Assembly: GCA_964349045.1 (NCBI GenBank)
Contig: CAYGFI010000008.1
Location: 1,393-65,392 of the forward strand
Reading direction: 5' to 3'
Source of the DNA: an uncultured Chitinophaga sp.
GTDB lineage: Bacteria; Bacteroidota; Bacteroidia; Bacteroidales; GCA-2748055
DNA length: 64,000 bases
In this document: piece after piece, positions 1 through 64,000 of the stretch
How the letters are laid out: every line of letters begins with the position of its first letter
Numbering within the stretch: the first letter of the stretch is position 1
Notes under the pieces: model-generated
Database searches by the model: none
Seen by the model: the letters and a program-made list of their open reading frames with translations, nothing else
Told to the model about the DNA's origin: nothing
Made by a program: the position numbers and the translations under genes

Positions 1-323
1 TCCGGGCTTTTTTCATTTTAGAATTTTGCTAACTACCTTTTAATTACCTACTCAAACGCCTATTGTATCAAGTGGTTAGGCTAATTACCTACAACCATGT
101 GGTAATTAAATATTGAGAAGCAATTGGGTTCCTGTTTAACTTCAAGTGAGAATCAAGAGTTTACGTGTATGTGCATAACTCTTTATATAGGGTCCTACGG
201 GGACTTATAAAGAAACAAGCACAAAAAACGAAAAACTTTCTGATCTAATTTTGAATTAGAAAAACAAAACGGCTACCTGGTTTCTGGCGTGGAAACTTTT
301 AACCTGGTAGCCGCCCGAATCGA

Positions 324-1601
324 ATGATCAGGACAAAGTTAATAAAAATAGCAAAGCGAATCAACCCATGTGGCGGAATCTACTTCGTCATAGATAGGGT
401 GAAAAAGATTGGCTTGTCTAAACTGATCGACCGTAGCTTTCCTGTTCGAGCCAAACAATCTAAATACAAATACAGCGATATTATTTTAGGCTGGTGCTTT
501 TCTATGATGTGCGGTGCCCAGCGCTTAGAAGACACCAAACAACTGAAAAATAATTTCATTGAAGATATTCCGGAAACAAAAATTCCTTCTCCTGATCGCA
601 TAGCATGGATCTTTAAAAAAATATCTATTCCATCTCATACCGTGCTGGGAGAGAAAGGCAGTGTAAACGAACTAAATATTAATTACCCGCTTAACCATCT
701 GCTTTTAAAATGCGCTGAAAAAATGAATTTTATTTCATCTGGGGTTGATTATACTCTTGACTATGATACTACACTTATTGCTACAAAGAAATTTGATAGT
801 AAAACCACTTACGAGCATTTTAAAGGATATAACCCCGGCGTGGCCTTTATTGGTAAAACACCAGTGTACATTGAAGGGCGCAATGGTAATACTTCGCCCT
901 CTTTTCAATTGCAGGAAAGTGTAATGAATGCGCTTGATCTACTGAAAGAAAAAGGAATTTCAATAAAACGTTTCCGCTGCGATGGAGCCGGATATCAGTT
1001 TGATTTGATGAAGGAATTATGTGAAAGAAATATTGAATTTTTTATCCGTGCCCGCAACTCTCATTTCTTGCTTGATGAAATTACACCACTCACATTATGG
1101 ACCGATGTAGAATTAAACGGCTACCGTTACCAGGTTGCAACAATAAGAACTCGTTTGTATAAAGGCGGGCCAATCTTTCGCGCTATTGTAAGCAGAAACA
1201 TTGATATTCCCTCTGACAAACTGAAAGATTATGTAGAAGAAGAATTTAATTGCAGGATTCTTATTACGAATAACACTTCAATGACTGCAGAAGAAGTTTT
1301 TAGGTTTTATAATCAGCGCGGATCTATTGAAAATAATTTTGCAAATCTTAAAAATGATTTCAACTGGAAGCGTTTACCTTTTTCATTCCTGCATGAGAAT
1401 ACTGTATTTATGATCTTGAGTGCAATTGCATACATGATATACCAGTACATTTTAAAAACGTTCAGCCAGAAAATAAATTTTGTAAATCAAAAAATGGAGC
1501 TTAAAAATTTCATCTTTCATTTTATTTCGGTTGCCTTAGAATGGGTAAAGGAGGGCCCTATAATTTACACCGACAAAAGCTATGAAAAGCTCTTGGAATA
1601 G
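324..1601 (+). CDS. DDE transposase, IS4/IS1380-like
   Basis: 425-aa ORF. C-terminal YNQRGSIENNFANLK fits the Y-x2-R-x3-E-x6-K signature of IS4-type DDE transposases. Plus-strand gene at the edge of a minus-strand array. IS termini not identified. Confidence 0.85.
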   Translation: MIRTKLIKIAKRINPCGGIYFVIDRVKKIGLSKLIDRSFPVRAKQSKYKYSDIILGWCFSMMCGAQRLEDTKQLKNNFIEDIPETKIPSPDRIAWIFKKISIPSHTVLGEKGSVNELNINYPLNHLLLKCAEKMNFISSGVDYTLDYDTTLIATKKFDSKTTYEHFKGYNPGVAFIGKTPVYIEGRNGNTSPSFQLQESVMNALDLLKEKGISIKRFRCDGAGYQFDLMKELCERNIEFFIRARNSHFLLDEITPLTLWTDVELNGYRYQVATIRTRLYKGGPIFRAIVSRNIDIPSDKLKDYVEEEFNCRILITNNTSMTAEEVFRFYNQRGSIENNFANLKNDFNWKRLPFSFLHENTVFMILSAIAYMIYQYILKTFSQKINFVNQKMELKNFIFHFISVALEWVKEGPIIYTDKSYEKLLE

Positions 1602-1681
1602 GGGAGAAATTGTTAATTTAGTATTGGGTAAAAAATTGAAGGGATTTTACAAAACCAATTGTAGGGTTTTGTAAAGGATTA

Positions 1682-1828
1682 ATGAATACCAATCAACAAG
1701 TCCAGTATAATGCCGCGCATGAGATGCGCCTTATATTGGCCGAACAGCGAGCGTTTATGCAAGGTGCTTATTTGGGAATATCCCTAATGGCATTTGTAAT
1801 GACGTTAGCTATCGCTAAAAGGAGGTAG
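1682..1828 (+). CDS. small hydrophobic protein (48 aa), uncertain
   Basis: ATG..TAG ORF with a hydrophobic C-terminal half (GAYLGISLMAFVMTLAIA), followed directly by a hairpin terminator. Below the ORF-track size cut-off. Confidence 0.3.
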   Translation: MNTNQQVQYNAAHEMRLILAEQRAFMQGAYLGISLMAFVMTLAIAKRR

Positions 1829-1841
1829 CTTTCGCTATTTT

Positions 1842-1872
1842 AATCCCGGCTCCAACCGGGATTTCCTTTTTT
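1842..1872 (+). terminator. rho-independent terminator
   Basis: aatcccgg-ctccaa-ccgggatt hairpin followed by tcctttttt. Confidence 0.6.
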
Positions 1873-1938
1873 GTAAAATCCCCTCAATTTTTTCAAACAA
1901 CTATACCAAAGTTAGTGAATAAACAAATCCGTTGAAAA

Positions 1939-2061
1939 TTATTTAACTTTGACAACCGCGGATTTTAGATTTACTTGTTTCTGATTTTTTTCAAAAAAGA
2001 AATATACATTACTTATAATAGCAATGATTCCGTACCAGTAAAATAATTCCAATGCTGTCAT
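1939..2061 (-). CDS. small membrane peptide (40 aa), uncertain
   Basis: ATG 3 nt after the stop of 2065-2376. MTALELFYWYGIIAIISNVYFFF is one hydrophobic segment. Below the ORF-track cut-off. Confidence 0.3.
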   Translation of the reverse strand: MTALELFYWYGIIAIISNVYFFFEKNQKQVNLKSAVVKVK

Positions 2062-2064
2062 ATT

Positions 2065-2376
2065 TTACCCTCCCGTAATGTGGCGTATGAATGATTCCTG
2101 TTTAACCGAAACTGCAACAAATTGAATTTCCGGATTAGTGTTTGCTTTCATCAGCCGCTTTATAACTAAATAACTCAGCGAAAAACTAAATGCAGTCGCC
2201 TGTTCAAAATCTACCCACGATTCTCTGCAGCCGGTAAAATTTAGATATTTCTTTGCAACAACTTCTGCAACAATTGGAGGTGTAGGGTTATCCGTTGGTT
2301 TAACTATAATGGCTTCGATATAATAACAATCTGTTATTATATCAATACCTTCATCTATAAAAGAAAAAACAGACAT
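2065..2376 (-). CDS. hypothetical protein
   Basis: Minus-strand ORF in the co-directional array. Start overlaps the stop of the upstream gene by 1 nt. Confidence 0.6.
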   Translation of the reverse strand: MSVFSFIDEGIDIITDCYYIEAIIVKPTDNPTPPIVAEVVAKKYLNFTGCRESWVDFEQATAFSFSLSYLVIKRLMKANTNPEIQFVAVSVKQESFIRHITGG

Positions 2377-2702
2377 TATTTTTTTTGTTTTTTTTCGCTA
2401 CGTAACCTTAATTCTTCCTGCAAAATTGCATCTGCCCTAGACTGCCATTTTTCATACTGTATTTGCTTTTCGCTTGTAACCTGGGCGCTGGCCTCTAAAA
2501 AAGAAACTCTGGAATTTAAAACTTTTTCTTTTTCAACTCTCTCTGTTTTAATGGAGGCAATTTCAGTTTTTATTTCTGAAACCCATGTGCTGGCTTTCCA
2601 TAAAACCCCAATTACTGTCACACACAAAGCGACAAGTCCGCAGATCACTTTTACAACGTCTGTTGCAGGAAATGTTATATCTGACCACTTAACCTTTACC
2701 AT
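2376..2702 (-). CDS. membrane protein, N-terminal TM plus coiled coil
   Basis: VVKVICGLVALCVTVIGVLW hydrophobic segment followed by a charged heptad-like tail. Confidence 0.65.
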   Translation of the reverse strand: MVKVKWSDITFPATDVVKVICGLVALCVTVIGVLWKASTWVSEIKTEIASIKTERVEKEKVLNSRVSFLEASAQVTSEKQIQYEKWQSRADAILQEELRLRSEKKQKK

Positions 2703-2709
2703 AAAAAAA

Positions 2710-3279
2710 TTATTGATCTTCGAAATTTACTTGCATCATTACTTCTTCCGATAAAATGTCTTTTCCCCAATCAAGTTCTCTGTCCTGACTTAAATTTAGG
2801 AAAAGAACAGGATATGGTTTTAATGGGCTCAAAGTTTTATTTTCTAATTCGTCACACTGAACCATAACTACAACTGAGCTCATTTCTACATTGCTTTTTT
2901 CGGCAAGAACCTTAAAAACAACCGGTAGGAAAAGTTGGGCCAATGCCTCTTTTCCGCCATAATCAAGTGGAGAATCTAATAGATCCAAAATTGTAACCCT
3001 GGAATGAATTTTCCCATTTGCTTCTTCTGTGCAATTGCTAGGAAGTGGTTTGCCGGTAGCTTTATCTTTTAGGTAGATCATGTAAAGTGGCACAATACTG
3101 TAACCCACGTTTCCTTCTGCATCTGTAACCGGTTCATTATGTTCATCCAATAAGGGCGCTTCATACATACTTATGGCAATCCTTATTTCATTAAATGGTA
3201 CTTTGAGTTTTTCCGCGTAATTTACAATACCGCTCCTGAAAATTCTTTTGATTTGCATTATTGCTACTGAGTTGAACAT
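2710..3279 (-). CDS. hypothetical protein
   Basis: 189-aa ORF in the packed minus-strand array. No motif recognised. Confidence 0.65.
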   Translation of the reverse strand: MFNSVAIMQIKRIFRSGIVNYAEKLKVPFNEIRIAISMYEAPLLDEHNEPVTDAEGNVGYSIVPLYMIYLKDKATGKPLPSNCTEEANGKIHSRVTILDLLDSPLDYGGKEALAQLFLPVVFKVLAEKSNVEMSSVVVMVQCDELENKTLSPLKPYPVLFLNLSQDRELDWGKDILSEEVMMQVNFEDQ

Positions 3280-3316
3280 GGGATAATTTTTTTGGTTTTC
3301 ACAAATTTAGCAAAAA

Positions 3317-3856
3317 TCAAATACATGGAACTGACTGAGCGGACGGATCTCCCATAAGTTCCCCTATGGTTGTTTCGATATTAATAGGAAAGTTTTTGAT
3401 GGATAAGCCACCAGCGCTGGCGGTAATATTTCCGATAAACGCGAGTTTTACGTTCCGCTGATCAAGCAAAAGACCGCTTATTGTGTCCCAACTGGCAGCG
3501 TTTTTGAGGGTATTTTTCGGGGAAAGGTCAACTGTAAAAGATAAAGCGCCAAAATTTTCGGCTAGAAGAACTGCAGGCTTATATTTATCCGGGGTATGCA
3601 CCTGGGCAACCCATTTTTTGTTGAGATAAATATCAATAACATACTTTGTAATAGTAAGATCGATTTTGCTCTTATTTTTTATAGCCAGGTCAGCTGTGAA
3701 AGCAATCCTTTTCGTGTTAAGCTCAATTATTTGGTAACTGGAAATACGGTAGCAATAATCCATGAGTAACTTAGCCTGGTTGCGGAAATGGCGAAAAAGG
3801 ACAACGCCCGCTATCCCAATCCCAACCAATCCTACTATTGCTAATGCCTTTTTCAC
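3317..3856 (-). CDS. N-terminally anchored membrane protein
   Basis: MKKALAIVGLVGIGIAGVVLF anchor followed by a beta-rich domain. 4-nt overlap with the upstream gene. Confidence 0.65.
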   Translation of the reverse strand: MKKALAIVGLVGIGIAGVVLFRHFRNQAKLLMDYCYRISSYQIIELNTKRIAFTADLAIKNKSKIDLTITKYVIDIYLNKKWVAQVHTPDKYKPAVLLAENFGALSFTVDLSPKNTLKNAASWDTISGLLLDQRNVKLAFIGNITASAGGLSIKNFPINIETTIGELMGDPSAQSVPCI

Positions 3857-4359
3857 GCTGCTTTATTTCTTGATCTTACAATTAACGCCGTTATTCCGGC
3901 TGCAACCGCAAGCCCTACTACTGAAAAGCCAATTATTTTACCAATTGAACTAGACTTTGATGCGGAACTTGGTAAAGATAAGTCAACTTTTGAAGAGTTG
4001 TTTGTCTTTACCTTAGTTTTGTCAAATGCTGCCTTTGGATTTGTACCCCTAGGTTTACCGGGTGTTTCTTCTTCCGGTTCTTCTTCTACCATTTCTTCAC
4101 CACCACCATTTTTACAGGCAAGCCAGCCATCAATAGCGGCTTTTTGCTCTGCTCTTTTAGCGGCCTGCTCACGATTTTTTTTACAACAAGGTTTATCAGT
4201 GTTTGTGCTTTTTGAGCAATCCCAAATGCACGGAAAGTTTGGGTATCTGATATCTGATGGAATAGGTCGGATTCCACAGTCCCCGCCAAGATTATGGAAG
4301 ATATTCAAATGTTCCCAACCATTGTTCATTTCTGGATAAATTGGTGCTGGCTTTGGCAT
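3853..4359 (-). CDS. tail-anchored, Cys-rich membrane protein
   Basis: C-terminal IIGFSVVGLAVAAGITALIV followed by RSRNKAA. Contains FHNLGGDCGIRPIP, a motif shared with 4372-4956 and 15038-15949. Confidence 0.65.
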   Translation of the reverse strand: MPKPAPIYPEMNNGWEHLNIFHNLGGDCGIRPIPSDIRYPNFPCIWDCSKSTNTDKPCCKKNREQAAKRAEQKAAIDGWLACKNGGGEEMVEEEPEEETPGKPRGTNPKAAFDKTKVKTNNSSKVDLSLPSSASKSSSIGKIIGFSVVGLAVAAGITALIVRSRNKAA

Positions 4360-4371
4360 AATGATTTTGTC

Positions 4372-4956
4372 TTAAGCGGGTTTTGAGCCCTTTTTACGAA
4401 GTTTCACCACTAACAATACAACTACACCCACAAATGCTAATCCTGCTACAGAGATCCCTACAATAGTGCCTATGCCTGGTCCACTTCTCACTGGGGCAGG
4501 GGCAGAAGCCTGATCAATTATAAGTTTGTTTAATTCCGCATCGGTTTTTTTTGCATCAATTTTTTGCTCCTTTTTTAGCAACTTCAAATCCTGAGCCTTT
4601 TTATGGCATTCTTCCCACTGTCTCAGGCGTTCTTTCTGCTTTTTGGTCAAAGGAATGAGCGGTTTTAAACCGCAAGGGCCAATCATGTTATTAAACCCAT
4701 CCACAGAGTTGTAATTTTCATTCCAGCTCGGATCTCCGTTTGCTGATCGCATACCGGAAACTTTAACGGCTTCTGTCCGAAGATATACACCGGGCTGAAC
4801 TTCTACGAGATTTATCCCGTTGATTTTTGTCGAAGGTCCCTCTATTTTTTGCCCAGCAAAAAAAGTAAGGTCCGGATCTGGCCTTAAAATACCTCCGTTT
4901 AACAGCGGAAAGAAGATCAACGGAATTGTGTCTGATTTAACTTCAAAATTATTCAT
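4372..4956 (-). CDS. tail-anchored membrane protein with VDGFNN motif
   Basis: C-terminal IVGISVAGLAFVGVVVLLVV followed by a basic tail. Contains SVDGFNNMIGPCGLKPLIP. Confidence 0.65.
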   Translation of the reverse strand: MNNFEVKSDTIPLIFFPLLNGGILRPDPDLTFFAGQKIEGPSTKINGINLVEVQPGVYLRTEAVKVSGMRSANGDPSWNENYNSVDGFNNMIGPCGLKPLIPLTKKQKERLRQWEECHKKAQDLKLLKKEQKIDAKKTDAELNKLIIDQASAPAPVRSGPGIGTIVGISVAGLAFVGVVVLLVVKLRKKGSKPA

Positions 4957-5026
4957 ATCGAAAAAGTTTTAAACCCAAGAGCTATTTTACGGCTCCTGGG
5001 CTTTGTTAATTAAAAAATACTACAAC

Positions 5027-5773
5027 TTAAAGAGTTGGCCAATTTGCTACTTCCGCAAAGATTGTTGCTGAACCAGCAGAATAATCTTGAGGATTATTCC
5101 CACCGCCACCAAAAGTTAAATTGACAAATGCATCTTGCACCACTTTCCAGTCTACACCACCACCTGTGCCGGTTTGTTTACCAAGGTCCATCTGGGTTCC
5201 AGATGCGCTGGCAAGATCAACCTGAGTGGCAGCTGTGTTTGACCCAAAATTAATTGCTCCAAAAAGTGCAGTTCTTGTTACGCTTTCAAAAGCAGTTGTT
5301 AATTTAACGAAAACGCGCTTTACGTATTTACCGGCTGGCTTTGTTGCGGCAAAAGTAAAAGCAACTGCAGCGGCAGCGGCAGCGGCATTTAATGTTTCGA
5401 ATGTAATTGTTCCAAGAGTTACAATTGAGCTGTTTGCATCAGCATTCACGTTTTGACCCATCCATTGAACTTCTGTTACGATCTGAAGCTCAATAACGCC
5501 TTTGTTTACATTAATCAATGCAGTGGTAGCTGTATTAATGGTGTCTGCTGCATCCGCATTAACCGTAATGTTATTTGTAGCTGCCAATCCTTCTTCATCA
5601 ACGATAAAGATTTTCAGGTTTTTGAACCCGCCTAACCCAGCAATTGCCGGAAGGTTAATAATTACTGGTGCGGTTGTATCGCATTGAAGATATACTTCGT
5701 TGCTTACAACTTGTTTTGTGTTGGTAAGCATCTCAGCTGTGAGATTGAACGTACCGGTTACTCTGATTTCCAT
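5027..5773 (-). CDS. spike/fibre protein (short paralog)
   Basis: N-terminal ~90 aa is similar to that of 5804-7483 (LP.I..L.GF.NLKIFI.DE.G.AATN.I....ADTIN). The rest is Ala/Gly/Thr-rich and beta-like. Confidence 0.6.
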   Translation of the reverse strand: MEIRVTGTFNLTAEMLTNTKQVVSNEVYLQCDTTAPVIINLPAIAGLGGFKNLKIFIVDEEGLAATNNITVNADAADTINTATTALINVNKGVIELQIVTEVQWMGQNVNADANSSIVTLGTITFETLNAAAAAAAVAFTFAATKPAGKYVKRVFVKLTTAFESVTRTALFGAINFGSNTAATQVDLASASGTQMDLGKQTGTGGGVDWKVVQDAFVNLTFGGGGNNPQDYSAGSATIFAEVANWPTL

Positions 5774-5803
5774 ACTTGTTTTTTTTGTTTTTTGGTTTTA
5801 CGT

Positions 5804-7483
5804 TTAATTAAAATTGTTAATTGTTATTGTGGGATCAAACACAAAAGAAGTTCCTACAATTGTATTTGTAATGTTTGCATCTTTATCAAGATTTGCGCTT
5901 ACACCACCTGTAAGAATTCGGATATTTTGAGCGCCGGATAATCCCTGAATACTTGTAGCTGCAACGTTTGAATTTTTATTGTCAATTATTACATCGCTCA
6001 TTTGAAGCACTCCCCCGTCTATACCTACTACCGTGGTCGCAATAAGTCCGCCAATGTCAAAAATATTTATAATCTGTGTGTTATAAACATAAAGATTTCC
6101 ATCGTTATCATCAGTTCCAAGAGTTACGAATCCAACCTCTATTGCATCCCTACTGCAATTTGCCTGAATAACAGAATTGTTTACTGTGACAAATGAACTA
6201 GAGTTGTTAACCGAAATTAAAGACCTTGTATTTGTAACTGAGGAAATGTTTGCTTCTATAAACGCCTGGTTCGGACTTACACTTGGAAACCCACTGTTTC
6301 CATAAGTTTTTACTGCCCATACAGCCGTACTGAGTATATTGATTCTTCCCTTAAAATCTATATAACCTCCATTAAATAATAAAATAGCGCTGGCTAAATT
6401 AGTATATACAAAACCTTCCGGTATGATAATTTCTCCTACGACAAACACCTTAGATCCGTCGCAACCCGATAAGGTTATTGCGCCGGCAGTATCGTCTGGG
6501 TTTGATGTTAGTTGTTTAAAGTTTATTACGGAAGTTCCGTCTGTGCAACTATCAAACATAAATGCTCCAAGGCGCTCTGTATTTGTGTTATTAATAATTG
6601 CAATATTTGCATTTATAATTCCCGTTCCAGAAACCAACGCGATTAAATTCAAGCTGTTTGTGCTTTTATTTGCACGTATATTTATTTGCCCAACAGAACA
6701 AACGAAAGTGTTTGAAGAACTGGTTGTGTCTTCATCATATTCAAGATTAAAAATGGAAAAAGAATTGCAATTCACAATACCACCAACAACCCCGGAAAAA
6801 ACATTTATTCTGGCCGCACCTGTCATATTGACAACAAAACCACCCGCAACATCATCAAAAAGAAATCCTGCCAGAAGGTTTATTACAACTCCTGCAGGTG
6901 CAAAAATATTTAATCTAAATAACCCAACAGTTAAATCAACGAGTAGCTCAGTTGGGGTATAAATACCCGCAGAAATACAAATAAGATCATTATCAGTTGT
7001 AGCCGCTGCAATTGCTGCATTGATGGTGGCAAAAGGTTTATCAATCCTACCCCGAATACCAGTTAAATCATTTCCGTTTATAGCAACGTAAATATTTCCG
7101 CTTAAATCTGCAATTGCTGCAGACGCAGCTGGTGGCGATCCAACTTGTAGGCTTGCGGCCCAGGCAGTTTTTGAGGCAATATAAATGGAGAGTTCTGCGC
7201 CATTGGTTGAAACAGCCAAAGAAGCTCCGTTATTAATTGTGTCTGCGCCCCCGCTAAAAATGTTTATAGCATTAGTAGCGGCGGTTCCCGCTTCATCAAT
7301 GATAAAAATCTTTAAATTTAAAAACCCGGCTAATTCTGAAATTTCAGGGAGCTGAATATTAATAACACCTAACGTAGAATCGCAGATCAAACGTATTTCA
7401 TCATTAACTACATACTTGTAATTAAGGTCCGCGGCCAGGTTATAATTCCCGGCGGTTAATTGCTTATAGTTAATTTGTGACAT
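5804..7483 (-). CDS. spike protein, beta-helix-like
   Basis: 559 aa. Shares its N-terminal domain with 5027-5773, then has a long Asn/Gly/Ile/Thr-rich repetitive region typical of parallel beta-helix spikes (inference). Confidence 0.6.
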   Translation of the reverse strand: MSQINYKQLTAGNYNLAADLNYKYVVNDEIRLICDSTLGVINIQLPEISELAGFLNLKIFIIDEAGTAATNAINIFSGGADTINNGASLAVSTNGAELSIYIASKTAWAASLQVGSPPAASAAIADLSGNIYVAINGNDLTGIRGRIDKPFATINAAIAAATTDNDLICISAGIYTPTELLVDLTVGLFRLNIFAPAGVVINLLAGFLFDDVAGGFVVNMTGAARINVFSGVVGGIVNCNSFSIFNLEYDEDTTSSSNTFVCSVGQINIRANKSTNSLNLIALVSGTGIINANIAIINNTNTERLGAFMFDSCTDGTSVINFKQLTSNPDDTAGAITLSGCDGSKVFVVGEIIIPEGFVYTNLASAILLFNGGYIDFKGRINILSTAVWAVKTYGNSGFPSVSPNQAFIEANISSVTNTRSLISVNNSSSFVTVNNSVIQANCSRDAIEVGFVTLGTDDNDGNLYVYNTQIINIFDIGGLIATTVVGIDGGVLQMSDVIIDNKNSNVAATSIQGLSGAQNIRILTGGVSANLDKDANITNTIVGTSFVFDPTITINNFN

Positions 7484-7502
7484 AATTTTTTTTTTATAGT
7501 AT

Positions 7503-7799
7503 TTACTTTAAACTGTTTATGTAATCTTCCATTTCCAAAAGGTGCTTATGACTCGTTGGAAATGGGAAAGCTGAAATAGCATTTTTTATTACTGCTACTT
7601 CCATATCTTCAAGTTGAACTTTATCTGATTTTTTATCAAACTTATCCATTATCTTCATGCGCTCTCTCATTTGAGCAATTGTCATTCCTGTTTGCGGAGC
7701 TGAACCTAAACAGACTTTAATTATATCTGAATATTTCATATTACTTCCATCCGGTCTGCCAGTAGGAATTTCTGTTTTTTTATCTACGAATTGTATCAT
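7503..7799 (-). CDS. hypothetical protein
   Basis: 98-aa ORF between the spike and fibre genes. Confidence 0.55.
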   Translation of the reverse strand: MIQFVDKKTEIPTGRPDGSNMKYSDIIKVCLGSAPQTGMTIAQMRERMKIMDKFDKKSDKVQLEDMEVAVIKNAISAFPFPTSHKHLLEMEDYINSLK

Positions 7800-7823
7800 A
7801 TTTGTTGGTTTTATTGGTTAATA

Positions 7824-8060
7824 TTATACTGGTGGGTAATTATCTGAAACCCAATTATTAACTCCATCTTTTATAAGAGTAGATAGTTGATCATAACTAT
7901 CAAAATTTTTCACAGTAACCTCAATACCTGAGTTTGTTTGTACAATGCCGTGTGTGTCCCCAGTAATACTGACATTAATATCAGTTACTATCCTGACTTC
8001 TTTAAGAATATCATCTAAGACCAATCCTTTTACTGCATAACTTGATAAATAGTAGGTCAT
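7824..8060 (-). CDS. hypothetical protein
   Basis: 78-aa ORF directly downstream of the fibre gene. Confidence 0.5.
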   Translation of the reverse strand: MTYYLSSYAVKGLVLDDILKEVRIVTDINVSITGDTHGIVQTNSGIEVTVKNFDSYDQLSTLIKDGVNNWVSDNYPPV

Positions 8061-8065
8061 GATTT

Positions 8066-10078
8066 TTAAGTATAAAGTGGTATTTTATATGTTGTTCCCG
8101 CAATTACTACAGAAGCCCAAGAATTGGGATTTCCTAAAGCAATATCATTTCCTCCATAGAAAGAAGTAAAAACTGGCGTGATAGTAGTACCGGGAGCTGT
8201 TGCACCAGAATTTCCACACCAAACACTTTCTCTTGTAGTTCCTGTACGAGTGAAAGATAGGTTTGTTCCATTGTACTCCCAGGCTCCTGTTTCTGCTGTA
8301 GTAAGGTTTGTGCCGGAATTGAATTTTAAGAGTGATAATCCTGCCCCAGCTTGACCTGCAGCTATATGAAGATACGCAGATGGGACTGTAACTTTTACCG
8401 CAGCTCCACAAGATAATCCAATTCCTGTTCCAGATAATCTCAGACACTCATTTGAAGAACCAATACCGCCAACCGCAAAAAGTATTGGTAAATTGCTACC
8501 TGACGAAGTAGCTAACAACATACTACCGGTATTACTAATCAGTACATTTTGACTGGCTGTTACTAATCCTGATGTTGTAAATAATGTGCTTAATTTCTCC
8601 ATTAAAAATATTGCAGCACTATTTTGAACACCAAATTGAGCAGAAGCATTTACTGCAATGCTAGGATTAATAATCACTCCCCTATATGTACCAGCGAAAG
8701 TTTGTGATGCGGTGAATGGCTGGTTGGCTACAGGAACGGTTCCGATTCCAATAGAATTTAGTGGCCCGCTAAATATAATGCCGGTTGTTACTGAATCAAT
8801 AAAGGTTAGTCCCTTTGTTGCATGGCTTGTGGAACTTAGTTGTAAATTTTCTCCCGCGCCTGTACCACCAATTAGTGTGGTTCCACCCGAGATACCCAAA
8901 TTATTAGCCAATAAAGTACTTGTAGCAGTAGGATATGTATAGGTAAAAGCACCACTAACAGAAAACGTACTTGCAAAAGCTCCGGTTATAGTTAAAGTAG
9001 ATGCCACGTTATTTGCAATACCTGTTCCGCCATTATTTGCCGGTAATATTCCAGTTACTTTTGTGGTTAAATCAATAGTAGAATTTGCAATCATACCATT
9101 GGTAATACCAAGTGGGGTAATTGCAAAATCATTCCCTGTTAATGTTATGCCCCCGCTACCTGTATAAGTAGTTGCAGAAGTTTTTGCAAATGCAATGGCA
9201 GTTACTCCAATAGTTATTGGTGCATCTGAAGTACAGGTAAATATTTGATCTGCGTTCGCTGCGCCCTGTTCAACTACTACGGTTGCACATAAAATACTTG
9301 TAGCAGAAGGTACGCTGCCACCAGTACTGCAATCAGCCCTTCTGGTCCAAGCCCCTGGGCCACTTGTATAAACTCCGTTTTCAGTGGTAACCGCTTGATT
9401 TTTCACCAAAACAGAAGAACCTGCGGTAAGAATTCCATCAATTACCTGTTCACCAGCTAAAACAATATCTGCCGTTGTGGCAACTTTTACGGCGGTTTTC
9501 CAGCTAAAACCAATATTTAGATTATTAATCTGATTTTGGATATTTGAAGCGGCGCCGCTTAAATAGCCTAATTCAGTTGGTGTAATGGTTGATGAAACAA
9601 GGTTTTTAGTCGCGTCAATGTAAGGAACAGTATCGGCGGTTAATGTGGCAAAATTGTAAATTGGAGAATCTAATTTTATTTTTGTGCCATGATAAATTGT
9701 TGATTCTGCAACTGCGATTTCAAAATAATTAGCTCCTAAATAGGTTTGAATCAATGTTCCATTGGAATAAAAACCAAGATTTCCTGCGGTGTCAAATAAA
9801 TCAAAACCAACGCCGGATTGTAAGTTTAATCCAGAATTGCCATTGAAAGAAGTAATTAAACTTCCGTTTGAAATAAGAAGATTTCCGGCGGCAGACAATT
9901 GCATGCGCTGAATATTGTTTGTATAAAAATCAACTGGAATAGCCGTTGTGGTCCCAAAGAAAGCAGGCGCGGCAAGAGCATTTCCAGTCAGCATCCAGCA
10001 ATACAATGGCAGATCAGCAGGTGTTACTCCTACCTGATCAACTGGGAAAAACCCGGGAAATTCATTTCCAAATGCCAT
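8066..10078 (-). CDS. fibre / receptor-binding protein
   Basis: 670 aa, Gly/Thr/Ala/Ser-rich. TPTELGYLSGAASNIQNQINNL and LPANNGGTGIANN resemble motifs common in phage fibre proteins. Confidence 0.65.
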   Translation of the reverse strand: MAFGNEFPGFFPVDQVGVTPADLPLYCWMLTGNALAAPAFFGTTTAIPVDFYTNNIQRMQLSAAGNLLISNGSLITSFNGNSGLNLQSGVGFDLFDTAGNLGFYSNGTLIQTYLGANYFEIAVAESTIYHGTKIKLDSPIYNFATLTADTVPYIDATKNLVSSTITPTELGYLSGAASNIQNQINNLNIGFSWKTAVKVATTADIVLAGEQVIDGILTAGSSVLVKNQAVTTENGVYTSGPGAWTRRADCSTGGSVPSATSILCATVVVEQGAANADQIFTCTSDAPITIGVTAIAFAKTSATTYTGSGGITLTGNDFAITPLGITNGMIANSTIDLTTKVTGILPANNGGTGIANNVASTLTITGAFASTFSVSGAFTYTYPTATSTLLANNLGISGGTTLIGGTGAGENLQLSSTSHATKGLTFIDSVTTGIIFSGPLNSIGIGTVPVANQPFTASQTFAGTYRGVIINPSIAVNASAQFGVQNSAAIFLMEKLSTLFTTSGLVTASQNVLISNTGSMLLATSSGSNLPILFAVGGIGSSNECLRLSGTGIGLSCGAAVKVTVPSAYLHIAAGQAGAGLSLLKFNSGTNLTTAETGAWEYNGTNLSFTRTGTTRESVWCGNSGATAPGTTITPVFTSFYGGNDIALGNPNSWASVVIAGTTYKIPLYT

Positions 10079-10096
10079 TTGTATTGTTTCTTATTT

Positions 10097-10375
10097 TTAT
10101 CCTACTTCACCCCAAATTTCAACCGCACCACCTGCAGGCACGGTTATTCTAATTCCTTGTACAAATCCACCGCTATTATCACTTGCACCAATTACCTGGC
10201 CGTTTGCTAAGTTTATGGTTCCAGGTGCGGGTAATGTTATTATCGAATTTGTAGTTAAAATCTGACTTGCTACTGCAGACGCTCCTTTCATTGAAAAATT
10301 TACAAAACGCATCTGTGGCGTTACGTTAAACGTTGCTGGTCCTACTAATATATTTGAATATGGTAACTGTGCCAT
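10097..10375 (-). CDS. small beta-rich structural protein (possible vertex component)
   Basis: 92 aa with no TM segment, sitting between the fibre gene and the lytic enzymes. Function is a guess from position only. Confidence 0.5.
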   Translation of the reverse strand: MAQLPYSNILVGPATFNVTPQMRFVNFSMKGASAVASQILTTNSIITLPAPGTINLANGQVIGASDNSGGFVQGIRITVPAGGAVEIWGEVG

Positions 10376-11067
10376 TATGCTCTGCGTATTAAAAAAATAA
10401 TTCCTAATGTAATTCCAACTAATCCTATCGTTGCTGCAATTGCTTTTCCCGGGTTCCTTTTTATAGCTGCAGCCGTGCTCATTATATTACCAGGTATATC
10501 CCGGAAAGGAGCGGTTGAAGCCCTTAGCGCTTTCATTGCATATTCTGCCGGTGTGGCTGTTCCCGAATTTGCGTTTATTACTGCCGGTGGAAATGCGTAT
10601 TGTGTATTTCCAACAGAGGCAGGATAAAATATAAACATAAATAAATCTGTCTGTGTCATTTTTTTTGTGACTTTGCCCTTAGTTTTATCATAAACACCTC
10701 TTGATGCGCCAACAGATTCAAAATTGCATTTCAGATATTTATCAACGTAATCCATTTGCTCACTAAAACTTAGTCTTTTCAGGTCGTCAGTTGTAGTATT
10801 CAAACAAGATCCGGAAGCTGTGCTTTTCAAAAACTGAATTAAACCGGTCGCACCAATACTATTTTGAATTGCAGGATTAAAGGTTCCTGCACTTTCATAA
10901 TTAATAAGATTAGCCAGCCATTCCGGCGGAAAACCGTATTTATTAGCAACGGAAGAAATCTTTTTAACGTCACTCATAGTCAACGGATAAACAGGGTAGC
11001 CCTGGTATTTATACCCGGAAGCAACCCGCTTTTCAATTTGACTATGTAAATCCTTTTCGAATGACAT
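10375..11067 (-). CDS. SLT-type lytic transglycosylase, tail-anchored
   Basis: NYESAGTFNP...GATGLIQFLKSTA matches the E-S ... GLxQ motifs of soluble lytic transglycosylases. C-terminal AIAATIGLVGITLGIIFLIRRA is an anchor. Confidence 0.6.
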   Translation of the reverse strand: MSFEKDLHSQIEKRVASGYKYQGYPVYPLTMSDVKKISSVANKYGFPPEWLANLINYESAGTFNPAIQNSIGATGLIQFLKSTASGSCLNTTTDDLKRLSFSEQMDYVDKYLKCNFESVGASRGVYDKTKGKVTKKMTQTDLFMFIFYPASVGNTQYAFPPAVINANSGTATPAEYAMKALRASTAPFRDIPGNIMSTAAAIKRNPGKAIAATIGLVGITLGIIFLIRRA

Positions 11068-11696
11068 TATAGTACTTTTTTTACAAATTCGTTTTTCAAC
11101 ATTTCGTGACCAGTTCCATTCAAATGCTGGTTATCAGATGCAAATAGTTTTTGATCGCTAGACATTGCGCCAAGATCAATAAACACATCCACCGATTTAT
11201 TATTTTTAATCCAATCCGTAAGCTCGTTAATAAGCGTTCTGTGAATTTCTTTTGTTGCAGAGTAAAATGATTTATTGGGCGCTGTAATTGCCACCACTTT
11301 TGCACCCATCTGTTTTGCCTTATCATACATTGCCTGCAAATTCACTTTCGTTTTATCAATACTCTGCCGGGCAAAAATATCATTGGACATTCCAAGAATT
11401 GTAATAACATCGTACTTAACACCTGTTTTAATTTCTTCATTGAACTGGTCCAGCATCCAATCTGTTTTTTCACCGGATTTAGCCAATTTTTTTATACTGA
11501 TATCCGGGCAATTCTCTTTTAACTTATCTGCATAGCTGGAAGCGCCGGCAGTTGTTGAATCTCCGATAAAAAGGAATTTACTATTGCAGGATATTTTACT
11601 GCCTACTTTACTCATCCTTCTATGCAGCGCAATAAACCCCCAGGTAATTAAACCTGCAGAAGCTACTCCGATTAATATTTTATATCCAAATTTCAT
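11067..11696 (-). CDS. SGNH/GDSL hydrolase, N-terminally anchored
   Basis: FIGDSTT (block I), GMSND (block III) and DNQHLNGTGH (block V, D-x-x-H). N-terminal KILIGVASAGLITWGFIAL is an anchor. Confidence 0.75.
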   Translation of the reverse strand: MKFGYKILIGVASAGLITWGFIALHRRMSKVGSKISCNSKFLFIGDSTTAGASSYADKLKENCPDISIKKLAKSGEKTDWMLDQFNEEIKTGVKYDVITILGMSNDIFARQSIDKTKVNLQAMYDKAKQMGAKVVAITAPNKSFYSATKEIHRTLINELTDWIKNNKSVDVFIDLGAMSSDQKLFASDNQHLNGTGHEMLKNEFVKKVL

Positions 11697-12166
11697 TTTT
11701 TGACTGCTTTCGATTCTGCCTCTGTGTTTCCAGCCACATACGTATATCCCCCGGCGATTAATATTTTTTCCAATCTGTCAAATTCTGCTTGTTCTGTTGG
11801 GCCATAAACACTGCGAACGCCTGGTTTACTAAAAGAAAGGCCAGCCATGCTACGTGCAATACCATTTGCTTCTTCCTGTCCCATTTGCGCTACTCCAATT
11901 CCTACGGGAATTAATTTCCCGTTGTCGGATTGATAACCCATGTTTGCCAATTCAACCTTCCAACCATCCACTTGCTTTTGACCTTCCGGTGTAAGGCGCT
12001 GGGATTTTGCCGCCTCAATTTTATCAAGAAGTTCCTGAGCCTTTTTAGTATCAGCTGCCGGCTTTTTGAAAAAACGTTTTCTCACGTATTTAGCCCCATA
12101 ATAAATACAGGTGCCAGTTACACCAACGGTAGCAATCCCAATTAAAATTTTATGCCAGGTCTTCAT
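11693..12166 (-). CDS. N-terminally anchored membrane protein
   Basis: MKTWHKILIGIATVGVTGTCIYY anchor of the shared MKTxGKxLIG type. Confidence 0.6.
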   Translation of the reverse strand: MKTWHKILIGIATVGVTGTCIYYGAKYVRKRFFKKPAADTKKAQELLDKIEAAKSQRLTPEGQKQVDGWKVELANMGYQSDNGKLIPVGIGVAQMGQEEANGIARSMAGLSFSKPGVRSVYGPTEQAEFDRLEKILIAGGYTYVAGNTEAESKAVKK

Positions 12167-12168
12167 CT

Positions 12169-12516
12169 TTATTTTATTTTTTGTAAATACATTCCAACTC
12201 TCAATTTTTCAGCCGGTGTCCAGCTACTTTCAGTTCTTGCAACCAGCGCTTTGATATCAGCCAAATCTGCTTTTGAAAAGTTTTGCAAAAACTTTGATTT
12301 TGCATTTTGCATTATAGTTGCGCTTGCACCCGTAAAAACATCTACATTATGTGCCGCGAAAAAAGCCACCATTTCATCAAAATCAGAGGCCGTTACTTTT
12401 CCGCTACCGGAACCAGATGAAGGCGTTCCCTTACCTGGTTTAAAAACGAAATAACAACCAGCTCCAATGGCTATTGCAATCCCTATTCCTATACAAACTT
12501 TTAATCCTGTTGTCAT
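12169..12516 (-). CDS. N-terminally anchored membrane protein
   Basis: MTTGLKVCIGIGIAIAIGAGCYFVF anchor. Confidence 0.6.
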   Translation of the reverse strand: MTTGLKVCIGIGIAIAIGAGCYFVFKPGKGTPSSGSGSGKVTASDFDEMVAFFAAHNVDVFTGASATIMQNAKSKFLQNFSKADLADIKALVARTESSWTPAEKLRVGMYLQKIK

Positions 12517-12541
12517 GGCTTTAAAACTTAATTTTTATTTA

Positions 12542-12718
12542 TTACTCCATAGTTGATTCAAATCCTTCTCTTGCAACTTTCTTTTCCGGGCTGGGAACTT
12601 CCGCGGGTTTATGCGGACCGCCGTTTATAATCAGCGTTTTTCCCATAAAGCGGGGAACGAAATAAATAATTGCTACAGCTGTTACAGCCCCTAATCCAAA
12701 TACTAATACGTTTTTCAT
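12542..12718 (-). CDS. small N-terminally anchored protein (58 aa)
   Basis: MKNVLVFGLGAVTAVAIIYFV anchor. Fills the 12517-12729 gap. Below the ORF-track cut-off. Confidence 0.4.
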   Translation of the reverse strand: MKNVLVFGLGAVTAVAIIYFVPRFMGKTLIINGGPHKPAEVPSPEKKVAREGFESTME

Positions 12719-12729
12719 TTTATCGGTTT

Positions 12730-13251
12730 TTAAAATTGGAAATTTATTTTTTTTGAGGTTAACATCGCATTTACTTCTACTAATTCATCATCGCCCAATT
12801 CATCGGCTAACATTTGACCTAATGTGTAATTAGAGTCCCCACTTCCCCAGCCGCAATCATCAATCTTCTGAATTCCGAAAGCAGAAATTAACTGGTAAAC
12901 ATCCAGCTCAGTTTTCAGTGCTGCAAAAATGTTTTTCCATACCTGATTGGAAGTTCCGCATCCGTCTGCAGCTACCTTTAATGAGTTTGCCCAGGTTTTG
13001 TATTGAGCTTCCGGATATGAAAGTTTTATTCCTTTATCCTGCAACTGTTTTACAGTTTTATCAGTTTCTTTAATTTCGTCCCGGCCTTCTTTTGTGTCCT
13101 TATGCGCAATGAAACTATTGTACACTTTCATGCCAACGAAAATAGTTGTACCAATTACAAATGCTACGCCCATAACACCTACAATTGTACGTCCCATTGG
13201 GCTCATTCCTGCCCATAGACCTTTTCCTGAATTTGAACCTTCGCCTGCCAT
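12730..13251 (-). CDS. membrane protein
   Basis: TM segment GRTIVGVMGVAFVIGTTIFVGM near the N-terminus. Confidence 0.6.
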   Translation of the reverse strand: MAGEGSNSGKGLWAGMSPMGRTIVGVMGVAFVIGTTIFVGMKVYNSFIAHKDTKEGRDEIKETDKTVKQLQDKGIKLSYPEAQYKTWANSLKVAADGCGTSNQVWKNIFAALKTELDVYQLISAFGIQKIDDCGWGSGDSNYTLGQMLADELGDDELVEVNAMLTSKKINFQF

Positions 13252-13253
13252 TT

Positions 13254-14105
13254 TTATCGGTATTTATTATATTTTAAATCAAAATCCATTGCCATTTTTA
13301 CAAACTTTTCCCAGCGGGCTCTGTTTTGCGGGTTATCTCTTTTCTCAAAAACCGCTCTAAAACCTTCCAGAAGATCAGCTACAGAATAACCATATCCCAA
13401 AAATATTTTAGCGCCATTCCAGTCCGCTTCTTCTTCATCTGAACTATTCACGTTTTTAAAGAAGTGAGAAAACTCATGTGTACTCCAAGCAATAATTTCA
13501 GGAATGGACGCAGGTTTAACGTGTTTCTGTGCCGCTTCAATTATTCCCCGGTCTTCACTTATTCTCATTGGGGTAGTTGAAACCTGACCTGTTACCCTGT
13601 TTACACACTCAAAAACATAATCTATTCTAAACCGTTTGTCGTTAGAATAGTATGTTTTAGGAAGTGTAAAATATCCCGGTTGCCATGTGTTTGTTTTTTC
13701 ATCAAAGAACGAATTCGGTATTACTTGTACTTTATTACCTGCAGCCAGGTATTTTGCTCTTTTTGCCCATCCTTGTATAAAGGTCATAAATGACTTTATC
13801 ATAGGATCTTTGCTATCATAAAATTCAGGATGCGGATCAAGTGGAAGCACTTTTAACTTCACCACTTTAAAACCGGCATCATTATGTGAATGAACGTTTT
13901 CAATTTTTAATATTCCAATAAGCGGGCTTTCCGGCATCCGTATGTAAAAAGTTTTTTCACCGGAAAGAATTATATTTCTGTTTATGTAATTGCCATACCA
14001 AATATCCGAGTCTGACAATTTCATTGAAAGTTCAATCTTACTTACCGCTTGTATTGTAACGGCTAAAACAAGGGGCTTTTCGCCGAAATACAATGCCTTC
14101 TCCAT
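13254..14105 (-). CDS. hypothetical protein with HExxH motif (possible zinc peptidase)
   Basis: 283 aa. STHEFSHFF contains H-E-x-x-H. No other support for peptidase activity. Confidence 0.6.
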   Translation of the reverse strand: MEKALYFGEKPLVLAVTIQAVSKIELSMKLSDSDIWYGNYINRNIILSGEKTFYIRMPESPLIGILKIENVHSHNDAGFKVVKLKVLPLDPHPEFYDSKDPMIKSFMTFIQGWAKRAKYLAAGNKVQVIPNSFFDEKTNTWQPGYFTLPKTYYSNDKRFRIDYVFECVNRVTGQVSTTPMRISEDRGIIEAAQKHVKPASIPEIIAWSTHEFSHFFKNVNSSDEEEADWNGAKIFLGYGYSVADLLEGFRAVFEKRDNPQNRARWEKFVKMAMDFDLKYNKYR

Positions 14106-14632
14106 TACTCCGAAATTTTAACCCCAATTTTCTTCTCAATACGCGCGATATGCCTGTTCCAAACTTTTATTGAGACAAACACCCCCAACGTACCAAACCC
14201 AATCGCTAACGCCCATTTTAATGCCCTGCCGTTAGGATTTGTATCGCTGATCATTCCACCTATTAAGCCAGCACCCAGAACAACTCCACTGGTTGCTCCA
14301 AGAGCAATTGCCAGCTTCTTACCATGCCTAACAATATAATCAGGGCAGGAAGAAGGATGAAATGCGGCAGCGTTTGAATTTTCTTTAACCAACTCCTTCT
14401 TCATCTTTTCAATTGCGGCATCCATTTCAGCGTCACTTATCCCTTTTTCAGCCATCATACCAACAACCGCGTTATTAATAACCGCCGCTTCTTCCTCAGT
14501 TGAAACACCTAATTTTTGCTTCAACTGTTCAATATCATTCTGGTAAAGAAATAAAATTCCACAAGCGTTTTCTAAAAACGTTTCCTTGTCAGATTCTTTT
14601 AAACCTTTTAATATTTCAGATAAATTTTCCAT
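14105..14632 (-). CDS. membrane protein (two C-terminal TM segments)
   Basis: LAIALGATSGVVLGAGLIGGMI and WALAIGFGTLGVFVSIKVW. Confidence 0.6.
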   Translation of the reverse strand: MENLSEILKGLKESDKETFLENACGILFLYQNDIEQLKQKLGVSTEEEAAVINNAVVGMMAEKGISDAEMDAAIEKMKKELVKENSNAAAFHPSSCPDYIVRHGKKLAIALGATSGVVLGAGLIGGMISDTNPNGRALKWALAIGFGTLGVFVSIKVWNRHIARIEKKIGVKISE

Positions 14633-15012
14633 TATTTACCGGCGTTTTTCTTTTTCGACATTCTTACTAATCCGTAAATTCCAAGACCAATAAGACTAAC
14701 AACCACAATTGATCCGACAATAAAATAACCTTTCGGTATCCCCATAATGTAGGTTTTTCCAGCTGGTGCAGGCGCATAATCCTTTGGCGGGGTATATTCA
14801 GGAGATCCACCACTAGCACCACCACCAAGTAAAAGGCCACCTATTCCAAGTAATTTGTCAAGGTTTCCTTTGTTTTTTTGTTCGGTAATCCAGTCATTAA
14901 ACCCTTTCTGATCGCTGCCTTCAGCATTGTAATATTCTTTCCAGGCCTGATTGGCGGTTTTACGCGGGCCACATTTGTCAGCCGTTTCCTCGTTTAAAAA
15001 TTTACTACTCAT
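14632..15012 (-). CDS. tail-anchored membrane protein
   Basis: C-terminal FIVGSIVVVSLIGLGIYGLV followed by RMSKKKNAGK. Confidence 0.6.
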   Translation of the reverse strand: MSSKFLNEETADKCGPRKTANQAWKEYYNAEGSDQKGFNDWITEQKNKGNLDKLLGIGGLLLGGGASGGSPEYTPPKDYAPAPAGKTYIMGIPKGYFIVGSIVVVSLIGLGIYGLVRMSKKKNAGK

Positions 15013-15037
15013 ATTAAAGTTGAATTACAAATTAATT

Positions 15038-15949
15038 TTAAATAGCTGAAGAATTTTTACCTGTGTAACAATGACCGCCATACCAAAAATTCGGGGCTTT
15101 ACATTCGCTTTCATTTTTGTATCTCAGTGGAGAAGTATTTTTTCCTGCGTAACAATGGCCGTCTGACCAGAAATTTGGTTTTTTACAATCTCCCTGTTGA
15201 ACGTATCTTGTGTTTTGTCCGGCTGATCTGCCGAAAGCATTTTCAAAACCATCAACATTTTCAAACCAATTGCGGCCAGCCACACCGTTAAACGTTGGCT
15301 TTGGCCTTCCGTGCACACAATCCCAATTCTTAGGGCATGGGCCTGCATGTAAATTATTAAACCCATCTACTCCGTTATACCAATCACCAGGAGCACCAGA
15401 TACAACCCACTCACCACCACCTTCGCCGGAATTAGAATTAAAACCGTCTACATTATCAAAGCCATCTACTCCTAAAAATCCAAGTTCCGTGCTTTTTGCC
15501 GGGCGAACTACACCAGGATAAATATATAACTGAACCCATTGTCCGGATTTAGATTTCGTTGTAACCTGGATAAAACCATTCAACGCTGTTTTTTCATAAT
15601 ACCCTGCCAGTTCATCTTTCTTACGGGTGGTACCTGTAAGGATATTTAATTCTTTCGCTTCCGGATAAGTATAATAAGCCATGTTATCTGCTTTTGAATA
15701 AAGCATCTGGTCTTTTTTGAAAGCCTTTACAAGCGGAGGGCGAGGGGTTTGGTTAACAGACGTTGCAATTCCTGTATTTGTAGGTTTTCCATTTTCATCC
15801 AGAAATTCCAAAGGTGGGGTTTCCTCATTCTCTTCCTCTTTTTTTTCAGTAGGAACGCCAAAAAAAGGTTTCCAAACGAAAAAATATCCGGCGGTCACTA
15901 CAAACCCTGTAGCAAGAACCCCGATTAAAACTTTACCAATTGTTTTCAT
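15038..15949 (-). CDS. N-terminally anchored protein with four VDGF[DNE]N repeats
   Basis: MKTIGKVLIGVLATGFVVTAGYFF anchor. VDGFDN, VDGFNS, VDGFNN and VDGFEN repeats. Duplicated C-K-x-PNFW-x2-GHCY-x-GKN at the C-terminus. Confidence 0.65.
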   Translation of the reverse strand: MKTIGKVLIGVLATGFVVTAGYFFVWKPFFGVPTEKKEEENEETPPLEFLDENGKPTNTGIATSVNQTPRPPLVKAFKKDQMLYSKADNMAYYTYPEAKELNILTGTTRKKDELAGYYEKTALNGFIQVTTKSKSGQWVQLYIYPGVVRPAKSTELGFLGVDGFDNVDGFNSNSGEGGGEWVVSGAPGDWYNGVDGFNNLHAGPCPKNWDCVHGRPKPTFNGVAGRNWFENVDGFENAFGRSAGQNTRYVQQGDCKKPNFWSDGHCYAGKNTSPLRYKNESECKAPNFWYGGHCYTGKNSSAI

Positions 15950-15969
15950 TTTTCAGTTATTTTTAATAC

Positions 15970-16194
15970 TTAAAGATTTGGGCCGCTCATAGGCGAACCA
16001 TTATTTTGAGCAACCATCGGCGTTTCTACTGTTGGTTGTAATGACTTAAGATTTTTCACCGGGTTCACCTGCCTTTTCACGGGCTTCTCAATTTTTGATT
16101 TCTGGGCGCTCCCTGATTTTTTAAATGCGTAGGCTATTAAAGCAATTGCAACTCCTGCAACCCCAATTCCGATTAAAACTTTTCCCGTTTTCAT
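15970..16194 (-). CDS. small N-terminally anchored protein
   Basis: MKTGKVLIGIGVAGVAIALIAYAF anchor. Confidence 0.5.
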   Translation of the reverse strand: MKTGKVLIGIGVAGVAIALIAYAFKKSGSAQKSKIEKPVKRQVNPVKNLKSLQPTVETPMVAQNNGSPMSGPNL

Positions 16195-16211
16195 TTATTA
16201 ATTGTTATAAT

Positions 16212-16715
16212 TTAGATCCCTTTAGAAAAAGTAGGTAAAAACCAGAAAGAATCATCTAAAATAATTTGAGATAAATCTTTATGCTCGTCAACTGCCTGAA
16301 TTATTTTTTTGTTTTTATATTCTGGATTTTCTAAAAAATTTCCTTCAAACATTTCTTTCAACATCAGTTTTTCAACATCAGACAACTTTGTTTGTGTGTG
16401 CGGATCTACTGTATATGTTTTTACAGAATCATACGCTTTCTTTTTAGAATCCTGCCAAAGTTGTTCTTTTGCAGTTATTGTCGTTGGCACAACTGCGGGA
16501 GGAGGGCTGGGATTGTTAACCATTACACCTGAATTCGTGTTTCTTGGAGGAAGTTTTTTCATTACTGGTGAAGGATTTTTCTTAGCTGGTGTTTCAGGAA
16601 CTTTTGCAGCTGGGCTTTTGGGTGTTTTTACAAACTTATTATAAGCGATAACTATTGCAGCAATTGTTGCACCTGCAATTCCAACTCCTAATATTATTTT
16701 TCCTACTGTTTTCAT
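16212..16715 (-). CDS. N-terminally anchored protein
   Basis: MKTVGKIILGVGIAGATIAAIVIAY anchor followed by a Pro-rich linker. Confidence 0.6.
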   Translation of the reverse strand: MKTVGKIILGVGIAGATIAAIVIAYNKFVKTPKSPAAKVPETPAKKNPSPVMKKLPPRNTNSGVMVNNPSPPPAVVPTTITAKEQLWQDSKKKAYDSVKTYTVDPHTQTKLSDVEKLMLKEMFEGNFLENPEYKNKKIIQAVDEHKDLSQIILDDSFWFLPTFSKGI

Positions 16716-16716
16716 T

Positions 16717-17208
16717 TTACTTATAATTTTTTATTGATTCCGGCATTTTCATTTTACTTCCAATAAGCCCGCCTAATGTTGCACCAATCAAAACACCCCA
16801 AAACACACTTTTTTTAAATGCTAAAGCGGTAATTGCACCAATTGCGCCACCCGTTAACATTCCGTTCACGCTCTGTCTGCTTTTTGTAATAATTGATTTT
16901 ACTGTTTGCTTACTTGAAATTTCATCTAATTCTTTTATTAATTTTTCTGCCTCTTTTGTAAGTGGCGTTTGTACAATTTCTTTTCCTTCATCATCAACGT
17001 TATACTTCAATTGCAGGTTGCTACCAGCCATTATGTACCCGTTGTCAATTATAAACAGTTCATCCGGGTATTGAGAAGCGTCCGGCCCTTCGTATTTAAC
17101 TCCAATTACTTCCTCACCTGCCCTAAATAATCGCGGAGAAGTTAATTCCTGATCATCCCCACGGTAAGTATTGTAATCATCTTTTATTTTGAATAAACTA
17201 CTACCCAT
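16717..17208 (-). CDS. membrane protein (C-terminal glycine-zipper-like TM segments)
   Basis: GGAIGAITALAF and WGVLIGATLGGLIG near the C-terminus. Confidence 0.6.
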   Translation of the reverse strand: MGSSLFKIKDDYNTYRGDDQELTSPRLFRAGEEVIGVKYEGPDASQYPDELFIIDNGYIMAGSNLQLKYNVDDEGKEIVQTPLTKEAEKLIKELDEISSKQTVKSIITKSRQSVNGMLTGGAIGAITALAFKKSVFWGVLIGATLGGLIGSKMKMPESIKNYK

Positions 17209-17744
17209 TATTTCTTTGTCGCCATTTTATAAATAACAAATCCAAGGGCACCAACAACAACCATGGCTCCCACAATAATTCCTGCAATTGCAAGTCCTGA
17301 TAAACCTGCCGGCGGATTTTGTTTTGCCATTAAATTAGCCAGCATCATTTGCTTTGTCTGTTCCTTTGCAGCTTTATTTTGCTGGCCACCAGAGAAAATA
17401 CCAGCTACACTTCCAACCGCACCAGCAATCGCATTTATAAGCGCCGGTTTACTGTCTTTATCTTCGCCATCTGCGTTATAATATTTTTCACTTAATAATT
17501 CGCTCAATTTGTTGATGAAATCCTTGTTGTCGTAAATTTCATTACTTACCGCAGAAACAATTTCCCTGTTACTTGCAGTTTCACGGATGTTTACCCCGGA
17601 TTTTGCCAATGCATCTATAACACCTGCGCGGTCACTGATAATTGCATCATTAACTGCGTTGATAAGTATATCCATTGCGCCATGAGGATCAACCCCGGCG
17701 GCATTGGTGAAATTTTCTATAAAAGCGTTTGCAGGATATAACAT
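17208..17744 (-). CDS. tail-anchored membrane protein
   Basis: C-terminal LAIAGIIVGAMVVVGALGFVIY followed by KMATKK. Confidence 0.6.
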   Translation of the reverse strand: MLYPANAFIENFTNAAGVDPHGAMDILINAVNDAIISDRAGVIDALAKSGVNIRETASNREIVSAVSNEIYDNKDFINKLSELLSEKYYNADGEDKDSKPALINAIAGAVGSVAGIFSGGQQNKAAKEQTKQMMLANLMAKQNPPAGLSGLAIAGIIVGAMVVVGALGFVIYKMATKK

Positions 17745-24850: not shown

Positions 24851-27800
24851 TTATTGTTCAGTTAACGCATACAGGATTTCCAGCGCTTCAACCGCCTCTT
24901 TTTTCTGTTTTCCCTTCAAATCCGGAAGGACCTGGGTAATTGTATTTATAGCTTCCTGCACTTCCACCCTGTCAAATCCCACACCCGAGCCTGAAAGCTC
25001 GCCAATAGGGTGTTCGCTCATTCCTTCTTTGTGGATAATATCAATACCATTTGTTGCGCAGCACCCGTTTTCAGGAATTGGGCAATTCTCCCGGTCCGTG
25101 TTGTCCGATAAATAACTGAGCAAATAATTTTTTTCGGCAAATTTTGCCACCTGTGTCATTAAATCGCCCCGAATTAACTTTTTTGCAGCAATTTCAGATT
25201 CTATTTCGCGCATAACCGATTCTTTATATTCATCTGTTTTCAGACTATCTAAATACCCGGATGCTTCTTTAAATCTTTTATCGGTATCGCGTTTTAGTTT
25301 TGTTAGACTATCATACCAGGCAATACCATAAGGGTTAAGAACTGATTTTTCAGCTTTTCGTACATGGGAATAATGATCAATCATGTTTTTATAATCCCAA
25401 TGGCTTACTGACCATATTTCGCCCTCATACTCTTCTGTTAATTGCTCTACCTTATACCCAAAGGTTGTCCTTTCGGGTTCCAGATAAAAAGTTTTTATAT
25501 CAAGGTCACGGCAAATTTTAAGAAGCAGCGGCATATCGCATTTATTAGTTGCTTCAAACTGTAAAAATTCTTTTGTAAGTAGATCAATCTTTTCCGAATA
25601 GTCTTTTATCCTGCCAAGAAATTTTGTTTCACTTTCTTTTTTTGCTAAGACCGTGACTTTCCCTTTCAACAACCCGGAATATTCAATCCATTTTTTTGAT
25701 TTATTCTTTAAATCTCCATATACTTCATCGCGAGATTCAATCAACTGTTCTATATGAGAATCAATTTTTGAAATGGTTTCTATGTTTTCCTGTATAATGG
25801 CTAAGGTGCGGGTTGCATCCTTTACAACTGTCTCATATTTAATCTTAAATTTTTCTTCCGGATCTTCAACCAGCTCGTATTTTATCTCTTGCGGGTCCAT
25901 ATCCGAATTATCAATTTCTTCAACGTTACTTTCCCCAATATTATGCCACAGGGATGCAATACGTTTAGACTTTTCATCCTGCTTTTGAAACACGAAATTA
26001 TCCATTGAATTTATTACCAGCGGCATAATAAACCGCACGTACCCGAATTTATTTCCCTGTCTCCATATCCGGCCCTTTAATTGGCGAATATCAGTGGGGT
26101 TCCATTCAGGAAAAAGATCATGAATACACGTACCGCGGGCCTGCAGGTTAATTCCTTCGCGGATAGTAGACGTTCCGATAATTACTTTTACAATGCCGGC
26201 GTTAAAAGCATCTTTAATTAATTCTTTTCTATCGTCTGCAGCTTCGCCTCCGCCACCAGAAATTATTTCTACTTCATCCAGCTTTTCATCGTCATAAATG
26301 AGCCCGCGTTTCATTTTAAGATCATCCAAAAGGAATTGTTTGATATACTCAAAGTATTTTTCTCCGCGATTTGAATAAATTACCTGACCAGAAAGTTCTT
26401 CGCCCCTGGCTTCGTGCCAGTCTTTTATTGTACGAATACACTCAACTGCAAATTTGATCTTTGGACTCTGGTTTACAAATTCTTCTGCACTGTCCGGCTC
26501 CTGATTAGCAAAAAGGAACGGGCTGAATGCATTGTTTAAACTCATAGCAATAGCACGGAATACCGCACCCCTGTTTTGCCGCGATATGGCCGCTGCAGTT
26601 GATTTTACAACTACCTGGTTTTTTTTCTGCCAATCGTTCATATCCAAATAGGTGTTTATACCAAGTTGCTTATTTGGATAATCAATTAAACAAGGTCGTA
26701 CAACGTTTGCCTCTTTTGGATTGTCTTTATAATCGAAATGATTATAAAGAATTGTTTGCAGCAACTTTAAATTCTGGAAGGATTTTATTACCGGTTTCGT
26801 TACAATTTCTCCTACGTTGTTAACCGCATATTCAACCGTTTCCAATATAAAATTCTCAAAGAATTTTTTAATGTTATACAAATTATAATAATTGAGCGTA
26901 TCAAGGCCAATATAGGAAAGCATTGAATACATTTCGAGCGGTGAATTTGAGAAAGGCGTTGCCGTAAGAAGTACAACGTTTTTACCAAACTTACGCTGCA
27001 AATATTGAGATACGAAAAACATTTTTACCGCTCTGGAAGAACGACTGGAAGAAATACCAAAAAGTTTTCTACCGGTTTCCGGATCTTTACCGCAGGATGC
27101 AAAAACATTTTTAAAATTATGCGCTTCATCGACCGTCATGTGATCAAACCCAACTTTATTGATTTGCACAATGGCGTTTTTATTACCAAGTCCTAACCAG
27201 CCTTGCGCTTCTTCGCGGAATTTTACTTCTTCTTTTTCGTCCGTAGCATCTTTTTGAGCGATTACGTTGTAAATTGCATTAAACAAATCGCCGCTTATTT
27301 CCCGGCCATATCCCATCTGTTCAAAACCTTTATAGCTGACAACTGTAATAGTATTTTCAGGAACTTCCTTATTAAAATCAACCTTGTTTTCTGAAATTAA
27401 ACGCTCGTAATGCTTACCAGATAAATTATACCAGTCATTAACTTTTATCTCAGTTCCGGAGAAAACCCCGTAATGATATTGCGCTCCCTGAAAATGGGTA
27501 AACTCTACTTTCTCCCCATCTGTCCAATATCCAAATAATTCTTTCAGCCAATTTTTATACGTTGGTTTTGGAACTACAATTAACGGACGTTTAATTTTTC
27601 CCTGACTCATTAACTGAGCGATATTTAAAATCGCTGTAAGCGTTTTTCCAAACCCTACATCGTAGGCAATGCAACCGGAACCTACTAACTGCAGAAAGGC
27701 AAGGCCGTGCCGCTGTGCATTTTTTATTCCCAATGCACCCTCTTTAAACATTGCGCTGCCTGCGTATGCAATAGGAATTTTATCGACAAACTGATTAATG

Positions 27801-30127
27801 GAGGTAAAGGCATTATATTTTTCGTTCCAAACCAAGTCAAGGCGCACTGAATCTTCAAAAGTCAATGCAACGGAAAGAAATTCAGAAAATAATTCTTCTG
27901 AAGCTAACCGGGCATTACCAATTAACTCTGCTTTTTCACTTGCACTTAACTCGTCGTTTCCGTCTGAATCTTTGGGCCAGCGGATTGATTTTGCCCAATA
28001 ATAAGTAGAAATATTGCTTTTGGTAGTATTTTTAAGATCGCTGTCTTTAACCGTTTCAGTGGTCCAAGCCTGAAAAGCCTCAAATAAAGAAACGGGCTCA
28101 GTTGCCGCCTGAAAACGGCCCCGTTTAGTTGCCCCAATTTTTACACCAGTAAGTTCATTTAACTCTAAAATACCAAAGTTTTCGGCTTCCATGCCAAAAG
28201 CAGAAAGGCTTAAAATATGGGGGCGGGCGGTTTTTATAGGATCTCGGAAAGTACGTTGCTTTGGTTTATAACCTTCTGCTATGGCCAGTTGTTTTTCATA
28301 AATTTCAACTCCGTATTTTTCAATTATCCGGGCCTCATTTGTTTTAAGTATATCGATTTTTTTATATATATCCCCGAAGTAAAATACAGGTACCGGAAAA
28401 TAATCGTCTCCATCAAAGATCAAAGCACCTTCTTTTACCAGGTTGTCAATTTCAGCTTTACTAGCGAGAGGTTTTGTTTTTGTTTCCTTAACGTCTTTTT
28501 TATTTACCCAGATCAGTTCATTGTTTTCTGTTCGGATAATTATATATGTTTCAGTTCCATACTGATTTTTGAACTTTGTCTTTTTTCCTAACGTAGTACC
28601 TGCAGGAACTAACCTGATATCAGCGTACTTATTATCTTTTAGCATTGTTTCCTTTGAGGTAATTATTACCTCTGAAACTTCTCCGGTACCAGCCAAATAA
28701 TATTTATTCCAGCCCTTCATCGGGTTCCCGAATTGCCGCTTATACCATACCCAGGCTTTTAATTCGCTCTCAGATATACCAGGATTATAGCGGGTAATGC
28801 TTTCTTCAATGGTAATGTTTTCCTTTTTTTCATCATCATCCAAAAGGTTATTGGCTTTTATAACCGCAAAATCTTGTTTAGTAATTTCAATTTCAGGAAC
28901 TACGGTTTCTGTGTTGTTTTTTTCTTGCTCAAAATCAGTTGGCGAGAGTCTTATAATTTCCTGTACTCTGTCACCAGAACAGCACCTTGCACTAATTTTT
29001 TTATCCCCTTCATAAAAATCATTTCGCACTTCTACCTCCATACCAGCCGTGGCATGTTTAGAAACATTTTTATTGAGTTTTAAAATAGTTCCTGCTTTTA
29101 TTAAAATCTTTGGTTCCATGTCGGTTCTTTCTTCTGGTTTGGCTTTTTGTTGCCACTTATTTTGCCACTCTTTATGTTTTTTGTCGTAATCCTCTTTTGA
29201 AATGCCGGTTAAGGGGCCTTCAAATTGCTCATTAACTTTTTCAGAAGTCATGCTTTTATAATTTATATTAAATGCATCAATTCTGTAAGCATACTCAGTT
29301 TCCAGATCAACAATTCTACGAATTATTCCATACCATGTTTCTTTTTCTGTGTCCCCTTGCTCATATTTTACATGATCATCAACCGCATAAAAAGCGGGAG
29401 CCCTTACTTCTTCTGGTTTCTTTTTAGAGGTTTTCATATTGAGCGCATTTTTTAATAAAACAGTTTCCTTATTATATTCAGGATCGATTAAAAAATCGTT
29501 TAAAACTTTTTTTGATATTTTTTTTCCAGCAATAACAGCTTCAACTATTTGTTTTAACTGATATTTCCAAAGTTCCCGTGAAAACATTTCCGGGGAAAAC
29601 TCTTTTTCTTTTTGAAGGTTTTTTGGAATATCGAACGCGAAATTTTGTGCTTCGTAATAATCCCCTACCTGCAAATCCCCGTTTATTTCTTTTGTTATTG
29701 CGTTTTTATGTAAAATGATATTTTTTTTAAACTCACTAAACGTCATTTCATAAATTTCTTTTTTAGTGGTAGGAATACCCTTTTCTTTTTCAGTTATGGC
29801 TGTTTGTAAAAACAAATTTATCTGATCAATAACCTGTTCAATAGTTCCTACCACCAAAACAGGATTTAAAAACCCGCTACCTGGTTTAATTGTGCCCGCA
29901 ACATGGCTGGGGTTTATCGCGAAGAAATTTGCGTTTGATATTTTTTCTAAATCCGTATCGGGACCAGTAATAAAAGTATAGTTGCCAAGAAACTGCACGT
30001 ATTCTACCAGAAGTTTTTCGGGAATAAAGCCATTGGAAAGAAGGCGTTTTGTTTCTTCGTCCCCCGAAGCGGTTGCCTCGTTTATTTTTTCATTTATGAA
30101 TTCGGTACGTGCCCTGTAACTTCCCAT
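24851..30127 (-). CDS. SNF2/DEAD-like helicase, 1758 aa
   Basis: Motif I VGFGKT, motif II VDEAHNFKN, motif III LLTATPFSNSPLEMY, motif V TSTIREGINLQ, motif VI QLKGRIWRQGN. About 800 aa at the N-terminus and 350 aa at the C-terminus are unassigned. Confidence 0.9.
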   Translation of the reverse strand: MGSYRARTEFINEKINEATASGDEETKRLLSNGFIPEKLLVEYVQFLGNYTFITGPDTDLEKISNANFFAINPSHVAGTIKPGSGFLNPVLVVGTIEQVIDQINLFLQTAITEKEKGIPTTKKEIYEMTFSEFKKNIILHKNAITKEINGDLQVGDYYEAQNFAFDIPKNLQKEKEFSPEMFSRELWKYQLKQIVEAVIAGKKISKKVLNDFLIDPEYNKETVLLKNALNMKTSKKKPEEVRAPAFYAVDDHVKYEQGDTEKETWYGIIRRIVDLETEYAYRIDAFNINYKSMTSEKVNEQFEGPLTGISKEDYDKKHKEWQNKWQQKAKPEERTDMEPKILIKAGTILKLNKNVSKHATAGMEVEVRNDFYEGDKKISARCCSGDRVQEIIRLSPTDFEQEKNNTETVVPEIEITKQDFAVIKANNLLDDDEKKENITIEESITRYNPGISESELKAWVWYKRQFGNPMKGWNKYYLAGTGEVSEVIITSKETMLKDNKYADIRLVPAGTTLGKKTKFKNQYGTETYIIIRTENNELIWVNKKDVKETKTKPLASKAEIDNLVKEGALIFDGDDYFPVPVFYFGDIYKKIDILKTNEARIIEKYGVEIYEKQLAIAEGYKPKQRTFRDPIKTARPHILSLSAFGMEAENFGILELNELTGVKIGATKRGRFQAATEPVSLFEAFQAWTTETVKDSDLKNTTKSNISTYYWAKSIRWPKDSDGNDELSASEKAELIGNARLASEELFSEFLSVALTFEDSVRLDLVWNEKYNAFTSINQFVDKIPIAYAGSAMFKEGALGIKNAQRHGLAFLQLVGSGCIAYDVGFGKTLTAILNIAQLMSQGKIKRPLIVVPKPTYKNWLKELFGYWTDGEKVEFTHFQGAQYHYGVFSGTEIKVNDWYNLSGKHYERLISENKVDFNKEVPENTITVVSYKGFEQMGYGREISGDLFNAIYNVIAQKDATDEKEEVKFREEAQGWLGLGNKNAIVQINKVGFDHMTVDEAHNFKNVFASCGKDPETGRKLFGISSSRSSRAVKMFFVSQYLQRKFGKNVVLLTATPFSNSPLEMYSMLSYIGLDTLNYYNLYNIKKFFENFILETVEYAVNNVGEIVTKPVIKSFQNLKLLQTILYNHFDYKDNPKEANVVRPCLIDYPNKQLGINTYLDMNDWQKKNQVVVKSTAAAISRQNRGAVFRAIAMSLNNAFSPFLFANQEPDSAEEFVNQSPKIKFAVECIRTIKDWHEARGEELSGQVIYSNRGEKYFEYIKQFLLDDLKMKRGLIYDDEKLDEVEIISGGGGEAADDRKELIKDAFNAGIVKVIIGTSTIREGINLQARGTCIHDLFPEWNPTDIRQLKGRIWRQGNKFGYVRFIMPLVINSMDNFVFQKQDEKSKRIASLWHNIGESNVEEIDNSDMDPQEIKYELVEDPEEKFKIKYETVVKDATRTLAIIQENIETISKIDSHIEQLIESRDEVYGDLKNKSKKWIEYSGLLKGKVTVLAKKESETKFLGRIKDYSEKIDLLTKEFLQFEATNKCDMPLLLKICRDLDIKTFYLEPERTTFGYKVEQLTEEYEGEIWSVSHWDYKNMIDHYSHVRKAEKSVLNPYGIAWYDSLTKLKRDTDKRFKEASGYLDSLKTDEYKESVMREIESEIAAKKLIRGDLMTQVAKFAEKNYLLSYLSDNTDRENCPIPENGCCATNGIDIIHKEGMSEHPIGELSGSGVGFDRVEVQEAINTITQVLPDLKGKQKKEAVEALEILYALTEQ

Positions 30128-30131
30128 AAAA

Positions 30132-31040
30132 TTAGTTTATGCCTTCAAATTCACTTTCCAAATAAGCAAGAGCCGTTGAAAGTTTTATTTTATCTTCTGA
30201 CATTGATTTAATGCAGCGGTTAACCACATAGGCTAATCCGTTATCCCCGCTTTCAATGCGCTGGCAAAGATGCTTGTATTTATTGGCCTTGCATTGCTCC
30301 TTAACCTTTTCGGTTATAAGCCTTACCGTTTCAGATTCATTTATTTCTTCTGAATTATTATCTGAACTATTTTCTTCTTTCATTTGTCTGATTTGTTCAT
30401 TTATAAATCCTATGATTTCATTTGCACTTGTGCCAGAATCGAAAATTTCTTCCTCGGATCTTCTTAATCCTTCTGGACCTGAAGTGTAAAAATGTTCAGT
30501 AGGATTTGCATTAGTTATAACTATAGAGAGGAAGTAATCTTCTAATCCTTTATTTTTATGTTTCCCAGAATGATCTGCAATTCTTAGTTTCAATGTTTTA
30601 GGATCATCCGACTCATCAATATTAATTGTAGAATATTTCCCGCCAAAATACCTGGTAACTTCTTGTAAAATTGAATCCGATTCTTTATTTACTCTTTCTA
30701 TAGAATCATTTAATATGGTGATTGGTTCTGGTTCATTTGTTATTTTCCAATAAGATTCATCTTTTAATGTACGTTGGTCGATATAATCTTCTATTTTTTC
30801 AAATTCCGGATCAATTTCGCCTATGAATTCATAAATAATCTGGACCTTTTCAAGGCGCTTTGTATTACTTGAATAATTTTCTCTACCGGGAAAGTCTCTA
30901 TAATCAATAGAATTATAATCTTTAAATGCTCGTTCATAATCAGAATATGGTTTTCCAAATTGCTCATCCCAATCATCTCCACCTATCATTATCATGAAAA
31001 CTTCCTCAGTATAAATTTTATCAATAAGGCCTGAATTCAT
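30132..31040 (-). CDS. acidic hypothetical protein
   Basis: 302 aa, Asp/Glu-rich, lying between the methyltransferase and helicase genes in the same operon. Confidence 0.65.
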   Translation of the reverse strand: MNSGLIDKIYTEEVFMIMIGGDDWDEQFGKPYSDYERAFKDYNSIDYRDFPGRENYSSNTKRLEKVQIIYEFIGEIDPEFEKIEDYIDQRTLKDESYWKITNEPEPITILNDSIERVNKESDSILQEVTRYFGGKYSTINIDESDDPKTLKLRIADHSGKHKNKGLEDYFLSIVITNANPTEHFYTSGPEGLRRSEEEIFDSGTSANEIIGFINEQIRQMKEENSSDNNSEEINESETVRLITEKVKEQCKANKYKHLCQRIESGDNGLAYVVNRCIKSMSEDKIKLSTALAYLESEFEGIN

Positions 31041-31041
31041 T

Positions 31042-32205
31042 TTATTTTTTTTTGAAGATTATTATATCCGTCCCTACGTCAGTTGTTGAAAAAACGCCAT
31101 TTGGTAATCGGAATGAGGTAATAAACTCCCCGATCTTTAAAATTTCTTCTTTCATGTTATTGTACATAGCCCCATTGTTCATAAAATTCTGAGAAACAAT
31201 ATAAACAAGGATGCCATCTTTTTTAAGAAGTTTTAAGCCTAAAAGTACAAACAAAAACTCAAAGCGTTTAAACGCCTTTGGCATGTAGCTCTTATAATAC
31301 CCCATATAATCACCATAAGGCGGGTTTCCGATTACCAGATCCATTTCAGGCAACCAGCTTTTCTTTATGGCTCTTGAGTAATTTGGAGCCTCCAAAAAAG
31401 CAGTTTCAAATTCCTGCTGGTAAAAAATATATCTTTCTGTGTCCGGGTATAATAATTTCGCGATTCGCAAATTAAGTGTGTCCGGATCAAACCCGTAGCA
31501 GGTTGCATTTTCCGGTGCAAACTTGAAAAACCGGCCAGTCCCACAGCTGGGCTCACACATAGTTAAATTTTCTCGGGGAACGCCCAGGCTAAAAGCAAGG
31601 TCCCACATTTTTTTTATTATGGGGTAGGGTGTGTAAAACTGGTGCAAAATTCCTTTATCAACAACTCCCTTAACGGAGCCCAACCCTTCATAAAGCTCTA
31701 ATGTGCCCCGCTGAAAGTCCGTTAACTTATTCGGGTTTTCCGATAATATTTCCTGAGTTTGGTTAGCAATAGATTCCCTCTGAGATTTTGAGAGCTTTGG
31801 GTATTTAGCGATCAAATCCTGATCAGTATTTAATTCTCCGGGGTCTGCGCTTTGTTCTAAGGCGCTCAATTCCTTTTCGTACTTCTGCATTTCCTGCAGA
31901 TACATTTCTTTAAGAGCTTTGCCGGCGGTTTTTATTGCCTCCTTTTTTTCGCTTATTGATCTTTTTAACTGCGAAATTCTTATTTCTTTGCCGCTTTTTA
32001 CAAATTGCATGCGGGTTTCAAACTCAGCTATTGGCACCCAATAAGCCGGAAATGTTTCAGAAGGTGTGGTAAAAGTTGGAATTACCCGGATATCAGTTGT
32101 TGAAAATTTAAGAACCTTTACCTGCCGGTTTTTCTGGCTGTCCTCAAAAACATCATCAATTTCTATTGTTTTCCCAAAATGGGTAGGTGAAGCCGGGTTT
32201 TTCAT
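31042..32205 (-). CDS. N6-adenine DNA methyltransferase
   Basis: AdoMet motif I CEPSCGTGRFF and catalytic motif IV VIGNPPYGDY. Confidence 0.85.
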   Translation of the reverse strand: MKNPASPTHFGKTIEIDDVFEDSQKNRQVKVLKFSTTDIRVIPTFTTPSETFPAYWVPIAEFETRMQFVKSGKEIRISQLKRSISEKKEAIKTAGKALKEMYLQEMQKYEKELSALEQSADPGELNTDQDLIAKYPKLSKSQRESIANQTQEILSENPNKLTDFQRGTLELYEGLGSVKGVVDKGILHQFYTPYPIIKKMWDLAFSLGVPRENLTMCEPSCGTGRFFKFAPENATCYGFDPDTLNLRIAKLLYPDTERYIFYQQEFETAFLEAPNYSRAIKKSWLPEMDLVIGNPPYGDYMGYYKSYMPKAFKRFEFLFVLLGLKLLKKDGILVYIVSQNFMNNGAMYNNMKEEILKIGEFITSFRLPNGVFSTTDVGTDIIIFKKK

Positions 32206-32259
32206 TAAAAAAAATTATTTAATTTAGCAACTTAATACTACAAATTTAAAAAAAAACGC

Positions 32260-33279
32260 ATGAAAAAACAGGGAACTGGCGATAAAGCCTCAAAAAACGG
32301 ATCTGGAAAAACGGATTCTAACAACAAAAACACGGAAAACGGAGAAAAAACCGATAAAAAAACGGAAAACTCTCAAAACTCCGAAAAAAACCCTTCTCCC
32401 GAAGAAATTAAACTGCAGGAACTAAAGGCCCGTGCAATTGCCGTTAGTCTGCCGGAAACTGCCACAGAAGAAGAAATTGTGGCTGCAGAAGATCGTAAAA
32501 AATTGGTTGCCCGTGCAATTGCCGCTGGTCTGCCGGAAACTGCCACGGAAGAAGAAATCGTTACTGCAGAAACTAAACCACTTTTTGAAGAAGAAAAAAA
32601 GGTTGGAATTCCTCATGTTTTAACCAAAGAGGATATGCTAAACAACCCTGAATTTGGTGATGATGGGATGGAAGAAGGGCAGACCGTTTATTTGTCAGAA
32701 GAAGAAGTTTCTGCGCTTACCAAAGGTAAACGTCCGAGAGGTGAGGCAAGGTTCCCTTATGAACTTTTAGAAGAAGACCTGGTTAATTTTCCTGAACTCA
32801 GGGATGCGGGCGGTATTGCCGGAGGTACCATTTTTGCAACTGAGAAGGAAATTGCAGCAATGTTAGCCATGCATAAAAAAGAAGAAGCGGCAGATACTAA
32901 AAAAGAAGAAAAAGTTTTGACCGTGCACGAAACTGGGGAAACTCTTGAGAATGGAAATGCTAAAATGAAACCAACTCCTTCTTTTGATCTTCAAAAATTC
33001 GGGAAGAATATTGAAACTATTCTTACAAATCATTTAGTTGGTAGCTCTCATAATCCAATGACAGAAAAAGACGTTAAAAGTTTTATTTCTCAGTCAGGAG
33101 GTAAAGGAATTTCAGTTTCTTTCAAGTACCATGATAACACAGAAGAAGATCGTAAAAAAGATTCCAGGTATGCTAAAATTTGTCTTAGTGCATTTGGAGA
33201 AAATTTTGTGTTTCCTTCGGATGAAAACAGTTATTTACCGATTGGAGCTGATTTTTCAATCCCACTTCATAAAAGATAA
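32260..33279 (+). CDS. hypothetical protein with two HeH-like repeats
   Basis: The only plus-strand gene inside the element. ARAIAVSLPETATEEEIVAAE (32428-32490) and ARAIAAGLPETATEEEIVTAE (32509-32571). Followed by a terminator. Confidence 0.7.
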   Translation: MKKQGTGDKASKNGSGKTDSNNKNTENGEKTDKKTENSQNSEKNPSPEEIKLQELKARAIAVSLPETATEEEIVAAEDRKKLVARAIAAGLPETATEEEIVTAETKPLFEEEKKVGIPHVLTKEDMLNNPEFGDDGMEEGQTVYLSEEEVSALTKGKRPRGEARFPYELLEEDLVNFPELRDAGGIAGGTIFATEKEIAAMLAMHKKEEAADTKKEEKVLTVHETGETLENGNAKMKPTPSFDLQKFGKNIETILTNHLVGSSHNPMTEKDVKSFISQSGGKGISVSFKYHDNTEEDRKKDSRYAKICLSAFGENFVFPSDENSYLPIGADFSIPLHKR

Positions 33280-33304
33280 CAACAATTCTCACTACAATGA
33301 AAAA

Positions 33305-33328
33305 GGGCTCCAATTGGGGCCCTTTTTT
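33305..33328 (+). terminator. rho-independent terminator
   Basis: gggctcc-aatt-ggggccc followed by tttttt. Confidence 0.6.
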
Positions 33329-33398
33329 CGTAGGTTAAGGATAAGTATTGCAACTTAAAGAACCATGCAGATGGCGCAAAACGCGCATTTGCTTACCC

Positions 33399-33473
33399 TG
33401 GTAGCGGGGGCACGATTCGAACATGCGACCTCCGGGTTATGAGCCCGGCGAGCTACCCCTGCTCTACCCCGCC
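33399..33473 (-). tRNA. tRNA-Met (CAU), initiator-like
   Basis: Folded by hand into a 75-nt cloverleaf: GGCGGGG-UA-GAGC-AGGGGUA-GCUC-G-CCGGG-CUCAUAA-CCCGG-AGGUC-GCAUG-UUCGAAU-CGUGC-CCCCGCU-A-CCA. Three G:C pairs close the anticodon stem, A11:U24 is present, and CCA is encoded. Confidence 0.85.
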
Positions 33474-33510
33474 ATACCACAAATATAAAAATTCTGCAAA
33501 TTAATCTACC

Positions 33511-33531
33511 GTTTGTCCGGTGTTTGTCCGG
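33511..33531. repeat. tandem GTTTGTCCGG x2 (third degenerate copy at 33587-33595)
   Basis: gtttgtccgg-t-gtttgtccgg, plus gttgtccgg 56 nt downstream. Confidence 0.6.
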
Positions 33532-33632
33532 AAAATTTATATAAACAATTGACAATCAACAATAAAAATAATGTTAAAAGATGGCAGTTGTCCGGAAACA
33601 ATCAACGGTATCTACGGCGCAATCAACGCTTT

Positions 33633-33695
33633 TTGCTAATTCTGCTACTTTTCTTGCTACGCTTGCTACTTTTCTTCCTACTCTTGCTACTTTTT
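33633..33695. repeat. three tandem 21-bp iterons
   Basis: ttgctaattctgctacttttc / ttgctacgcttgctacttttc / ttcctactcttgctacttttt. TGCTA cores are spaced 9+12 nt. CAATCAAC x3 and an AT-rich stretch lie just upstream (33531-33629). Confidence 0.75.
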
Positions 33696-33696
33696 T

Positions 33697-33736
33697 AAAA
33701 AAAAAGAACCCCGCTACTGGGTTTAGCAGTGCGGGG
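33697..33736 (-). terminator. rho-independent terminator of the 33802-34200 transcript
   Basis: On the minus strand: ccccgc-actg...cagt-a-gcgggg hairpin followed by ttcttttttttt. Confidence 0.55.
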
Positions 33737-33801
33737 AGGATTGGCACCCGTTTTCGTCGCGATTGACTTAGGAAGGCCCGTCAGACCGCAAAAATAAGCA
33801 A

Positions 33802-34200
33802 TTATTTTGAACTGTTGAAAGTGGTTGCCTTAGCAAAATCCTTCTTTATCTGATCGTGGTTTAGCCATAAAATATAAAAGAAACAGCAAATAGCAATAAC
33901 GTGTAGGTGACAAAATAAAATTACTGTTGCCAATAATGATGCAAGTATTAAACCACTTGCAAAACTTTTACAATCTGGTTCGGCATTAAATTTACTGACA
34001 TCGGTTTTAAACGATTTTTTAGCTATGAATTTTTCACACCCTTCTTCAACCGAAATTTCGTGATTAGCGTTCATTGCTTCCAAAAGGTCAGCGCGAGTGT
34101 TAATTTTATCCTGGTCAGGGAAAACAAGATAAATTTTCTTTCCGCTTTCCGGATCGACATAGTAAATCCGGATCTTTCCACTTAGTTCTAATGGGCTCAT
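33802..34200 (-). CDS. membrane protein
   Basis: 132 aa. C-terminal half has hydrophobic segments (LILASLLATVILFCHLHVIAICCFFYILW). Confidence 0.6.
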   Translation of the reverse strand: MSPLELSGKIRIYYVDPESGKKIYLVFPDQDKINTRADLLEAMNANHEISVEEGCEKFIAKKSFKTDVSKFNAEPDCKSFASGLILASLLATVILFCHLHVIAICCFFYILWLNHDQIKKDFAKATTFNSSK

Positions 34201-34201
34201 G

Positions 34202-34471
34202 TTATTTGGTTGAATAAATTATTGGAGTTAAATAAATTCCTATTCTTATATTTAGAATTGTAACGTCAAAAAATAAACCAGCGCATACAAAGTGCTTAAT
34301 TTTTTTTTCTTTAACTTCAAGATGAAGTGTAGTTATAAATCCAGCCTCAAATTTCAGTTTAAACAGGCTATGCAATAAATATTTTCGTTCATAATCAATC
34401 TGGAAATAAATCTGATTTGATTTTTTCTGATTGGTTAAGGAAAGGTTTTGTTTTGTTATTTTAAACTTCAT
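34202..34471 (-). CDS. hypothetical protein
   Basis: 89-aa ORF in the packed array. Confidence 0.5.
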   Translation of the reverse strand: MKFKITKQNLSLTNQKKSNQIYFQIDYERKYLLHSLFKLKFEAGFITTLHLEVKEKKIKHFVCAGLFFDVTILNIRIGIYLTPIIYSTK

Positions 34472-34472
34472 A

Positions 34473-34826
34473 CTACCTACCTTTCGGGTATTTTAATTGT
34501 CCACAAAGTAAATTTAAAAAATATTCAGAGGCATTGTTTGCAATCGTATGAATATCTTCTTTTGACATTGTGGTTTTTCCAGTTTTCTTTTTGTGCTGGC
34601 CGTAACTATCCTTAAATGCCATCGCTATGTTATCATTCCAGGCGCGGCGGTAATCTTTATGTTTTTTCAGCTTGTAGATTAATAGCTCCACACAATTTCT
34701 GAGAGTAGTTTCTGCGGGCATTTCCTTTTTAGCGGCAGGCGAGTTTTTTCCCAATAACTGTTTTTGTTTAGAAATTTCTGATTTGGATTTTTCCTTAATT
34801 TCGGATGGTAGTTTTTTTGCTTTCAT
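34473..34826 (-). CDS. hypothetical protein
   Basis: 117-aa basic ORF in the packed array. Confidence 0.6.
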   Translation of the reverse strand: MKAKKLPSEIKEKSKSEISKQKQLLGKNSPAAKKEMPAETTLRNCVELLIYKLKKHKDYRRAWNDNIAMAFKDSYGQHKKKTGKTTMSKEDIHTIANNASEYFLNLLCGQLKYPKGR

Positions 34827-34828
34827 AG

Positions 34829-35581
34829 TTAATCATTTGGGTTTGGACTTTCTAACCTGGAAACTTTTCTTTGCAGCATTCCGTTATCTGCTTTTAATTT
34901 ATGGCACTCATTTTCTTTTCTCGAAAGTTTTGATTTTAAGTTTTCTATTTCCTTCAAAAGACCTCCGTTTTTTTCTATCTCAATTGCTTCAATCAATCTG
35001 CGGTTTTCGCTTAGTAACAAATCGTATTGCCTTTCTTCTTTCCGAAAATATTTATATTCAACTCTCATTTTTTCAAACTGGAAGTAAAATTTATCAACCA
35101 GCGTTTTCAAATATTTTTCTACGTTCTTTTGCTTATGAATAAACGGCGCGGGCTTTACTACTGTGCAATATCCTTTATGCATGTAAATAAGTCCGGCATA
35201 TTCCGGACATTCTTCTACGCTGATCATTTCCTTTGGGCAGCAATAAAAAAACCGATTAGGTGTAAGGTTTCTGACTTTAATGTATTTTATTGGCGTACAA
35301 TTGTCAACTTTTTTACCGGATTCATACGTATAAATTCCAGAAGGGCAGACAATTGTTTCTTTTGTCATTGCACTACTTAACCATTTATGCTTTTCATGCT
35401 TTTGAAAATCTGCTTTAAAATCTGACCTGCTTAATTTTACTTCTACCTCATAAATATATTTTTCATCTGGCGTAATACTAAAATAATCACATTCCCAGTT
35501 AAACACATAGCTGTTGAACAGTTTGTATTTATGCTTATCAAAGCGGCGTGAAATTGCATTATGTATTTCTTCCATACTCAT
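34829..35581 (-). CDS. PD-(D/E)xK nuclease-like protein with C-terminal coiled coil
   Basis: ECDYFSI ... YEVEVKLSRSDF fits a D...E-x-K nuclease core (MmcB-like pattern). Confidence 0.6.
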   Translation of the reverse strand: MSMEEIHNAISRRFDKHKYKLFNSYVFNWECDYFSITPDEKYIYEVEVKLSRSDFKADFQKHEKHKWLSSAMTKETIVCPSGIYTYESGKKVDNCTPIKYIKVRNLTPNRFFYCCPKEMISVEECPEYAGLIYMHKGYCTVVKPAPFIHKQKNVEKYLKTLVDKFYFQFEKMRVEYKYFRKEERQYDLLLSENRRLIEAIEIEKNGGLLKEIENLKSKLSRKENECHKLKADNGMLQRKVSRLESPNPND

Positions 35582-35582
35582 A

Positions 35583-35978
35583 TCAATGCCCCGGTTTTTC
35601 CCCTCTTTTTATTCCTTCTGCAAATCCTTTACCGCCGGGAGAATAGAATTTGATATCAGCCCGAATTTTCGCCGCAGCTTTTGTTCCTTCTACCAGGTCC
35701 TTTATTTCTTCAATGAATTGCGGCTTTATGGTGTAATCGTAACTCATTACGTCCGGCTTCTCTGTTCTGTATCTTAGAGTGGCATCAAAAATTATCTGGC
35801 TGAGTAACCAGGCAAAAACCTGCATTGGAATTTCTTCTATTTCCGCATCCGGGCAGACGTTGCGTAAAATGGCTTTATGATCGCTATTGTCGTAATCGTA
35901 CCTTACCTTAATATAATGCCCGTCAAGCATTGCTTTCAAGATTTCTTTTTGCCGTTGCCCGTGGATCTTTATTTTCAT
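35583..35978 (-). CDS. hypothetical protein
   Basis: 131-aa ORF in the packed array. Confidence 0.6.
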   Translation of the reverse strand: MKIKIHGQRQKEILKAMLDGHYIKVRYDYDNSDHKAILRNVCPDAEIEEIPMQVFAWLLSQIIFDATLRYRTEKPDVMSYDYTIKPQFIEEIKDLVEGTKAAAKIRADIKFYSPGGKGFAEGIKRGEKPGH

Positions 35979-36604
35979 AGTTTTATATTTACCTGATCAA
36001 GTGTCTTTTGAATTTTTGCCCGTTGCTTATCGCTGCACTTACTAAGCGACAAAAAATCTTCGCCCGCCGTTTTAAAATCTGCCAGCGTTAGTATTTTTTT
36101 CTTCGCAAAATTGTTATACCTGAAAATAATTTTTGCAACATCATAGGAAAAAGCATGAATAACCTCCCAATTTTCTGTTACCCGCTTTTGCCGTTTAAAC
36201 TTTGCAATATCTGTTCCGATTAACTGAAAGAATAAGTTCAGATCCTTTACCGTGTTAAAACCTTCCGGCCAGGGGAAATACTTTTTTTTCTCAGGTGAAT
36301 CAAAAATTATATAAACGGTTTTTCTCATGTTATATGCCATTCCTGCAATAAGAAACTGAAAATCTATTTGTGGGTTGATTAAAATTACTACATTCTGTTT
36401 TTTAATTTCTGATCTGTATAAGTTCCTGATAACGTTTAACGAATAATTTTCATGCATTTTAAGTTCGCACCAATCAACTGCAGACATTTTATAAATAGCC
36501 TCCTGAGTAACTTTAAACACACTGTTTTGCAGATCCTTATTACTCAGGTCTGGTATTATCATTATTCGCAGAATATTTGAAATCATAATTGTAGGCAGGA
36601 TCAA
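35975..36604 (-). CDS. hypothetical protein
   Basis: 209-aa ORF. The true start is probably downstream, since the first 65 nt overlap the preceding gene. Confidence 0.55.
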   Translation of the reverse strand: MILPTIMISNILRIMIIPDLSNKDLQNSVFKVTQEAIYKMSAVDWCELKMHENYSLNVIRNLYRSEIKKQNVVILINPQIDFQFLIAGMAYNMRKTVYIIFDSPEKKKYFPWPEGFNTVKDLNLFFQLIGTDIAKFKRQKRVTENWEVIHAFSYDVAKIIFRYNNFAKKKILTLADFKTAGEDFLSLSKCSDKQRAKIQKTLDQVNIKL

Positions 36605-37121
36605 TACAGGTTATTCTTGTTAGTTGCTCAGTACGGGTATTATCAGGTGTCATTTTGTTAAAAATTGGAGCGCCTAAAATTACCGATCGTAAAAGTTCTC
36701 TTATTGCGGTTGCTTCCTGGTAGTCGTTAAATTGTAAAGAAAACGGTCCCCCTACTGTTCTTTTTATAACAGAGCTGTGTGGGTTTTCTTTTGTTACTCC
36801 TTCCAGTTTATGCCGCTCGCTTTCAATGGAAATAATGTATTTCCTGTAAATGTGCCTGTGAAATTGTAATTCGAAATCTCCGGTCATATTCATTGCCTTT
36901 GACTCGTCCCTGAATTCCGTTTCTCCGGTTACATCGCCTGCAATATGAAGCTGGTCTTTATCCCAACCAACAGCTATATCGGTTTTTCCCTGGTTAGCAA
37001 TTAAAAAATAACCATCGCAACGAATATTTATGCCAATTAATTCTCTGCATTTTTGCGCCATTTGTTGCGCTTCCTCCGGATTAATGCTTTTTCCGGTGTG
37101 ATCTTTACCTGTTACTTTCAT
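36540..37121 (-). CDS. hypothetical protein
   Basis: 193-aa ORF in the packed array. Confidence 0.6.
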   Translation of the reverse strand: MKVTGKDHTGKSINPEEAQQMAQKCRELIGINIRCDGYFLIANQGKTDIAVGWDKDQLHIAGDVTGETEFRDESKAMNMTGDFELQFHRHIYRKYIISIESERHKLEGVTKENPHSSVIKRTVGGPFSLQFNDYQEATAIRELLRSVILGAPIFNKMTPDNTRTEQLTRITCIDPAYNYDFKYSANNDNTRPE

Positions 37122-37918
37122 GGTTTTTTTGGTGTGTCCTCGTATCTCAACGTGGGTGGATATTTATTTTCTGTTTTATCGTCTCCTATTTTTGAAGCTA
37201 ACTGCAGTTCATTGGCAATAATGGTCCCTAATTGTTTTACATAAACCGGGATGCCCATAAAAATACATTCTGCTACAATTGACTGAATCCATGGTAATTT
37301 GCAGATGCGCGGGTTAACGCCGTATTCCCCACCTATAAGAACCCATGAGAATGGGTTTACCGTTACGTCTCCGAGCTTGATAGATATATATTCCTCAATG
37401 GTAATTGGCTCTAAAAGTGGCTCAAAAACCACAAATCTACCATGGCAGGAAATTTCAAGTAGTTTAATGGCCCTGTAATGAAAAATGCTTTGGCGCTCCG
37501 CGCTTATTCCCAGGTAAACATTGGTGTAACCCTGCCCCCAATCTGCGGGTAAGCACTTTTCAATCCTTTCCGGATATTTTGTGCAGATGAACCACCTGTG
37601 CTGCGGGTTGTTTTTAATGGTAAGCCATGCATCCGTTCGCCATTGACTGTCTCCCTGTGGGGCGAAAAAATCGGAACGGTCATTTACCAATATGTTTTGC
37701 TGGTTTTTTAGGGTATATGGCTTCAGGTATTCTTGCTGGCTCCCTTTTTTGAAGTGTTGCGCGGGGGTAACTTCTGGCGCTTCCTGATTTAGATCAGGGA
37801 CGATATCAGGGTTTTCTTCTGTTATCCCTGCAAATTGTTCAATACATTCCCTGCACCCGCCGGAAACAGGTGCACAACCAGTCCAAAAATTTATATGAAG
37901 ATCCGCGTATGGTCTCAT
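37118..37918 (-). CDS. phage Gp37/Gp68-family (DUF5131-like) protein
   Basis: N-terminal INFWTGCAPVSGGCRECIE resembles the conserved NPWxGC..S.GCxxCYA start of that family. Confidence 0.75.
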   Translation of the reverse strand: MRPYADLHINFWTGCAPVSGGCRECIEQFAGITEENPDIVPDLNQEAPEVTPAQHFKKGSQQEYLKPYTLKNQQNILVNDRSDFFAPQGDSQWRTDAWLTIKNNPQHRWFICTKYPERIEKCLPADWGQGYTNVYLGISAERQSIFHYRAIKLLEISCHGRFVVFEPLLEPITIEEYISIKLGDVTVNPFSWVLIGGEYGVNPRICKLPWIQSIVAECIFMGIPVYVKQLGTIIANELQLASKIGDDKTENKYPPTLRYEDTPKKP

Positions 37919-37920
37919 AA

Positions 37921-38289
37921 TTACATTTTTACCCAGGTTTTAACTCCTTTTAATTCTCCTTCATAGGGAGAACCATTATAATAAAGGCGCTCTGCATCCC
38001 CAACGTCCAGCAATTCCCCTTTTATTTTTTCCTTTACAACCGCATGGATAGCAGGTACCCAACTAGATACTTTGTCAATAGTAACCAATTGAGGAAATAT
38101 AAGTTCTACTTTTAAAATAAGTTCCCTGTCTTTTGTTTTTTCTAAGATCAAATCTCCCGGAGCTAATTCATCAGCATAGGCGGTAGCATATTCAGCAAAG
38201 AGTGCTTTGCGCCGTTCTTCGATCTTAATTGCTTCTGCAGCGAGGCTATGCAGCTCGTTATTGATTTCGGTAATTTTTGGTGCGTTCAT
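37921..38289 (-). CDS. hypothetical protein
   Basis: 122-aa ORF in the packed array. Confidence 0.6.
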   Translation of the reverse strand: MNAPKITEINNELHSLAAEAIKIEERRKALFAEYATAYADELAPGDLILEKTKDRELILKVELIFPQLVTIDKVSSWVPAIHAVVKEKIKGELLDVGDAERLYYNGSPYEGELKGVKTWVKM

Positions 38290-38291
38290 AC

Positions 38292-38498
38292 TTATTTTTT
38301 TTGTTTACGGTTTAAATGATGTTTTAGAAATTCTTGTTTCATAAGCTCTGCATATTCTGCCGCCTGCTCGTCTGTAAGGTCTGCCACTGGTATTTTTCCA
38401 GCATTAAAATCAAGGCCGTGTTGCTTTGGGTGAGCTGGCATTTGAACCTGAATACTTTCTGGCATTACAGGCGGCACTATGTTAAATTTTATTTCCAT
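38292..38498 (-). CDS. hypothetical protein
   Basis: 68-aa ORF in the packed array. Confidence 0.5.
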   Translation of the reverse strand: MEIKFNIVPPVMPESIQVQMPAHPKQHGLDFNAGKIPVADLTDEQAAEYAELMKQEFLKHHLNRKQKK

Positions 38499-38731
38499 TA
38501 TTTTTCGTGTAAAGAAGTTGGTAATTCAAATTGGTTAAATTCTTCTAAGCATTTTTGTAAACCACAGGTGCAGGTTTTTCGTTTTTTTTCTATTTCTTGA
38601 TGGGCCAGATGCCAATTTTCGTCCTGATATTCTTTTGGCGTATCTGCCATTGCCTGCATTGCTTCATCCCAGTTTTGGCGTATCTGGCAAAAATACAAAT
38701 GTGTAAGGTATTTTTCAATTTTTAAACTCAT
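38498..38731 (-). CDS. hypothetical protein
   Basis: 77-aa ORF in the packed array. Confidence 0.5.
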   Translation of the reverse strand: MSLKIEKYLTHLYFCQIRQNWDEAMQAMADTPKEYQDENWHLAHQEIEKKRKTCTCGLQKCLEEFNQFELPTSLHEK

Positions 38732-38733
38732 TT

Positions 38734-39123
38734 TTATGCTTTTTCAGGTGTATTAAGTGCGGATGAATATTGATCTAAAATTGATCTTAAACCGTCTAAC
38801 TCTCCGGTTAACTTTGCTTCAAGTAATTTGAATCTTTTTATTTCACTCTCAATATTTTCTTTTGAACGGTAGGTTCTGGCATTTCTAAAAAACCCGGACA
38901 TAATACATTTTAGCGGTATGCGGGTTATTATTTTCTCTGCAGTCTCTTTGGAGATCGTTACTTTATAACATTCTTCCTCATTTATGACAACTTGTTGGTT
39001 CAGGCTATAACGGTCATTGTACTGGGAAATAAAAAAATTGTCGTTCCAACCTGCAGCCAGAAGATCAATGTTTATTTCGCAGGGCCCCGAATCGGGAGCG
39101 GGCGCAGCTAAAAATTCATCCAT
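38734..39123 (-). CDS. hypothetical protein
   Basis: 129-aa ORF in the packed array. Confidence 0.6.
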   Translation of the reverse strand: MDEFLAAPAPDSGPCEINIDLLAAGWNDNFFISQYNDRYSLNQQVVINEEECYKVTISKETAEKIITRIPLKCIMSGFFRNARTYRSKENIESEIKRFKLLEAKLTGELDGLRSILDQYSSALNTPEKA

Positions 39124-39161
39124 GGTTTTCGTAAAAAATTGGTTAAGTTTTATTCAAAAAT

Positions 39162-39476
39162 TTATTTATCGTGTATTTCAAGGCGGTGGTGTATGTTTTG
39201 CTGCATGGCCGTTATATCAACAATTTGCGCCCATTCTTGTAAAAATTCTGTTAATTTCTCACTTAAATTTACTTCATCTGCCATAATCAGTTCTCCTACG
39301 TCCGTTAAATCGCCAAAGAATTGATCGGCTTTTGTGAAAATATCGTTCAAATCCAAATACTGCAACTCAATAAAGTTTTTATCATTTGGATGGGCCATAA
39401 GAGCCATAAAAACAAACTGACCGATTATTTCTGCCACCAATGAAGGGCAAGCAACTATTGGAATTAATTTTCTCAT
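39162..39476 (-). CDS. hypothetical protein
   Basis: 104-aa ORF in the packed array. Confidence 0.55.
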   Translation of the reverse strand: MRKLIPIVACPSLVAEIIGQFVFMALMAHPNDKNFIELQYLDLNDIFTKADQFFGDLTDVGELIMADEVNLSEKLTEFLQEWAQIVDITAMQQNIHHRLEIHDK

Positions 39477-39477
39477 A

Positions 39478-39729
39478 CTATTTTGCTGAATTAGGTTTAT
39501 TTTCTTCTGGATCTTTTTCTACTCTCCATTTTGTGCCATTGACTTCATTATAAATATCAAGGAAGCCGCGCTCATAAAACGTTTTCCCACAAGTGCAGGC
39601 AATTTTTGCAACTAAGCCGGAAATATGATGGGTTTCCATTCTATGATTAGAACTTAAAGGTTTTAGCGCAGTATAATAAAGGCAGTGCCAATATCTCAGC
39701 CAATAAGCCCAAAGAATTTTTTTTCTCAT
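39478..39729 (-). CDS. hypothetical protein
   Basis: 83-aa ORF in the packed array. Confidence 0.5.
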   Translation of the reverse strand: MRKKILWAYWLRYWHCLYYTALKPLSSNHRMETHHISGLVAKIACTCGKTFYERGFLDIYNEVNGTKWRVEKDPEENKPNSAK

Positions 39730-40349
39730 TACTGAATTATAATTTGTTTCTTCTGATCAGCCGTTAATTCTCTCCACCCTTGAGATCCTTTCCAGGCAAA
39801 AGGAACTATTGGTATAACTTCGTCGTAAATGTGGCACCATAGCTGTTTTTTCTTTTCCTTTCCAAGCTCCCCGTTCTTTTTAAGTGGCGTAACGGTCCAT
39901 GGCTCCTTATATTTTACAAAGCAGGCGTTTTCATCGGTTTTCCGCATCGGTCTGCAGTCAACCAATTTACCAATAGCAATTGCATGCCCCGTTCTGTCTT
40001 TTATGTTAATGGGTTTTTCAAAAGTATCATAATATTTTTCCAGCACATCAATAATTCGTTGCTCCTGAAATACCCCGGAAATTTTATTTATCTGATCTAC
40101 TGAATATCCTGTTTTACTGGCACAAATTAAAACCCAGCCGCGATATTTGGTAGACCAGGTCCTTGTCTCAATTTTATCGAAAAGCATTAAATCTGCAAAT
40201 GGTTGTTTCCAGCTTAGGGCCCGGATAGATAGCTTTGAAAAATCATTTGTAAAAAACTCCGGATTATCTAACCCCAAATCAAAATACAACTGTCTGCCTT
40301 TTTTATCTGAAAGAAGTGGGATAAGTGGTATTTTTTTTTCTACGCTCAT
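39729..40349 (-). CDS. ASCH/PUA-like domain protein
   Basis: ALSWKQPFADLMLFDKIETRTWSTKYRGWVLICASK resembles the ASCH pattern (S.rQPWA.li..G.K.iE.R.W.t.yRG.llIHA). Confidence 0.6.
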   Translation of the reverse strand: MSVEKKIPLIPLLSDKKGRQLYFDLGLDNPEFFTNDFSKLSIRALSWKQPFADLMLFDKIETRTWSTKYRGWVLICASKTGYSVDQINKISGVFQEQRIIDVLEKYYDTFEKPINIKDRTGHAIAIGKLVDCRPMRKTDENACFVKYKEPWTVTPLKKNGELGKEKKKQLWCHIYDEVIPIVPFAWKGSQGWRELTADQKKQIIIQ

Positions 40350-40690
40350 TTTGTTTTCCTTGTTTTTTGAATATTTTTCCCGTCTACCCTTCTCTGTAAA
40401 ATAAAGGTCCTTTTACCACTGCAGAATTTACCCCATTGTTTTTCTCCAATCCTTTCCTTTAATTCCGAAGGTGTTACAAACCCATGCCAATTTTTAATAG
40501 GATCTTTTGCCTCATGCCACCAGTATAAAATCAAATATCCTTCTTCTTTAAACTTATACTGCTCATATTTGATTTTTTCTTCTGGCTTTAGTTTTTCAAG
40601 CTGAGAAAGCTCAATTTCATAAACAATATTCCGGATTGGCTTTTTGTTTCTTGGTAAACCACGATTTGCAAAATATTTATCGTCTGCCAT
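40346..40690 (-). CDS. hypothetical protein
   Basis: 114-aa ORF in the packed array. Confidence 0.55.
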   Translation of the reverse strand: MADDKYFANRGLPRNKKPIRNIVYEIELSQLEKLKPEEKIKYEQYKFKEEGYLILYWWHEAKDPIKNWHGFVTPSELKERIGEKQWGKFCSGKRTFILQRRVDGKNIQKTRKTK

Positions 40691-40783
40691 AATAAAGGGT
40701 TTTTTTTTGCTTCCTACGTTCCTTAATGGTTTGTTTTTATGCCCCCAGCCGTTTACTGGGGGCAGCTGTTACTATTGGAGTGG

Positions 40784-41410
40784 TTAATGATTATAGTTTT
40801 CTAAAAATTTCTTACCTGCATTCGAAATTACATAGCACTTCATTCCTTTATTATGCTTTGTGTCGTAATTCTTTTTTGAAGCGCGGATAAATTTCATTTT
40901 AAACAATTTGTTGAACTGAATTGTAGTTACCGGCTTGCTATCCAGTTTTTCAGTTACCTTTCTTTTAACTTTTTTATTCCAAAGAAGAAGGCAGGAACCT
41001 GTAGGATATTTTACAAGATCAACGTTCGGATATTTTTTATCGTCGTTCATTATCCTCAATATTTCAATCAGGTTTTTATCCCAGGGACGCTCCGTTGCTT
41101 TTTCGCTTTTATCGCGTAGCCTTCTAAAATTGAACAGCTCAGAATACTCAGGGTGCTCCTTTATGAAGATTCTGCTATACCTGGACGTGTACGCATCATT
41201 TATTTTGTAAACGTCTTTTGTTTTTACATCCAAACTGACCTCCCATCGCAACCAGCCAAGTAGCGTTTTAGAAGAAACCTTTTCGCGGCCTCTACGGATT
41301 GCCCGGAATATCTGTTCTTTGAACAAGAGGTAAACCTTTGGATTGTCCTTATGGAACTGCTTAAAAGCAGATTCTATTGATTTTTTATTAAACTCTGCGA
41401 ATGTTGCCAT
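40784..41410 (-). CDS. hypothetical protein
   Basis: 208-aa ORF. No reverse-transcriptase motifs, which matters for the adjacent RT remnant. Confidence 0.6.
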   Translation of the reverse strand: MATFAEFNKKSIESAFKQFHKDNPKVYLLFKEQIFRAIRRGREKVSSKTLLGWLRWEVSLDVKTKDVYKINDAYTSRYSRIFIKEHPEYSELFNFRRLRDKSEKATERPWDKNLIEILRIMNDDKKYPNVDLVKYPTGSCLLLWNKKVKRKVTEKLDSKPVTTIQFNKLFKMKFIRASKKNYDTKHNKGMKCYVISNAGKKFLENYNH

Positions 41411-41424
41411 CTTTTATGTAGGTT

Positions 41425-41652
41425 TTAAATTTTTACACTTTTTACTTCGCTTATCAGTAAACAGAATTTCCCATCTTCTTCGCCTTTATATGGAAATAGT
41501 CTTTTACCATCAGCACGTTTATACCATTGCATAGTACCATCTGGTTTACGAGGTTCCGTTTTAATAATTTGAGTGCCGTTGGGTAATTCTTTTAACCATG
41601 GGGAATTTTTTACAAAAAATTTGTAAGTATCATTATTAATCTCAGGTGCCAA
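41425..41652 (-). CDS. doubtful ORF downstream of the RT remnant
   Basis: The ORF-track start is a TTG codon, and the only internal Met leaves 35 aa. Confidence 0.25.
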   Translation of the reverse strand: MAPEINNDTYKFFVKNSPWLKELPNGTQIIKTEPRKPDGTMQWYKRADGKRLFPYKGEEDGKFCLLISEVKSVKI

Positions 41653-41966
41653 TACAGCCCCATCACATTGGTAAACATTTTCTCCAAATGAATCATTATC
41701 GCATGGTGTGCAATTCTATCAGGCCAGTAAGGGAGCATAGATACAATTCTTTCTTTAGGCTCCCTTACGATAAATGTTTTATACGCAGAAGTTTTGTAGG
41801 TTTTGTTTTTTAGCATTAATGAAAGCTGAAACAATTTGGGTTCCGGATCTTTATCGAACTCCAAAATACCAGGCTGGCCGCTCTTGTGCCTACGCGCATT
41901 TGTATCTGCCAGTTGCAAATTTTCAATGCTGTAGATTTTATGGTATGTGTCTCTCAATCTTTTCAT
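41610..41966 (-). pseudogene. DGR-type reverse transcriptase, N-terminal fragment only
   Basis: YSIENLQLA, FIVREPKERIVS and PDRIAHHAIMIHLEKMF match the first ~95 aa of DGR RTs (the Bordetella phage Brt pattern ENL..A / EPKxR / DRxxxHA). The frame then decays, and no YxDD-bearing ORF follows. Confidence 0.75.
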
Positions 41967-42088
41967 TTTGCCTTTGTAAAAAAGTCGCGGCCATTCCCTT
42001 AATGGGAACTACTAACGCCTTGATTAACTTATCGCTATTTTTTGCCTTGCTGGCAAGGTTTGTGTTACTATTTTTTTTATACAAAGAT

Positions 42089-42158
42089 GCGGCCTGACAT
42101 TCGTATTCGTATGATCGTAGTTCGTATTCGCATTGTCGAACCTGAACCCTGAGGGGCG
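42089..42158 (-). repeat. DGR template repeat (TR)
   Basis: 70 nt, non-coding, Asn-codon (AAT/AAC) rich. Differs from the three VRs almost only at its adenines. Confidence 0.85.
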
Positions 42159-42197
42159 AAGCCCTACCCACTATACGTAACACACAACCCCATTATT

Positions 42198-42611
42198 TTA
42201 AAGTACCATATCCTCGCATTCCTTACGGAAATGCTTAAATACGAAATGGCATTGCTCAGAGGTGCCCATTACAAGGCGCGGCCCGACAGCCGTATGCGTA
42301 AGATCGTAGCGCGTAAACGCAAAGCCGAACCCGAACCCCGAGGGGCGGGTTTTATCGGTTTTTAGCCAATACCAAAGGCTGTATTTATCCTGAGTATTGC
42401 CGGTTACAAAGGTTGGGACAAAACCCATAATCTTGTTTATTGCCTTTATAACCGTCATTAGCTTGTAACGGGCTACCAGGTCTTTTGCAAAATCCTTTTC
42501 CAGCCCCTTAACAATTGGGAGCTTTTTAGGATCTTTTTTGAGGAACTTGCATGCCAAAGCAAATGTTGTAAATTGCTTGTATGCATCCGGTGAAATTTGT
42601 TTTTTGCTCAT
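42198..42611 (-). CDS. DGR target protein 1
   Basis: 137 aa. Carries VR1, encoding PSGFGFGFAFTRYDLTHTAVGPR. No signal peptide or TM segment. Confidence 0.8.
   Translation of the reverse strand: MSKKQISPDAYKQFTTFALACKFLKKDPKKLPIVKGLEKDFAKDLVARYKLMTVIKAINKIMGFVPTFVTGNTQDKYSLWYWLKTDKTRPSGFGFGFAFTRYDLTHTAVGPRLVMGTSEQCHFVFKHFRKECEDMVL
42278..42347 (-). repeat. DGR variable repeat VR1
   Basis: 14 differences from the TR, all at TR adenines. Confidence 0.85.
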
Positions 42612-42642
42612 TTTGGTTGGTTTTGAATTAGTTGGTTTTAAA

Positions 42643-43038
42643 TTATTCGCTCAAAAATTCTATGTAAATTTTACTTAATTCAGGATGTTTGCAGAACCAT
42701 TCGCAAATTTCTTCATCCAAAAATTCAAGGCGCGGCCCGACAAACGTATACGTACGAACGTAGCCCGCATTCGCACCGTCGAACCCGAACCCCGAGGGGC
42801 CTTTTATAAACCACGGAAACCATTTTTCCTGCATACCGTTGTTATGGTCAACCTTTCCCTTGCCGCCATTAAACAGGCGGGTTGTAAGCGTTATCTTTTT
42901 AAACGCATTGTGAGAAATTTCGTCCGAATCCTTTGGGTCCGGATATGGCAAACATTTTACCGGATCAACACCACATGCAGCGGCTATATCCTCCCAGCTA
43001 TTAATGCTGGCTTTGAGTTTTTTTACTGATTCTGTCAT
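42643..43038 (-). CDS. DGR target protein 2
   Basis: 131 aa, paralog of target 3. Carries VR2, encoding PSGFGFDGANAGYVRTYTFVGPR. Confidence 0.8.
   Translation of the reverse strand: MTESVKKLKASINSWEDIAAACGVDPVKCLPYPDPKDSDEISHNAFKKITLTTRLFNGGKGKVDHNNGMQEKWFPWFIKGPSGFGFDGANAGYVRTYTFVGPRLEFLDEEICEWFCKHPELSKIYIEFLSE
42732..42800 (-). repeat. DGR variable repeat VR2
   Basis: 13 differences from the TR, all at TR adenines. Confidence 0.85.
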
Positions 43039-43079
43039 AGATTTTGGTTTTTTATATTGATAGTTAAATTGATTTATTT

Positions 43080-43625
43080 TTACTCGGAATAATACTGGTT
43101 ATACATTTCCTGAAAAAATGGTTTCTTCATAAGTGCAAGGAATATTTCTCTGTCCAAAAATTCAAGGCGCGGCCCGACATACGTATGCGTACGATCGTCG
43201 TACGTACTCGCAGCGCCGAACCCGAACCCCGAGGGGCCTTTCTTCATCCATGCCCAGGTTCTACGTTGTTGCGGGTTGCTATAATCTACTTTTCCACGAC
43301 CGCCGTTAAATAAGCGGCTGGTGTGTTGAATCTTCCAGCCGGCGTTACAGGAAATTTCATCTATGGTCTGTGGATTAGGAAAAGGCAGGCAATTAACCGG
43401 GTGTAAACTCTGTTCTGCAGCTACATCATCCCAGCTATTAATGCGGTCTATTAATTTAAGGGAGAAGAAATCTTTCCCGTAGTTTTCTTCCAAAACAGCT
43501 TTAAATTCAGCATCGGCGGTTGGGTAAAGTTTTCTGGCTAATGCATCAGAAATAGTAAGGGGCTTTTTTTCGGTGTTCATGCTTTTTTTGATTAGTTTAT
43601 AGATGATTTTTTCAAAGATATTCAT
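43080..43625 (-). CDS. DGR target protein 3
   Basis: 181 aa. Carries VR3, encoding PSGFGFGAASTYDDRTHTYVGPR. Confidence 0.8.
   Translation of the reverse strand: MNIFEKIIYKLIKKSMNTEKKPLTISDALARKLYPTADAEFKAVLEENYGKDFFSLKLIDRINSWDDVAAEQSLHPVNCLPFPNPQTIDEISCNAGWKIQHTSRLFNGGRGKVDYSNPQQRRTWAWMKKGPSGFGFGAASTYDDRTHTYVGPRLEFLDREIFLALMKKPFFQEMYNQYYSE
43169..43237 (-). repeat. DGR variable repeat VR3
   Basis: 12 differences from the TR: 11 at TR adenines and one at a T. Confidence 0.85.
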
Positions 43626-43633
43626 TTTAATAA

Positions 43634-43715
43634 GTTAATTTAAAAGTGAATTGAAGTTAATTTAAAAATGAATTGCAATATGTGGCTAAAAAAATAGTTA
43701 ATTTAAAAGTGAATT
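43634..43715. promoter_or_regulatory. three copies of a 19-bp motif, GTTAATTTAAAAGTGAATT
   Basis: Copies at 43634-43652, 43656-43674 (one mismatch) and 43697-43715, directly upstream of the start of DGR target 3. Confidence 0.5.
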
Positions 43716-43798
43716 GCTTTTATCTGATCTTCAATAGGTTTAATGGTTTCGGTGGAATAACACCCCAAATATATTAATTTCATTTTATTAATTGGCTT

Positions 43799-44866
43799 TC
43801 ATAAAAATATTCCGTGTTTTTTAAGTAAATCTAAAAATGCTATTTCTGCAGTCTGTTCAACAACTCCATTTCCTTCCATCCGAAGAAGATCCTCTCTAAA
43901 GTTGTACCCATTAATTGTGCAACCCATATTGGAGATAAGACGGGCCGCTTCCCAATCATATTGTTCTTGCCCTGGTCTGGCAGGCCATCTTTTTCTTCTA
44001 CCATTGCACATAAATATTTCCGGTCCAACATGTGTTTCTGTGATTTGGAACCTTTTGGGCCCATTCCCTTGTATTCCGAGCTCCGGGGTGTAGGCCACCC
44101 CCCCCCCCCTTGATCCTCCAGAAATTCTACTTGGCCCTGTAACCCCATGTCCTTGCCCCGTTTCAATCTGGTTTTGTAACTCTCCTGACCTCCGACCCTT
44201 GGTGTTGACCAGTTCATTTGAATTGCCTGCGGTAAATTTACTGAGTGCATTGAGCCTTCCTTTTGTTGGGAAGATTTCATTGAATCCGGATGTTTGTCTG
44301 AAACTTTCGGGGAAGGCCAATTTATCAATCGCAAGGATGAATAATCTTTTTCTCTGGTGTGGTGCGCCAGCTTCTTCCGCTGAGTATATTCCTGCTTCAA
44401 CTGAGTAGCCCAAATCTGATAGGTCTTTGTAAACCTGGTCAAATCCCATTGTAATGTGTCCGATAACGTTTTCGAAGAAGCACCAAACAGGTCGAATTGT
44501 TCCAACTGGCTTATGTATATACGGCCAAAGGTGTCTGGGATCTTCTGCTCCTTTTCGTTTTCCAGCCTGGCTAAATGGCTGGCAGGGATAACCGCCAATG
44601 ATTCCGTGTATTTTTCTGTGAAATGGTTCTGGGATGAAGGTTTTAAGATTCGCCCAAATAGGTGCGGAATCCAATAAACCTTTTTCCATAAGCGAGACAA
44701 GGTTTTCAATGATAAAGGCTTCGATTTCCACATAAGCTGCAACCCGGATTTTTCCAATAGCTCGTTCGATTCCTCTTTCGATTCCACACATTCCGCTGCA
44801 TAAGCTGAGTACAACGGGTGATTTGAAGGCACTATCCACATTATTATTGTTTTTTATAAGGTCCAT
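43799..44866 (-). CDS. DNA (cytosine-5)-methyltransferase (frame A)
   Basis: Motif I LSLCSGMCG, IV GGYPCQPFSQAG, VI FFENV, VIII QRKRLFILA, and C-terminal GNGVVEQTAEIAF (motif X-like). The central ~115 aa is Gly-rich and atypical. Confidence 0.8.
   Translation of the reverse strand: MDLIKNNNNVDSAFKSPVVLSLCSGMCGIERGIERAIGKIRVAAYVEIEAFIIENLVSLMEKGLLDSAPIWANLKTFIPEPFHRKIHGIIGGYPCQPFSQAGKRKGAEDPRHLWPYIHKPVGTIRPVWCFFENVIGHITMGFDQVYKDLSDLGYSVEAGIYSAEEAGAPHQRKRLFILAIDKLAFPESFRQTSGFNEIFPTKGRLNALSKFTAGNSNELVNTKGRRSGELQNQIETGQGHGVTGPSRISGGSRGGGVAYTPELGIQGNGPKRFQITETHVGPEIFMCNGRRKRWPARPGQEQYDWEAARLISNMGCTINGYNFREDLLRMEGNGVVEQTAEIAFLDLLKKHGIFL
43840..44841 (-). CDS. second open frame (+1 relative to frame A) carrying methyltransferase-like motifs
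   Basis: 333 codons with no stop, on the same strand. Contains NWPSPKVSD, NWSTPRVGG, GWPTPRSSEYKG and LSPIWVAQLMG, which resemble the WPTPxxxD repeats and LNPxFVEWLMG motif of phage-type C5 methyltransferases. Confidence 0.4.
   Translation of the reverse strand: MWIVPSNHPLYSAYAAECVESKEESNELLEKSGLQLMWKSKPLSLKTLSRLWKKVYWIPHLFGRILKPSSQNHFTEKYTESLAVIPASHLARLENEKEQKIPDTFGRIYISQLEQFDLFGASSKTLSDTLQWDLTRFTKTYQIWATQLKQEYTQRKKLAHHTREKDYSSLRLINWPSPKVSDKHPDSMKSSQQKEGSMHSVNLPQAIQMNWSTPRVGGQESYKTRLKRGKDMGLQGQVEFLEDQGGGGWPTPRSSEYKGMGPKGSKSQKHMLDRKYLCAMVEEKDGLPDQGKNNMIGKRPVLSPIWVAQLMGTTLERIFFGWKEMELLNRLQK
44098..44109. repeat. homopolymer C12 (G12 on the coding strand)
   Basis: Twelve consecutive C, read as GGGG in both open frames of the methyltransferase locus. 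Confidence 0.95.
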
Positions 44867-45177
44867 TTTTCAAAAGCAGGTTCAAAATTTATTTTTTCTT
44901 TTTCTCCATCTACCAACGCCTGCAGGTTTGGGTATTCCTTTGTATAAATTGCAAGAGGTGTAACGCTGGGATCAATTCCGTTTATTGAAAAAATAATTTT
45001 TTCATTTGGCGATTTTATTTCTGCAAGCCCCTCTCCGTTTATCTGGTAACAATAAAGTTTATCCCCTTTTTTTTCTTTTGTGAATTCATGGCAACCATTT
45101 CCAGCTGCCGTGTATTGAAACCCGCATAATCCTAAGAACCTACGGATATCAGCCGCAATTTTAATTTGTTGTTTCAT
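44854..45177 (-). CDS. hypothetical protein
   Basis: 107-aa ORF in the packed array. Confidence 0.6.
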   Translation of the reverse strand: MKQQIKIAADIRRFLGLCGFQYTAAGNGCHEFTKEKKGDKLYCYQINGEGLAEIKSPNEKIIFSINGIDPSVTPLAIYTKEYPNLQALVDGEKEKINFEPAFEKWTL

Positions 45178-45362
45178 TTCTCCTGAATATTTTTAAACAT
45201 TTTTTTTATTCCCTGTAAAATCTGAATAGTTTCTTCTTTTGAAAAATCTACTGCTTTCCCCTTTCCGTTCTTACCACGTATTTTATGTTTGTGGTTCCTG
45301 ATCTGGGGACAATAATCCCGGAAGAACGGATCGGCCTTTATGTATTTAAACGGTTCGCGCAT
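45174..45362 (-). CDS. hypothetical protein
   Basis: 62-aa basic ORF with a 4-nt overlap with its neighbour. Confidence 0.5.
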   Translation of the reverse strand: MREPFKYIKADPFFRDYCPQIRNHKHKIRGKNGKGKAVDFSKEETIQILQGIKKMFKNIQEK

Positions 45363-45364
45363 AA

Positions 45365-45652
45365 TTACAGACTTGAAAATCCAACTGCATGAACTGTTTT
45401 CTTTGCTTTTTTACATTCCTCGATTGCTTTTTTACATTCCTCGATGTAAATGACAATTTCCATCATGCGAATGATGCGCTTCTTTTCTTGTAGCTCAGTG
45501 CTTTGCCAATGGTTGCTCCATTTCTTTGAAGCAGGATGCAGCGGCTTTAACAGCATTATATACAAATCGCTGTACAAACACTTTGTGTGGTTTATTTTTT
45601 TACTGGTGGCTATGCGTTTTTTCATTTTATTGTGGGTTATGTTTTTAGTCAT
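45365..45652 (-). CDS. hypothetical protein
   Basis: 95-aa ORF containing a perfect 21-bp tandem duplication (IEECKKA x2). Confidence 0.5.
   Translation of the reverse strand: MTKNITHNKMKKRIATSKKINHTKCLYSDLYIMLLKPLHPASKKWSNHWQSTELQEKKRIIRMMEIVIYIEECKKAIEECKKAKKTVHAVGFSSL
45404..45445. repeat. perfect 21-bp tandem duplication
   Basis: tgcttttttacattcctcgat x2, in frame. Confidence 0.9.
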
Positions 45653-45933
45653 TTTTTTTGATCTGATCCAAACCCGCCATTATTGGCTTCCCAGTCCAAT
45701 ATAAATTCGCAGGGGTCAAAAATCATTGATTGGCTGCTTTCATTTCCTTCCAAAGAATAAATATCGTTCATAAGTGAATTCAACTTATCCCCTTCTTCTT
45801 TTGTAAAAAGATTCCCAGTAAGATCGTTTGCATTATCTTCCGGATGGAAAGATTCGCCATTCTTACAAAGTTCAAGTAAGAATGCTTTTGCTTCTTCAAT
45901 AGAAGAAATTTTTTCAGGCAGGTTAGTTTTCAT
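45649..45933 (-). CDS. hypothetical protein
   Basis: 94-aa acidic ORF in the packed array. Confidence 0.55.
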   Translation of the reverse strand: MKTNLPEKISSIEEAKAFLLELCKNGESFHPEDNANDLTGNLFTKEEGDKLNSLMNDIYSLEGNESSQSMIFDPCEFILDWEANNGGFGSDQKK

Positions 45934-46328
45934 ATAAAAATTTTAGTAGCGTTTTCGATAAAATACTTTTTTATTTTATGGCCTCCTGCGAATTTATGAG
46001 GGAACCATTTTTTAGTGGTTAAACATGCGTTTTCCTCAATAACTACTGATTTCGGTAACCAGCAAGACCAGTTAAAAACTTCTACTCCAAAAAGTGCAGC
46101 CATTATAGGTTGCCAGTAATAATCAACCTTAAGGGCCTTTTCCCGGACTTCTACAATTCTACCGATAAACATTGATTCGCCTTTTGTAAAGATGATCTGG
46201 TTTCCTTCTTTTAACTCGCATCCCACACTAGGAACGCCTGTAGCCATTTGCGCCTTATGGCGGGCCTTAGTTTCTTTCTGAATTTCTTCGAAAGATTTCA
46301 GATTTTCTATTGGTGTTTCTGTTTTCAT
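45930..46328 (-). CDS. hypothetical protein
   Basis: 132-aa ORF in the packed array. Confidence 0.6.
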   Translation of the reverse strand: MKTETPIENLKSFEEIQKETKARHKAQMATGVPSVGCELKEGNQIIFTKGESMFIGRIVEVREKALKVDYYWQPIMAALFGVEVFNWSCWLPKSVVIEENACLTTKKWFPHKFAGGHKIKKYFIENATKIFI

Positions 46329-46450
46329 GCCTCAAAGATAGTGTAACTTTTTAGTTACACCAAATGTTTATTTAAAATTTAACATTTATTATTAAGTTCA
46401 AGGTTCCTGAACTTCTTGAACTCCGCATTGTGGGATGAAAAATTTTGTTA

Positions 46451-48124
46451 TCAGAAATAGCCAATAAGCATCCCTAATTCTGGGTTTAAGCGAATTAATC
46501 CGGAATTACGCTCAAGGATTCCTAAAGAACTAAGGGCGCTGATCGAATTATTATAACTCCCGCTGGTAGGTGAATACTTGCTTTCGGTAAGTTCTGAAAG
46601 CTCCGCTTTTGTATGCTCTGCATTTGGGTTATCAAGTAGTACGCGGTAAATTTCTTTTTCACATTTACCCAGTTTTTGCATGTAATTTTCTATGTTATAT
46701 TTTTGATCGGTCCATTCTGGCAGTACATAGTTTTCTGCGTTTTCTCCAAGACTTATTCCCCCTGCTTCTCTTACAATAGCGGCCTTGCTGTTAAGTTCCG
46801 AAATGGAATTATTAAAACTTCCTGAATTCGGAGAATACCCAATTGAAATTCCGATCTGTGTTTTTGAAAAACTCATCTTTTTATTTTCAAAAGACCAAAG
46901 GAATTGAAGTATTGCATTTGCGCATTTACTTAACTGCGATTGTTGAATTGGCAGTTTTACAGTAATTGTTTTAGGACTCATGTTTGTTACACTACTTCTA
47001 TCAATCCGCTTTTCAAGAGTTGATAGAGTCTTTTTGTCCATTTGTGCAAGTGGTTTTTTTGTAGGAAAAATGCCCTCAAATTTTTCGCAGATTTTTCCTA
47101 TTTCATTCGCGGATTTTTTAATCCACTCAATAAATTTATCTTTTTCATTTATCTGCCGTACAAGTTCCTCTGTGGTTTTTATAAATTCCTTGTTTTTTTC
47201 AACAGCCATTCGCCAGGCGGGTTCATAATCCTTGCCTTTTACAGCACCGCTGGTAGAAGTATCAATTGGTTTCTTTTCATCTGTTGGTAAGTTAATGAGC
47301 TGGGAAAGCATGGCCCGCAATTTCTCAGTAGGTTTTTTGGGCTTGATCTCCATATTAATCCCGGCTTTCGGGATTTTTGTTTTTGGAAGGTTTACTTTTA
47401 ACTCATGTACAGCATGCGGAATAATTGCGGTGCCAAAAGCATAAAAATGGCCCGGCTGCAGGTTTCTTATTATGTTTTTATCTGTAGATCCGGAAAGCCC
47501 TAATTCTTTGGCGGCACGGTCTAAGTCAATATCCAAAAAAGTACGGCCTATAAATTTATTATTACACTCCGCGGCGGCATCCTTATGCAGCTTTGAAATA
47601 CGCTGGGTAATGAGAATGCCACAATACCCTCGTTTCCGGCCCCTGCTCATTAAATCTTTTACAGCCGCTGCGCTGGCCTGCTTATCCTGCTCCCCACATA
47701 ATTTATGCGCTTCCTCAATGAAAACAAAATAATTTACCCAGTATTTAGAGGGGAGGTCCATCATTGTCTCTAAAAAATACTTTGCATACAAGATCCTGTC
47801 TGACATTTGTAAATCCGACAAATCAATTATTACAGATACCCGGTTCCCAATAATTTCTTTTGGAAGGAGCTTTGCCGTTTTTAAACTAATGGGTGCATCC
47901 GCATGCTGGCCGCCAATTATAAGAAGGTCCCCGAATTTTTCTTTTAGGGTGTAATACTCCCCTTCAACATCCAGAATTATAAAAGGGACCTTATCAAAAG
48001 ATTCTTCTATAATATCGCGGGCAATTACCGATTTACCGCCGCCGCTATTTGCCTGAATAAGCAATCTACTTTGTAGAAGCTCCTGCAGGTCTATTTCTGT
48101 TCCAATATCAATTTTGTAGTTCAT
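46451..48124 (-). CDS. HerA/FtsK-like (DUF87-type) ATPase with two C-terminal winged-helix-like repeats
   Basis: Walker A NSGGGKS, Walker B FVFIEEAHK, and RGRKRGYCGILITQR. The C-terminus has duplicated YSPxSGSxNNSISxL. Confidence 0.7.
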   Translation of the reverse strand: MNYKIDIGTEIDLQELLQSRLLIQANSGGGKSVIARDIIEESFDKVPFIILDVEGEYYTLKEKFGDLLIIGGQHADAPISLKTAKLLPKEIIGNRVSVIIDLSDLQMSDRILYAKYFLETMMDLPSKYWVNYFVFIEEAHKLCGEQDKQASAAAVKDLMSRGRKRGYCGILITQRISKLHKDAAAECNNKFIGRTFLDIDLDRAAKELGLSGSTDKNIIRNLQPGHFYAFGTAIIPHAVHELKVNLPKTKIPKAGINMEIKPKKPTEKLRAMLSQLINLPTDEKKPIDTSTSGAVKGKDYEPAWRMAVEKNKEFIKTTEELVRQINEKDKFIEWIKKSANEIGKICEKFEGIFPTKKPLAQMDKKTLSTLEKRIDRSSVTNMSPKTITVKLPIQQSQLSKCANAILQFLWSFENKKMSFSKTQIGISIGYSPNSGSFNNSISELNSKAAIVREAGGISLGENAENYVLPEWTDQKYNIENYMQKLGKCEKEIYRVLLDNPNAEHTKAELSELTESKYSPTSGSYNNSISALSSLGILERNSGLIRLNPELGMLIGYF

Positions 48125-48445
48125 TTAAGGTTTAATTTCGGGTATTGGTTGCCAGGTTACTAAAACGTGCTTTCTTCCATCCGAAGAACAGTCTACTTGC
48201 GCTTTAGGCCAGCAACGGGTTTCCATATAAACATGATCATAGAAGTTTTGCAGGCGTTCATTAAACTCATTTATGGGTTCATTAGCCCCTTGCTGCATTA
48301 TTACGATTTTTGGGCCTGGTAAAGAAGTGTTTTGTGGAAATCTCATTTCTAAGATTTCATCCAGCTTCTTTTCTCCAATGGTTGTAATTACTCCGGCTCC
48401 GAGCGCATCGAAGATAATGTCCTTTAAAATTTCTTTTAGTTTCAT
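48125..48445 (-). CDS. hypothetical protein
   Basis: 106-aa ORF in the packed array. Confidence 0.6.
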   Translation of the reverse strand: MKLKEILKDIIFDALGAGVITTIGEKKLDEILEMRFPQNTSLPGPKIVIMQQGANEPINEFNERLQNFYDHVYMETRCWPKAQVDCSSDGRKHVLVTWQPIPEIKP

Positions 48446-48690
48446 GGTTTTTGTTTTAGTTTTTTGCCTATTGGCATTAATAAATATTCTCCAATAGGAA
48501 AATTCTGGCTGATTCTATATTTGATGGATTTTTTAATTAATTCTCTCGCTGTCTTTTCGGAATACAATTCTATTGCAAGGGGCAACCGGTGTGTTTCGTC
48601 ATCAGCGTGATAAAATTGACGTTCACAGAATGTCATTGGTCGTTGATCTATATCGACAACAATGTATTTAGCGTAATTTTTTAAATTCAT
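48442..48690 (-). CDS. hypothetical protein
   Basis: 82-aa ORF in the packed array. Confidence 0.5.
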   Translation of the reverse strand: MNLKNYAKYIVVDIDQRPMTFCERQFYHADDETHRLPLAIELYSEKTARELIKKSIKYRISQNFPIGEYLLMPIGKKLKQKP

Positions 48691-48695
48691 AATGC

Positions 48696-49304
48696 TTATT
48701 GTTTATTTAGTGAATATTCCCTTCCTGTTAATCTGCAAAATTCCTTCCAGCTGGTTTCCCCAGCGTTTCGCATCTGTAAAAATTTTCTTCTGCTTATATC
48801 TTCTACATAAGCCTCTCTCCGCTGATCTTCTGATAAACCACTGAGATAACAATTTAACCCGTTAAGAACGCGGGTAGTCCTGTTGTTATAAGGTGTGTGC
48901 GGCAATTTAATCCAATCTTTAATCAGCGTTTTCTTATTTGAATGGGAAATTGTTTGCTTTTCGATTTCTGCCTTAATATGATCAAGCGTTAAATTTATTC
49001 CGAAACAAACAGACAAACTATCAAACTGTGTATCTCCATAGTTACAATCTGCCAGCCCTACAGCTGGAATGGCGCAAATAAATAGAATTTTATCTACCAA
49101 CGATTTATCTACAGAAATTTTTACCGGTTTAAACCACTGGGTAACATCGTAGATTTTATCGCCTTTATGATCCTGAAACCTTCCCCGCTCCTGAGAATAA
49201 AATGCAGTTCCGGTAAAAGGACCTGCTATAAATCTATAATACCCTTCTTTATCGGGGTTTGTTGCCGGGTATGGCATTTCCTTATAATAAACTTCTTTGC
49301 TCAT
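48696..49304 (-). CDS. hypothetical protein, possible C-terminal helix-hairpin-helix
   Basis: TRVLNGL...LQMRNAGETSWKEFCRLTG is reminiscent of the RpoA C-terminal-domain HhH pattern. Weak. Confidence 0.6.
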   Translation of the reverse strand: MSKEVYYKEMPYPATNPDKEGYYRFIAGPFTGTAFYSQERGRFQDHKGDKIYDVTQWFKPVKISVDKSLVDKILFICAIPAVGLADCNYGDTQFDSLSVCFGINLTLDHIKAEIEKQTISHSNKKTLIKDWIKLPHTPYNNRTTRVLNGLNCYLSGLSEDQRREAYVEDISRRKFLQMRNAGETSWKEFCRLTGREYSLNKQ

Positions 49305-49573
49305 TTTTGAATTGTTATTTTATTGCCGTTAAAAATTACTTTTACCCGGGATGCTGAAAAAAAGTCTGCAGGCACGTTAAAGCAATTACAAAGTCCCATT
49401 CGCGTTATTTGCAGCGGGCGGGTTTTACCGGTTTCGTATTTAGATAAAATCTGCTTAGAAAGCCCGGTTATCTTTGCAAGATCCTCTAACGTAAACCCCA
49501 TGTAAAGCCGTAAAAACTTTAAGCGCTCTGCGCGAAAAATTGTAGTATCTGGGCTATGTACTTTAATTTCCAT
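49301..49573 (-). CDS. XRE-family HTH regulator
   Basis: LRLYMGFTLEDLAKITGLSKQILSKYETGKTRP. Confidence 0.65.
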   Translation of the reverse strand: MEIKVHSPDTTIFRAERLKFLRLYMGFTLEDLAKITGLSKQILSKYETGKTRPLQITRMGLCNCFNVPADFFSASRVKVIFNGNKITIQK

Positions 49574-49812
49574 TATGAGGGCCTTTGAGATTTTAATTTT
49601 TTAAGAGTTTCAATGAATTCATCAATAGAATCGTAGTTTAAATTTATCCATCTTTTTTCCTGTTGAATTTCTATAACATCAAGCACTGGTGCAATAGCTA
49701 ATAATGGTTCAGGCTGAGTTATTCCTTCACCTTTTATTTCCTGCCATATAATCGTAGTATTAGGACGGGCTTTTTGATTCATCTGAATTTCCTTTATGGT
49801 TTCTGGTATCAA
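49573..49812 (-). CDS. hypothetical protein
   Basis: 79-aa ORF in the packed array. Confidence 0.5.
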   Translation of the reverse strand: MIPETIKEIQMNQKARPNTTIIWQEIKGEGITQPEPLLAIAPVLDVIEIQQEKRWINLNYDSIDEFIETLKKLKSQRPS

Positions 49813-50626
49813 TAATTTGCTTTTTTAGAACTAATGGTATTTCCTTTACTGTTTTCATTGTAAATTTTGTACCGCAAGTTTCATTTATAACATCAAGCAA
49901 TTCTTTTTTCTCCTGCTTTAAATAAGAGAAGAAGGAAAGAAGCGCCTTTAGCTTTTTTTCGCTGCTCATAAATTTCTGCCAATCCGATAACTTAACCGCT
50001 GTTTGCACTTCTGAAAGCCATTTTTCAGCGTTTAAAACCTTGTTGAACGCCAGAAAGTCGTAAATGGTGTTTCCAGCATCTAAAACCATATCGCCTGCTT
50101 TATATTCTTCGTAAGCGGCGTATGCAGCATTTACGCTGATCATTAATGCAACTTCACCTTCCGGGGCCTTTTGGTTTTTGTCGGATTCAGCCTGCATATA
50201 TTTTGCATGATCATTCCAGTACTTTGTAATTACCCGGCTTCGCATTGGCCGGTACTCAATCATTGGCCTGGTAATAAATTGAATGGTAAATTTCCCATAA
50301 TGGTTCCGGTCCCGTTTATCAATTTCCGTAAAGATGCCTGCTATCATTAATTTTACACAATGGCTTATTTCTTCCGGACTAAAATCGGAAAAATGCTCCC
50401 TTAAGAATTCAACGATCTCAGTTAAGCCGCTGTCCTTATCAACAACAGCTTCTTCATCAATGCCGATCAAATCCTGAATGGCGAGCAATTCTGCCTCTAT
50501 ATCCCCGTTTTGCAGGTCAATGAGTTTAGGATGCGCATTCAGCTCAATTACTTGTTTCTCCGCTTTCGTCCACTCCTTTATTACTCCTGGAACGGGCTTC
50601 AGCAATTTTGTTACTAAATTTGTCAT
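49760..50626 (-). CDS. hypothetical protein
   Basis: 288-aa ORF. The start is possibly further downstream. Confidence 0.6.
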   Translation of the reverse strand: MTNLVTKLLKPVPGVIKEWTKAEKQVIELNAHPKLIDLQNGDIEAELLAIQDLIGIDEEAVVDKDSGLTEIVEFLREHFSDFSPEEISHCVKLMIAGIFTEIDKRDRNHYGKFTIQFITRPMIEYRPMRSRVITKYWNDHAKYMQAESDKNQKAPEGEVALMISVNAAYAAYEEYKAGDMVLDAGNTIYDFLAFNKVLNAEKWLSEVQTAVKLSDWQKFMSSEKKLKALLSFFSYLKQEKKELLDVINETCGTKFTMKTVKEIPLVLKKQIIDTRNHKGNSDESKSPS

Positions 50627-51395
50627 TTCTTTTTTGGGCTTTAGTTTGGTTACTCATTGTAAGCATTGTATCAATTATCGTATTTATGTTAGAATAAATT
50701 TGCTGGGGCAGAATTCCTTTTTGGCACCAGGCGTTTAAATTCTCCCAATTGCTGTAAATTCTCCGGATGGATCTTATTACCTGACCCTTGGTTTTAACCT
50801 GGGTTTGTATCGATTTTGCTATGTGTACTGCAATTAATCGTAAAAACTTAACATCAATGCCTTCGATTTTTGGAGAAACAATAGTTGGCTTTAAGTTTCC
50901 CACAAGGAACGCCGCACTACGTTGTCTGTTCTCATACCAGGTCTTATAATCCATAATAAGGCATTTACGCAGGTTTTCTTCAAACATCAAAGTTCCATCA
51001 GGATTGAATTTCAGTTCTTCCTGATCAAGAGCATGCGAAAAATAATTATCAATATCTGCCGGTACTTTTTCTGCAGGAAGCAGGGAAACAACAACCGGCA
51101 TCAAACTCTTTTTTTCTTCTGCGTTTTTCCGGCGCTTTACCTTCGGCTTAAAGTCTGCAGTCACTATATTATCATCTATGGCAATTGAAACAAACTTGCT
51201 TACCTCCTTTTCATTTAGGATCATTACCAGTGAAGATTCTTTTTTATCAAAAGCCAGCATTAGTTCTTCCATGTTTGTAACGTAAATATCATTCCTTGCA
51301 GATTTTGAATACATATACAACCAGAACTTTGAAATCCCGTCTGGCTGGCCGTACAAATATTTAAGAAACTGCTTGTTCACGATATGCTTTTTCAA
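50544..51395 (-). CDS. hypothetical protein
   Basis: 283-aa ORF in the packed array. Confidence 0.6.
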   Translation of the reverse strand: MKKHIVNKQFLKYLYGQPDGISKFWLYMYSKSARNDIYVTNMEELMLAFDKKESSLVMILNEKEVSKFVSIAIDDNIVTADFKPKVKRRKNAEEKKSLMPVVVSLLPAEKVPADIDNYFSHALDQEELKFNPDGTLMFEENLRKCLIMDYKTWYENRQRSAAFLVGNLKPTIVSPKIEGIDVKFLRLIAVHIAKSIQTQVKTKGQVIRSIRRIYSNWENLNAWCQKGILPQQIYSNINTIIDTMLTMSNQTKAQKRNDKFSNKIAEARSRSNKGVDESGETSN

Positions 51396-51406
51396 AAATT
51401 TGCATG

Positions 51407-51691
51407 CTATTTATTTATTGAAGAATGTAACCGAATATAATTTACAGTTTCCCAGATGGAAGAAAATGGGCTTTGCCTGGCTCTATATAAACAACAAAAT
51501 ACTTCTTCAACCCATTTTTCAAATACTTTTATAAAAATTAATGTTCTTTTAATATTTCTCTCTCTATACAAAACATCGTTTTTGATTCGCAGCAAATGAA
51601 TTTCCTTCATTACTTCGCTCGTTTGTTGCTTCATATAGCGGTACCATGCCTCGCTGCCTTTATTCGGCGGGGTTTTCAAGTAGGTCTGCAT
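51407..51691 (-). CDS. hypothetical protein
   Basis: 94-aa ORF in the packed array. Confidence 0.5.
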   Translation of the reverse strand: MQTYLKTPPNKGSEAWYRYMKQQTSEVMKEIHLLRIKNDVLYRERNIKRTLIFIKVFEKWVEEVFCCLYRARQSPFSSIWETVNYIRLHSSINK

Positions 51692-52034
51692 TTTCTGCTA
51701 AGATTAGATCAGTGTTTATTCGTGGGATCAGTATTCCGGTATTCCAAAGAATAGCAGAAGAAAGCCATTCTATTTGCTGATTCAGGTTATCAATTTCATC
51801 CCAAAGCATGCATATCGCGTTTTCTGAAACTGGGTTCCATCCAATAAGAATAATTCTAAGTGGTTTATAAAACGCTCCGATCTCCTTTTCCATGTGGTTT
51901 TCAACAAAGTTTTCCAGCTTAGGCCCTGAGCGTAAATAATTAACGTAAGTTGTACGCTGTTCAATCAGCTGGCCTTTAAGTGTTAGTAAAAAGTTCCTGT
52001 TATGAAACAGCTCAAATTCTTCTGGTGTAAGCAT
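51660..52034 (-). CDS. hypothetical protein
   Basis: 124-aa ORF in the packed array. Confidence 0.55.
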   Translation of the reverse strand: MLTPEEFELFHNRNFLLTLKGQLIEQRTTYVNYLRSGPKLENFVENHMEKEIGAFYKPLRIILIGWNPVSENAICMLWDEIDNLNQQIEWLSSAILWNTGILIPRINTDLILAENADLLENPAE

Positions 52035-52037
52035 AAT

Positions 52038-52424
52038 TTAATAATTGTTTTCGTCTGTAAAAGCTCTTTGTTGTAATGAAAATAATTTATAAGGTATTGC
52101 TAAATAACCTAAGCGCCTTAAAATTGTGCGGGGATTAGGGTTTGATTTTCTGAACTGGCGATAAGTTAATTTTCTTTCATAGAGCCAGCGTTTCCATGCA
52201 AAAAAATCTATTGGCGTAGGGGAAAACGGATAATCATCCGGGCGAATAGTTTTTGTTTTACTGCTGATCTCCGAAATATCGTATGGTACCTGGGGCTTTT
52301 CATCTGGATGTCGCAAGTGTGGATGAATAAACCCTTCCGGAATAGTAGTTTTGAACCCGGTTTTTATTTCGGATAATGGGTAAGGTGGCGTTGGGCCTTT
52401 TTCCTCTTCAGGTTTTGGGTTCAT
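52038..52424 (-). CDS. hypothetical protein
   Basis: 128-aa ORF in the packed array. Confidence 0.55.
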   Translation of the reverse strand: MNPKPEEEKGPTPPYPLSEIKTGFKTTIPEGFIHPHLRHPDEKPQVPYDISEISSKTKTIRPDDYPFSPTPIDFFAWKRWLYERKLTYRQFRKSNPNPRTILRRLGYLAIPYKLFSLQQRAFTDENNY

Positions 52425-52711
52425 ATTTTTTCTTTATTGGTTATAAAACGTCTCCACCATACGGCTATCAAAAGTGCGCCGCAAGTGGCAGCTACTAAAA
52501 ATATTATCCAATTTATTATCTTTCTTTTAGGAGCGGGTTGGCGCTGAATGCGGGGTGCTATTAACTGGGTGCGGGGCGTTCTTAATATCGCTGGTAATTC
52601 TGTTTTTTGAGCAAAATATTCAGTTGCACAATAAAGGCAGGCGCATTTTCCGGGCCGTGGTTGCGGAACTGGGGCACCGCAATTTTTACAATCTATTGTG
52701 CTGATCTTCAT
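52421..52711 (-). CDS. zinc-ribbon protein with C-terminal TM segment
   Basis: CKNCGAP...CACLYC followed by WIIFLVAATCGALLIAVWW. Confidence 0.55.
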   Translation of the reverse strand: MKISTIDCKNCGAPVPQPRPGKCACLYCATEYFAQKTELPAILRTPRTQLIAPRIQRQPAPKRKIINWIIFLVAATCGALLIAVWWRRFITNKEKI

Positions 52712-52992
52712 TTTTTATTTTTTTCAGCTTTCGCTAATAACTTATTTAGCCCTTTTATTGCCTTTTCTATTCCTACCTTATTGTCTTTTACATTTATAAA
52801 TAAATTCTTTTCGCCATTACTGCAGGAAATCCCGGTAATTGTATCTTCTTTAAAATACTGGCAGGCAACGGCAAGGAAATCATCTGTAATATTTTCCTTT
52901 TCACCAATCCACATACCTTTTTCTTTGTTCTGTTTTCCTAAAAAAACTTCATTGGTCAGGGGCGAAAGCCCAATTCCTTTTTTGTGGCCCAT
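52708..52992 (-). CDS. hypothetical protein
   Basis: 94-aa ORF in the packed array. Confidence 0.5.
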   Translation of the reverse strand: MGHKKGIGLSPLTNEVFLGKQNKEKGMWIGEKENITDDFLAVACQYFKEDTITGISCSNGEKNLFINVKDNKVGIEKAIKGLNKLLAKAEKNKK

Positions 52993-53300
52993 TATCTTTT
53001 TCTTTTTGTTGCCCTTACAAGGCTATGAGTAGTTTGTAGCAGACCTTTCCTGATAATTACTCGCTCGTTTTCAAAGTGAATGAATTTTTCCCAGTCCCAA
53101 TGATCAATCTTAGTTTTGGAAACGCCCAACCCTTCTTTTTTCGCCTCAAATAACGCCACGAAAGATCCGTAGTAACTATGCTTTTTTATTGGGTCCGGTT
53201 CATGCTTATCTTCCAGGTGAATGAGCTTCCTGATATTTATGTTTTTACTTTTTGCCATTTTTCTTTGCGGGTTTCTTTTTATTATCCTTGTGAATATCAA
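52992..53300 (-). CDS. hypothetical protein
   Basis: 102-aa basic ORF in the packed array. Confidence 0.5.
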   Translation of the reverse strand: MIFTRIIKRNPQRKMAKSKNINIRKLIHLEDKHEPDPIKKHSYYGSFVALFEAKKEGLGVSKTKIDHWDWEKFIHFENERVIIRKGLLQTTHSLVRATKRKR

Positions 53301-53574
53301 CCGCTAATTTTTTTGCCAGACCTGAAAGCGATTTGAATACGTCTTGTTTATCCTTAGCAACGTCTTTTACTTCCAAAGCATCCATTAAAATAATTTCCGG
53401 AGAAATGTCAATGCATTTTAAAATAGCTGTTTTTTGCTTTTTATTAAGCATAGATTTCCCGTTTAAAAAATCGTCTAACAGTTCTTTTTTAATTCCGGTT
53501 TCCTTCGCAATTACCAGTACAGAAACTTTCTGTATTTTCCGAAATTTTTCAATTGATTTTCCTACGTGTTTCAT
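53245..53574 (-). CDS. XRE-like HTH protein
   Basis: IEKFRKIQKVSVLVIAKETGIKKELLDDFLNGKS. Confidence 0.55.
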   Translation of the reverse strand: MKHVGKSIEKFRKIQKVSVLVIAKETGIKKELLDDFLNGKSMLNKKQKTAILKCIDISPEIILMDALEVKDVAKDKQDVFKSLSGLAKKLAVDIHKDNKKKPAKKNGKK

Positions 53575-53585
53575 TTATTTTGGTT

Positions 53586-53834
53586 TTAGTTTGTATGGTT
53601 AATATTTCGTCTGTGTTCAAAACAACTTTGTGTCTGAGGCTGGCAGGTTTCAGGCAGGAAAGCTACCAGCTTATTAAATTTAGTGCAATCCCCAAAAGCC
53701 ATTCTATCCATTAATCCGGTACCTTCATAGCTAACGCGGTGCCTTTCCAGTTTTTCAAAATCCCGTTGCATAAATTTGCAGTCATTACAATTACAATCTA
53801 TCAGCTGCAATAAGTATCTGCTTTCCTTATCCAT
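53586..53834 (-). CDS. Cys-rich hypothetical protein
   Basis: 82 aa with CNCNDC...C..F...C....C. Confidence 0.5.
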   Translation of the reverse strand: MDKESRYLLQLIDCNCNDCKFMQRDFEKLERHRVSYEGTGLMDRMAFGDCTKFNKLVAFLPETCQPQTQSCFEHRRNINHTN

Positions 53835-54661
53835 TAAATTCTTATGTTACTAATTGGTGAATTGATTTTGCTTATGAATGAGTCCGAAATGTGTAAATAT
53901 AAATTTGTGGTTTTTACGTTTTTATGTCCAGCAATTTTCTGAATTAAATTAATGTCCGTACCGCCCTCCACCATGTGGGTAAATGAGGAATGCCTCATTA
54001 AGTGTGTGTAAACTCTTTTTTTAATTCCGGCTTTTGATGCGAGTTGCTTTACAACTTCCAAAACAGATTTATCGCAGTACTGGTTTGAATTTTGCCCATT
54101 GAATAAATATTCTTTCGGTTTGTATTCTAAAAAATATTTACGCAACAACTCTAAAACAGGAGGCGCAAGAGGCACTTGCCTATCCTGATTTCCTTTTGCC
54201 TGGATAATATTAATTATCATTCGTGAAGAATCAATATGAGAAATTTTAAGATTTATAATTTCAGAAACACGGAGTCCGGCTGAATAAAGTAAACTCAAAA
54301 TGGTTTTGTGTTTCAAATTTTCGCAAACGTCAAACATTTTTTGAATCTCATTCTGAGATAAAACTATTGGTAATTTTTTATCTTTCCGAGCATATGGAAT
54401 GTATTTGAATTTTTCTTTTTGTCCTAAACAAATTTCGTAAAACTTTTTTATAGCTGAGTGGTAAGATCTCTGGGTGTTCGGCTCTGAAAATTCTGAAAGG
54501 AAATTACGAATATCGGTTTCGTTAATGTTTTTCGGGTGATCTTTTTTTGATTGAACAAAGAATTTTTTTAGGCAAGAGGAATAATTTTCAATCGTTTGTT
54601 CACCGAAGTTCCGGCGCTTCATTTCCTGTTCAAAGAATGTAATGTGTTCAGAAATATTCAT
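53834..54661 (-). CDS. tyrosine recombinase / integrase
   Basis: SAM-like N-terminus (FGEQTIENYSSCLKKFF). Catalytic residues GLRVSE (R), HLMRHS (H-x-x-R) and GHKNVKTTNLYLH (H...Y). Confidence 0.85.
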   Translation of the reverse strand: MNISEHITFFEQEMKRRNFGEQTIENYSSCLKKFFVQSKKDHPKNINETDIRNFLSEFSEPNTQRSYHSAIKKFYEICLGQKEKFKYIPYARKDKKLPIVLSQNEIQKMFDVCENLKHKTILSLLYSAGLRVSEIINLKISHIDSSRMIINIIQAKGNQDRQVPLAPPVLELLRKYFLEYKPKEYLFNGQNSNQYCDKSVLEVVKQLASKAGIKKRVYTHLMRHSSFTHMVEGGTDINLIQKIAGHKNVKTTNLYLHISDSFISKINSPISNIRI

Positions 54662-54725
54662 TGTTTTGTTTTTAAAATCAGTTAGTTGCGCTGTTAAAAT
54701 ACATATACTATGTTATAAGCAAATT

Positions 54726-54986
54726 TTAAAACTTGCCACCGCACAGGTTTTGTTCGTCTAACAGTTTCAGTATCGTTTTCCATTTATCCAATTCATCGTA
54801 ACCAGTTAATATTTCTCGGTCTTTCAATGTGTATTCTATCCAGTAAGTGTTGTGGTCATTACCAAGTATCCACGATTGAACACCTATTAACTGGTCTTGC
54901 TTTATCAGTAAATGGATAATTCCGTTTATGAATATCTTTATCTGATTATCCTTTACTGTTACCTTTATATCAAGTTTGTTTTTCAT
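54726..54986 (-). CDS. hypothetical protein
   Basis: The ORF track extends to 55001, but that start is a TTG codon. The first ATG (MKNKLDI) is at 54986. Confidence 0.5.
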   Translation of the reverse strand: MKNKLDIKVTVKDNQIKIFINGIIHLLIKQDQLIGVQSWILGNDHNTYWIEYTLKDREILTGYDELDKWKTILKLLDEQNLCGGKF

Positions 54987-55116
54987 AATGCCTTCGCTCA
55001 AAAAAGTTTTAAAATCAGCTTATAACACAGGGTTTAATGCAATAAAATTTTTTCATTTCTATTTTTTTTATTGGTAAAAATTTAACTGCATAAACCCTCA
55101 TCCGTTAGCGGTAATA

Positions 55117-55503
55117 CTAATACAAGTCCTCCGAGAATAATCTGTTCCCTCGAATTTCCTTTATATCCATTACCTGATTTTCTCTCAATGCAATTATCAA
55201 CGCTTCCTCACGGCTTACAAATCTGTTCTTTGATGTAAGGAAGCCTTGTTCATTTTCTCCGCTTTCAGCATCTCGCAAACCAGTTACAGCACATTTGGTA
55301 TAAATACAATGTCCGTGTCTATGTCCACTAAATACTAATCCTGTTGGACAGTTCTTTGGGTTTGTGCTTTCAAATGGTATTTCCTTTTTAATTGGAATTT
55401 CTTTATACCAAACGGCAGCACAGATTATTCGCTCCGAACCCGTACTACCGCTAACAGCACATAGGCAAAAAAGCCGTTTCAGTTTCATAAGAATATTTTT
55501 CAT
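55117..55503 (-). CDS. hypothetical protein
   Basis: 128-aa ORF. No motif confidently recognised. Confidence 0.6.
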   Translation of the reverse strand: MKNILMKLKRLFCLCAVSGSTGSERIICAAVWYKEIPIKKEIPFESTNPKNCPTGLVFSGHRHGHCIYTKCAVTGLRDAESGENEQGFLTSKNRFVSREEALIIALRENQVMDIKEIRGNRLFSEDLY

Positions 55504-55557
55504 AAGTATTAAATTTATTGTTTCAAATTAAGTTATCGTTTCGGCTTCTTCGCCTAT

Positions 55558-56014
55558 CTGCAACCCGTTACCAAGCATTGCTCAAAGGGGTAACAGCCAA
55601 CCACCATACGATTTAGAAATCCGAAAATCCCCATCCCCATCCGTCCTCTCTTTTAATTGGTCGAACATATTTTGTAGTCCCATTCACAATAGTTTCAATG
55701 GTTTCTACTTTGGTTGGGTCTATTCCTTTCGCTTCAAGGTATTCCAAAAACAATTCCATCCAAGATTTGTTTTGGATTTCTCCCATTTGTTCTCCGTTTT
55801 TGTCAAAGCAGGAGAATGTTCCGTTTGAATATATGTAAATTGATTTTGCTTCCATTTTTATATTTATTTAATTAATGTTTCATCTTCAACAGCCACCCCT
55901 TTGAGCAACGATTTGGTAACACGCAGGTTGGTCGGCAATTTGCTCCCATTCATTTCATTTACCGAAAAGTATGGGAGCAAACTACCCTTCGGTGCGCCAA
56001 CCTGCAACCCGTTA
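55558..56014. repeat. direct and inverted repeats plus a nested hairpin around a small ORF
   Basis: 13-nt direct repeat ctgcaacccgtta at 55558-55570 and 56002-56014. About 30-nt imperfect inverted repeat at 55567-55598 and 55891-55920 (perfect blocks gttaccaa and ttgctcaaaggggt). Nested hairpin 55923-56005, with 9-bp outer and 10-bp inner stems. Confidence 0.6.
55613..55855 (-). CDS. hypothetical protein
   Basis: 80-aa ORF flanked by the inverted repeats listed above. Confidence 0.55.
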   Translation of the reverse strand: MEAKSIYIYSNGTFSCFDKNGEQMGEIQNKSWMELFLEYLEAKGIDPTKVETIETIVNGTTKYVRPIKREDGWGWGFSDF

Positions 56015-56221
56015 TAAAAAGTCTGTATCATAAAATTTCAAATCACTTAAATCCAAACTATACCAGGTTTTACACTTTTCACAATGTAAATTACCAACCG
56101 TATAAATATACTTCCATTTATGACGACAATTAGATAAACAGAAATTACCGTGTTTTAATGGGAAGAACAAATTTGATAAGTGCCAAATAGCAATTTTTAT
56201 ATTAATTATTATAGATTTCAT
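56012..56221 (-). CDS. Cys-rich hypothetical protein
   Basis: 69 aa with C..NC...CEKC. Confidence 0.45.
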   Translation of the reverse strand: MKSIIINIKIAIWHLSNLFFPLKHGNFCLSNCRHKWKYIYTVGNLHCEKCKTWYSLDLSDLKFYDTDFL

Positions 56222-56449
56222 TTATTTTGGGCACCATTCGGGTGCGGTTGAAATTTTAGATCCAGATAAGATACATCGCTGGAAATTAATGTTTGTTTCA
56301 GGTCCTTTTGTCGATTTGGGGTTTGTACAATAAAATCTATGACCATCCCTCTGAATAGGGGTTTTATGCAGGAAACTGCAATTTACACATGATTCCTTCT
56401 TTTTAGGGAGCGGTGTAAAGAATTGCTGCATTTGGTATTCTTCATTCAT
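56222..56449 (-). CDS. Cys-rich hypothetical protein
   Basis: 75 aa with CVNC...C...C....C. Confidence 0.5.
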   Translation of the reverse strand: MNEEYQMQQFFTPLPKKKESCVNCSFLHKTPIQRDGHRFYCTNPKSTKGPETNINFQRCILSGSKISTAPEWCPK

Positions 56450-56450
56450 G

Positions 56451-57083
56451 TTAAAATACGTTGCTTAAATGTTTGTTCTTTTTGATGAAGGATTTATTTA
56501 AAATACCATAGGCATCAGTTTCCCTGTTGTTTTCTTTTAGAGTCAGCCGGGCGATTTCTTTTGTTTCTTCATCCAACTTACCCCAAAGCCAAATATTTTG
56601 AAGCTCTTTAAGTAATGCCTCGCAGGTATATTTATCTGCACGGCCACGGCCCAACTCTTTTAGTAACCATCCGGCTTGCAGGTTCGGATCTGTGTCCTCT
56701 CTTTTGTGTAGTTTGATATTTATATACAGAAATTTTGTGAACCATTCCCCGTAGAAATCTTGTAGTGAAACTTTTTCGTAATACGTCTGCAGTTGTAATT
56801 TTTCTTTGAAGAACGCAAAGATCCTTGAAATGGTTTTTCCGGTTACTTGCTGGTATAACCCTACAATAAGATGCTCCAATTTAATCTCGTAATCTAATTG
56901 GGTGCTTTCTTCTCGCCGCTTATGAAGTATAGAAGCGCATTCTACCCTGTGGTATTCGATTTCGGCAAGAGCCATCTGAATTTCTTTGATGAATTCAGTG
57001 TAAACGGGTTTTTCTTGCTTTACTGTATTGTCTACAGGTTTAGCGGGCACCGTAAAGGCCACAGGTACTTTTAATTTTTTCAT
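56451..57083 (-). CDS. hypothetical protein
   Basis: 210-aa ORF in the packed array. Confidence 0.6.
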   Translation of the reverse strand: MKKLKVPVAFTVPAKPVDNTVKQEKPVYTEFIKEIQMALAEIEYHRVECASILHKRREESTQLDYEIKLEHLIVGLYQQVTGKTISRIFAFFKEKLQLQTYYEKVSLQDFYGEWFTKFLYINIKLHKREDTDPNLQAGWLLKELGRGRADKYTCEALLKELQNIWLWGKLDEETKEIARLTLKENNRETDAYGILNKSFIKKNKHLSNVF

Positions 57084-57222
57084 TGGTCAATCGCGTTATG
57101 CAACAAATCTATACAATACTTTTGTTTAAAAAACGTGTGTTAACAAAAATATTGCATAGTTTTGTTTATATAGCTGAGAATCAGCCGCAAAATTTGTTAC
57201 CAAGTACAATTGTTGAAAACCT

Positions 57223-58425
57223 TTAGAAATCTCTCTTTATCGCGGCAAATGGTATGATTTTATTATGAAGCTCCCGGTTCCATAGCGCATCTGTAAGCGC
57301 ATTGTGCTCGTTTTCGGGGCCGGGGCAATGCTTCTTCATCCATTCTTCATTAAGATTTCTGGCGGCAAGCATTTGGATAAGATCATTACAGTACATGGGA
57401 AACCCAGTAGGCAGGTCGCTCATTTTACCGAAAAGAGAAGAAAATAATACCCAGTCATAATCAGAATAATATCCGTAGAAATTAATGGCCTGCATGTTTT
57501 CTTTGTGGAATTCTACCTCTCCCTGGGAGAGCGTATTATTGCTATTCCTTATATCAAAACCATGAATCCACATTACAATTTCCTTTGCAATTTGATCATT
57601 TGTTTTTCCGATCTGCTTTTGTATGTACTTAATTTTATGCTCTAATCTTACGCCTTCAAATAAGCCAAGTATTTGGTTTCGGGCTTCTCCGTGTTGGGTT
57701 TCTATATACTCAATAACCATTTTTTCCAGCACATTTTTCTTAACCCATTCGTTAGATTCATACGGGTTGAATTCTTTACTTATTGCATAATAAGTTTTTA
57801 AATCCTGGGTAACAATGCCTATGCTGATCAAATCAATAAAATGGCATTGGCGGGAATTGAAGATCCCCCGCCTGCGGAAGCCTTCATTAAATTCTGTGTC
57901 AAGGTAATAGTTCATAGGTCCTGTGTGTTTTGGTTTTATATCTTCTTTTTTTATGAATCCCATTTTTTTAATTGGATGGTATTCGTTTAATGGGGTTGTC
58001 TGGGCGCAGTTACAAACTTTGCATTGTTGTGTAATCCAGTTTTGACCATCACGATAATATTCTTCTACTTCAAAATCGTGGGGATCTCCGTTTTGTCCGC
58101 CACAATTAAAATAAAATCGGAAGATCATTTCCTCGCCTGGTAATATATCAAGGTTATTCGGAACTAAATTAACCGGTAGAAGGTTTTCTTCTGCAAAAAC
58201 ACATAGGCCATTACCATCTACAGATATTGAGTGAGCAGAATTTTTAGCGACATTACTGAAATATTGATTAACCGATTTTTCCGGACCGCTTATTCGAACC
58301 TTATGAATTTTTCTTTCTGGATATGGAAAACCTTTTAACAATTCATCGCGTACATGAAATATCTTAATTTCCTGTGTTTCATTCTTACATGAAATGTGTC
58401 TAATTGCGGTAAATCCTCCATTCAT
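57223..58425 (-). CDS. DEDDh 3'-5' exonuclease domain protein (Rv2179c-like C-terminal half)
   Basis: Exo I YYLDTEF, Exo II YYSDYDWVLF, Exo III HNALTDA. The N-terminal ~170 aa is unassigned. Confidence 0.7.
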   Translation of the reverse strand: MNGGFTAIRHISCKNETQEIKIFHVRDELLKGFPYPERKIHKVRISGPEKSVNQYFSNVAKNSAHSISVDGNGLCVFAEENLLPVNLVPNNLDILPGEEMIFRFYFNCGGQNGDPHDFEVEEYYRDGQNWITQQCKVCNCAQTTPLNEYHPIKKMGFIKKEDIKPKHTGPMNYYLDTEFNEGFRRRGIFNSRQCHFIDLISIGIVTQDLKTYYAISKEFNPYESNEWVKKNVLEKMVIEYIETQHGEARNQILGLFEGVRLEHKIKYIQKQIGKTNDQIAKEIVMWIHGFDIRNSNNTLSQGEVEFHKENMQAINFYGYYSDYDWVLFSSLFGKMSDLPTGFPMYCNDLIQMLAARNLNEEWMKKHCPGPENEHNALTDALWNRELHNKIIPFAAIKRDF

Positions 58426-58571
58426 TGATTTTTATTTTTAGTGAAAATAGAAAGTAAAAAACAGACAATCGCGAACGGAATACAAAACATCCAAGTATTA
58501 GAGTGAGTAATAAAAACACTAAATATTGCCGCTCCAATAGCGCAAAAACCTGCTTTAGTTGTAAATTTCAT
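58422..58571 (-). CDS. small membrane peptide (49 aa)
   Basis: FCAIGAAIFSVFI and FCIPFAIVCFLLSIF hydrophobic segments. Its stop overlaps the exonuclease start (ATGA). Below the ORF-track cut-off. Confidence 0.4.
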   Translation of the reverse strand: MKFTTKAGFCAIGAAIFSVFITHSNTWMFCIPFAIVCFLLSIFTKNKNQ

Positions 58572-59214
58572 TATGAAATGGATTTGTATATTTTCTTTTT
58601 AATCTCGGAAAAATCCGACAAAGTATGTTTTCATAAACACTCATTTTTGTTTGATATGTGTTTTTGTAGTAAATTATAAATTCAACTTTTGATTTTTCCA
58701 GAAGATCAAAACAAATACTGGTTCCCCCATTTACCATAAAAGGTTTTACCTTTATTTTTATATCTGCTATATGGTCCAATTCCTCTGTCGCCATAAGAGC
58801 TTTAATAAAGGGCCGTACAGCTATTGGGAACCAGGATGAATTTCCATTTCCTTCCTTATAATCTACAATTGTTTTTAAGAAAAGTAGAGTTCGTACTTTT
58901 CCTGAAAGTCTAATCTCAGTAACCTCAAAAGGTTTACATTCTGATACGGCTAATATTTCCGGATAACTACATCCTGAGATTCCACTTAATAACCTTATTT
59001 CTTCCAAATTTCCTGAGTTAAACGCGGCCCTATTTTGAAATGATCCGTATAACTCTACTGGTTTTGGTTCCGAAGAAAGATTTTCTGCATAAATTACAAT
59101 AGGATGGTCAGATTGAATTTTAATTTCCCAAACTGTTTTCATCTTTAAAATAAAATAAAGTGCAATACCCAGACCGCTGGATATGCATATAAGAATTATT
59201 TGTGTGGTTTGCAT
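58555..59214 (-). CDS. N-terminally anchored protein
   Basis: IILICISSGLGIALYFIL anchor. 219 aa. Confidence 0.6.
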   Translation of the reverse strand: MQTTQIILICISSGLGIALYFILKMKTVWEIKIQSDHPIVIYAENLSSEPKPVELYGSFQNRAAFNSGNLEEIRLLSGISGCSYPEILAVSECKPFEVTEIRLSGKVRTLLFLKTIVDYKEGNGNSSWFPIAVRPFIKALMATEELDHIADIKIKVKPFMVNGGTSICFDLLEKSKVEFIIYYKNTYQTKMSVYENILCRIFPRLKRKYTNPFHNEIYN

Positions 59215-59224
59215 GGCTTAAATT

Positions 59225-59464
59225 TTATTGTAATAATTCTACTGGTACTATTTCCATTGCTTCGCATATACGCTCAATAATATCAAGTGTAATTTTGGAC
59301 TTTCCGCTTTCTATTCTTGAATAATTGTTTTGAGACATTCCGATTTTTGTTGCGATATGAAGTTGCGACCATTTTAATTGTTTTCTGAGAGTTAGTATTT
59401 TCTTACTGACTCTGTTATTAAGATATTGCTTAGTTTTCCGATTGGGTTGAAATTTATCCTCCAT
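59225..59464 (-). CDS. XRE-family HTH regulator
   Basis: LRKQLKWSQLHIATKIGMSQNNYSRIESGKSKITL. Confidence 0.7.
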   Translation of the reverse strand: MEDKFQPNRKTKQYLNNRVSKKILTLRKQLKWSQLHIATKIGMSQNNYSRIESGKSKITLDIIERICEAMEIVPVELLQ

Positions 59465-59741
59465 TTGGTTCTTTTATTGCCCGGCGGTTTTTCAACCAGT
59501 CCAGAGATTCGTTTAATTCCGGAAACTTCTTTTCCGCTAATTCACTATAAAAAACTCCGCGCTTCTGATCAGTCAGGTATTTCATTACCTGCAGGTGCGG
59601 CGGCACAATTTCTCGCTTTAAAATAAAAGAAAGGTTGTTAATATACTCATAGCCCATTGGGGTAACTTCAAAGGAACTGTTTGTATATTGGCTGCTATTC
59701 ATTTTATTTTTTCTTCTTTGGTTCTGTGTACCATCCCTCAA
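59454..59741 (-). CDS. hypothetical protein
   Basis: 95-aa ORF in the packed array. Confidence 0.5.
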   Translation of the reverse strand: MRDGTQNQRRKNKMNSSQYTNSSFEVTPMGYEYINNLSFILKREIVPPHLQVMKYLTDQKRGVFYSELAEKKFPELNESLDWLKNRRAIKEPNGG

Positions 59742-59946
59742 AATCTATTATATCATTTGGGGTTACTCCGTGGTAAACACAAATCTTTTTAATCGTAGAA
59801 AGTTTTGAGTTTGCAAATCCCTTTACAAACTTTGATACCTGGCTTTTAAAAAGTCCTGTGTGGTTTACCACATCAATTTGCTGGATCTTCCTGGACTTTA
59901 ATAAACGCCGGTATTTTGTATCTGGTGGCTTTTTATCTTTAGACAT
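59704..59946 (-). CDS. XRE-like HTH protein
   Basis: LLKSRKIQQIDVVNHTGLFKSQVSKFVKG. Confidence 0.55.
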   Translation of the reverse strand: MSKDKKPPDTKYRRLLKSRKIQQIDVVNHTGLFKSQVSKFVKGFANSKLSTIKKICVYHGVTPNDIIDFEGWYTEPKKKK

Positions 59947-60373
59947 CCTGCACTAAGAATATATCCAGCGTTTTTTCTGCACAATTGCAAATTGATAATT
60001 CCCCCATACTTATATTGATCGCGGTAAACCCACGTTCAAAGCACTTTTTACAGTTATTCATTTTACGGATGCGGTGAATATTTATCGCCGCAACTTCTTT
60101 TGCCTCTTTGTCTGCAGTTGGTGAATTAAGCTGGCCTGCCAATCTATCCAGGTGAAACACCTTTTGTTCACTAAGCCAGTTTGTATTATAAACCAGCCGG
60201 ATTGAAAGGTCCAGTATTAAAATTCTTTTCTGGTATGCTTTTATTAATGCATGATTATCTGCTTTCTTAGCCTGTTCGGCCTTTACCAGCTTTTCAAGTT
60301 CAGCCCGGCGGTCCAAATAGATCGTGTGAAAATCATCCCTTGTTTTTTCCGAATACTGTTTAAATCCTGACAT
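59939..60373 (-). CDS. hypothetical protein
   Basis: 144-aa ORF in the packed array. Confidence 0.6.
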   Translation of the reverse strand: MSGFKQYSEKTRDDFHTIYLDRRAELEKLVKAEQAKKADNHALIKAYQKRILILDLSIRLVYNTNWLSEQKVFHLDRLAGQLNSPTADKEAKEVAAINIHRIRKMNNCKKCFERGFTAINISMGELSICNCAEKTLDIFLVQDV

Positions 60374-60533
60374 AAATTATATTTTTTTAAGTAGAACTAT
60401 AAAAACAAAAACAAAAATCACACTTACGGCGTTGCCATTCCATCGACAAACATCCCAACTTTTACTAACTGCACTGCAAATAACATATAGGGCTGCAGGC
60501 CATCGTAAAAACAAAAAGAGTCCTATTACAAAT

Positions 60534-60767
60534 CTATACATTAGCCCGAAAAATAAATACGTTAATCATTCTTATACAAGTTATAATTAAAGTAATTGCG
60601 GTTATTACAAATAATCCGATTGAAACACCAGAACATATTTGTGAAATAAAAGGCAGGTTGTATAACCGGCAGATCGCATAAAGCGCCATTTCCTTTATTG
60701 CATTAAAAAGGAAGAAGATAAACAGCGGACTGATTACCATTATAAACTTGCTTTTAGCGTTTGCCAT
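60534..60767 (-). CDS. small multi-pass membrane protein
   Basis: 77 aa, mostly hydrophobic (FIMVISPLFIFFLF, GVSIGLFVITAITLIITCI). Confidence 0.5.
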   Translation of the reverse strand: MANAKSKFIMVISPLFIFFLFNAIKEMALYAICRLYNLPFISQICSGVSIGLFVITAITLIITCIRMINVFIFRANV

Positions 60768-61020
60768 TGCCTCCGATTTTTCTAATTTTTTCCGTTAACT
60801 CTTTTGTAAGTAGATCCTTATTCATTATTTCCAGTATAACCGTTTCCGGCATTTTGTGTGGTTTATGACTGAAAATATTAAAGAACCTTTTATTGTGCCC
60901 TGGTTTGTTCTTCAAGTGGTTTGAAACTCTTACCCGCTTGTAATAATCTCCATCTTTAAAAGAATCGTAATAAACGCTCCCTGTAGTTGCTACCGTTTTA
61001 TTTTTGAGCTCCAACGCCAT
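60754..61020 (-). CDS. hypothetical protein
   Basis: 88-aa basic ORF in the packed array. Confidence 0.5.
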   Translation of the reverse strand: MALELKNKTVATTGSVYYDSFKDGDYYKRVRVSNHLKNKPGHNKRFFNIFSHKPHKMPETVILEIMNKDLLTKELTEKIRKIGGNGKR

Positions 61021-61505
61021 TAACCTAGCAGGAAAAGAAAGGTCCTTTTTGCCTGATCATTAATTTCCCGAAGGTCTAAGTATTTAGAAATCGTGACCGC
61101 ATCCTTTAAAACATCCTGCCGGTAAAATTCCTTTTTAAAATTTACTTCGCATACTTCAACTATCCGGATAATGAAGAAGTACCATTCCTTATCTCCCGTA
61201 TGGATGCGCTCCTGTAAAAAGTACAACCCTGTTAAAAGTACGATTCGGCTGCTAACAGAAAGTTTCTCATAGAATTCATCTCCCACATTAAGGTAGTAGG
61301 TCCCGCGCTTTTTTACCGGTGTATATGAATTAGAATTGCCCTGCTCGTAAACTACCATGGTTTTTAATTTATCCTTTGGGTTTAAGCGGCTCCCCCACTT
61401 CTTTTTTTCCATCAGTGGGGGAGTATTTTCGGGATGCATTTCTTTAGCAAAGAAGTTAATCTGAGCTTTGTAATCCTTTTGATTGTAGTTTCTGAAAAGT
61501 GCCAT
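61020..61505 (-). CDS. hypothetical protein
   Basis: 161-aa ORF in the packed array. Confidence 0.6.
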   Translation of the reverse strand: MALFRNYNQKDYKAQINFFAKEMHPENTPPLMEKKKWGSRLNPKDKLKTMVVYEQGNSNSYTPVKKRGTYYLNVGDEFYEKLSVSSRIVLLTGLYFLQERIHTGDKEWYFFIIRIVEVCEVNFKKEFYRQDVLKDAVTISKYLDLREINDQAKRTFLFLLG

Positions 61506-62023
61506 TAGGATTGAGCGATTTGTTTTTCACGAATTGAATTAAGTTCCCAGCCCAACCAGATTTTAGAATTGATTGCATACTGCCATGCGTTAACGGTTGC
61601 CAACGTTATTTTTTGTTGGGATTGAGTTGAAATTAAATTACCAAAATTGGTGTGAGGGATTTGAAATAAAAGACTTTCAATATCATGAATTATTCCATCC
61701 ATAATAAACCTGAAGAACTTTACGCGGGCGGTTTGATCTCCGCTGGTAAAAATTTCTTTGCAGTCTTCCTGATTTACATCAATAAAAGTGTCTTTACTGT
61801 GTTCCGCTTGTTTCTCAATTACCGGGCTTGTTGCATCGGTACTTTTTGGATAGGGGTTTTCGGTACCGCAGTTTTTTAACATTTCTCCCAACCAACTTTT
61901 TGTTAATTGCAGGGCGGTAAAAGTAGAACTTACTTCTCTTGATGGGGTAAGTAGTTTTACTGAGTTCATGCAGATATCAACCTTTAATCGAATCTGACGG
62001 ATGGTAGAGATAAATTGTTCCAT
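61505..62023 (-). CDS. hypothetical protein
   Basis: 172-aa ORF in the packed array. Confidence 0.6.
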   Translation of the reverse strand: MEQFISTIRQIRLKVDICMNSVKLLTPSREVSSTFTALQLTKSWLGEMLKNCGTENPYPKSTDATSPVIEKQAEHSKDTFIDVNQEDCKEIFTSGDQTARVKFFRFIMDGIIHDIESLLFQIPHTNFGNLISTQSQQKITLATVNAWQYAINSKIWLGWELNSIREKQIAQS

Positions 62024-62057
62024 AAATGGGAAATTGGTTTTGGTTTCCGCAAATATA

Positions 62058-62151
62058 GTTAATTTAAAAGTGAATTTAAAAAAGTTTTAAACAGCCGCCG
62101 CAGAAATTCCTTCTTTTTCCAAAATATCAGAAGTTAATTTAAAAGTGAATT
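62058..62151. promoter_or_regulatory. two more copies of GTTAATTTAAAAGTGAATT
   Basis: Exact copies at 62058-62076 (intergenic, upstream of 61505-62023) and at 62133-62151 (inside the 3' end of 62087-62659). Confidence 0.5.
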
Positions 62152-62659
62152 CCTGCAGGCTTTCAAGTGTGGGAGAAATGCGGCCTACCCCGAAAATATG
62201 TAGGGGTATATAGCTGGCCTCTGGGTGCAATATCATGGCCTTTGCAGCCTCAATATCAAGGCCACTTTTAAATAAAAAGGCCATATCAAAGGCTGGAATT
62301 TTTAAGCGCCATGCCGTGATAATTTCAAATATTGCGCCTAGGCTATTTTCGTAGCCTGGAAGCATGAATATAAGGCCACATGAGGCCAGTTCTTTTAAGT
62401 CTTTTCTCATAGCCTCATGCCACCACGGAATTTCTGGGTTATGGCCTGAATTTTTATTTTGTACTGGGTTAATCACATGCGGGTTTATTGGCGTTAGGCC
62501 CATATCGCGCAGGAACGTTTCAGCGGCGGTAAAAGCTGGCCTATTCAAATCTTCAATGCCTGTTATTGGACCGCATATATAAGCCCGATTGCTGGCTGTG
62601 CGTACAATATCTGTTTTGTAGGGGCCGGTGTAAAACACGGAGGTCATAATTGCGCTCAT
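62087..62659 (-). CDS. DUF4406 / nucleoside 2-deoxyribosyltransferase-like protein
   Basis: AYICGPITGIEDLNRPAFTAAETFLRDMGLTPINP resembles the YISGPMTG...N...F..A...L...G..v.NP pattern of that family. Confidence 0.6.
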   Translation of the reverse strand: MSAIMTSVFYTGPYKTDIVRTASNRAYICGPITGIEDLNRPAFTAAETFLRDMGLTPINPHVINPVQNKNSGHNPEIPWWHEAMRKDLKELASCGLIFMLPGYENSLGAIFEIITAWRLKIPAFDMAFLFKSGLDIEAAKAMILHPEASYIPLHIFGVGRISPTLESLQEFTFKLTSDILEKEGISAAAV

Positions 62660-63036
62660 ACTATGGTAGCGAGGTTGCCCTCTATTTTTACGTTAATAAT
62701 GGTTCCTATTGCGAATTTACTTACCTGATCAGGGGTAAAGAATACCGGAGCGGGGGATGGTTTCTGGCCCATCATGGCATAATGGGTGCCTTCGTTTTCC
62801 GGGATAAATATTCGGGCTGGCGTGTTTGGCTTCTTTATGACCGACCGGCAGGTATGCTTACGCCCGCTCCCTAAATGAATGAAGGTTTGGCCCTGCTCAA
62901 TTTTCAGGCTTTCCGGATCTATTTTAGCCAGCTTGTTTTTTTCAAGCAGCCAATGATTATACGGGTTATACTGTTCATCATTTTTTATAGCCCACCACTC
63001 GGTTCCGAGCTTGTGGATTCTGGCCTGTTGCTGCAT
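62656..63036 (-). CDS. hypothetical protein
   Basis: 126-aa ORF in the packed array. Confidence 0.55.
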   Translation of the reverse strand: MQQQARIHKLGTEWWAIKNDEQYNPYNHWLLEKNKLAKIDPESLKIEQGQTFIHLGSGRKHTCRSVIKKPNTPARIFIPENEGTHYAMMGQKPSPAPVFFTPDQVSKFAIGTIINVKIEGNLATIV

Positions 63037-63482
63037 AATTGTTGTTTTTTAATTCGTTCGTTATATTTTACTGCGTATTTCTGAAAAAATTCTGGCCTAT
63101 CTGCTTTTTTTGTTAGCCTCATGCCAATAGTAATTAGGGCCAGTTCAATACTTGAAAATCCCTTCAACTGTTTTTGATGGAAAAGGGAGGCCACACAATA
63201 AATTGCTTTGAAGCCTGAATAGCCCTGATAAAATGAATCTGTCTTACAAATGCTGAATTCTGAAGGGATGCCAATATTGTTTCCAGACCAGCTTACAATA
63301 AATTTTTCAGCGGAATGGTAGTCCCCCGACCGGTCCTTAAATTGTGCCTCTATATCTTCTTTGTCAAGGATCTCGCGGATTTTAACCAGGGCTCCGGCTT
63401 TGCTGGCCGCTATTTCTTTTGGGGTGAAATTACTCATGCGCAGGCTTGTTAAAGCGGGCCAGGTACAACCGGCAGATTTCAT
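62985..63482 (-). CDS. hypothetical protein
   Basis: 165-aa ORF. The start is possibly further downstream. Confidence 0.55.
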   Translation of the reverse strand: MKSAGCTWPALTSLRMSNFTPKEIAASKAGALVKIREILDKEDIEAQFKDRSGDYHSAEKFIVSWSGNNIGIPSEFSICKTDSFYQGYSGFKAIYCVASLFHQKQLKGFSSIELALITIGMRLTKKADRPEFFQKYAVKYNERIKKQQLCSNRPESTSSEPSGGL

Positions 63483-63816
63483 CTAAGTCGTTCGTTACAT
63501 AAATTCGATCATGCCCGCTGGCCTCAAAAGAAGTAACGGGCTTATAAGTCAGCCCGGAATCAATGGTAATCTGGCGCTGAAAATTATCTTCCGGATCTTT
63601 TAAAGCCTTGCCGCCTTCATCAAATTTTTTTCGGGCATCAATATAGTGACCTTCGTAAAACTTAACGCCCTTGTTAATTCCTTTGTCAATGGCGACGAAC
63701 GGCCGGCAGTCCGTGCTATTATAACCGCCTTCGGGCCTTTCGGTCCAAATGCAGGCAAACAGCATGGTGTGCTTTAAAATTTCGTAGTAGTCTTTTTGAT
63801 CCGGGTGTATTTCCAT
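63430..63816 (-). CDS. hypothetical protein
   Basis: 128-aa ORF in the packed array. Confidence 0.55.
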   Translation of the reverse strand: MEIHPDQKDYYEILKHTMLFACIWTERPEGGYNSTDCRPFVAIDKGINKGVKFYEGHYIDARKKFDEGGKALKDPEDNFQRQITIDSGLTYKPVTSFEASGHDRIYVTNDLDEICRLYLARFNKPAHE

Positions 63817-64000
63817 TATACTGTTTTCAGGATTTCAACAACATCTAATGATATTACTCGCGCTCTTGACAATTTATTTGCCATTGTATCAAAATCTACG
63901 TGTTTTCCTCTCGTAATTTCTTGTTTTGTGCAGCCCTTACAACTAATTTCTGATTCATCCATTAAATTATCAATTTTTTTATATAATTTTCTTGCTGCAT

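What the first reader, a model, noticed from the sequence alone, without database searches (positions are those of the whole stretch)
41610..43625. Diversity-generating retroelement with three tandem small cytoplasmic-looking targets and a truncated reverse transcriptase
A 70-nt template repeat (TR, 42089-42158, minus strand) lies between an RT-like ORF and three consecutive paralogous genes. Each gene carries a 69-70-nt copy: VR1 42278-42347, VR2 42732-42800, VR3 43169-43237.

Aligned by hand in coding orientation, the VRs differ from the TR at 14, 13 and 12 positions. 38 of the 39 differences fall on the 20 adenines of the TR, which is rich in AAT/AAC codons. The one exception is TAC to GAC in VR3. 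This is the adenine-specific mutagenesis signature of DGRs. The 3' ends keep a GC-rich GGGCCGCGCC(TT) in the VRs versus AGGCCGCATC in the TR, which is IMH-like.

Three things are unusual:
1. One TR serves three targets.
2. The targets are small (131-181 aa), with no signal peptide or TM segment. The VR codes PSGFGF-x(n)-T-x-T-x-VGPR and is followed by 25-28 more residues. They sit among early/DNA-metabolism genes rather than being tail-fibre or C-type-lectin receptor binders.
3. The RT ORF (41610-41966) matches only the first ~95 aa of DGR RTs (ENL..A, EPKxR, DRxxHHA). It then decays with no YxDD region downstream, and I see no Avd-like gene.

Either this is a recently inactivated DGR with frozen VRs, or it is served in trans.
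Basis: partly seen in the sequence, partly recalled or inferred. Interest (0 to 1): 0.85.

Follow-up and report, generated by a model that had tools for sequence, protein, structure and literature searches.

The report
Disabled phage DGR, three small targets
This phage carries a diversity-generating retroelement that once rewrote three small neighbouring genes at adenine-templated positions, but a deletion has removed most of its reverse transcriptase; it belongs to a large, uncharacterised class of Bacteroidota-phage elements whose small targets do not resemble the usual C-type-lectin scaffold.

Summary
A 73-nt template repeat (TR, 42084-42156, minus strand) has three copies (VRs) in three tandem paralogous genes. 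Of 45 TR-to-VR differences, 41 fall on TR adenines. With those adenines masked, the pattern matches only these four sites in 64 kb.

The RT gene is truncated. Only residues 1-102 of a roughly 315-342 aa DGR-type RT remain, and no other RT sequence exists in about 68 of the 69.3 kb of this phage contig. Independent assemblies are identical here, so this is not an assembly error.

About 120 related loci from viral contigs and Bacteroidota genomes define a conserved DGR class. It consists of 1-3 tandem small targets, the TR, a structured spacer RNA (Rfam RT-17), a full RT and a conserved ~100-aa ORF. There is no Avd. The window keeps the targets, TR and spacer RNA intact but has lost the RT catalytic part and the ~100-aa ORF.

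Three targets per TR is normal for this class, and RT loss recurs in relatives.

The most interesting result concerns the target family (more than 5,000 sequence clusters, no Pfam). Two AlphaFold models match no solved structure and no C-type lectin, and the genes sit among early and DNA-metabolism genes.

Best reading: a recently inactivated DGR with frozen VRs. Service in trans is not excluded.

The parts
43634..43716 (-). Three copies of a 20-nt motif (CAATTCAYTTTTAAATTAAC) just upstream of the first target gene. This is possibly the regulatory region of the target-TR operon. Membership in the element is inferred, not shown.
   Evidence: (D2) and 98: six matches in the window against 0.12 expected. 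Three lie here and two at 62058-62152(-).
43080..43625 (-). Target gene 3 (181 aa), carrying VR3 at 43164-43236. 25 codons follow the VR core.
   Evidence: It belongs to the target family (profile hit) and is 52% identical to target 2.
42643..43038 (-). Target gene 2 (131 aa), carrying VR2 at 42727-42799.
   Evidence: AF2 model: pLDDT 79.4, pTM 0.76. No PDB fold match. N-terminal part matches phrog_11581.
42198..42611 (-). Target gene 1 (137 aa), carrying VR1 at 42273-42345.
   Evidence: Matches phrog_11581. The exact protein is present in 7 contigs from several samples.
42084..42156 (-). Template repeat (TR), non-coding, with 21 adenines in 73 nt. Its 3' end GTCAGGCCGCATCTT (42084-42098) is the IMH* counterpart of the VR 3' ends GTCGGGCCGCGCCTT.
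   Evidence: Relatives carry their TR at the same position relative to the RT.
41964..42083 (-). [quoted passage not shown] All 10 consensus base pairs are intact in the window.
   Evidence: RF03020, 24.8 bits, E 0.078, full model length, at 41964-42060; relative L033 scores 57 bits against a gathering score of 40.4 at the same position; 94.9% of cells paired versus 36-48% in slid controls, and covariation score 0.634 versus at most 0.13.
41610..41966 (-). Reverse-transcriptase stub (118-aa ORF). Only 41661-41966 (residues 1-102) is RT-derived, and the last 16 codons are unrelated sequence. The GxxxSQ and YADD catalytic regions are missing.
   Evidence: The truncation is identical in independent assemblies L008-L011 and L101.

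Best explanation
The locus is a recently disabled diversity-generating retroelement of a widespread Bacteroidota-phage class.

How the intact class is built (seen in relatives): an operon encodes 1-3 tandem small soluble proteins, each with a ~73-85-nt variable region. These are followed by a non-coding template repeat, a ~95-nt structured spacer RNA (Rfam RT-17), a ~315-340-aa DGR-type reverse transcriptase with IGxxxSQ and YADD motifs, and a conserved ~100-aa ORF (phrog_19665) in place of Avd.

How it works, by analogy with the BPP-1 DGR (inferred): the TR-spacer RNA is reverse-transcribed with random misincorporation opposite adenines. The cDNA then replaces each VR, directed by the GC-rich 3' element that differs between the VRs (GGGCCGCGCC) and the TR (AGGCCGCATC).

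What is shown in the window: the products of that process are present as three VRs that differ from the TR almost only at adenines. The TR and spacer RNA are intact.

What has been lost: a deletion or replacement starting after RT codon ~102 removed the catalytic two-thirds of the RT and the ~100-aa ORF. The element therefore cannot diversify on its own, and the three VRs are frozen alleles (inferred).

Target function: the targets are most likely non-structural, intracellular binding proteins made early in infection. The VR would form an exposed hairpin or loop on a helical scaffold. Their ligand is unknown. A role in host takeover or counter-defence is a guess from gene neighbourhood only.
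For: - TR/VR adenine signature: 41 of 45 differences on TR adenines, p down to 5e-10. The A-masked pattern is unique to the four sites.
- Only one non-A, non-IMH mismatch in about 150 comparisons, which points to recent homing.
- RT stub: residues 1-102 only. No other RT sequence in the window or in a further 4 kb of the same 69,274-nt contig.
- The stub is homologous to Brt and to PHROG and PADLOC RT models.
- The truncation and the VRs are identical in assemblies from several runs. The only two SNPs seen lie outside the element.
- Class definition: 70 of 83 viral loci and 27 of 38 Bacteroidota genome loci have a full RT directly after 1-3 targets and a TR, with 9-21 adenine mismatches and 0-2 non-adenine mismatches in clearly detected TR-VR pairs next to a full RT.
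- phrog_19665 ORF directly after the RT in 60 of 70 loci, absent from the window.
- A relative's RT is 33% identical to Brt over its full length, E 3e-48, with IGNYLSQ and YADD.
- Spacer RNA covariation, and all 10 pairs kept in the window.
- Other decayed copies: L059, L132, L138, L037, L030.
Against: - No reads were available, so polymorphism within a population at the VRs could not be measured. Consensus assemblies could hide ongoing diversification.
- The assemblies compared have near-consecutive accession numbers and may come from one study, so identical VRs are weak evidence of freezing. L001 and L002, which have an intact RT, also share identical VRs.
- About 1.2 kb of the 69.3-kb contig was not seen, and whether that contig is the whole genome is unknown.
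- The intact TR and intact spacer RNA are what a trans-served element would also look like.
- Mechanistic steps (priming, homing, the role of phrog_19665) are inferred from BPP-1 and not shown for this class.
- The VR part of both protein models has low confidence (pLDDT about 50-63).
Confidence: 0.8

Rival explanations
1. The element is still active and is served in trans. An RT (plus accessory protein) of the same class, encoded by a co-infecting phage or by a prophage in the Bacteroidota host, recognises the window's intact TR-spacer RNA and keeps rewriting the three VRs.
For: - The TR shows no decay at non-adenine positions.
- The RT-17-like spacer keeps all 10 covarying pairs.
- This DGR class is common in Bacteroidota genomes and phages, so co-residence is plausible.
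- DGRs of this class do act on remote targets about 5 kb away (L003, L029).
Against: - VRs are identical in every assembly of this phage that was seen.
- The closest RT in 5.8 billion proteins is only 59% identical to the stub.
- No contig in IMG/VR or JGI metagenomes carries this TR pattern.
- Spacer sequences differ between relatives, so cross-recognition is uncertain.
- Recent deletion explains the intact TR equally well.
Confidence: 0.12
2. This is not a retroelement. The four copies are ordinary paralogous or gene-converted repeats, and the RT-like ORF is coincidental.
For: The three genes are true paralogs. VR2 and VR3 also share about 11 nt beyond the core.
Against: - 91% of differences fall on the adenines of the single non-coding copy.
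- Similarity between the TR and the genes is confined to 73 nt.
- The same architecture with an intact DGR-type RT is seen in about 100 related loci.
Confidence: 0.01
3. The RT truncation is an assembly or sequencing artefact, or the RT is completed by recoding or from a second piece elsewhere, as with the frameshifted Quimbyvirus RT.
For: Split or frameshifted DGR RTs exist: L138 and L105, and Quimbyvirus (PMC8008677).
Against: - Five or more independent contigs from Logan and ENA assemblies are 100% identical across the breakpoint.
- Six-frame tblastn with full RTs at E<=10 finds no further RT-like segment in the window or in 4 kb of flanks.
Confidence: 0.03

Closest known systems
Bordetella phage BPP-1 DGR (mtd-avd-TR-brt)
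   Same: - Adenine-specific TR-to-VR differences.
- A non-coding TR just upstream of the RT.
- A GC-rich 3' element that differs between VR and TR (IMH versus IMH*).
- RT homology: a relative's RT is 33% identical to Brt (E 3e-48), and the window stub is 34% identical over residues 2-91.
[quoted passage not shown] In BPP-1 this is Rfam RT-10 (PMC5737381); here it is RT-17.
   Different: - No Avd. Instead an unrelated ~100-aa ORF follows the RT.
- Two or three tandem small targets rather than one tail-fibre protein.
- The target profile is unrelated to Mtd (hhalign probability 0.15%) and shows no C-type-lectin fold by Foldseek.
- The VR is followed by 25-28 more codons.
- In the window the RT is truncated.
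Quimbyvirus ('Quimbyviridae') DGR of Bacteroides phages (Benler et al. 2021, PMC8008677)
   Same: It is a Bacteroidota phage DGR. One of its targets is non-structural and sits among methyltransferase, nuclease and counter-defence genes. Its RT gene has an irregular structure.
   Different: The Quimbyvirus targets contain C-type-lectin domains. Its RT is complete (three overlapping frames) and shows signs of activity. Here the targets are ~135-aa proteins with no detectable lectin fold, and the RT lacks its catalytic part.
Incomplete DGR cassettes of crAss-like phages (PMC11054128)
   Same: The RT gene is fragmented or deleted in some genomes while the target and VR persist. This is interpreted as loss of retrohoming. 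The window's RT stub also has DNA-level similarity to crAss-like phage RT genes.
   Different: Those targets are receptor-binding proteins with a lectin fold (closest to TaqVP). The window's targets are a different, unannotated family.
Rfam RF03020 (RT-17 RNA motif; Weinberg et al. 2017, PMC5737381)
   Same: The TR-to-RT spacer of this DGR class matches RT-17 over the full model length. L033 scores 57 bits. The motif was described only as 'found near RT genes'.
   Different: The window copy scores 24.8 bits, below the gathering score of 40.4. Its assignment rests on the class-specific alignment and covariation. A role in DGR priming is inferred, not shown.

Membership tests
Diversity-generating retroelement (DGR) | TR/VR repeat pair in which nearly all mismatches (commonly 75% or more) lie at TR adenines | tested here: met
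   41 of 45 (91%) over three VRs. Fisher p 1e-6 to 5e-10. The A-masked pattern is unique to the four sites.
Diversity-generating retroelement (DGR) | Intact DGR-clade reverse transcriptase (fingers and palm domains, GxxxSQ motif, YxDD active site) near the TR | tested here: not met
   Only residues 1-102 remain, and no further RT sequence exists in any frame. Relatives have the full RT with IGNYLSQ and YADD, 33% identical to Brt. The window element is therefore a DGR remnant, not a complete DGR.
Diversity-generating retroelement (DGR) | GC-rich IMH at the 3' end of each VR, with a diverged IMH* in the TR | tested here: met
   All three VRs have GTCGGGCCGCGCCTT against GTCAGGCCGCATCTT in the TR. 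L001 and L002 show the same pattern. This is a sequence test only; the function could not be tested.
Diversity-generating retroelement (DGR) | Accessory variability determinant (Avd) or another accessory gene. This feature is frequent but not universal. | tested here: not met
   There is no Avd-like ORF in the window or in relatives. The class instead has phrog_19665 after the RT (60 of 70 loci). It has no similarity to Avd and is absent from the window.
Diversity-generating retroelement (DGR) | VR embedded in a C-type-lectin-fold domain of the target | tested here: not met
   Two AF2 models (pTM 0.76 and 0.75) have no PDB match (best E 3.7 and 5.0, TM at most 0.26). Profile against Mtd gives probability 0.15%. 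No Pfam, NCBIfam or PDB sequence hit. Caveat: the VR segment of each model has low pLDDT.
Diversity-generating retroelement (DGR) | Ongoing diversification of VRs in populations | tested here: inconclusive
   VRs are identical in all assemblies of this phage. No reads could be mapped, and the samples may be related.
Rfam RT-17 RNA (RF03020) | Score at or above the curated gathering threshold (40.4 bits) | tested here: not met
   The window scores 24.8 bits, E 0.078, over the full model. Relative L033 scores 57 bits.
Rfam RT-17 RNA (RF03020) | Conserved secondary structure supported by covariation, located next to an RT gene | tested here: met
   In 45 spacers, 10 pairs are 94.9% paired (36-48% when slid), and 0 of 500 shuffles reach the observed value. 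The window keeps 10 of 10 pairs.
Target family (phrog_11581-like small proteins) | Profile match over the whole ~135-aa domain, including the invariant SGFGF...VG(S/P)RL frame of the VR | tested here: met
   All three window proteins match the family profile over positions 5-135. Invariant G83, G85, F86, G101 and L104 are present.

The most novel reading that the evidence does not exclude
The three genes belong to a new scaffold for DGR hypervariation that is not a C-type lectin. It would be a ~135-aa soluble helical protein that displays the VR as a hairpin or loop, made early in infection inside the Bacteroidota host. There it would act as a diversified binder of variable host factors, for example in counter-defence, rather than as a receptor-binding virion protein. 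The class would also have its own accessory protein (phrog_19665) and priming RNA (RT-17) in place of Avd and RT-10.
Probability: 0.3. Interest if true: 0.8.

Novelty: new variant of a known kind. Interest (0 to 1): 0.6.

Why it matters
DGR variable regions with a recognisable fold have so far been C-type lectins (PMC8144416), and phage DGR targets are mostly tail proteins.

This locus points to a very large, unannotated family. It has more than 5,000 clusters at 90% identity, and about 120 loci were inspected. The family consists of compact soluble DGR targets with no detectable lectin fold, encoded next to DNA-metabolism and methyltransferase genes in Bacteroidota phages and prophages.

If the fold and the intracellular role are confirmed, three things follow:
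- The range of protein scaffolds known to tolerate DGR mutagenesis would widen.
- It would give an example of phage-side hypervariation aimed at something other than adsorption.
- It would provide a small scaffold of interest for engineered diversification.

The work also gives a biological context to the orphan Rfam motif RT-17, as the TR-proximal RNA of this DGR class.

The window's own copy shows how such elements die: the RT goes first, while the TR, the RNA and the targets remain intact.

Tried and rejected
- Ordinary paralogy: rejected by the base-specific substitution table and by the sharp limits of similarity.
- Assembly artefact: rejected by identical independent contigs.
- A second RT piece, a frameshift or an RT elsewhere: six-frame tblastn at E<=10 over the window and 4 kb of extra contig found only noise.
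- Extra remote VRs in the window: none.
- Same TR in IMG/VR or JGI metagenomes: no match.
- Closer full-length RT relatives: none above 59% identity.
- Window target protein (tblastn) and the 40700-44900 region (blastn) against GenBank phages: no target or locus match, only a short RT-gene similarity to crAss-like phages and a methylase hit. A typical family member does hit distant, RT-less homologs in the Bacteroides phages Versailles and LoVEphage and in Phocaeicola phage PV4-TP1.
- Pfam, NCBIfam, PADLOC and PDB sequence searches of the targets: nothing.
- C-type-lectin membership: not supported.
- The 75-aa ORF after the stub (41425-41652): no homolog found, so the origin of the replacing DNA and the exact deletion mechanism remain unknown.
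- Sigma-70 promoter and terminator scan: not above background for promoters, so uninformative.
- Contig fragmentation near the VRs in some samples was considered as a sign of hypervariability. The same samples fragment all over the genome, so it was dismissed.
Full report
**Observation**

On the minus strand, window 41610-43625 holds three consecutive genes of 181, 131 and 137 aa. These are followed by a non-coding stretch and a 118-aa ORF.

In an ungapped register, a 73-nt core is shared by the non-coding copy and one copy in each gene. The non-coding copy is the TR at 42084-42156. The gene copies are VR1 42273-42345, VR2 42727-42799 and VR3 43164-43236.

The VRs differ from the TR at 16, 15 and 14 positions, and 41 of these 45 differences fall on the 21 TR adenines. 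The exceptions are a T->C shared by all VRs inside the GC-rich 3' element and one T->G in VR3. Fisher p per VR ranges from 1e-6 to 5e-10.

With the adenines masked as N, the 68-nt pattern matches only these four sites in 64 kb, against a chance expectation of 0.00. Read in the frame of the genes, 20 of the 21 adenines occupy codon positions 1 or 2.

Similarity between the TR and the genes ends at the core. The three proteins are only 26-52% identical to each other. This is the DGR signature and not ordinary paralogy.

**The reverse transcriptase**

The 118-aa ORF (41610-41966) matches the PHROG RT family phrog_1423 (E 1.6e-23). It also matches BPP-1 Brt (34% identity, E 3e-11) and full-length RTs of related viral contigs (54-56% identity). 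In every case the match covers only the ORF's first 91-102 residues. After codon ~102 (window ~41661) the sequence is unrelated and stops 16 codons later.

tblastn with complete relatives' RTs at E<=10 finds no other RT-like segment in any frame of the window. It finds none in 3,065 + 972 nt of additional sequence from the same 69,274-nt contig either. About 1.2 kb of that contig was not seen.

Contigs of the same phage from other Logan and ENA assemblies are 100% identical across the TR, the VRs and the breakpoint. The only two SNPs found lie at 40833 and 40836, outside the element. The truncation is therefore real and fixed in the sampled populations.

**What the element belongs to**

Searches with the RT stub and then with a profile of the targets retrieved 83 viral loci and 38 loci in bacterial genomes. 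The bacterial genomes are all Bacteroidota except one Ignavibacteria.

Their layout is highly uniform: one to three tandem genes of the same small-protein family, a TR of 70-88 nt with 17-28 adenines, a spacer of ~100 nt, and a full RT of ~315-340 aa. Seventy viral and 27 genomic loci have the full RT. In clearly detected TR-VR pairs next to a full RT, the VRs differ from the TR at 9-21 adenines and at only 0-2 other positions. Nine genomic loci and several viral ones have three tandem targets. Some have an additional target about 5 kb away (L003, L029).

A relative's RT is 33% identical to Brt over its whole length (E 3e-48) and carries IGNYLSQ and YADD.

No locus has Avd. Instead, 60 of the 70 viral loci with a full RT have a conserved ~100-aa ORF (phrog_19665) directly after the RT. 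It has no Pfam or NCBIfam match and no similarity to Avd. The window has no copy of it.

**The spacer RNA**

[quoted passage not shown] In relative L033 the same position scores above the gathering threshold (57 bits).

An alignment of 45 spacers yields 10 consensus pairs, all with compensatory changes. 94.9% of cells are paired, against 36-48% when the partners are slid. The covariation score is 0.634, against at most 0.13 in the slid controls, and 0 of 500 shuffles reach the observed values. The window sequence keeps all ten pairs.

Weinberg et al. (PMC5737381) described RT-1 to RT-19 only as motifs near RT genes. They placed RT-10 between the TR and brt in BPP-1 and suggested a priming role. 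RT-17 occupies the same position in this class. The priming role is inferred.

**State of the window's copy**

The targets are open and the TR is undecayed, with one non-adenine, non-IMH mismatch in about 150 comparisons. The spacer RNA is intact and the first 102 RT codons carry no stop or frameshift. The catalytic part of the RT and the phrog_19665 ORF are gone. They are replaced by a 75-aa ORF with no detectable homolog.

This combination fits a recent deletion. RT loss is recurrent in the class:
- L059: RT ends at ~residue 180, with a clean adenine signature for its first VR.
- L132: stub of ~50 residues.
- L138: RT split into two ORFs.
- L037: TR present, no RT.
- L030: decayed TR, no RT.
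- Several loci have targets only.

Fragmented or deleted RTs are also reported in epsilon crAss-like DGR cassettes (PMC11054128).

The alternative is that a related RT from a co-resident phage or prophage still serves this TR. That cannot be excluded without reads. Against it, the VRs are identical in all assemblies, no RT closer than 59% identity exists in the protein database, and no other contig carries this TR pattern.

Four TR adenines (42150, 42143, 42095, 42088) are G in all three VRs. Two lie in the IMH-like element. Two lie near the 5' edge, in or next to the family-invariant Gly codons of SGFGF. The same pattern is seen in L001 and L002. This fits limits of information transfer together with purifying selection, but that explanation is inferred.

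**The targets**

A profile search finds 5,385 proteins (90%-identity clusters) at E<=1e-3. Most are 131-139 aa and some are ~280 aa (twice the usual length). None has a Pfam domain. The window proteins have no Pfam, NCBIfam, PADLOC or PDB sequence match. They hit only phrog_11581, of unknown function. None has a hydrophobic segment.

Two AlphaFold2 models were built, one of the window's 131-aa protein and one of a typical member (P0097). They have pLDDT 79-81 and pTM 0.75-0.76. Both show N-terminal helices, a VR segment modelled as a hairpin or loop with low confidence, and two C-terminal helices.

Foldseek finds no solved structure for either model (best E 3.7 and 5.0, TM at most 0.26). A profile comparison with Mtd gives probability 0.15%. 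The only structural neighbours are uncharacterised phage proteins, including some from crAss-like viruses.

The genes lie in a block of small early and DNA-metabolism genes. Neighbours include a C5 DNA methyltransferase, a DUF87 ATPase, HTH proteins and an Rv2179c-like exonuclease. The block lies about 18 kb or more away from tail-like genes.

The context is similar in relatives. L001 and L003 have nuclease- and helicase-like neighbours. RT-less homologs in Bacteroides phages Versailles and LoVEphage sit among recombination, replication, Lar-like and methyltransferase genes.

A non-structural DGR target in a defence-related island has a precedent in Quimbyvirus, but that target is a C-type lectin (PMC8008677). 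Roux et al. state that VR regions with a recognisable fold are systematically C-type lectins and that uncharacterised ones may be new variants of that fold (PMC8144416). Whether this family is a cryptic lectin variant or a new scaffold needs an experimental structure.

**Verdict**

The locus is a DGR remnant: three adenine-mutagenised targets, an intact TR and TR-proximal RNA, and an RT cut down to its first ~100 residues with no Avd.

'Three targets' and 'truncated RT' are ordinary for this class. The value lies in the class itself, which has small, apparently non-lectin, non-structural targets, a distinct conserved ORF in place of Avd, and the RT-17 RNA. As far as the searched literature shows, this class has not been described.

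Noticed in passing
window 324-1601 (+): A 425-aa DDE transposase (Pfam DDE_Tnp_1_4 / DDE_Tnp_1) lies on the opposite strand to almost all other genes. It looks like an IS element sitting in the phage genome near one end of the window, and it is present in all assemblies of this phage.
   Followed up: partly
window 44098-44109, inside 43799-44866 (-): A 12-nt homopolymer (C12 on the plus strand, G12 in the gene) lies inside the C5 DNA-methyltransferase gene. A second long ORF (43840-44841, 333 aa) overlaps that gene in another frame on the same strand. This could be a slipped-strand phase-variation site. At present the methylase frame is open through the motif-X-like GNGVV.
   Followed up: partly
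window 43634-43716 (-) and 62058-62152 (-): The 20-nt motif CAATTCAYTTTTAAATTAAC occurs three times just upstream of the first DGR target gene and twice in another intergenic region about 18 kb away. That is 6 matches against 0.12 expected. It looks like a phage-specific operator or promoter element shared by two early regions.
   Followed up: partly
L001 6947-7249, L003 6945-7250, and 60 of 70 related loci: A conserved ~100-aa ORF (phrog_19665, no Pfam or NCBIfam match, unrelated to Avd) overlaps the RT stop codon throughout this DGR class. It is a candidate new DGR accessory protein and is missing from the window.
   Followed up: partly
L065 1-1500: A contig end carries three VR-bearing target genes with TR-like pieces between the targets (TR 297-378, and a second TR-like piece near 877). 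There is no RT in the 4.4 kb downstream. The VRs still differ from the TR at 9-15 adenines and at no other base. The arrangement is odd and unexplained.
   Followed up: no
L003 370-451 and L029 605-694: An additional, remote VR-bearing target of the same family lies about 4-5.4 kb upstream of the main cassette. It has a clean adenine signature (15-17 adenine mismatches, 0 others), so this DGR class can act on non-adjacent targets.
   Followed up: partly
L105 6001-6960; L138 3961-4915; L106-L108: Other irregular RT genes occur among relatives of the stub. One RT is split into 75-aa and 232-aa ORFs (L105), and one is split into two halves (L138). A 134-aa RT fragment has three independent contigs that all end 21-22 nt after its stop (L106-L108).
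   Followed up: no
window 24851-30127 (-) and 31042-32205 (-): A 1,758-aa protein and a 387-aa protein match DarB-like antirestriction, methyltransferase and helicase PHROGs. Together with the C5 methylase, they suggest the phage invests heavily in anti-restriction functions.
   Followed up: no
L098 (Bacteroides phage Versailles ON453897.1, 10181-10762): A distant, RT-less homolog of the target family is annotated 'tail protein' in GenBank. It lies inside the recombination and replication module (SbcC, NinB, replisome organiser), so the label is probably an over-annotation.
   Followed up: partly

What the first reader, a model, noticed from the sequence alone, without database searches (positions are those of the whole stretch)
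43799..44866. C5-methyltransferase locus with two fully open overlapping frames, motifs split between them, and a G12 tract
Frame A (43799-44866, 355 aa) has C5-MTase motifs I, IV (PCQ), VI (ENV) and VIII (QRKRLF) in its first ~180 aa, and RWPARPG...GNGVVEQTAEIAF at the end. Its middle ~115 aa is Gly-rich and featureless.

Frame B (43840-44841, 333 codons, +1 relative to A, same strand) has no stop over 1 kb. In the region where A is featureless, it encodes NWPSPKVSD, NWSTPRVGG, GWPTPRSSEYKG and LSPIWVAQLMG. From memory, these resemble the WPTPxxxD repeats and the LNPxFVEWLMGFP (motif IX region) of phage-type C5 methyltransferases. So a canonical enzyme seems to be distributed over two frames, yet neither frame has acquired a stop codon. 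That is unexpected for an AT-rich genome if the gene were simply decayed. All other same-strand nested ORFs in the window are 60-100 codons long.

A 12-nt G run (44098-44109) lies inside the overlap and reads GGGG in both frames. The decamer AGAAAAAGAT occurs at 44344-44353 and 43987-43996, bracketing the segment where frame B looks genuine.

Possible explanations are a slippage-dependent or phase-variable methyltransferase, programmed frameshifting, a true overlapping gene pair, or a very recent double frameshift.
Basis: partly seen in the sequence, partly recalled or inferred. Interest (0 to 1): 0.7.

Follow-up and report, generated by a model that had tools for sequence, protein, structure and literature searches.

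The report
Two-subunit cytosine methyltransferase, overlapping genes
One 1-kb stretch of this phage-like genome encodes two different proteins in two reading frames, most likely the catalytic and DNA-recognition subunits of one DNA cytosine methyltransferase; this layout was described in 1995 for M.EcoHK31I but is rarely annotated, and here it is not a decayed or frameshifted gene.

Summary
On the minus strand, ORF alpha (43799-44866, 355 aa) and ORF beta (43840-44841, 333 aa, +1 frame) overlap almost completely. A G12 tract sits at 44098-44109.

It is not decay and not programmed frameshifting. About 50 loci retrieved through alpha alone show the same pair, in phages of Bacteroidota-like, Firmicutes and Proteobacteria hosts. 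Synonymous resampling shows each frame is kept stop-free where the other carries the conserved protein. The third frame has the expected number of stops. The frame under strongest selection switches from alpha (catalytic half) to beta (linker/TRD segment).

[quoted passage not shown] Beta has an N-terminal extension, WPxP repeats and an LNPxWVxQLMG segment. It probably supplies the missing small (target-recognition) domain.

The closest precedent is M.EcoHK31I, whose beta is nested in alpha in another frame. Paenibacillus phage records already annotate such nested pairs.

The AGAAAAAGAT repeat is coincidental. The G12 tract is unique to this genome. A change of one base would break both subunits, so it may act as a phase switch, but this could not be tested.

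Verdict: new member of a known kind, moderate interest.

The parts
43799..44866 (-). alpha ORF (355 aa): C5-cytosine methyltransferase large (catalytic) subunit
   Evidence: ORF listed. PF00145 E 6e-29. phrog_363 matches the full length. More than 5762 homologues, all carrying PF00145. AF2 pTM 0.66. Foldseek top hits are M.HaeIII and M.HhaI at E about 1e-13, aligning about 170 residues.
43840..44841 (-). beta ORF (333 aa), +1 frame, nested inside alpha: putative target-recognition (small-domain) subunit
   Evidence: ORF listed. phrog_1008 'DNA methyltransferase' E 1.8e-14. 181 homologues, E down to 1e-97, covering 96-100% of the query, all starting MWI[IVL]P. 26,268 clusters at E <= 1e-3 in the exhaustive profile search.
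44327..44812 (-). alpha residues 19-180: motifs I (LSLCSG), IV (GGYPCQPFS), VI (ENV), VIII (QRKRLFILA)
   Evidence: Motif positions. pLDDT above 90. Mean frequency of the commonest residue 0.74. Variation peaks at alpha's third codon position.
43991..44326 (-). alpha residues 181-292: non-conserved Gly-rich linker that reads through beta's repeat region
   Evidence: Conservation 0.21, 17% Gly. pLDDT 35-40 for residues 215-291. Kept stop-free: 0 stops against 5.6 expected, P = 0.001.
43802..43990 (-). alpha residues 293-355: RWPARPGQEQYDWE segment and motif X (GNGVVEQTAEIAF)
   Evidence: Conservation 0.76. pLDDT 79-97 for the helices at 323-350. The same segment is in alpha's frame in nearly all relatives.
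44326..44841 (-). beta residues 1-172: N-terminal extension overprinted on alpha's catalytic half
   Evidence: The +1 frame has 0 stops against 6.05 expected (none of 2000 resamples had 0, P < 0.0005). Conserved in 88 homologues, consensus MWIIPSNHPLYSAF...LMWKSKP...HLFGRxLKPS. AF2 on beta alone is confident only for a helix at about 128-164. In the Firmicutes subfamily, alpha's synonymous sites are constrained only where this extension overlaps.
43942..44325 (-). beta residues 173-300: W-P/S-x-P repeat region (NWPSP 44308-44322, NWSTP 44200-44214, GWPTP 44086-44100), putative TRD
   Evidence: Repeat positions. The number of repeats varies from 2 to more than 5 among homologues. Variation peaks at beta's third codon position here.
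43906..43938 (-). beta residues 302-312: LSPIWVAQLMG, the motif-IX-like segment
   Evidence: Nearly invariant L302, N303, P304, W306, V307, Q309, L310, M311, G312. In L015 and L031 the homologous segment lies just upstream of RWPA...motif X in a single frame. The equivalence to motif IX is not confirmed by Pfam or hhalign.
44837..44866 (-). Start region: alpha ATG 44864-44866 (overlaps the end of the upstream gene, whose stop is at 44854-44856); beta ATG 44839-44841; alpha-frame GTG 44837-44839 within the conserved ATGTGGATA
   Evidence: Sequence. NTG-TGG-ATA is conserved in about 15 relatives. Several relatives (L005, L006, L020, L021, L035, L036) have no alpha-frame ATG, only this GTG. AGGAG or GGAG lies 7-9 nt upstream in L006, L026, L027 and L030.
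44098..44109 (-). G12 homopolymer (C12 on the + strand) in the doubly coding region; encodes GGGG (beta) and GGG (alpha)
   Evidence: G11 or G14 gives an alpha-N/beta-C fusion plus a truncated beta. G10 or G13 gives a truncated alpha plus a beta-N/alpha-C fusion. Only G9, G12 or G15 keep both products intact.

Best explanation
The locus holds two real, almost co-extensive overlapping genes that together encode a two-subunit DNA (cytosine-5) methyltransferase.

Alpha (frame 0) is the large catalytic domain. It carries motifs I-VIII and, after a non-conserved flexible linker, the C-terminal helix with motif X. It lacks the small target-recognition domain that canonical enzymes insert between motifs VIII and X.

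Beta (+1 frame) is translated separately from its own ATG, 25 nt downstream of alpha's ATG. That ATG overlaps an alpha-frame GTG, which is the only available alpha start in several relatives. Beta supplies an N-terminal extension that probably docks on alpha, a variable array of W-P-T-P repeat units (the TRD), and an LNPxWVxQLMG segment in the position of motif IX.

Alpha's linker exists only to carry alpha's reading frame across the DNA that encodes beta's TRD. Beta's N-terminal extension is overprinted on alpha's catalytic half. The two polypeptides are inferred to assemble into the active enzyme, as shown experimentally for M.EcoHK31I.

Shown here: the dual coding, the selection on both frames, alpha's fold, and the conservation of beta.

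Inferred: that both are translated, that they form a heterodimer, that beta determines target specificity, and that the complex has methyltransferase activity.
For: 1. Conserved layout. C75C1, Lacticaseibacillus, Paenibacillus, Salmonella SEN5, Pseudomonas Haboob and Lactobacillus Lc-Nu phages, plus about 40 metagenomic or genomic loci retrieved with alpha only, all carry a beta-like ORF in the +1 frame. The +1 frame is open for 200-520 codons; the +2 frame is open for only 11-100.

2. Selection for openness in both directions. The +1 frame has 0 stops against 2.4-6 expected over the catalytic half, with per-locus P from below 0.0005 to 0.05 in about 12 loci. Alpha's frame has 0 stops against 2-9 expected over the linker in 17 loci. 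The third frame matches expectation in both tests.

3. The dominant frame switches. Mismatches peak at alpha's third position in the N-terminal half (0.50) and at beta's third position in the TRD (0.66). All positions are constrained in the motif IX / pre-X segment.

4. Internal control. Where beta starts about 60 codons into alpha (Firmicutes type), alpha's synonymous sites are saturated upstream (0.375, null 0.372). They are conserved only in the overlapped part (0.662, null 0.375 +/- 0.013).

5. Alpha is the large domain only. AF2 gives a confident core and motif X helices and a disordered linker. Foldseek aligns about 170 of about 325 residues of M.HaeIII and M.HhaI.

6. Natural variants. 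In L015 and L031 alpha stops after motif VIII and beta continues in frame into motif X. This shows that beta's C-terminal part belongs to the methyltransferase.

7. Separate initiation. Beta has a conserved start (MWI[IVL]P). SD-like motifs lie upstream of beta starts in other subfamilies.

8. Precedent and annotation. M.EcoHK31I needs alpha and a beta that is nested in alpha's other frame (PMC2836561, PMC3404938). Paenibacillus phage Bloom annotates both nested CDS as cytosine methyltransferase.
Against: - Beta does not score against PF00145 or NCBIfam. Splicing beta's segment into alpha adds nothing to the PF00145 score (103.5 against 102 bits).
- The beta profile finds no PDB relative.
- hhalign does not align LNPxWVxQLMG with motif IX of two canonical enzymes.
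- AF2 on beta alone is low-confidence (pLDDT 63.5, pTM 0.32).
- In the window's subfamily, selection on beta's N-terminal sequence could not be separated from constraint through alpha, because the +1 and +2 frame identities rose together.
- There is no expression, interaction or methylation data for this locus.
- The literature places the M.EcoHK31I TRD in alpha, not beta, so the subunit division may differ.
Confidence: 0.8

Rival explanations
1. Programmed ribosomal frameshifting (+1 after motif VIII, then -1 before motif X) makes one canonical single-chain methyltransferase, using the A5 tracts in the two AGAAAAAGAT decamers.
For: The order motifs I-VIII (frame A), WPxP repeats and LNP..LMG (frame B), motif X (frame A) mimics a canonical enzyme. 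The decamer occurs near both junctions.
Against: - The decamer is not conserved in any relative. It is simply R-K-R codons in alpha.
- Motif VIII continues in frame A past the first decamer.
- In relatives, beta's SWPTP shares its nucleotides with alpha's FILAY. Beta's LNPAWVEQLMG shares its nucleotides with alpha's conserved pre-X segment. One chain cannot contain both members of each pair.
- Frameshifting would not require frame B to be open for 165 codons upstream of the shift, or frame A to be open across the linker, yet both are under selection.
- The spliced chimera gains nothing against PF00145.
Confidence: 0.04
2. It is a decaying gene with two recent compensating indels, or an assembly error at homopolymers.
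For: Long homopolymers such as G12 are error-prone. The closest relative, L007, has a stop inside alpha.
Against: - The same two-frame layout is found in about 50 loci from different phyla and different sequencing projects.
- Both frames are stop-free far beyond expectation.
- Homology is consistent on both sides of the G tract in both frames.
Confidence: 0.03
3. Beta is a genuine, selected protein, but it is not a methyltransferase subunit. It could be, for example, an independent DNA-binding or regulatory protein overprinted on the gene. Alpha would then work alone or with a TRD encoded elsewhere.
For: - Beta has no Pfam, NCBIfam or PDB link to methyltransferases.
- A short alpha with no beta exists (L042).
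- Canonical single-chain enzymes of phages MM1 and 5093 also carry a 141-aa +1 ORF of unknown role.
Against: - Beta occurs only inside alpha genes that lack a TRD and motif IX.
- In L015 and L031 beta is fused in frame to motif X.
- phrog_1008 covers beta plus alpha's C-terminal tail in one profile.
- M.EcoHK31I provides an experimental precedent (PMC2836561).
Confidence: 0.1
4. This is an added layer, not a replacement. The G12 tract is a hypermutable contingency switch, acting through DNA or transcriptional slippage, that turns the enzyme off or on by shifting both subunits at once.
For: - It is the only G/C run of 7 or more in 64 kb at 38% GC; a chance run of 12 is expected at about 3e-4 per window (my calculation from the composition).
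- It lies in the doubly coding region.
- A change of one base destroys both intact products, while a change of three keeps both.
- Relatives carry G7-G9 runs elsewhere in the pair.
Against: - No tract-length variant could be found. There is no near-identical relative in IMG/VR or in the protein index.
- The G-runs of relatives are at non-homologous sites and are only weakly enriched.
- The tract may be a neutral slippage product that encodes a tolerated Gly insertion (QGGGGWPTP against Q[IV]NWPTP in relatives).
Confidence: 0.25

Closest known systems
M.EcoHK31I (E. coli; Lee, Kam & Shaw 1995, as described in PMC2836561 and PMC3404938)
   Same: - It is a C5-methyltransferase made of two polypeptides.
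- Beta is encoded entirely inside the alpha gene in another reading frame.
[quoted passage not shown]
- Both polypeptides are required for activity.
- Beta's N-terminal part is needed for association with alpha.
   Different: - Here beta is nearly as long as alpha (333 of 355 codons; about 94% of alpha is doubly coding). From memory, not checked here, M.EcoHK31I is 176 aa inside 309 aa.
- Here beta's ATG lies 25 nt after alpha's ATG and overlaps an alpha-frame GTG 2 nt downstream.
- Here the repeat-type TRD is in beta and alpha has only a disordered linker. The literature places the predicted TRD of M.EcoHK31I in alpha.
- This is a phage-borne orphan enzyme, with no adjacent restriction gene seen.
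- Sequence homology to M.EcoHK31I could not be tested.
M.AquI (Karreman & de Waard 1990, as described in PMC3404938)
   Same: It is a two-subunit C5-methyltransferase split within the variable region. Relatives L015 and L031 have this layout: alpha is motifs I-VIII only, and beta runs through the TRD, the motif-IX-like segment and motif X.
   Different: In the window, motif X stays on alpha through the read-through linker. Beta is fully nested and does not extend past alpha.
Nested pairs annotated in Paenibacillus larvae phages (for example BLOOM_56/BLOOM_57, MH454077)
   Same: Same family and same layout. Alpha is 351 aa. A 234-aa ORF nested in the +1 frame has WxTP repeats and LNPDWVECLMGFPIGWT. 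Alpha's tail, KWPAGLGQEQYDWEPARI, matches the window's RWPARPGQEQYDWEAARL.
   Different: Their beta starts about 60 codons into alpha, just upstream of motif IV. Identity to the window's alpha is about 32%. The accompanying paper (PMC6070908) does not discuss the overlap.
Overlapping C5-methyltransferase ORFs of Streptococcus phages MM1 and the 5093 group, and Tn5252 (PMC5601072)
   Same: A +1-frame ORF lies inside a phage C5-methyltransferase gene. The paper calls it 'apparent total overlap ... in different reading frames'.
   Different: Their main ORF is a complete canonical single-chain enzyme with motifs I-X. The +1 ORF is only 141 aa and has no WPTP repeats or LNP..LMG segment. It is not the split alpha/beta architecture.

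Membership tests
C5-cytosine DNA methyltransferase (PF00145), applied to alpha | Catalytic motifs I, IV (PCQ), VI (ENV) and VIII, with a significant profile match | tested here: met
   PF00145 E 6e-29, 102 bits against a cutoff of 22, residues 19-241. Motifs located. Foldseek matches M.HaeIII and M.HhaI at E about 1e-13.
C5-cytosine DNA methyltransferase (PF00145), applied to alpha | TRD and motif IX lying between motifs VIII and X in the same chain | tested here: not met
   The profile is matched only to position 219 of 324. Residues 181-292 are non-conserved and predicted disordered. Only about 170 residues align to solved enzymes.
M.EcoHK31I-type nested two-subunit C5-methyltransferase | Alpha carries motifs I-VIII and motif X in one frame | tested here: met
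   Motifs I-VIII as above. GNGVVEQTAEIAF is at residues 332-344, is conserved (0.82), and lies in a confidently modelled helix region. phrog_363 matches residues 14-345.
M.EcoHK31I-type nested two-subunit C5-methyltransferase | [quoted passage not shown] | tested here: met
   Beta is 43840-44841, inside alpha 43799-44866, in the +1 frame. The arrangement is conserved and under selection.
M.EcoHK31I-type nested two-subunit C5-methyltransferase | Beta carries motif IX | tested here: inconclusive
   LSPIWVAQLMG is nearly invariant in the family. In the fused variants L015 and L031 it sits just upstream of motif X. But PF00145 gives no score and hhalign produces no alignment.
M.EcoHK31I-type nested two-subunit C5-methyltransferase | Both polypeptides are made and both are required for methylation | not testable with these tools
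   Needs expression and methylation assays. Only the selection on both frames speaks to it indirectly.
M.EcoHK31I-type nested two-subunit C5-methyltransferase | Sequence homology to M.EcoHK31I alpha and beta | not tested
   The sequence could not be reached. The original paper (PMC306636) is not held, and PMC2836561 has no supplement held as text.
Programmed-frameshift gene | A conserved slippery site at the frame junctions, with the 0-frame product terminating soon after the shift site | tested here: not met
   No motif is conserved at either junction in 17 relatives. Both frames stay open throughout.
Simple-sequence contingency (phase-variable) locus | A long homopolymer in the coding region whose length change shifts the frame | tested here: met
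   G12 at 44098-44109. Consequences of length changes modelled.
Simple-sequence contingency (phase-variable) locus | Observed tract-length heterogeneity between or within populations | not testable with these tools
   No reads are available and no near-identical relative was found.

The most novel reading that the evidence does not exclude
The G12 tract, placed in DNA read in two frames, is a hypermutable switch. A single slippage event would inactivate or re-pair both subunits of a phage-borne orphan C5-methyltransferase at once. This would give mixed methylated and unmethylated progeny, a hedge between type II restriction (evaded by methylation) and methyl-dependent type IV restriction (triggered by methylation). 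More broadly, this subfamily may be among the longest same-strand fully overlapping gene pairs: about 1 kb, with beta's start codon overlapping an alpha-frame GTG 2 nt downstream, possibly served by one initiation region. It also appears to be widespread and largely unannotated in phages.
Probability: 0.25. Interest if true: 0.65.

Novelty: new member of a known kind. Interest (0 to 1): 0.42.

Why it matters
**Annotation.** Gene callers report only one of the two frames. In SEN5, Haboob, Lc-Nu, C75C1 and the Lacticaseibacillus phages only alpha is annotated. Elsewhere beta is called as an unnamed hypothetical protein: 26,268 clusters match the beta profile. The probable specificity subunit of a large class of phage cytosine methyltransferases is therefore routinely missed. 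This undermines predictions of phage methylation specificity and of evasion of restriction.

**Overlapping genes.** The locus is a clean, well-populated natural example of long same-strand dual coding. The dominant frame changes along the gene, so it could serve as a test case for methods that detect overlapping genes.

**The G12 tract.** If the tract varies in length, this would be a phase-variable phage methyltransferase.

**Limit.** The principle itself (beta nested in alpha, both needed) has been known since M.EcoHK31I in 1995. This finding extends that principle; it does not establish a new one.

Tried and rejected
1. Pfam and NCBIfam on frame B, on beta's C-terminal half, on the Bloom and L015 beta ORFs, and on two in-silico constructs (A1-181 + B174-318 + A327-355, and alpha with the linker deleted). 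No hit for beta, and no gain for the chimera.

2. PDB sequence searches with beta and with an 88-sequence beta profile. Nothing found.

3. hhalign of the beta profile against the canonical MM1 and 5093 enzymes. No meaningful alignment. The template had only 2 sequences, so this is weak negative evidence.

4. AF2 on beta alone. pLDDT was 63.5, too poor for a fold search, so I did not run one.

5. Synonymous-resampling test of +1-frame identity in the window's subfamily. The +1 and +2 frame identities rose together, so the test could not isolate selection on beta's N-terminal sequence. I replaced it with the internal control in the Firmicutes-type loci and the codon-phase test.

6. The AGAAAAAGAT decamers as slippery sites or recombination scars. 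Rejected: absent in all relatives, and both copies are R-K-R codons in alpha.

7. G12 as the frame-switch point. Rejected: beta's repeats are in one frame on both sides of it.

8. Search for tract-length variants. An IMG/VR pattern scan and an exact-protein contig look-up both found nothing.

9. The published streptococcal 'total overlap' cases as the same thing. Rejected after reading the sequences: they are canonical single-chain enzymes with a short +1 ORF.

10. The original M.EcoHK31I and MM1 papers are not held.
Full report
**1. Observation**

The feature lies on the minus strand. ORF A (alpha) runs 43799..44866 and encodes 355 aa. ORF B (beta) runs 43840..44841 and encodes 333 aa. Beta is offset +1 from alpha and lies wholly inside it.

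A C12 run on the plus strand, which is G12 on the coding strand, lies at 44098-44109. The decamer ATCTTTTTCT (reverse complement AGAAAAAGAT) is at 44344-44353 and 43987-43996.

Alpha scores PF00145 at E 6e-29 over residues 19-241 and matches phrog_363 over its full length. Beta has no Pfam hit but matches phrog_1008 'DNA methyltransferase' at E 1.8e-14. The extreme C-terminus of alpha matches the end of that same profile.

The other 55 open spans of 150 codons or more in the window (57 counting the two frames of this locus) contain same-strand nested stop-free runs of at most 85 or 100 codons, median 38. This locus has 337. The G12 tract is the only G/C homopolymer of 7 or more in the 64-kb, 38%-GC window.

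**2. The layout is conserved, not decayed**

tblastn with beta hit phage C75C1 and two Lacticaseibacillus phages. Each hit started at an offset of 3n+1 from the annotated methyltransferase CDS.

Their ORF maps show the same design:
- Frame 0 holds motifs I-VIII, a low-complexity stretch and a motif X tail.
- Frame +1 holds a long ORF with WPTP repeats ending in LNPxWVEWLMGxPxGWT.

The same holds in Paenibacillus phage Bloom, where both nested CDS are annotated as cytosine methyltransferase (BLOOM_56 and BLOOM_57). It also holds in Salmonella phage SEN5, Pseudomonas phage Haboob and Lactobacillus phage Lc-Nu, where only alpha is annotated.

I retrieved loci with alpha alone, so retrieval was unbiased with respect to beta. 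This gave 12 viral, 34 metagenomic and 5 genomic loci. In almost all of them:
- the +1 frame is open for 200-520 codons, against 11-100 for the +2 frame;
- the beta-like segment is always in the +1 frame;
- motif X is in frame 0.

Informative exceptions:
- In L015 and L031, alpha stops just after motif VIII. Beta continues in one frame through the repeats, LNPDWVESLMGFPIGWT, RWPAAMGQEQYDWEPP and motif X. This is the M.AquI-like layout.
- L042 has a short alpha and no beta.
- L007 has a stop inside alpha.

**3. Selection on both frames**

*Stop avoidance.* I resampled alpha's synonymous codons using each gene's own codon usage, which is a conservative null. This predicts 2.4-6 stops in the +1 frame across the catalytic half. 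In most loci 0 were seen; four had 1-2, attributed to alpha open spans that begin upstream of the real start. Per-locus P(0) ranges from below 0.0005 to 0.05. The +2 frame carries the expected number of stops.

In the reverse test I resampled beta's codons. This predicts 2-9 stops in alpha's frame across the linker, and 0 are seen in 17 loci. The third frame again matches expectation.

*Synonymous sites.* Alpha's third positions are conserved at 0.575 against a null of 0.39 in the window's subfamily. This raised the +1 and +2 frame identities equally, so it could not isolate selection on beta.

A cleaner control exists in the Firmicutes-type loci, where beta begins about 60 codons into alpha. 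At equal amino-acid identity (0.60 against 0.63), the results were as follows:

| Segment of alpha | Third-position identity | Null |
|---|---|---|
| Alpha-only part | 0.375 | 0.372 +/- 0.017 |
| Part overlapped by beta's N-terminal extension | 0.662 | 0.375 +/- 0.013 |

So in that subfamily beta's extension is itself under purifying selection.

*Codon phase.* In the window's subfamily, mismatches peak as follows:

| Segment | Beta pos1 (alpha pos2) | Beta pos2 (alpha pos3) | Beta pos3 (alpha pos1) | Dominant frame |
|---|---|---|---|---|
| Catalytic half | 0.26 | 0.50 | 0.35 | alpha |
| Linker / TRD | 0.57 | 0.54 | 0.66 | beta |
| Motif IX / pre-X | 0.22 | 0.35 | 0.31 | both constrained |

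**4. What the two proteins are**

*Alpha.* More than 5762 homologues were found, all carrying PF00145. In 91 aligned sequences the linker has no consensus residue, while RLFILA and WPAxPGExQxEWExPR...GNGVVEQTAELAF are conserved.

AF2 (pTM 0.66) gives pLDDT above 90 for residues 13-190, 79-97 for the C-terminal helices, and 35-40 for residues 215-291. Foldseek's best hits are M.HaeIII and M.HhaI at E about 1e-13. Only about 170 of their roughly 325 residues align.

From established knowledge of the M.HhaI structure, the large domain is built from motifs I-VIII plus motif X, and the small domain from the TRD plus motif IX. On that basis alpha is a complete large domain whose small-domain insert is replaced by a flexible linker.

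*Beta.* 181 close homologues were found, with E down to 1e-97 and 96-100% coverage. All start MWI[IVL]P, none has a catalytic motif, and they carry 2 to more than 5 W-x-T-P units. The exhaustive profile search found 26,268 clusters at E <= 1e-3.

Beta's identity as the small domain is inferred from four things:
- its obligate nesting in alpha genes that lack a TRD;
- the variants in which it is fused to motif X;
- the phrog_1008 match;
- the M.EcoHK31I precedent.

Direct tests of this identity failed or were weak: Pfam, NCBIfam, PDB sequence search, hhalign, and AF2 on beta alone.

**5. Why not frameshifting**

- The decamer is absent in all relatives and is only R-K-R codons in alpha.
- No motif is conserved at either junction.
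- In relatives, beta's SWPTP shares its nucleotides with alpha's FILAY (motif VIII). Beta's LNPAWVEQLMG shares its nucleotides with alpha's conserved pre-X segment. Alpha's RWPARPGQE overlaps beta's DGLPxPD. A single shifted chain could not contain both members of each pair.
- Frameshifting would also leave the selected openness of both off-segments unexplained.

**6. Initiation**

Alpha's ATG (44864-44866) overlaps the end of the upstream gene, whose stop is at 44854-44856. Beta's ATG is at 44839-44841.

The sequence NTG-TGG-ATA is conserved across the subfamily. Its embedded GTG is in alpha's frame and is the only available alpha start in L005, L006, L020, L021, L035 and L036. AGGAG or GGAG lies 7-9 nt upstream in several loci.

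One initiation region may therefore serve both frames. This is an inference. In other subfamilies, SD-like motifs precede internal beta starts.

**7. The G12 tract**

The tract replaces 'x-N' before the last WPTP: QGGGGWPTP in the window against Q[IV]NWPTP in relatives. Relatives carry G7-G9 runs at other, non-homologous positions.

Modelled consequences of length changes:
- G11 or G14: an alpha-N/beta-C fusion plus a truncated beta.
- G10 or G13: a truncated alpha plus a beta-N/alpha-C fusion.
- G9, G12 or G15: both products intact.

So the tract is a plausible ON/OFF switch. No variant could be found for comparison.

**8. Context**

The window looks like a phage genome. It has a virion structural domain protein, a DarB-like antirestriction giant ORF, a terminase-like ATPase, an RNase H and one tRNA-Met. 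An orphan methyltransferase fits this anti-restriction setting. That fit is an inference.

**9. Comparison with known systems**

M.EcoHK31I is the closest precedent. Its beta is encoded entirely in another frame of alpha. Alpha has motifs I-VIII and X, beta has motif IX, both are required for activity, and beta's N-terminus is needed for association (PMC2836561, PMC3404938). M.AquI matches the L015 and L031 variants.

McDonnell et al. 2017 (PMC5601072) noted 'apparent total overlap ... in different reading frames' for C5-methyltransferases in S. thermophilus 5093-group phages, phage MM1 and Tn5252. However, the MM1 and 5093 enzymes are canonical single-chain proteins with only a 141-aa +1 ORF.

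I therefore file the locus as a new member of the M.EcoHK31I kind, with three possible variant features:
- near-total co-extension of the two ORFs;
- closely spaced starts, with beta's ATG overlapping an alpha-frame GTG;
- the TRD placed in beta.

Homology to M.EcoHK31I itself could not be tested.

**10. Verdict**

The finding is real and well explained. Interest is moderate, at 0.42. The principle is known, but the family is very large, mostly unannotated, and an unusually clean case of long dual coding. The G12 tract adds an untested phase-variation possibility.

Noticed in passing
window 43635-43653, 43657-43675, 43698-43716 (+); also 62059-62077 and 62134-62152: The 19-mer TTAATTTAAAAGTGAATTG occurs three times in the 173-nt gap just downstream of the methyltransferase stop, which is upstream of the next minus-strand gene. 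It occurs twice more near 62.1 kb. With up to 3 mismatches there are 6 matches against 0.25 expected. It may be an operator or promoter element.
   Followed up: partly
window 42198-42611, 42643-43038, 43080-43625 (-): Three tandem paralogous small genes (137, 131 and 181 aa) share a PSGFGFG...T.VGPRL core. The 181-aa one has no PHROG hit.
   Followed up: partly
window 24851-30127 and 31042-32205 (-): A 1758-aa ORF and a 387-aa ORF match DarB-like antirestriction, methyltransferase and helicase PHROGs (phrog_1685, phrog_11801, phrog_10089). This would be a second anti-restriction function in the same genome.
   Followed up: no
L060 7631-8056 (phage MM1 ORF14); L059 6218-6643 (phage 5093): These canonical single-chain C5-methyltransferases also carry a 141-aa ORF in the +1 frame over motifs IV-VIII, ending in ...SLSDILEEEVDERYFLS. 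Its function is unknown, and it differs from the split alpha/beta type.
   Followed up: partly
L007 about 3838-3840 (IMGVR_UViG_3300001838_000149): The closest relative (63% identity to alpha) has an in-frame stop inside alpha's conserved WPARPGEP*YEWEEP segment, while beta is intact. This could be a pseudogene, a sequencing error or a recoding event.
   Followed up: no
L042 (ERZ802830 contig), L015 and L031: Layout variants occur within the family. L042 has a short alpha with a linker of about 25 codons and no +1 ORF. L015 and L031 have alpha ending after motif VIII, with beta fused in frame to motif X. This suggests that simple indels convert the M.AquI-like layout into the M.EcoHK31I-like one and back.
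   Followed up: partly
L017/L018 alpha nt 296 and 287; L022 nt 916; L030 nt 910; L035 nt 936: Coding-strand G9, G8, G7 and G7 runs occur at non-homologous positions inside the alpha/beta pair of several relatives. The enrichment over chance is only weak.
   Followed up: partly
P0319 and P0075 (Dyadobacter chromosome, 4.29 Mb): A bacterial chromosome record has both frames annotated: alpha as 'DNA cytosine methyltransferase' (399 aa) and beta as 'hypothetical protein DYBT9275_02713' (386 aa). This points to Bacteroidota hosts or prophages for this subfamily.
   Followed up: no
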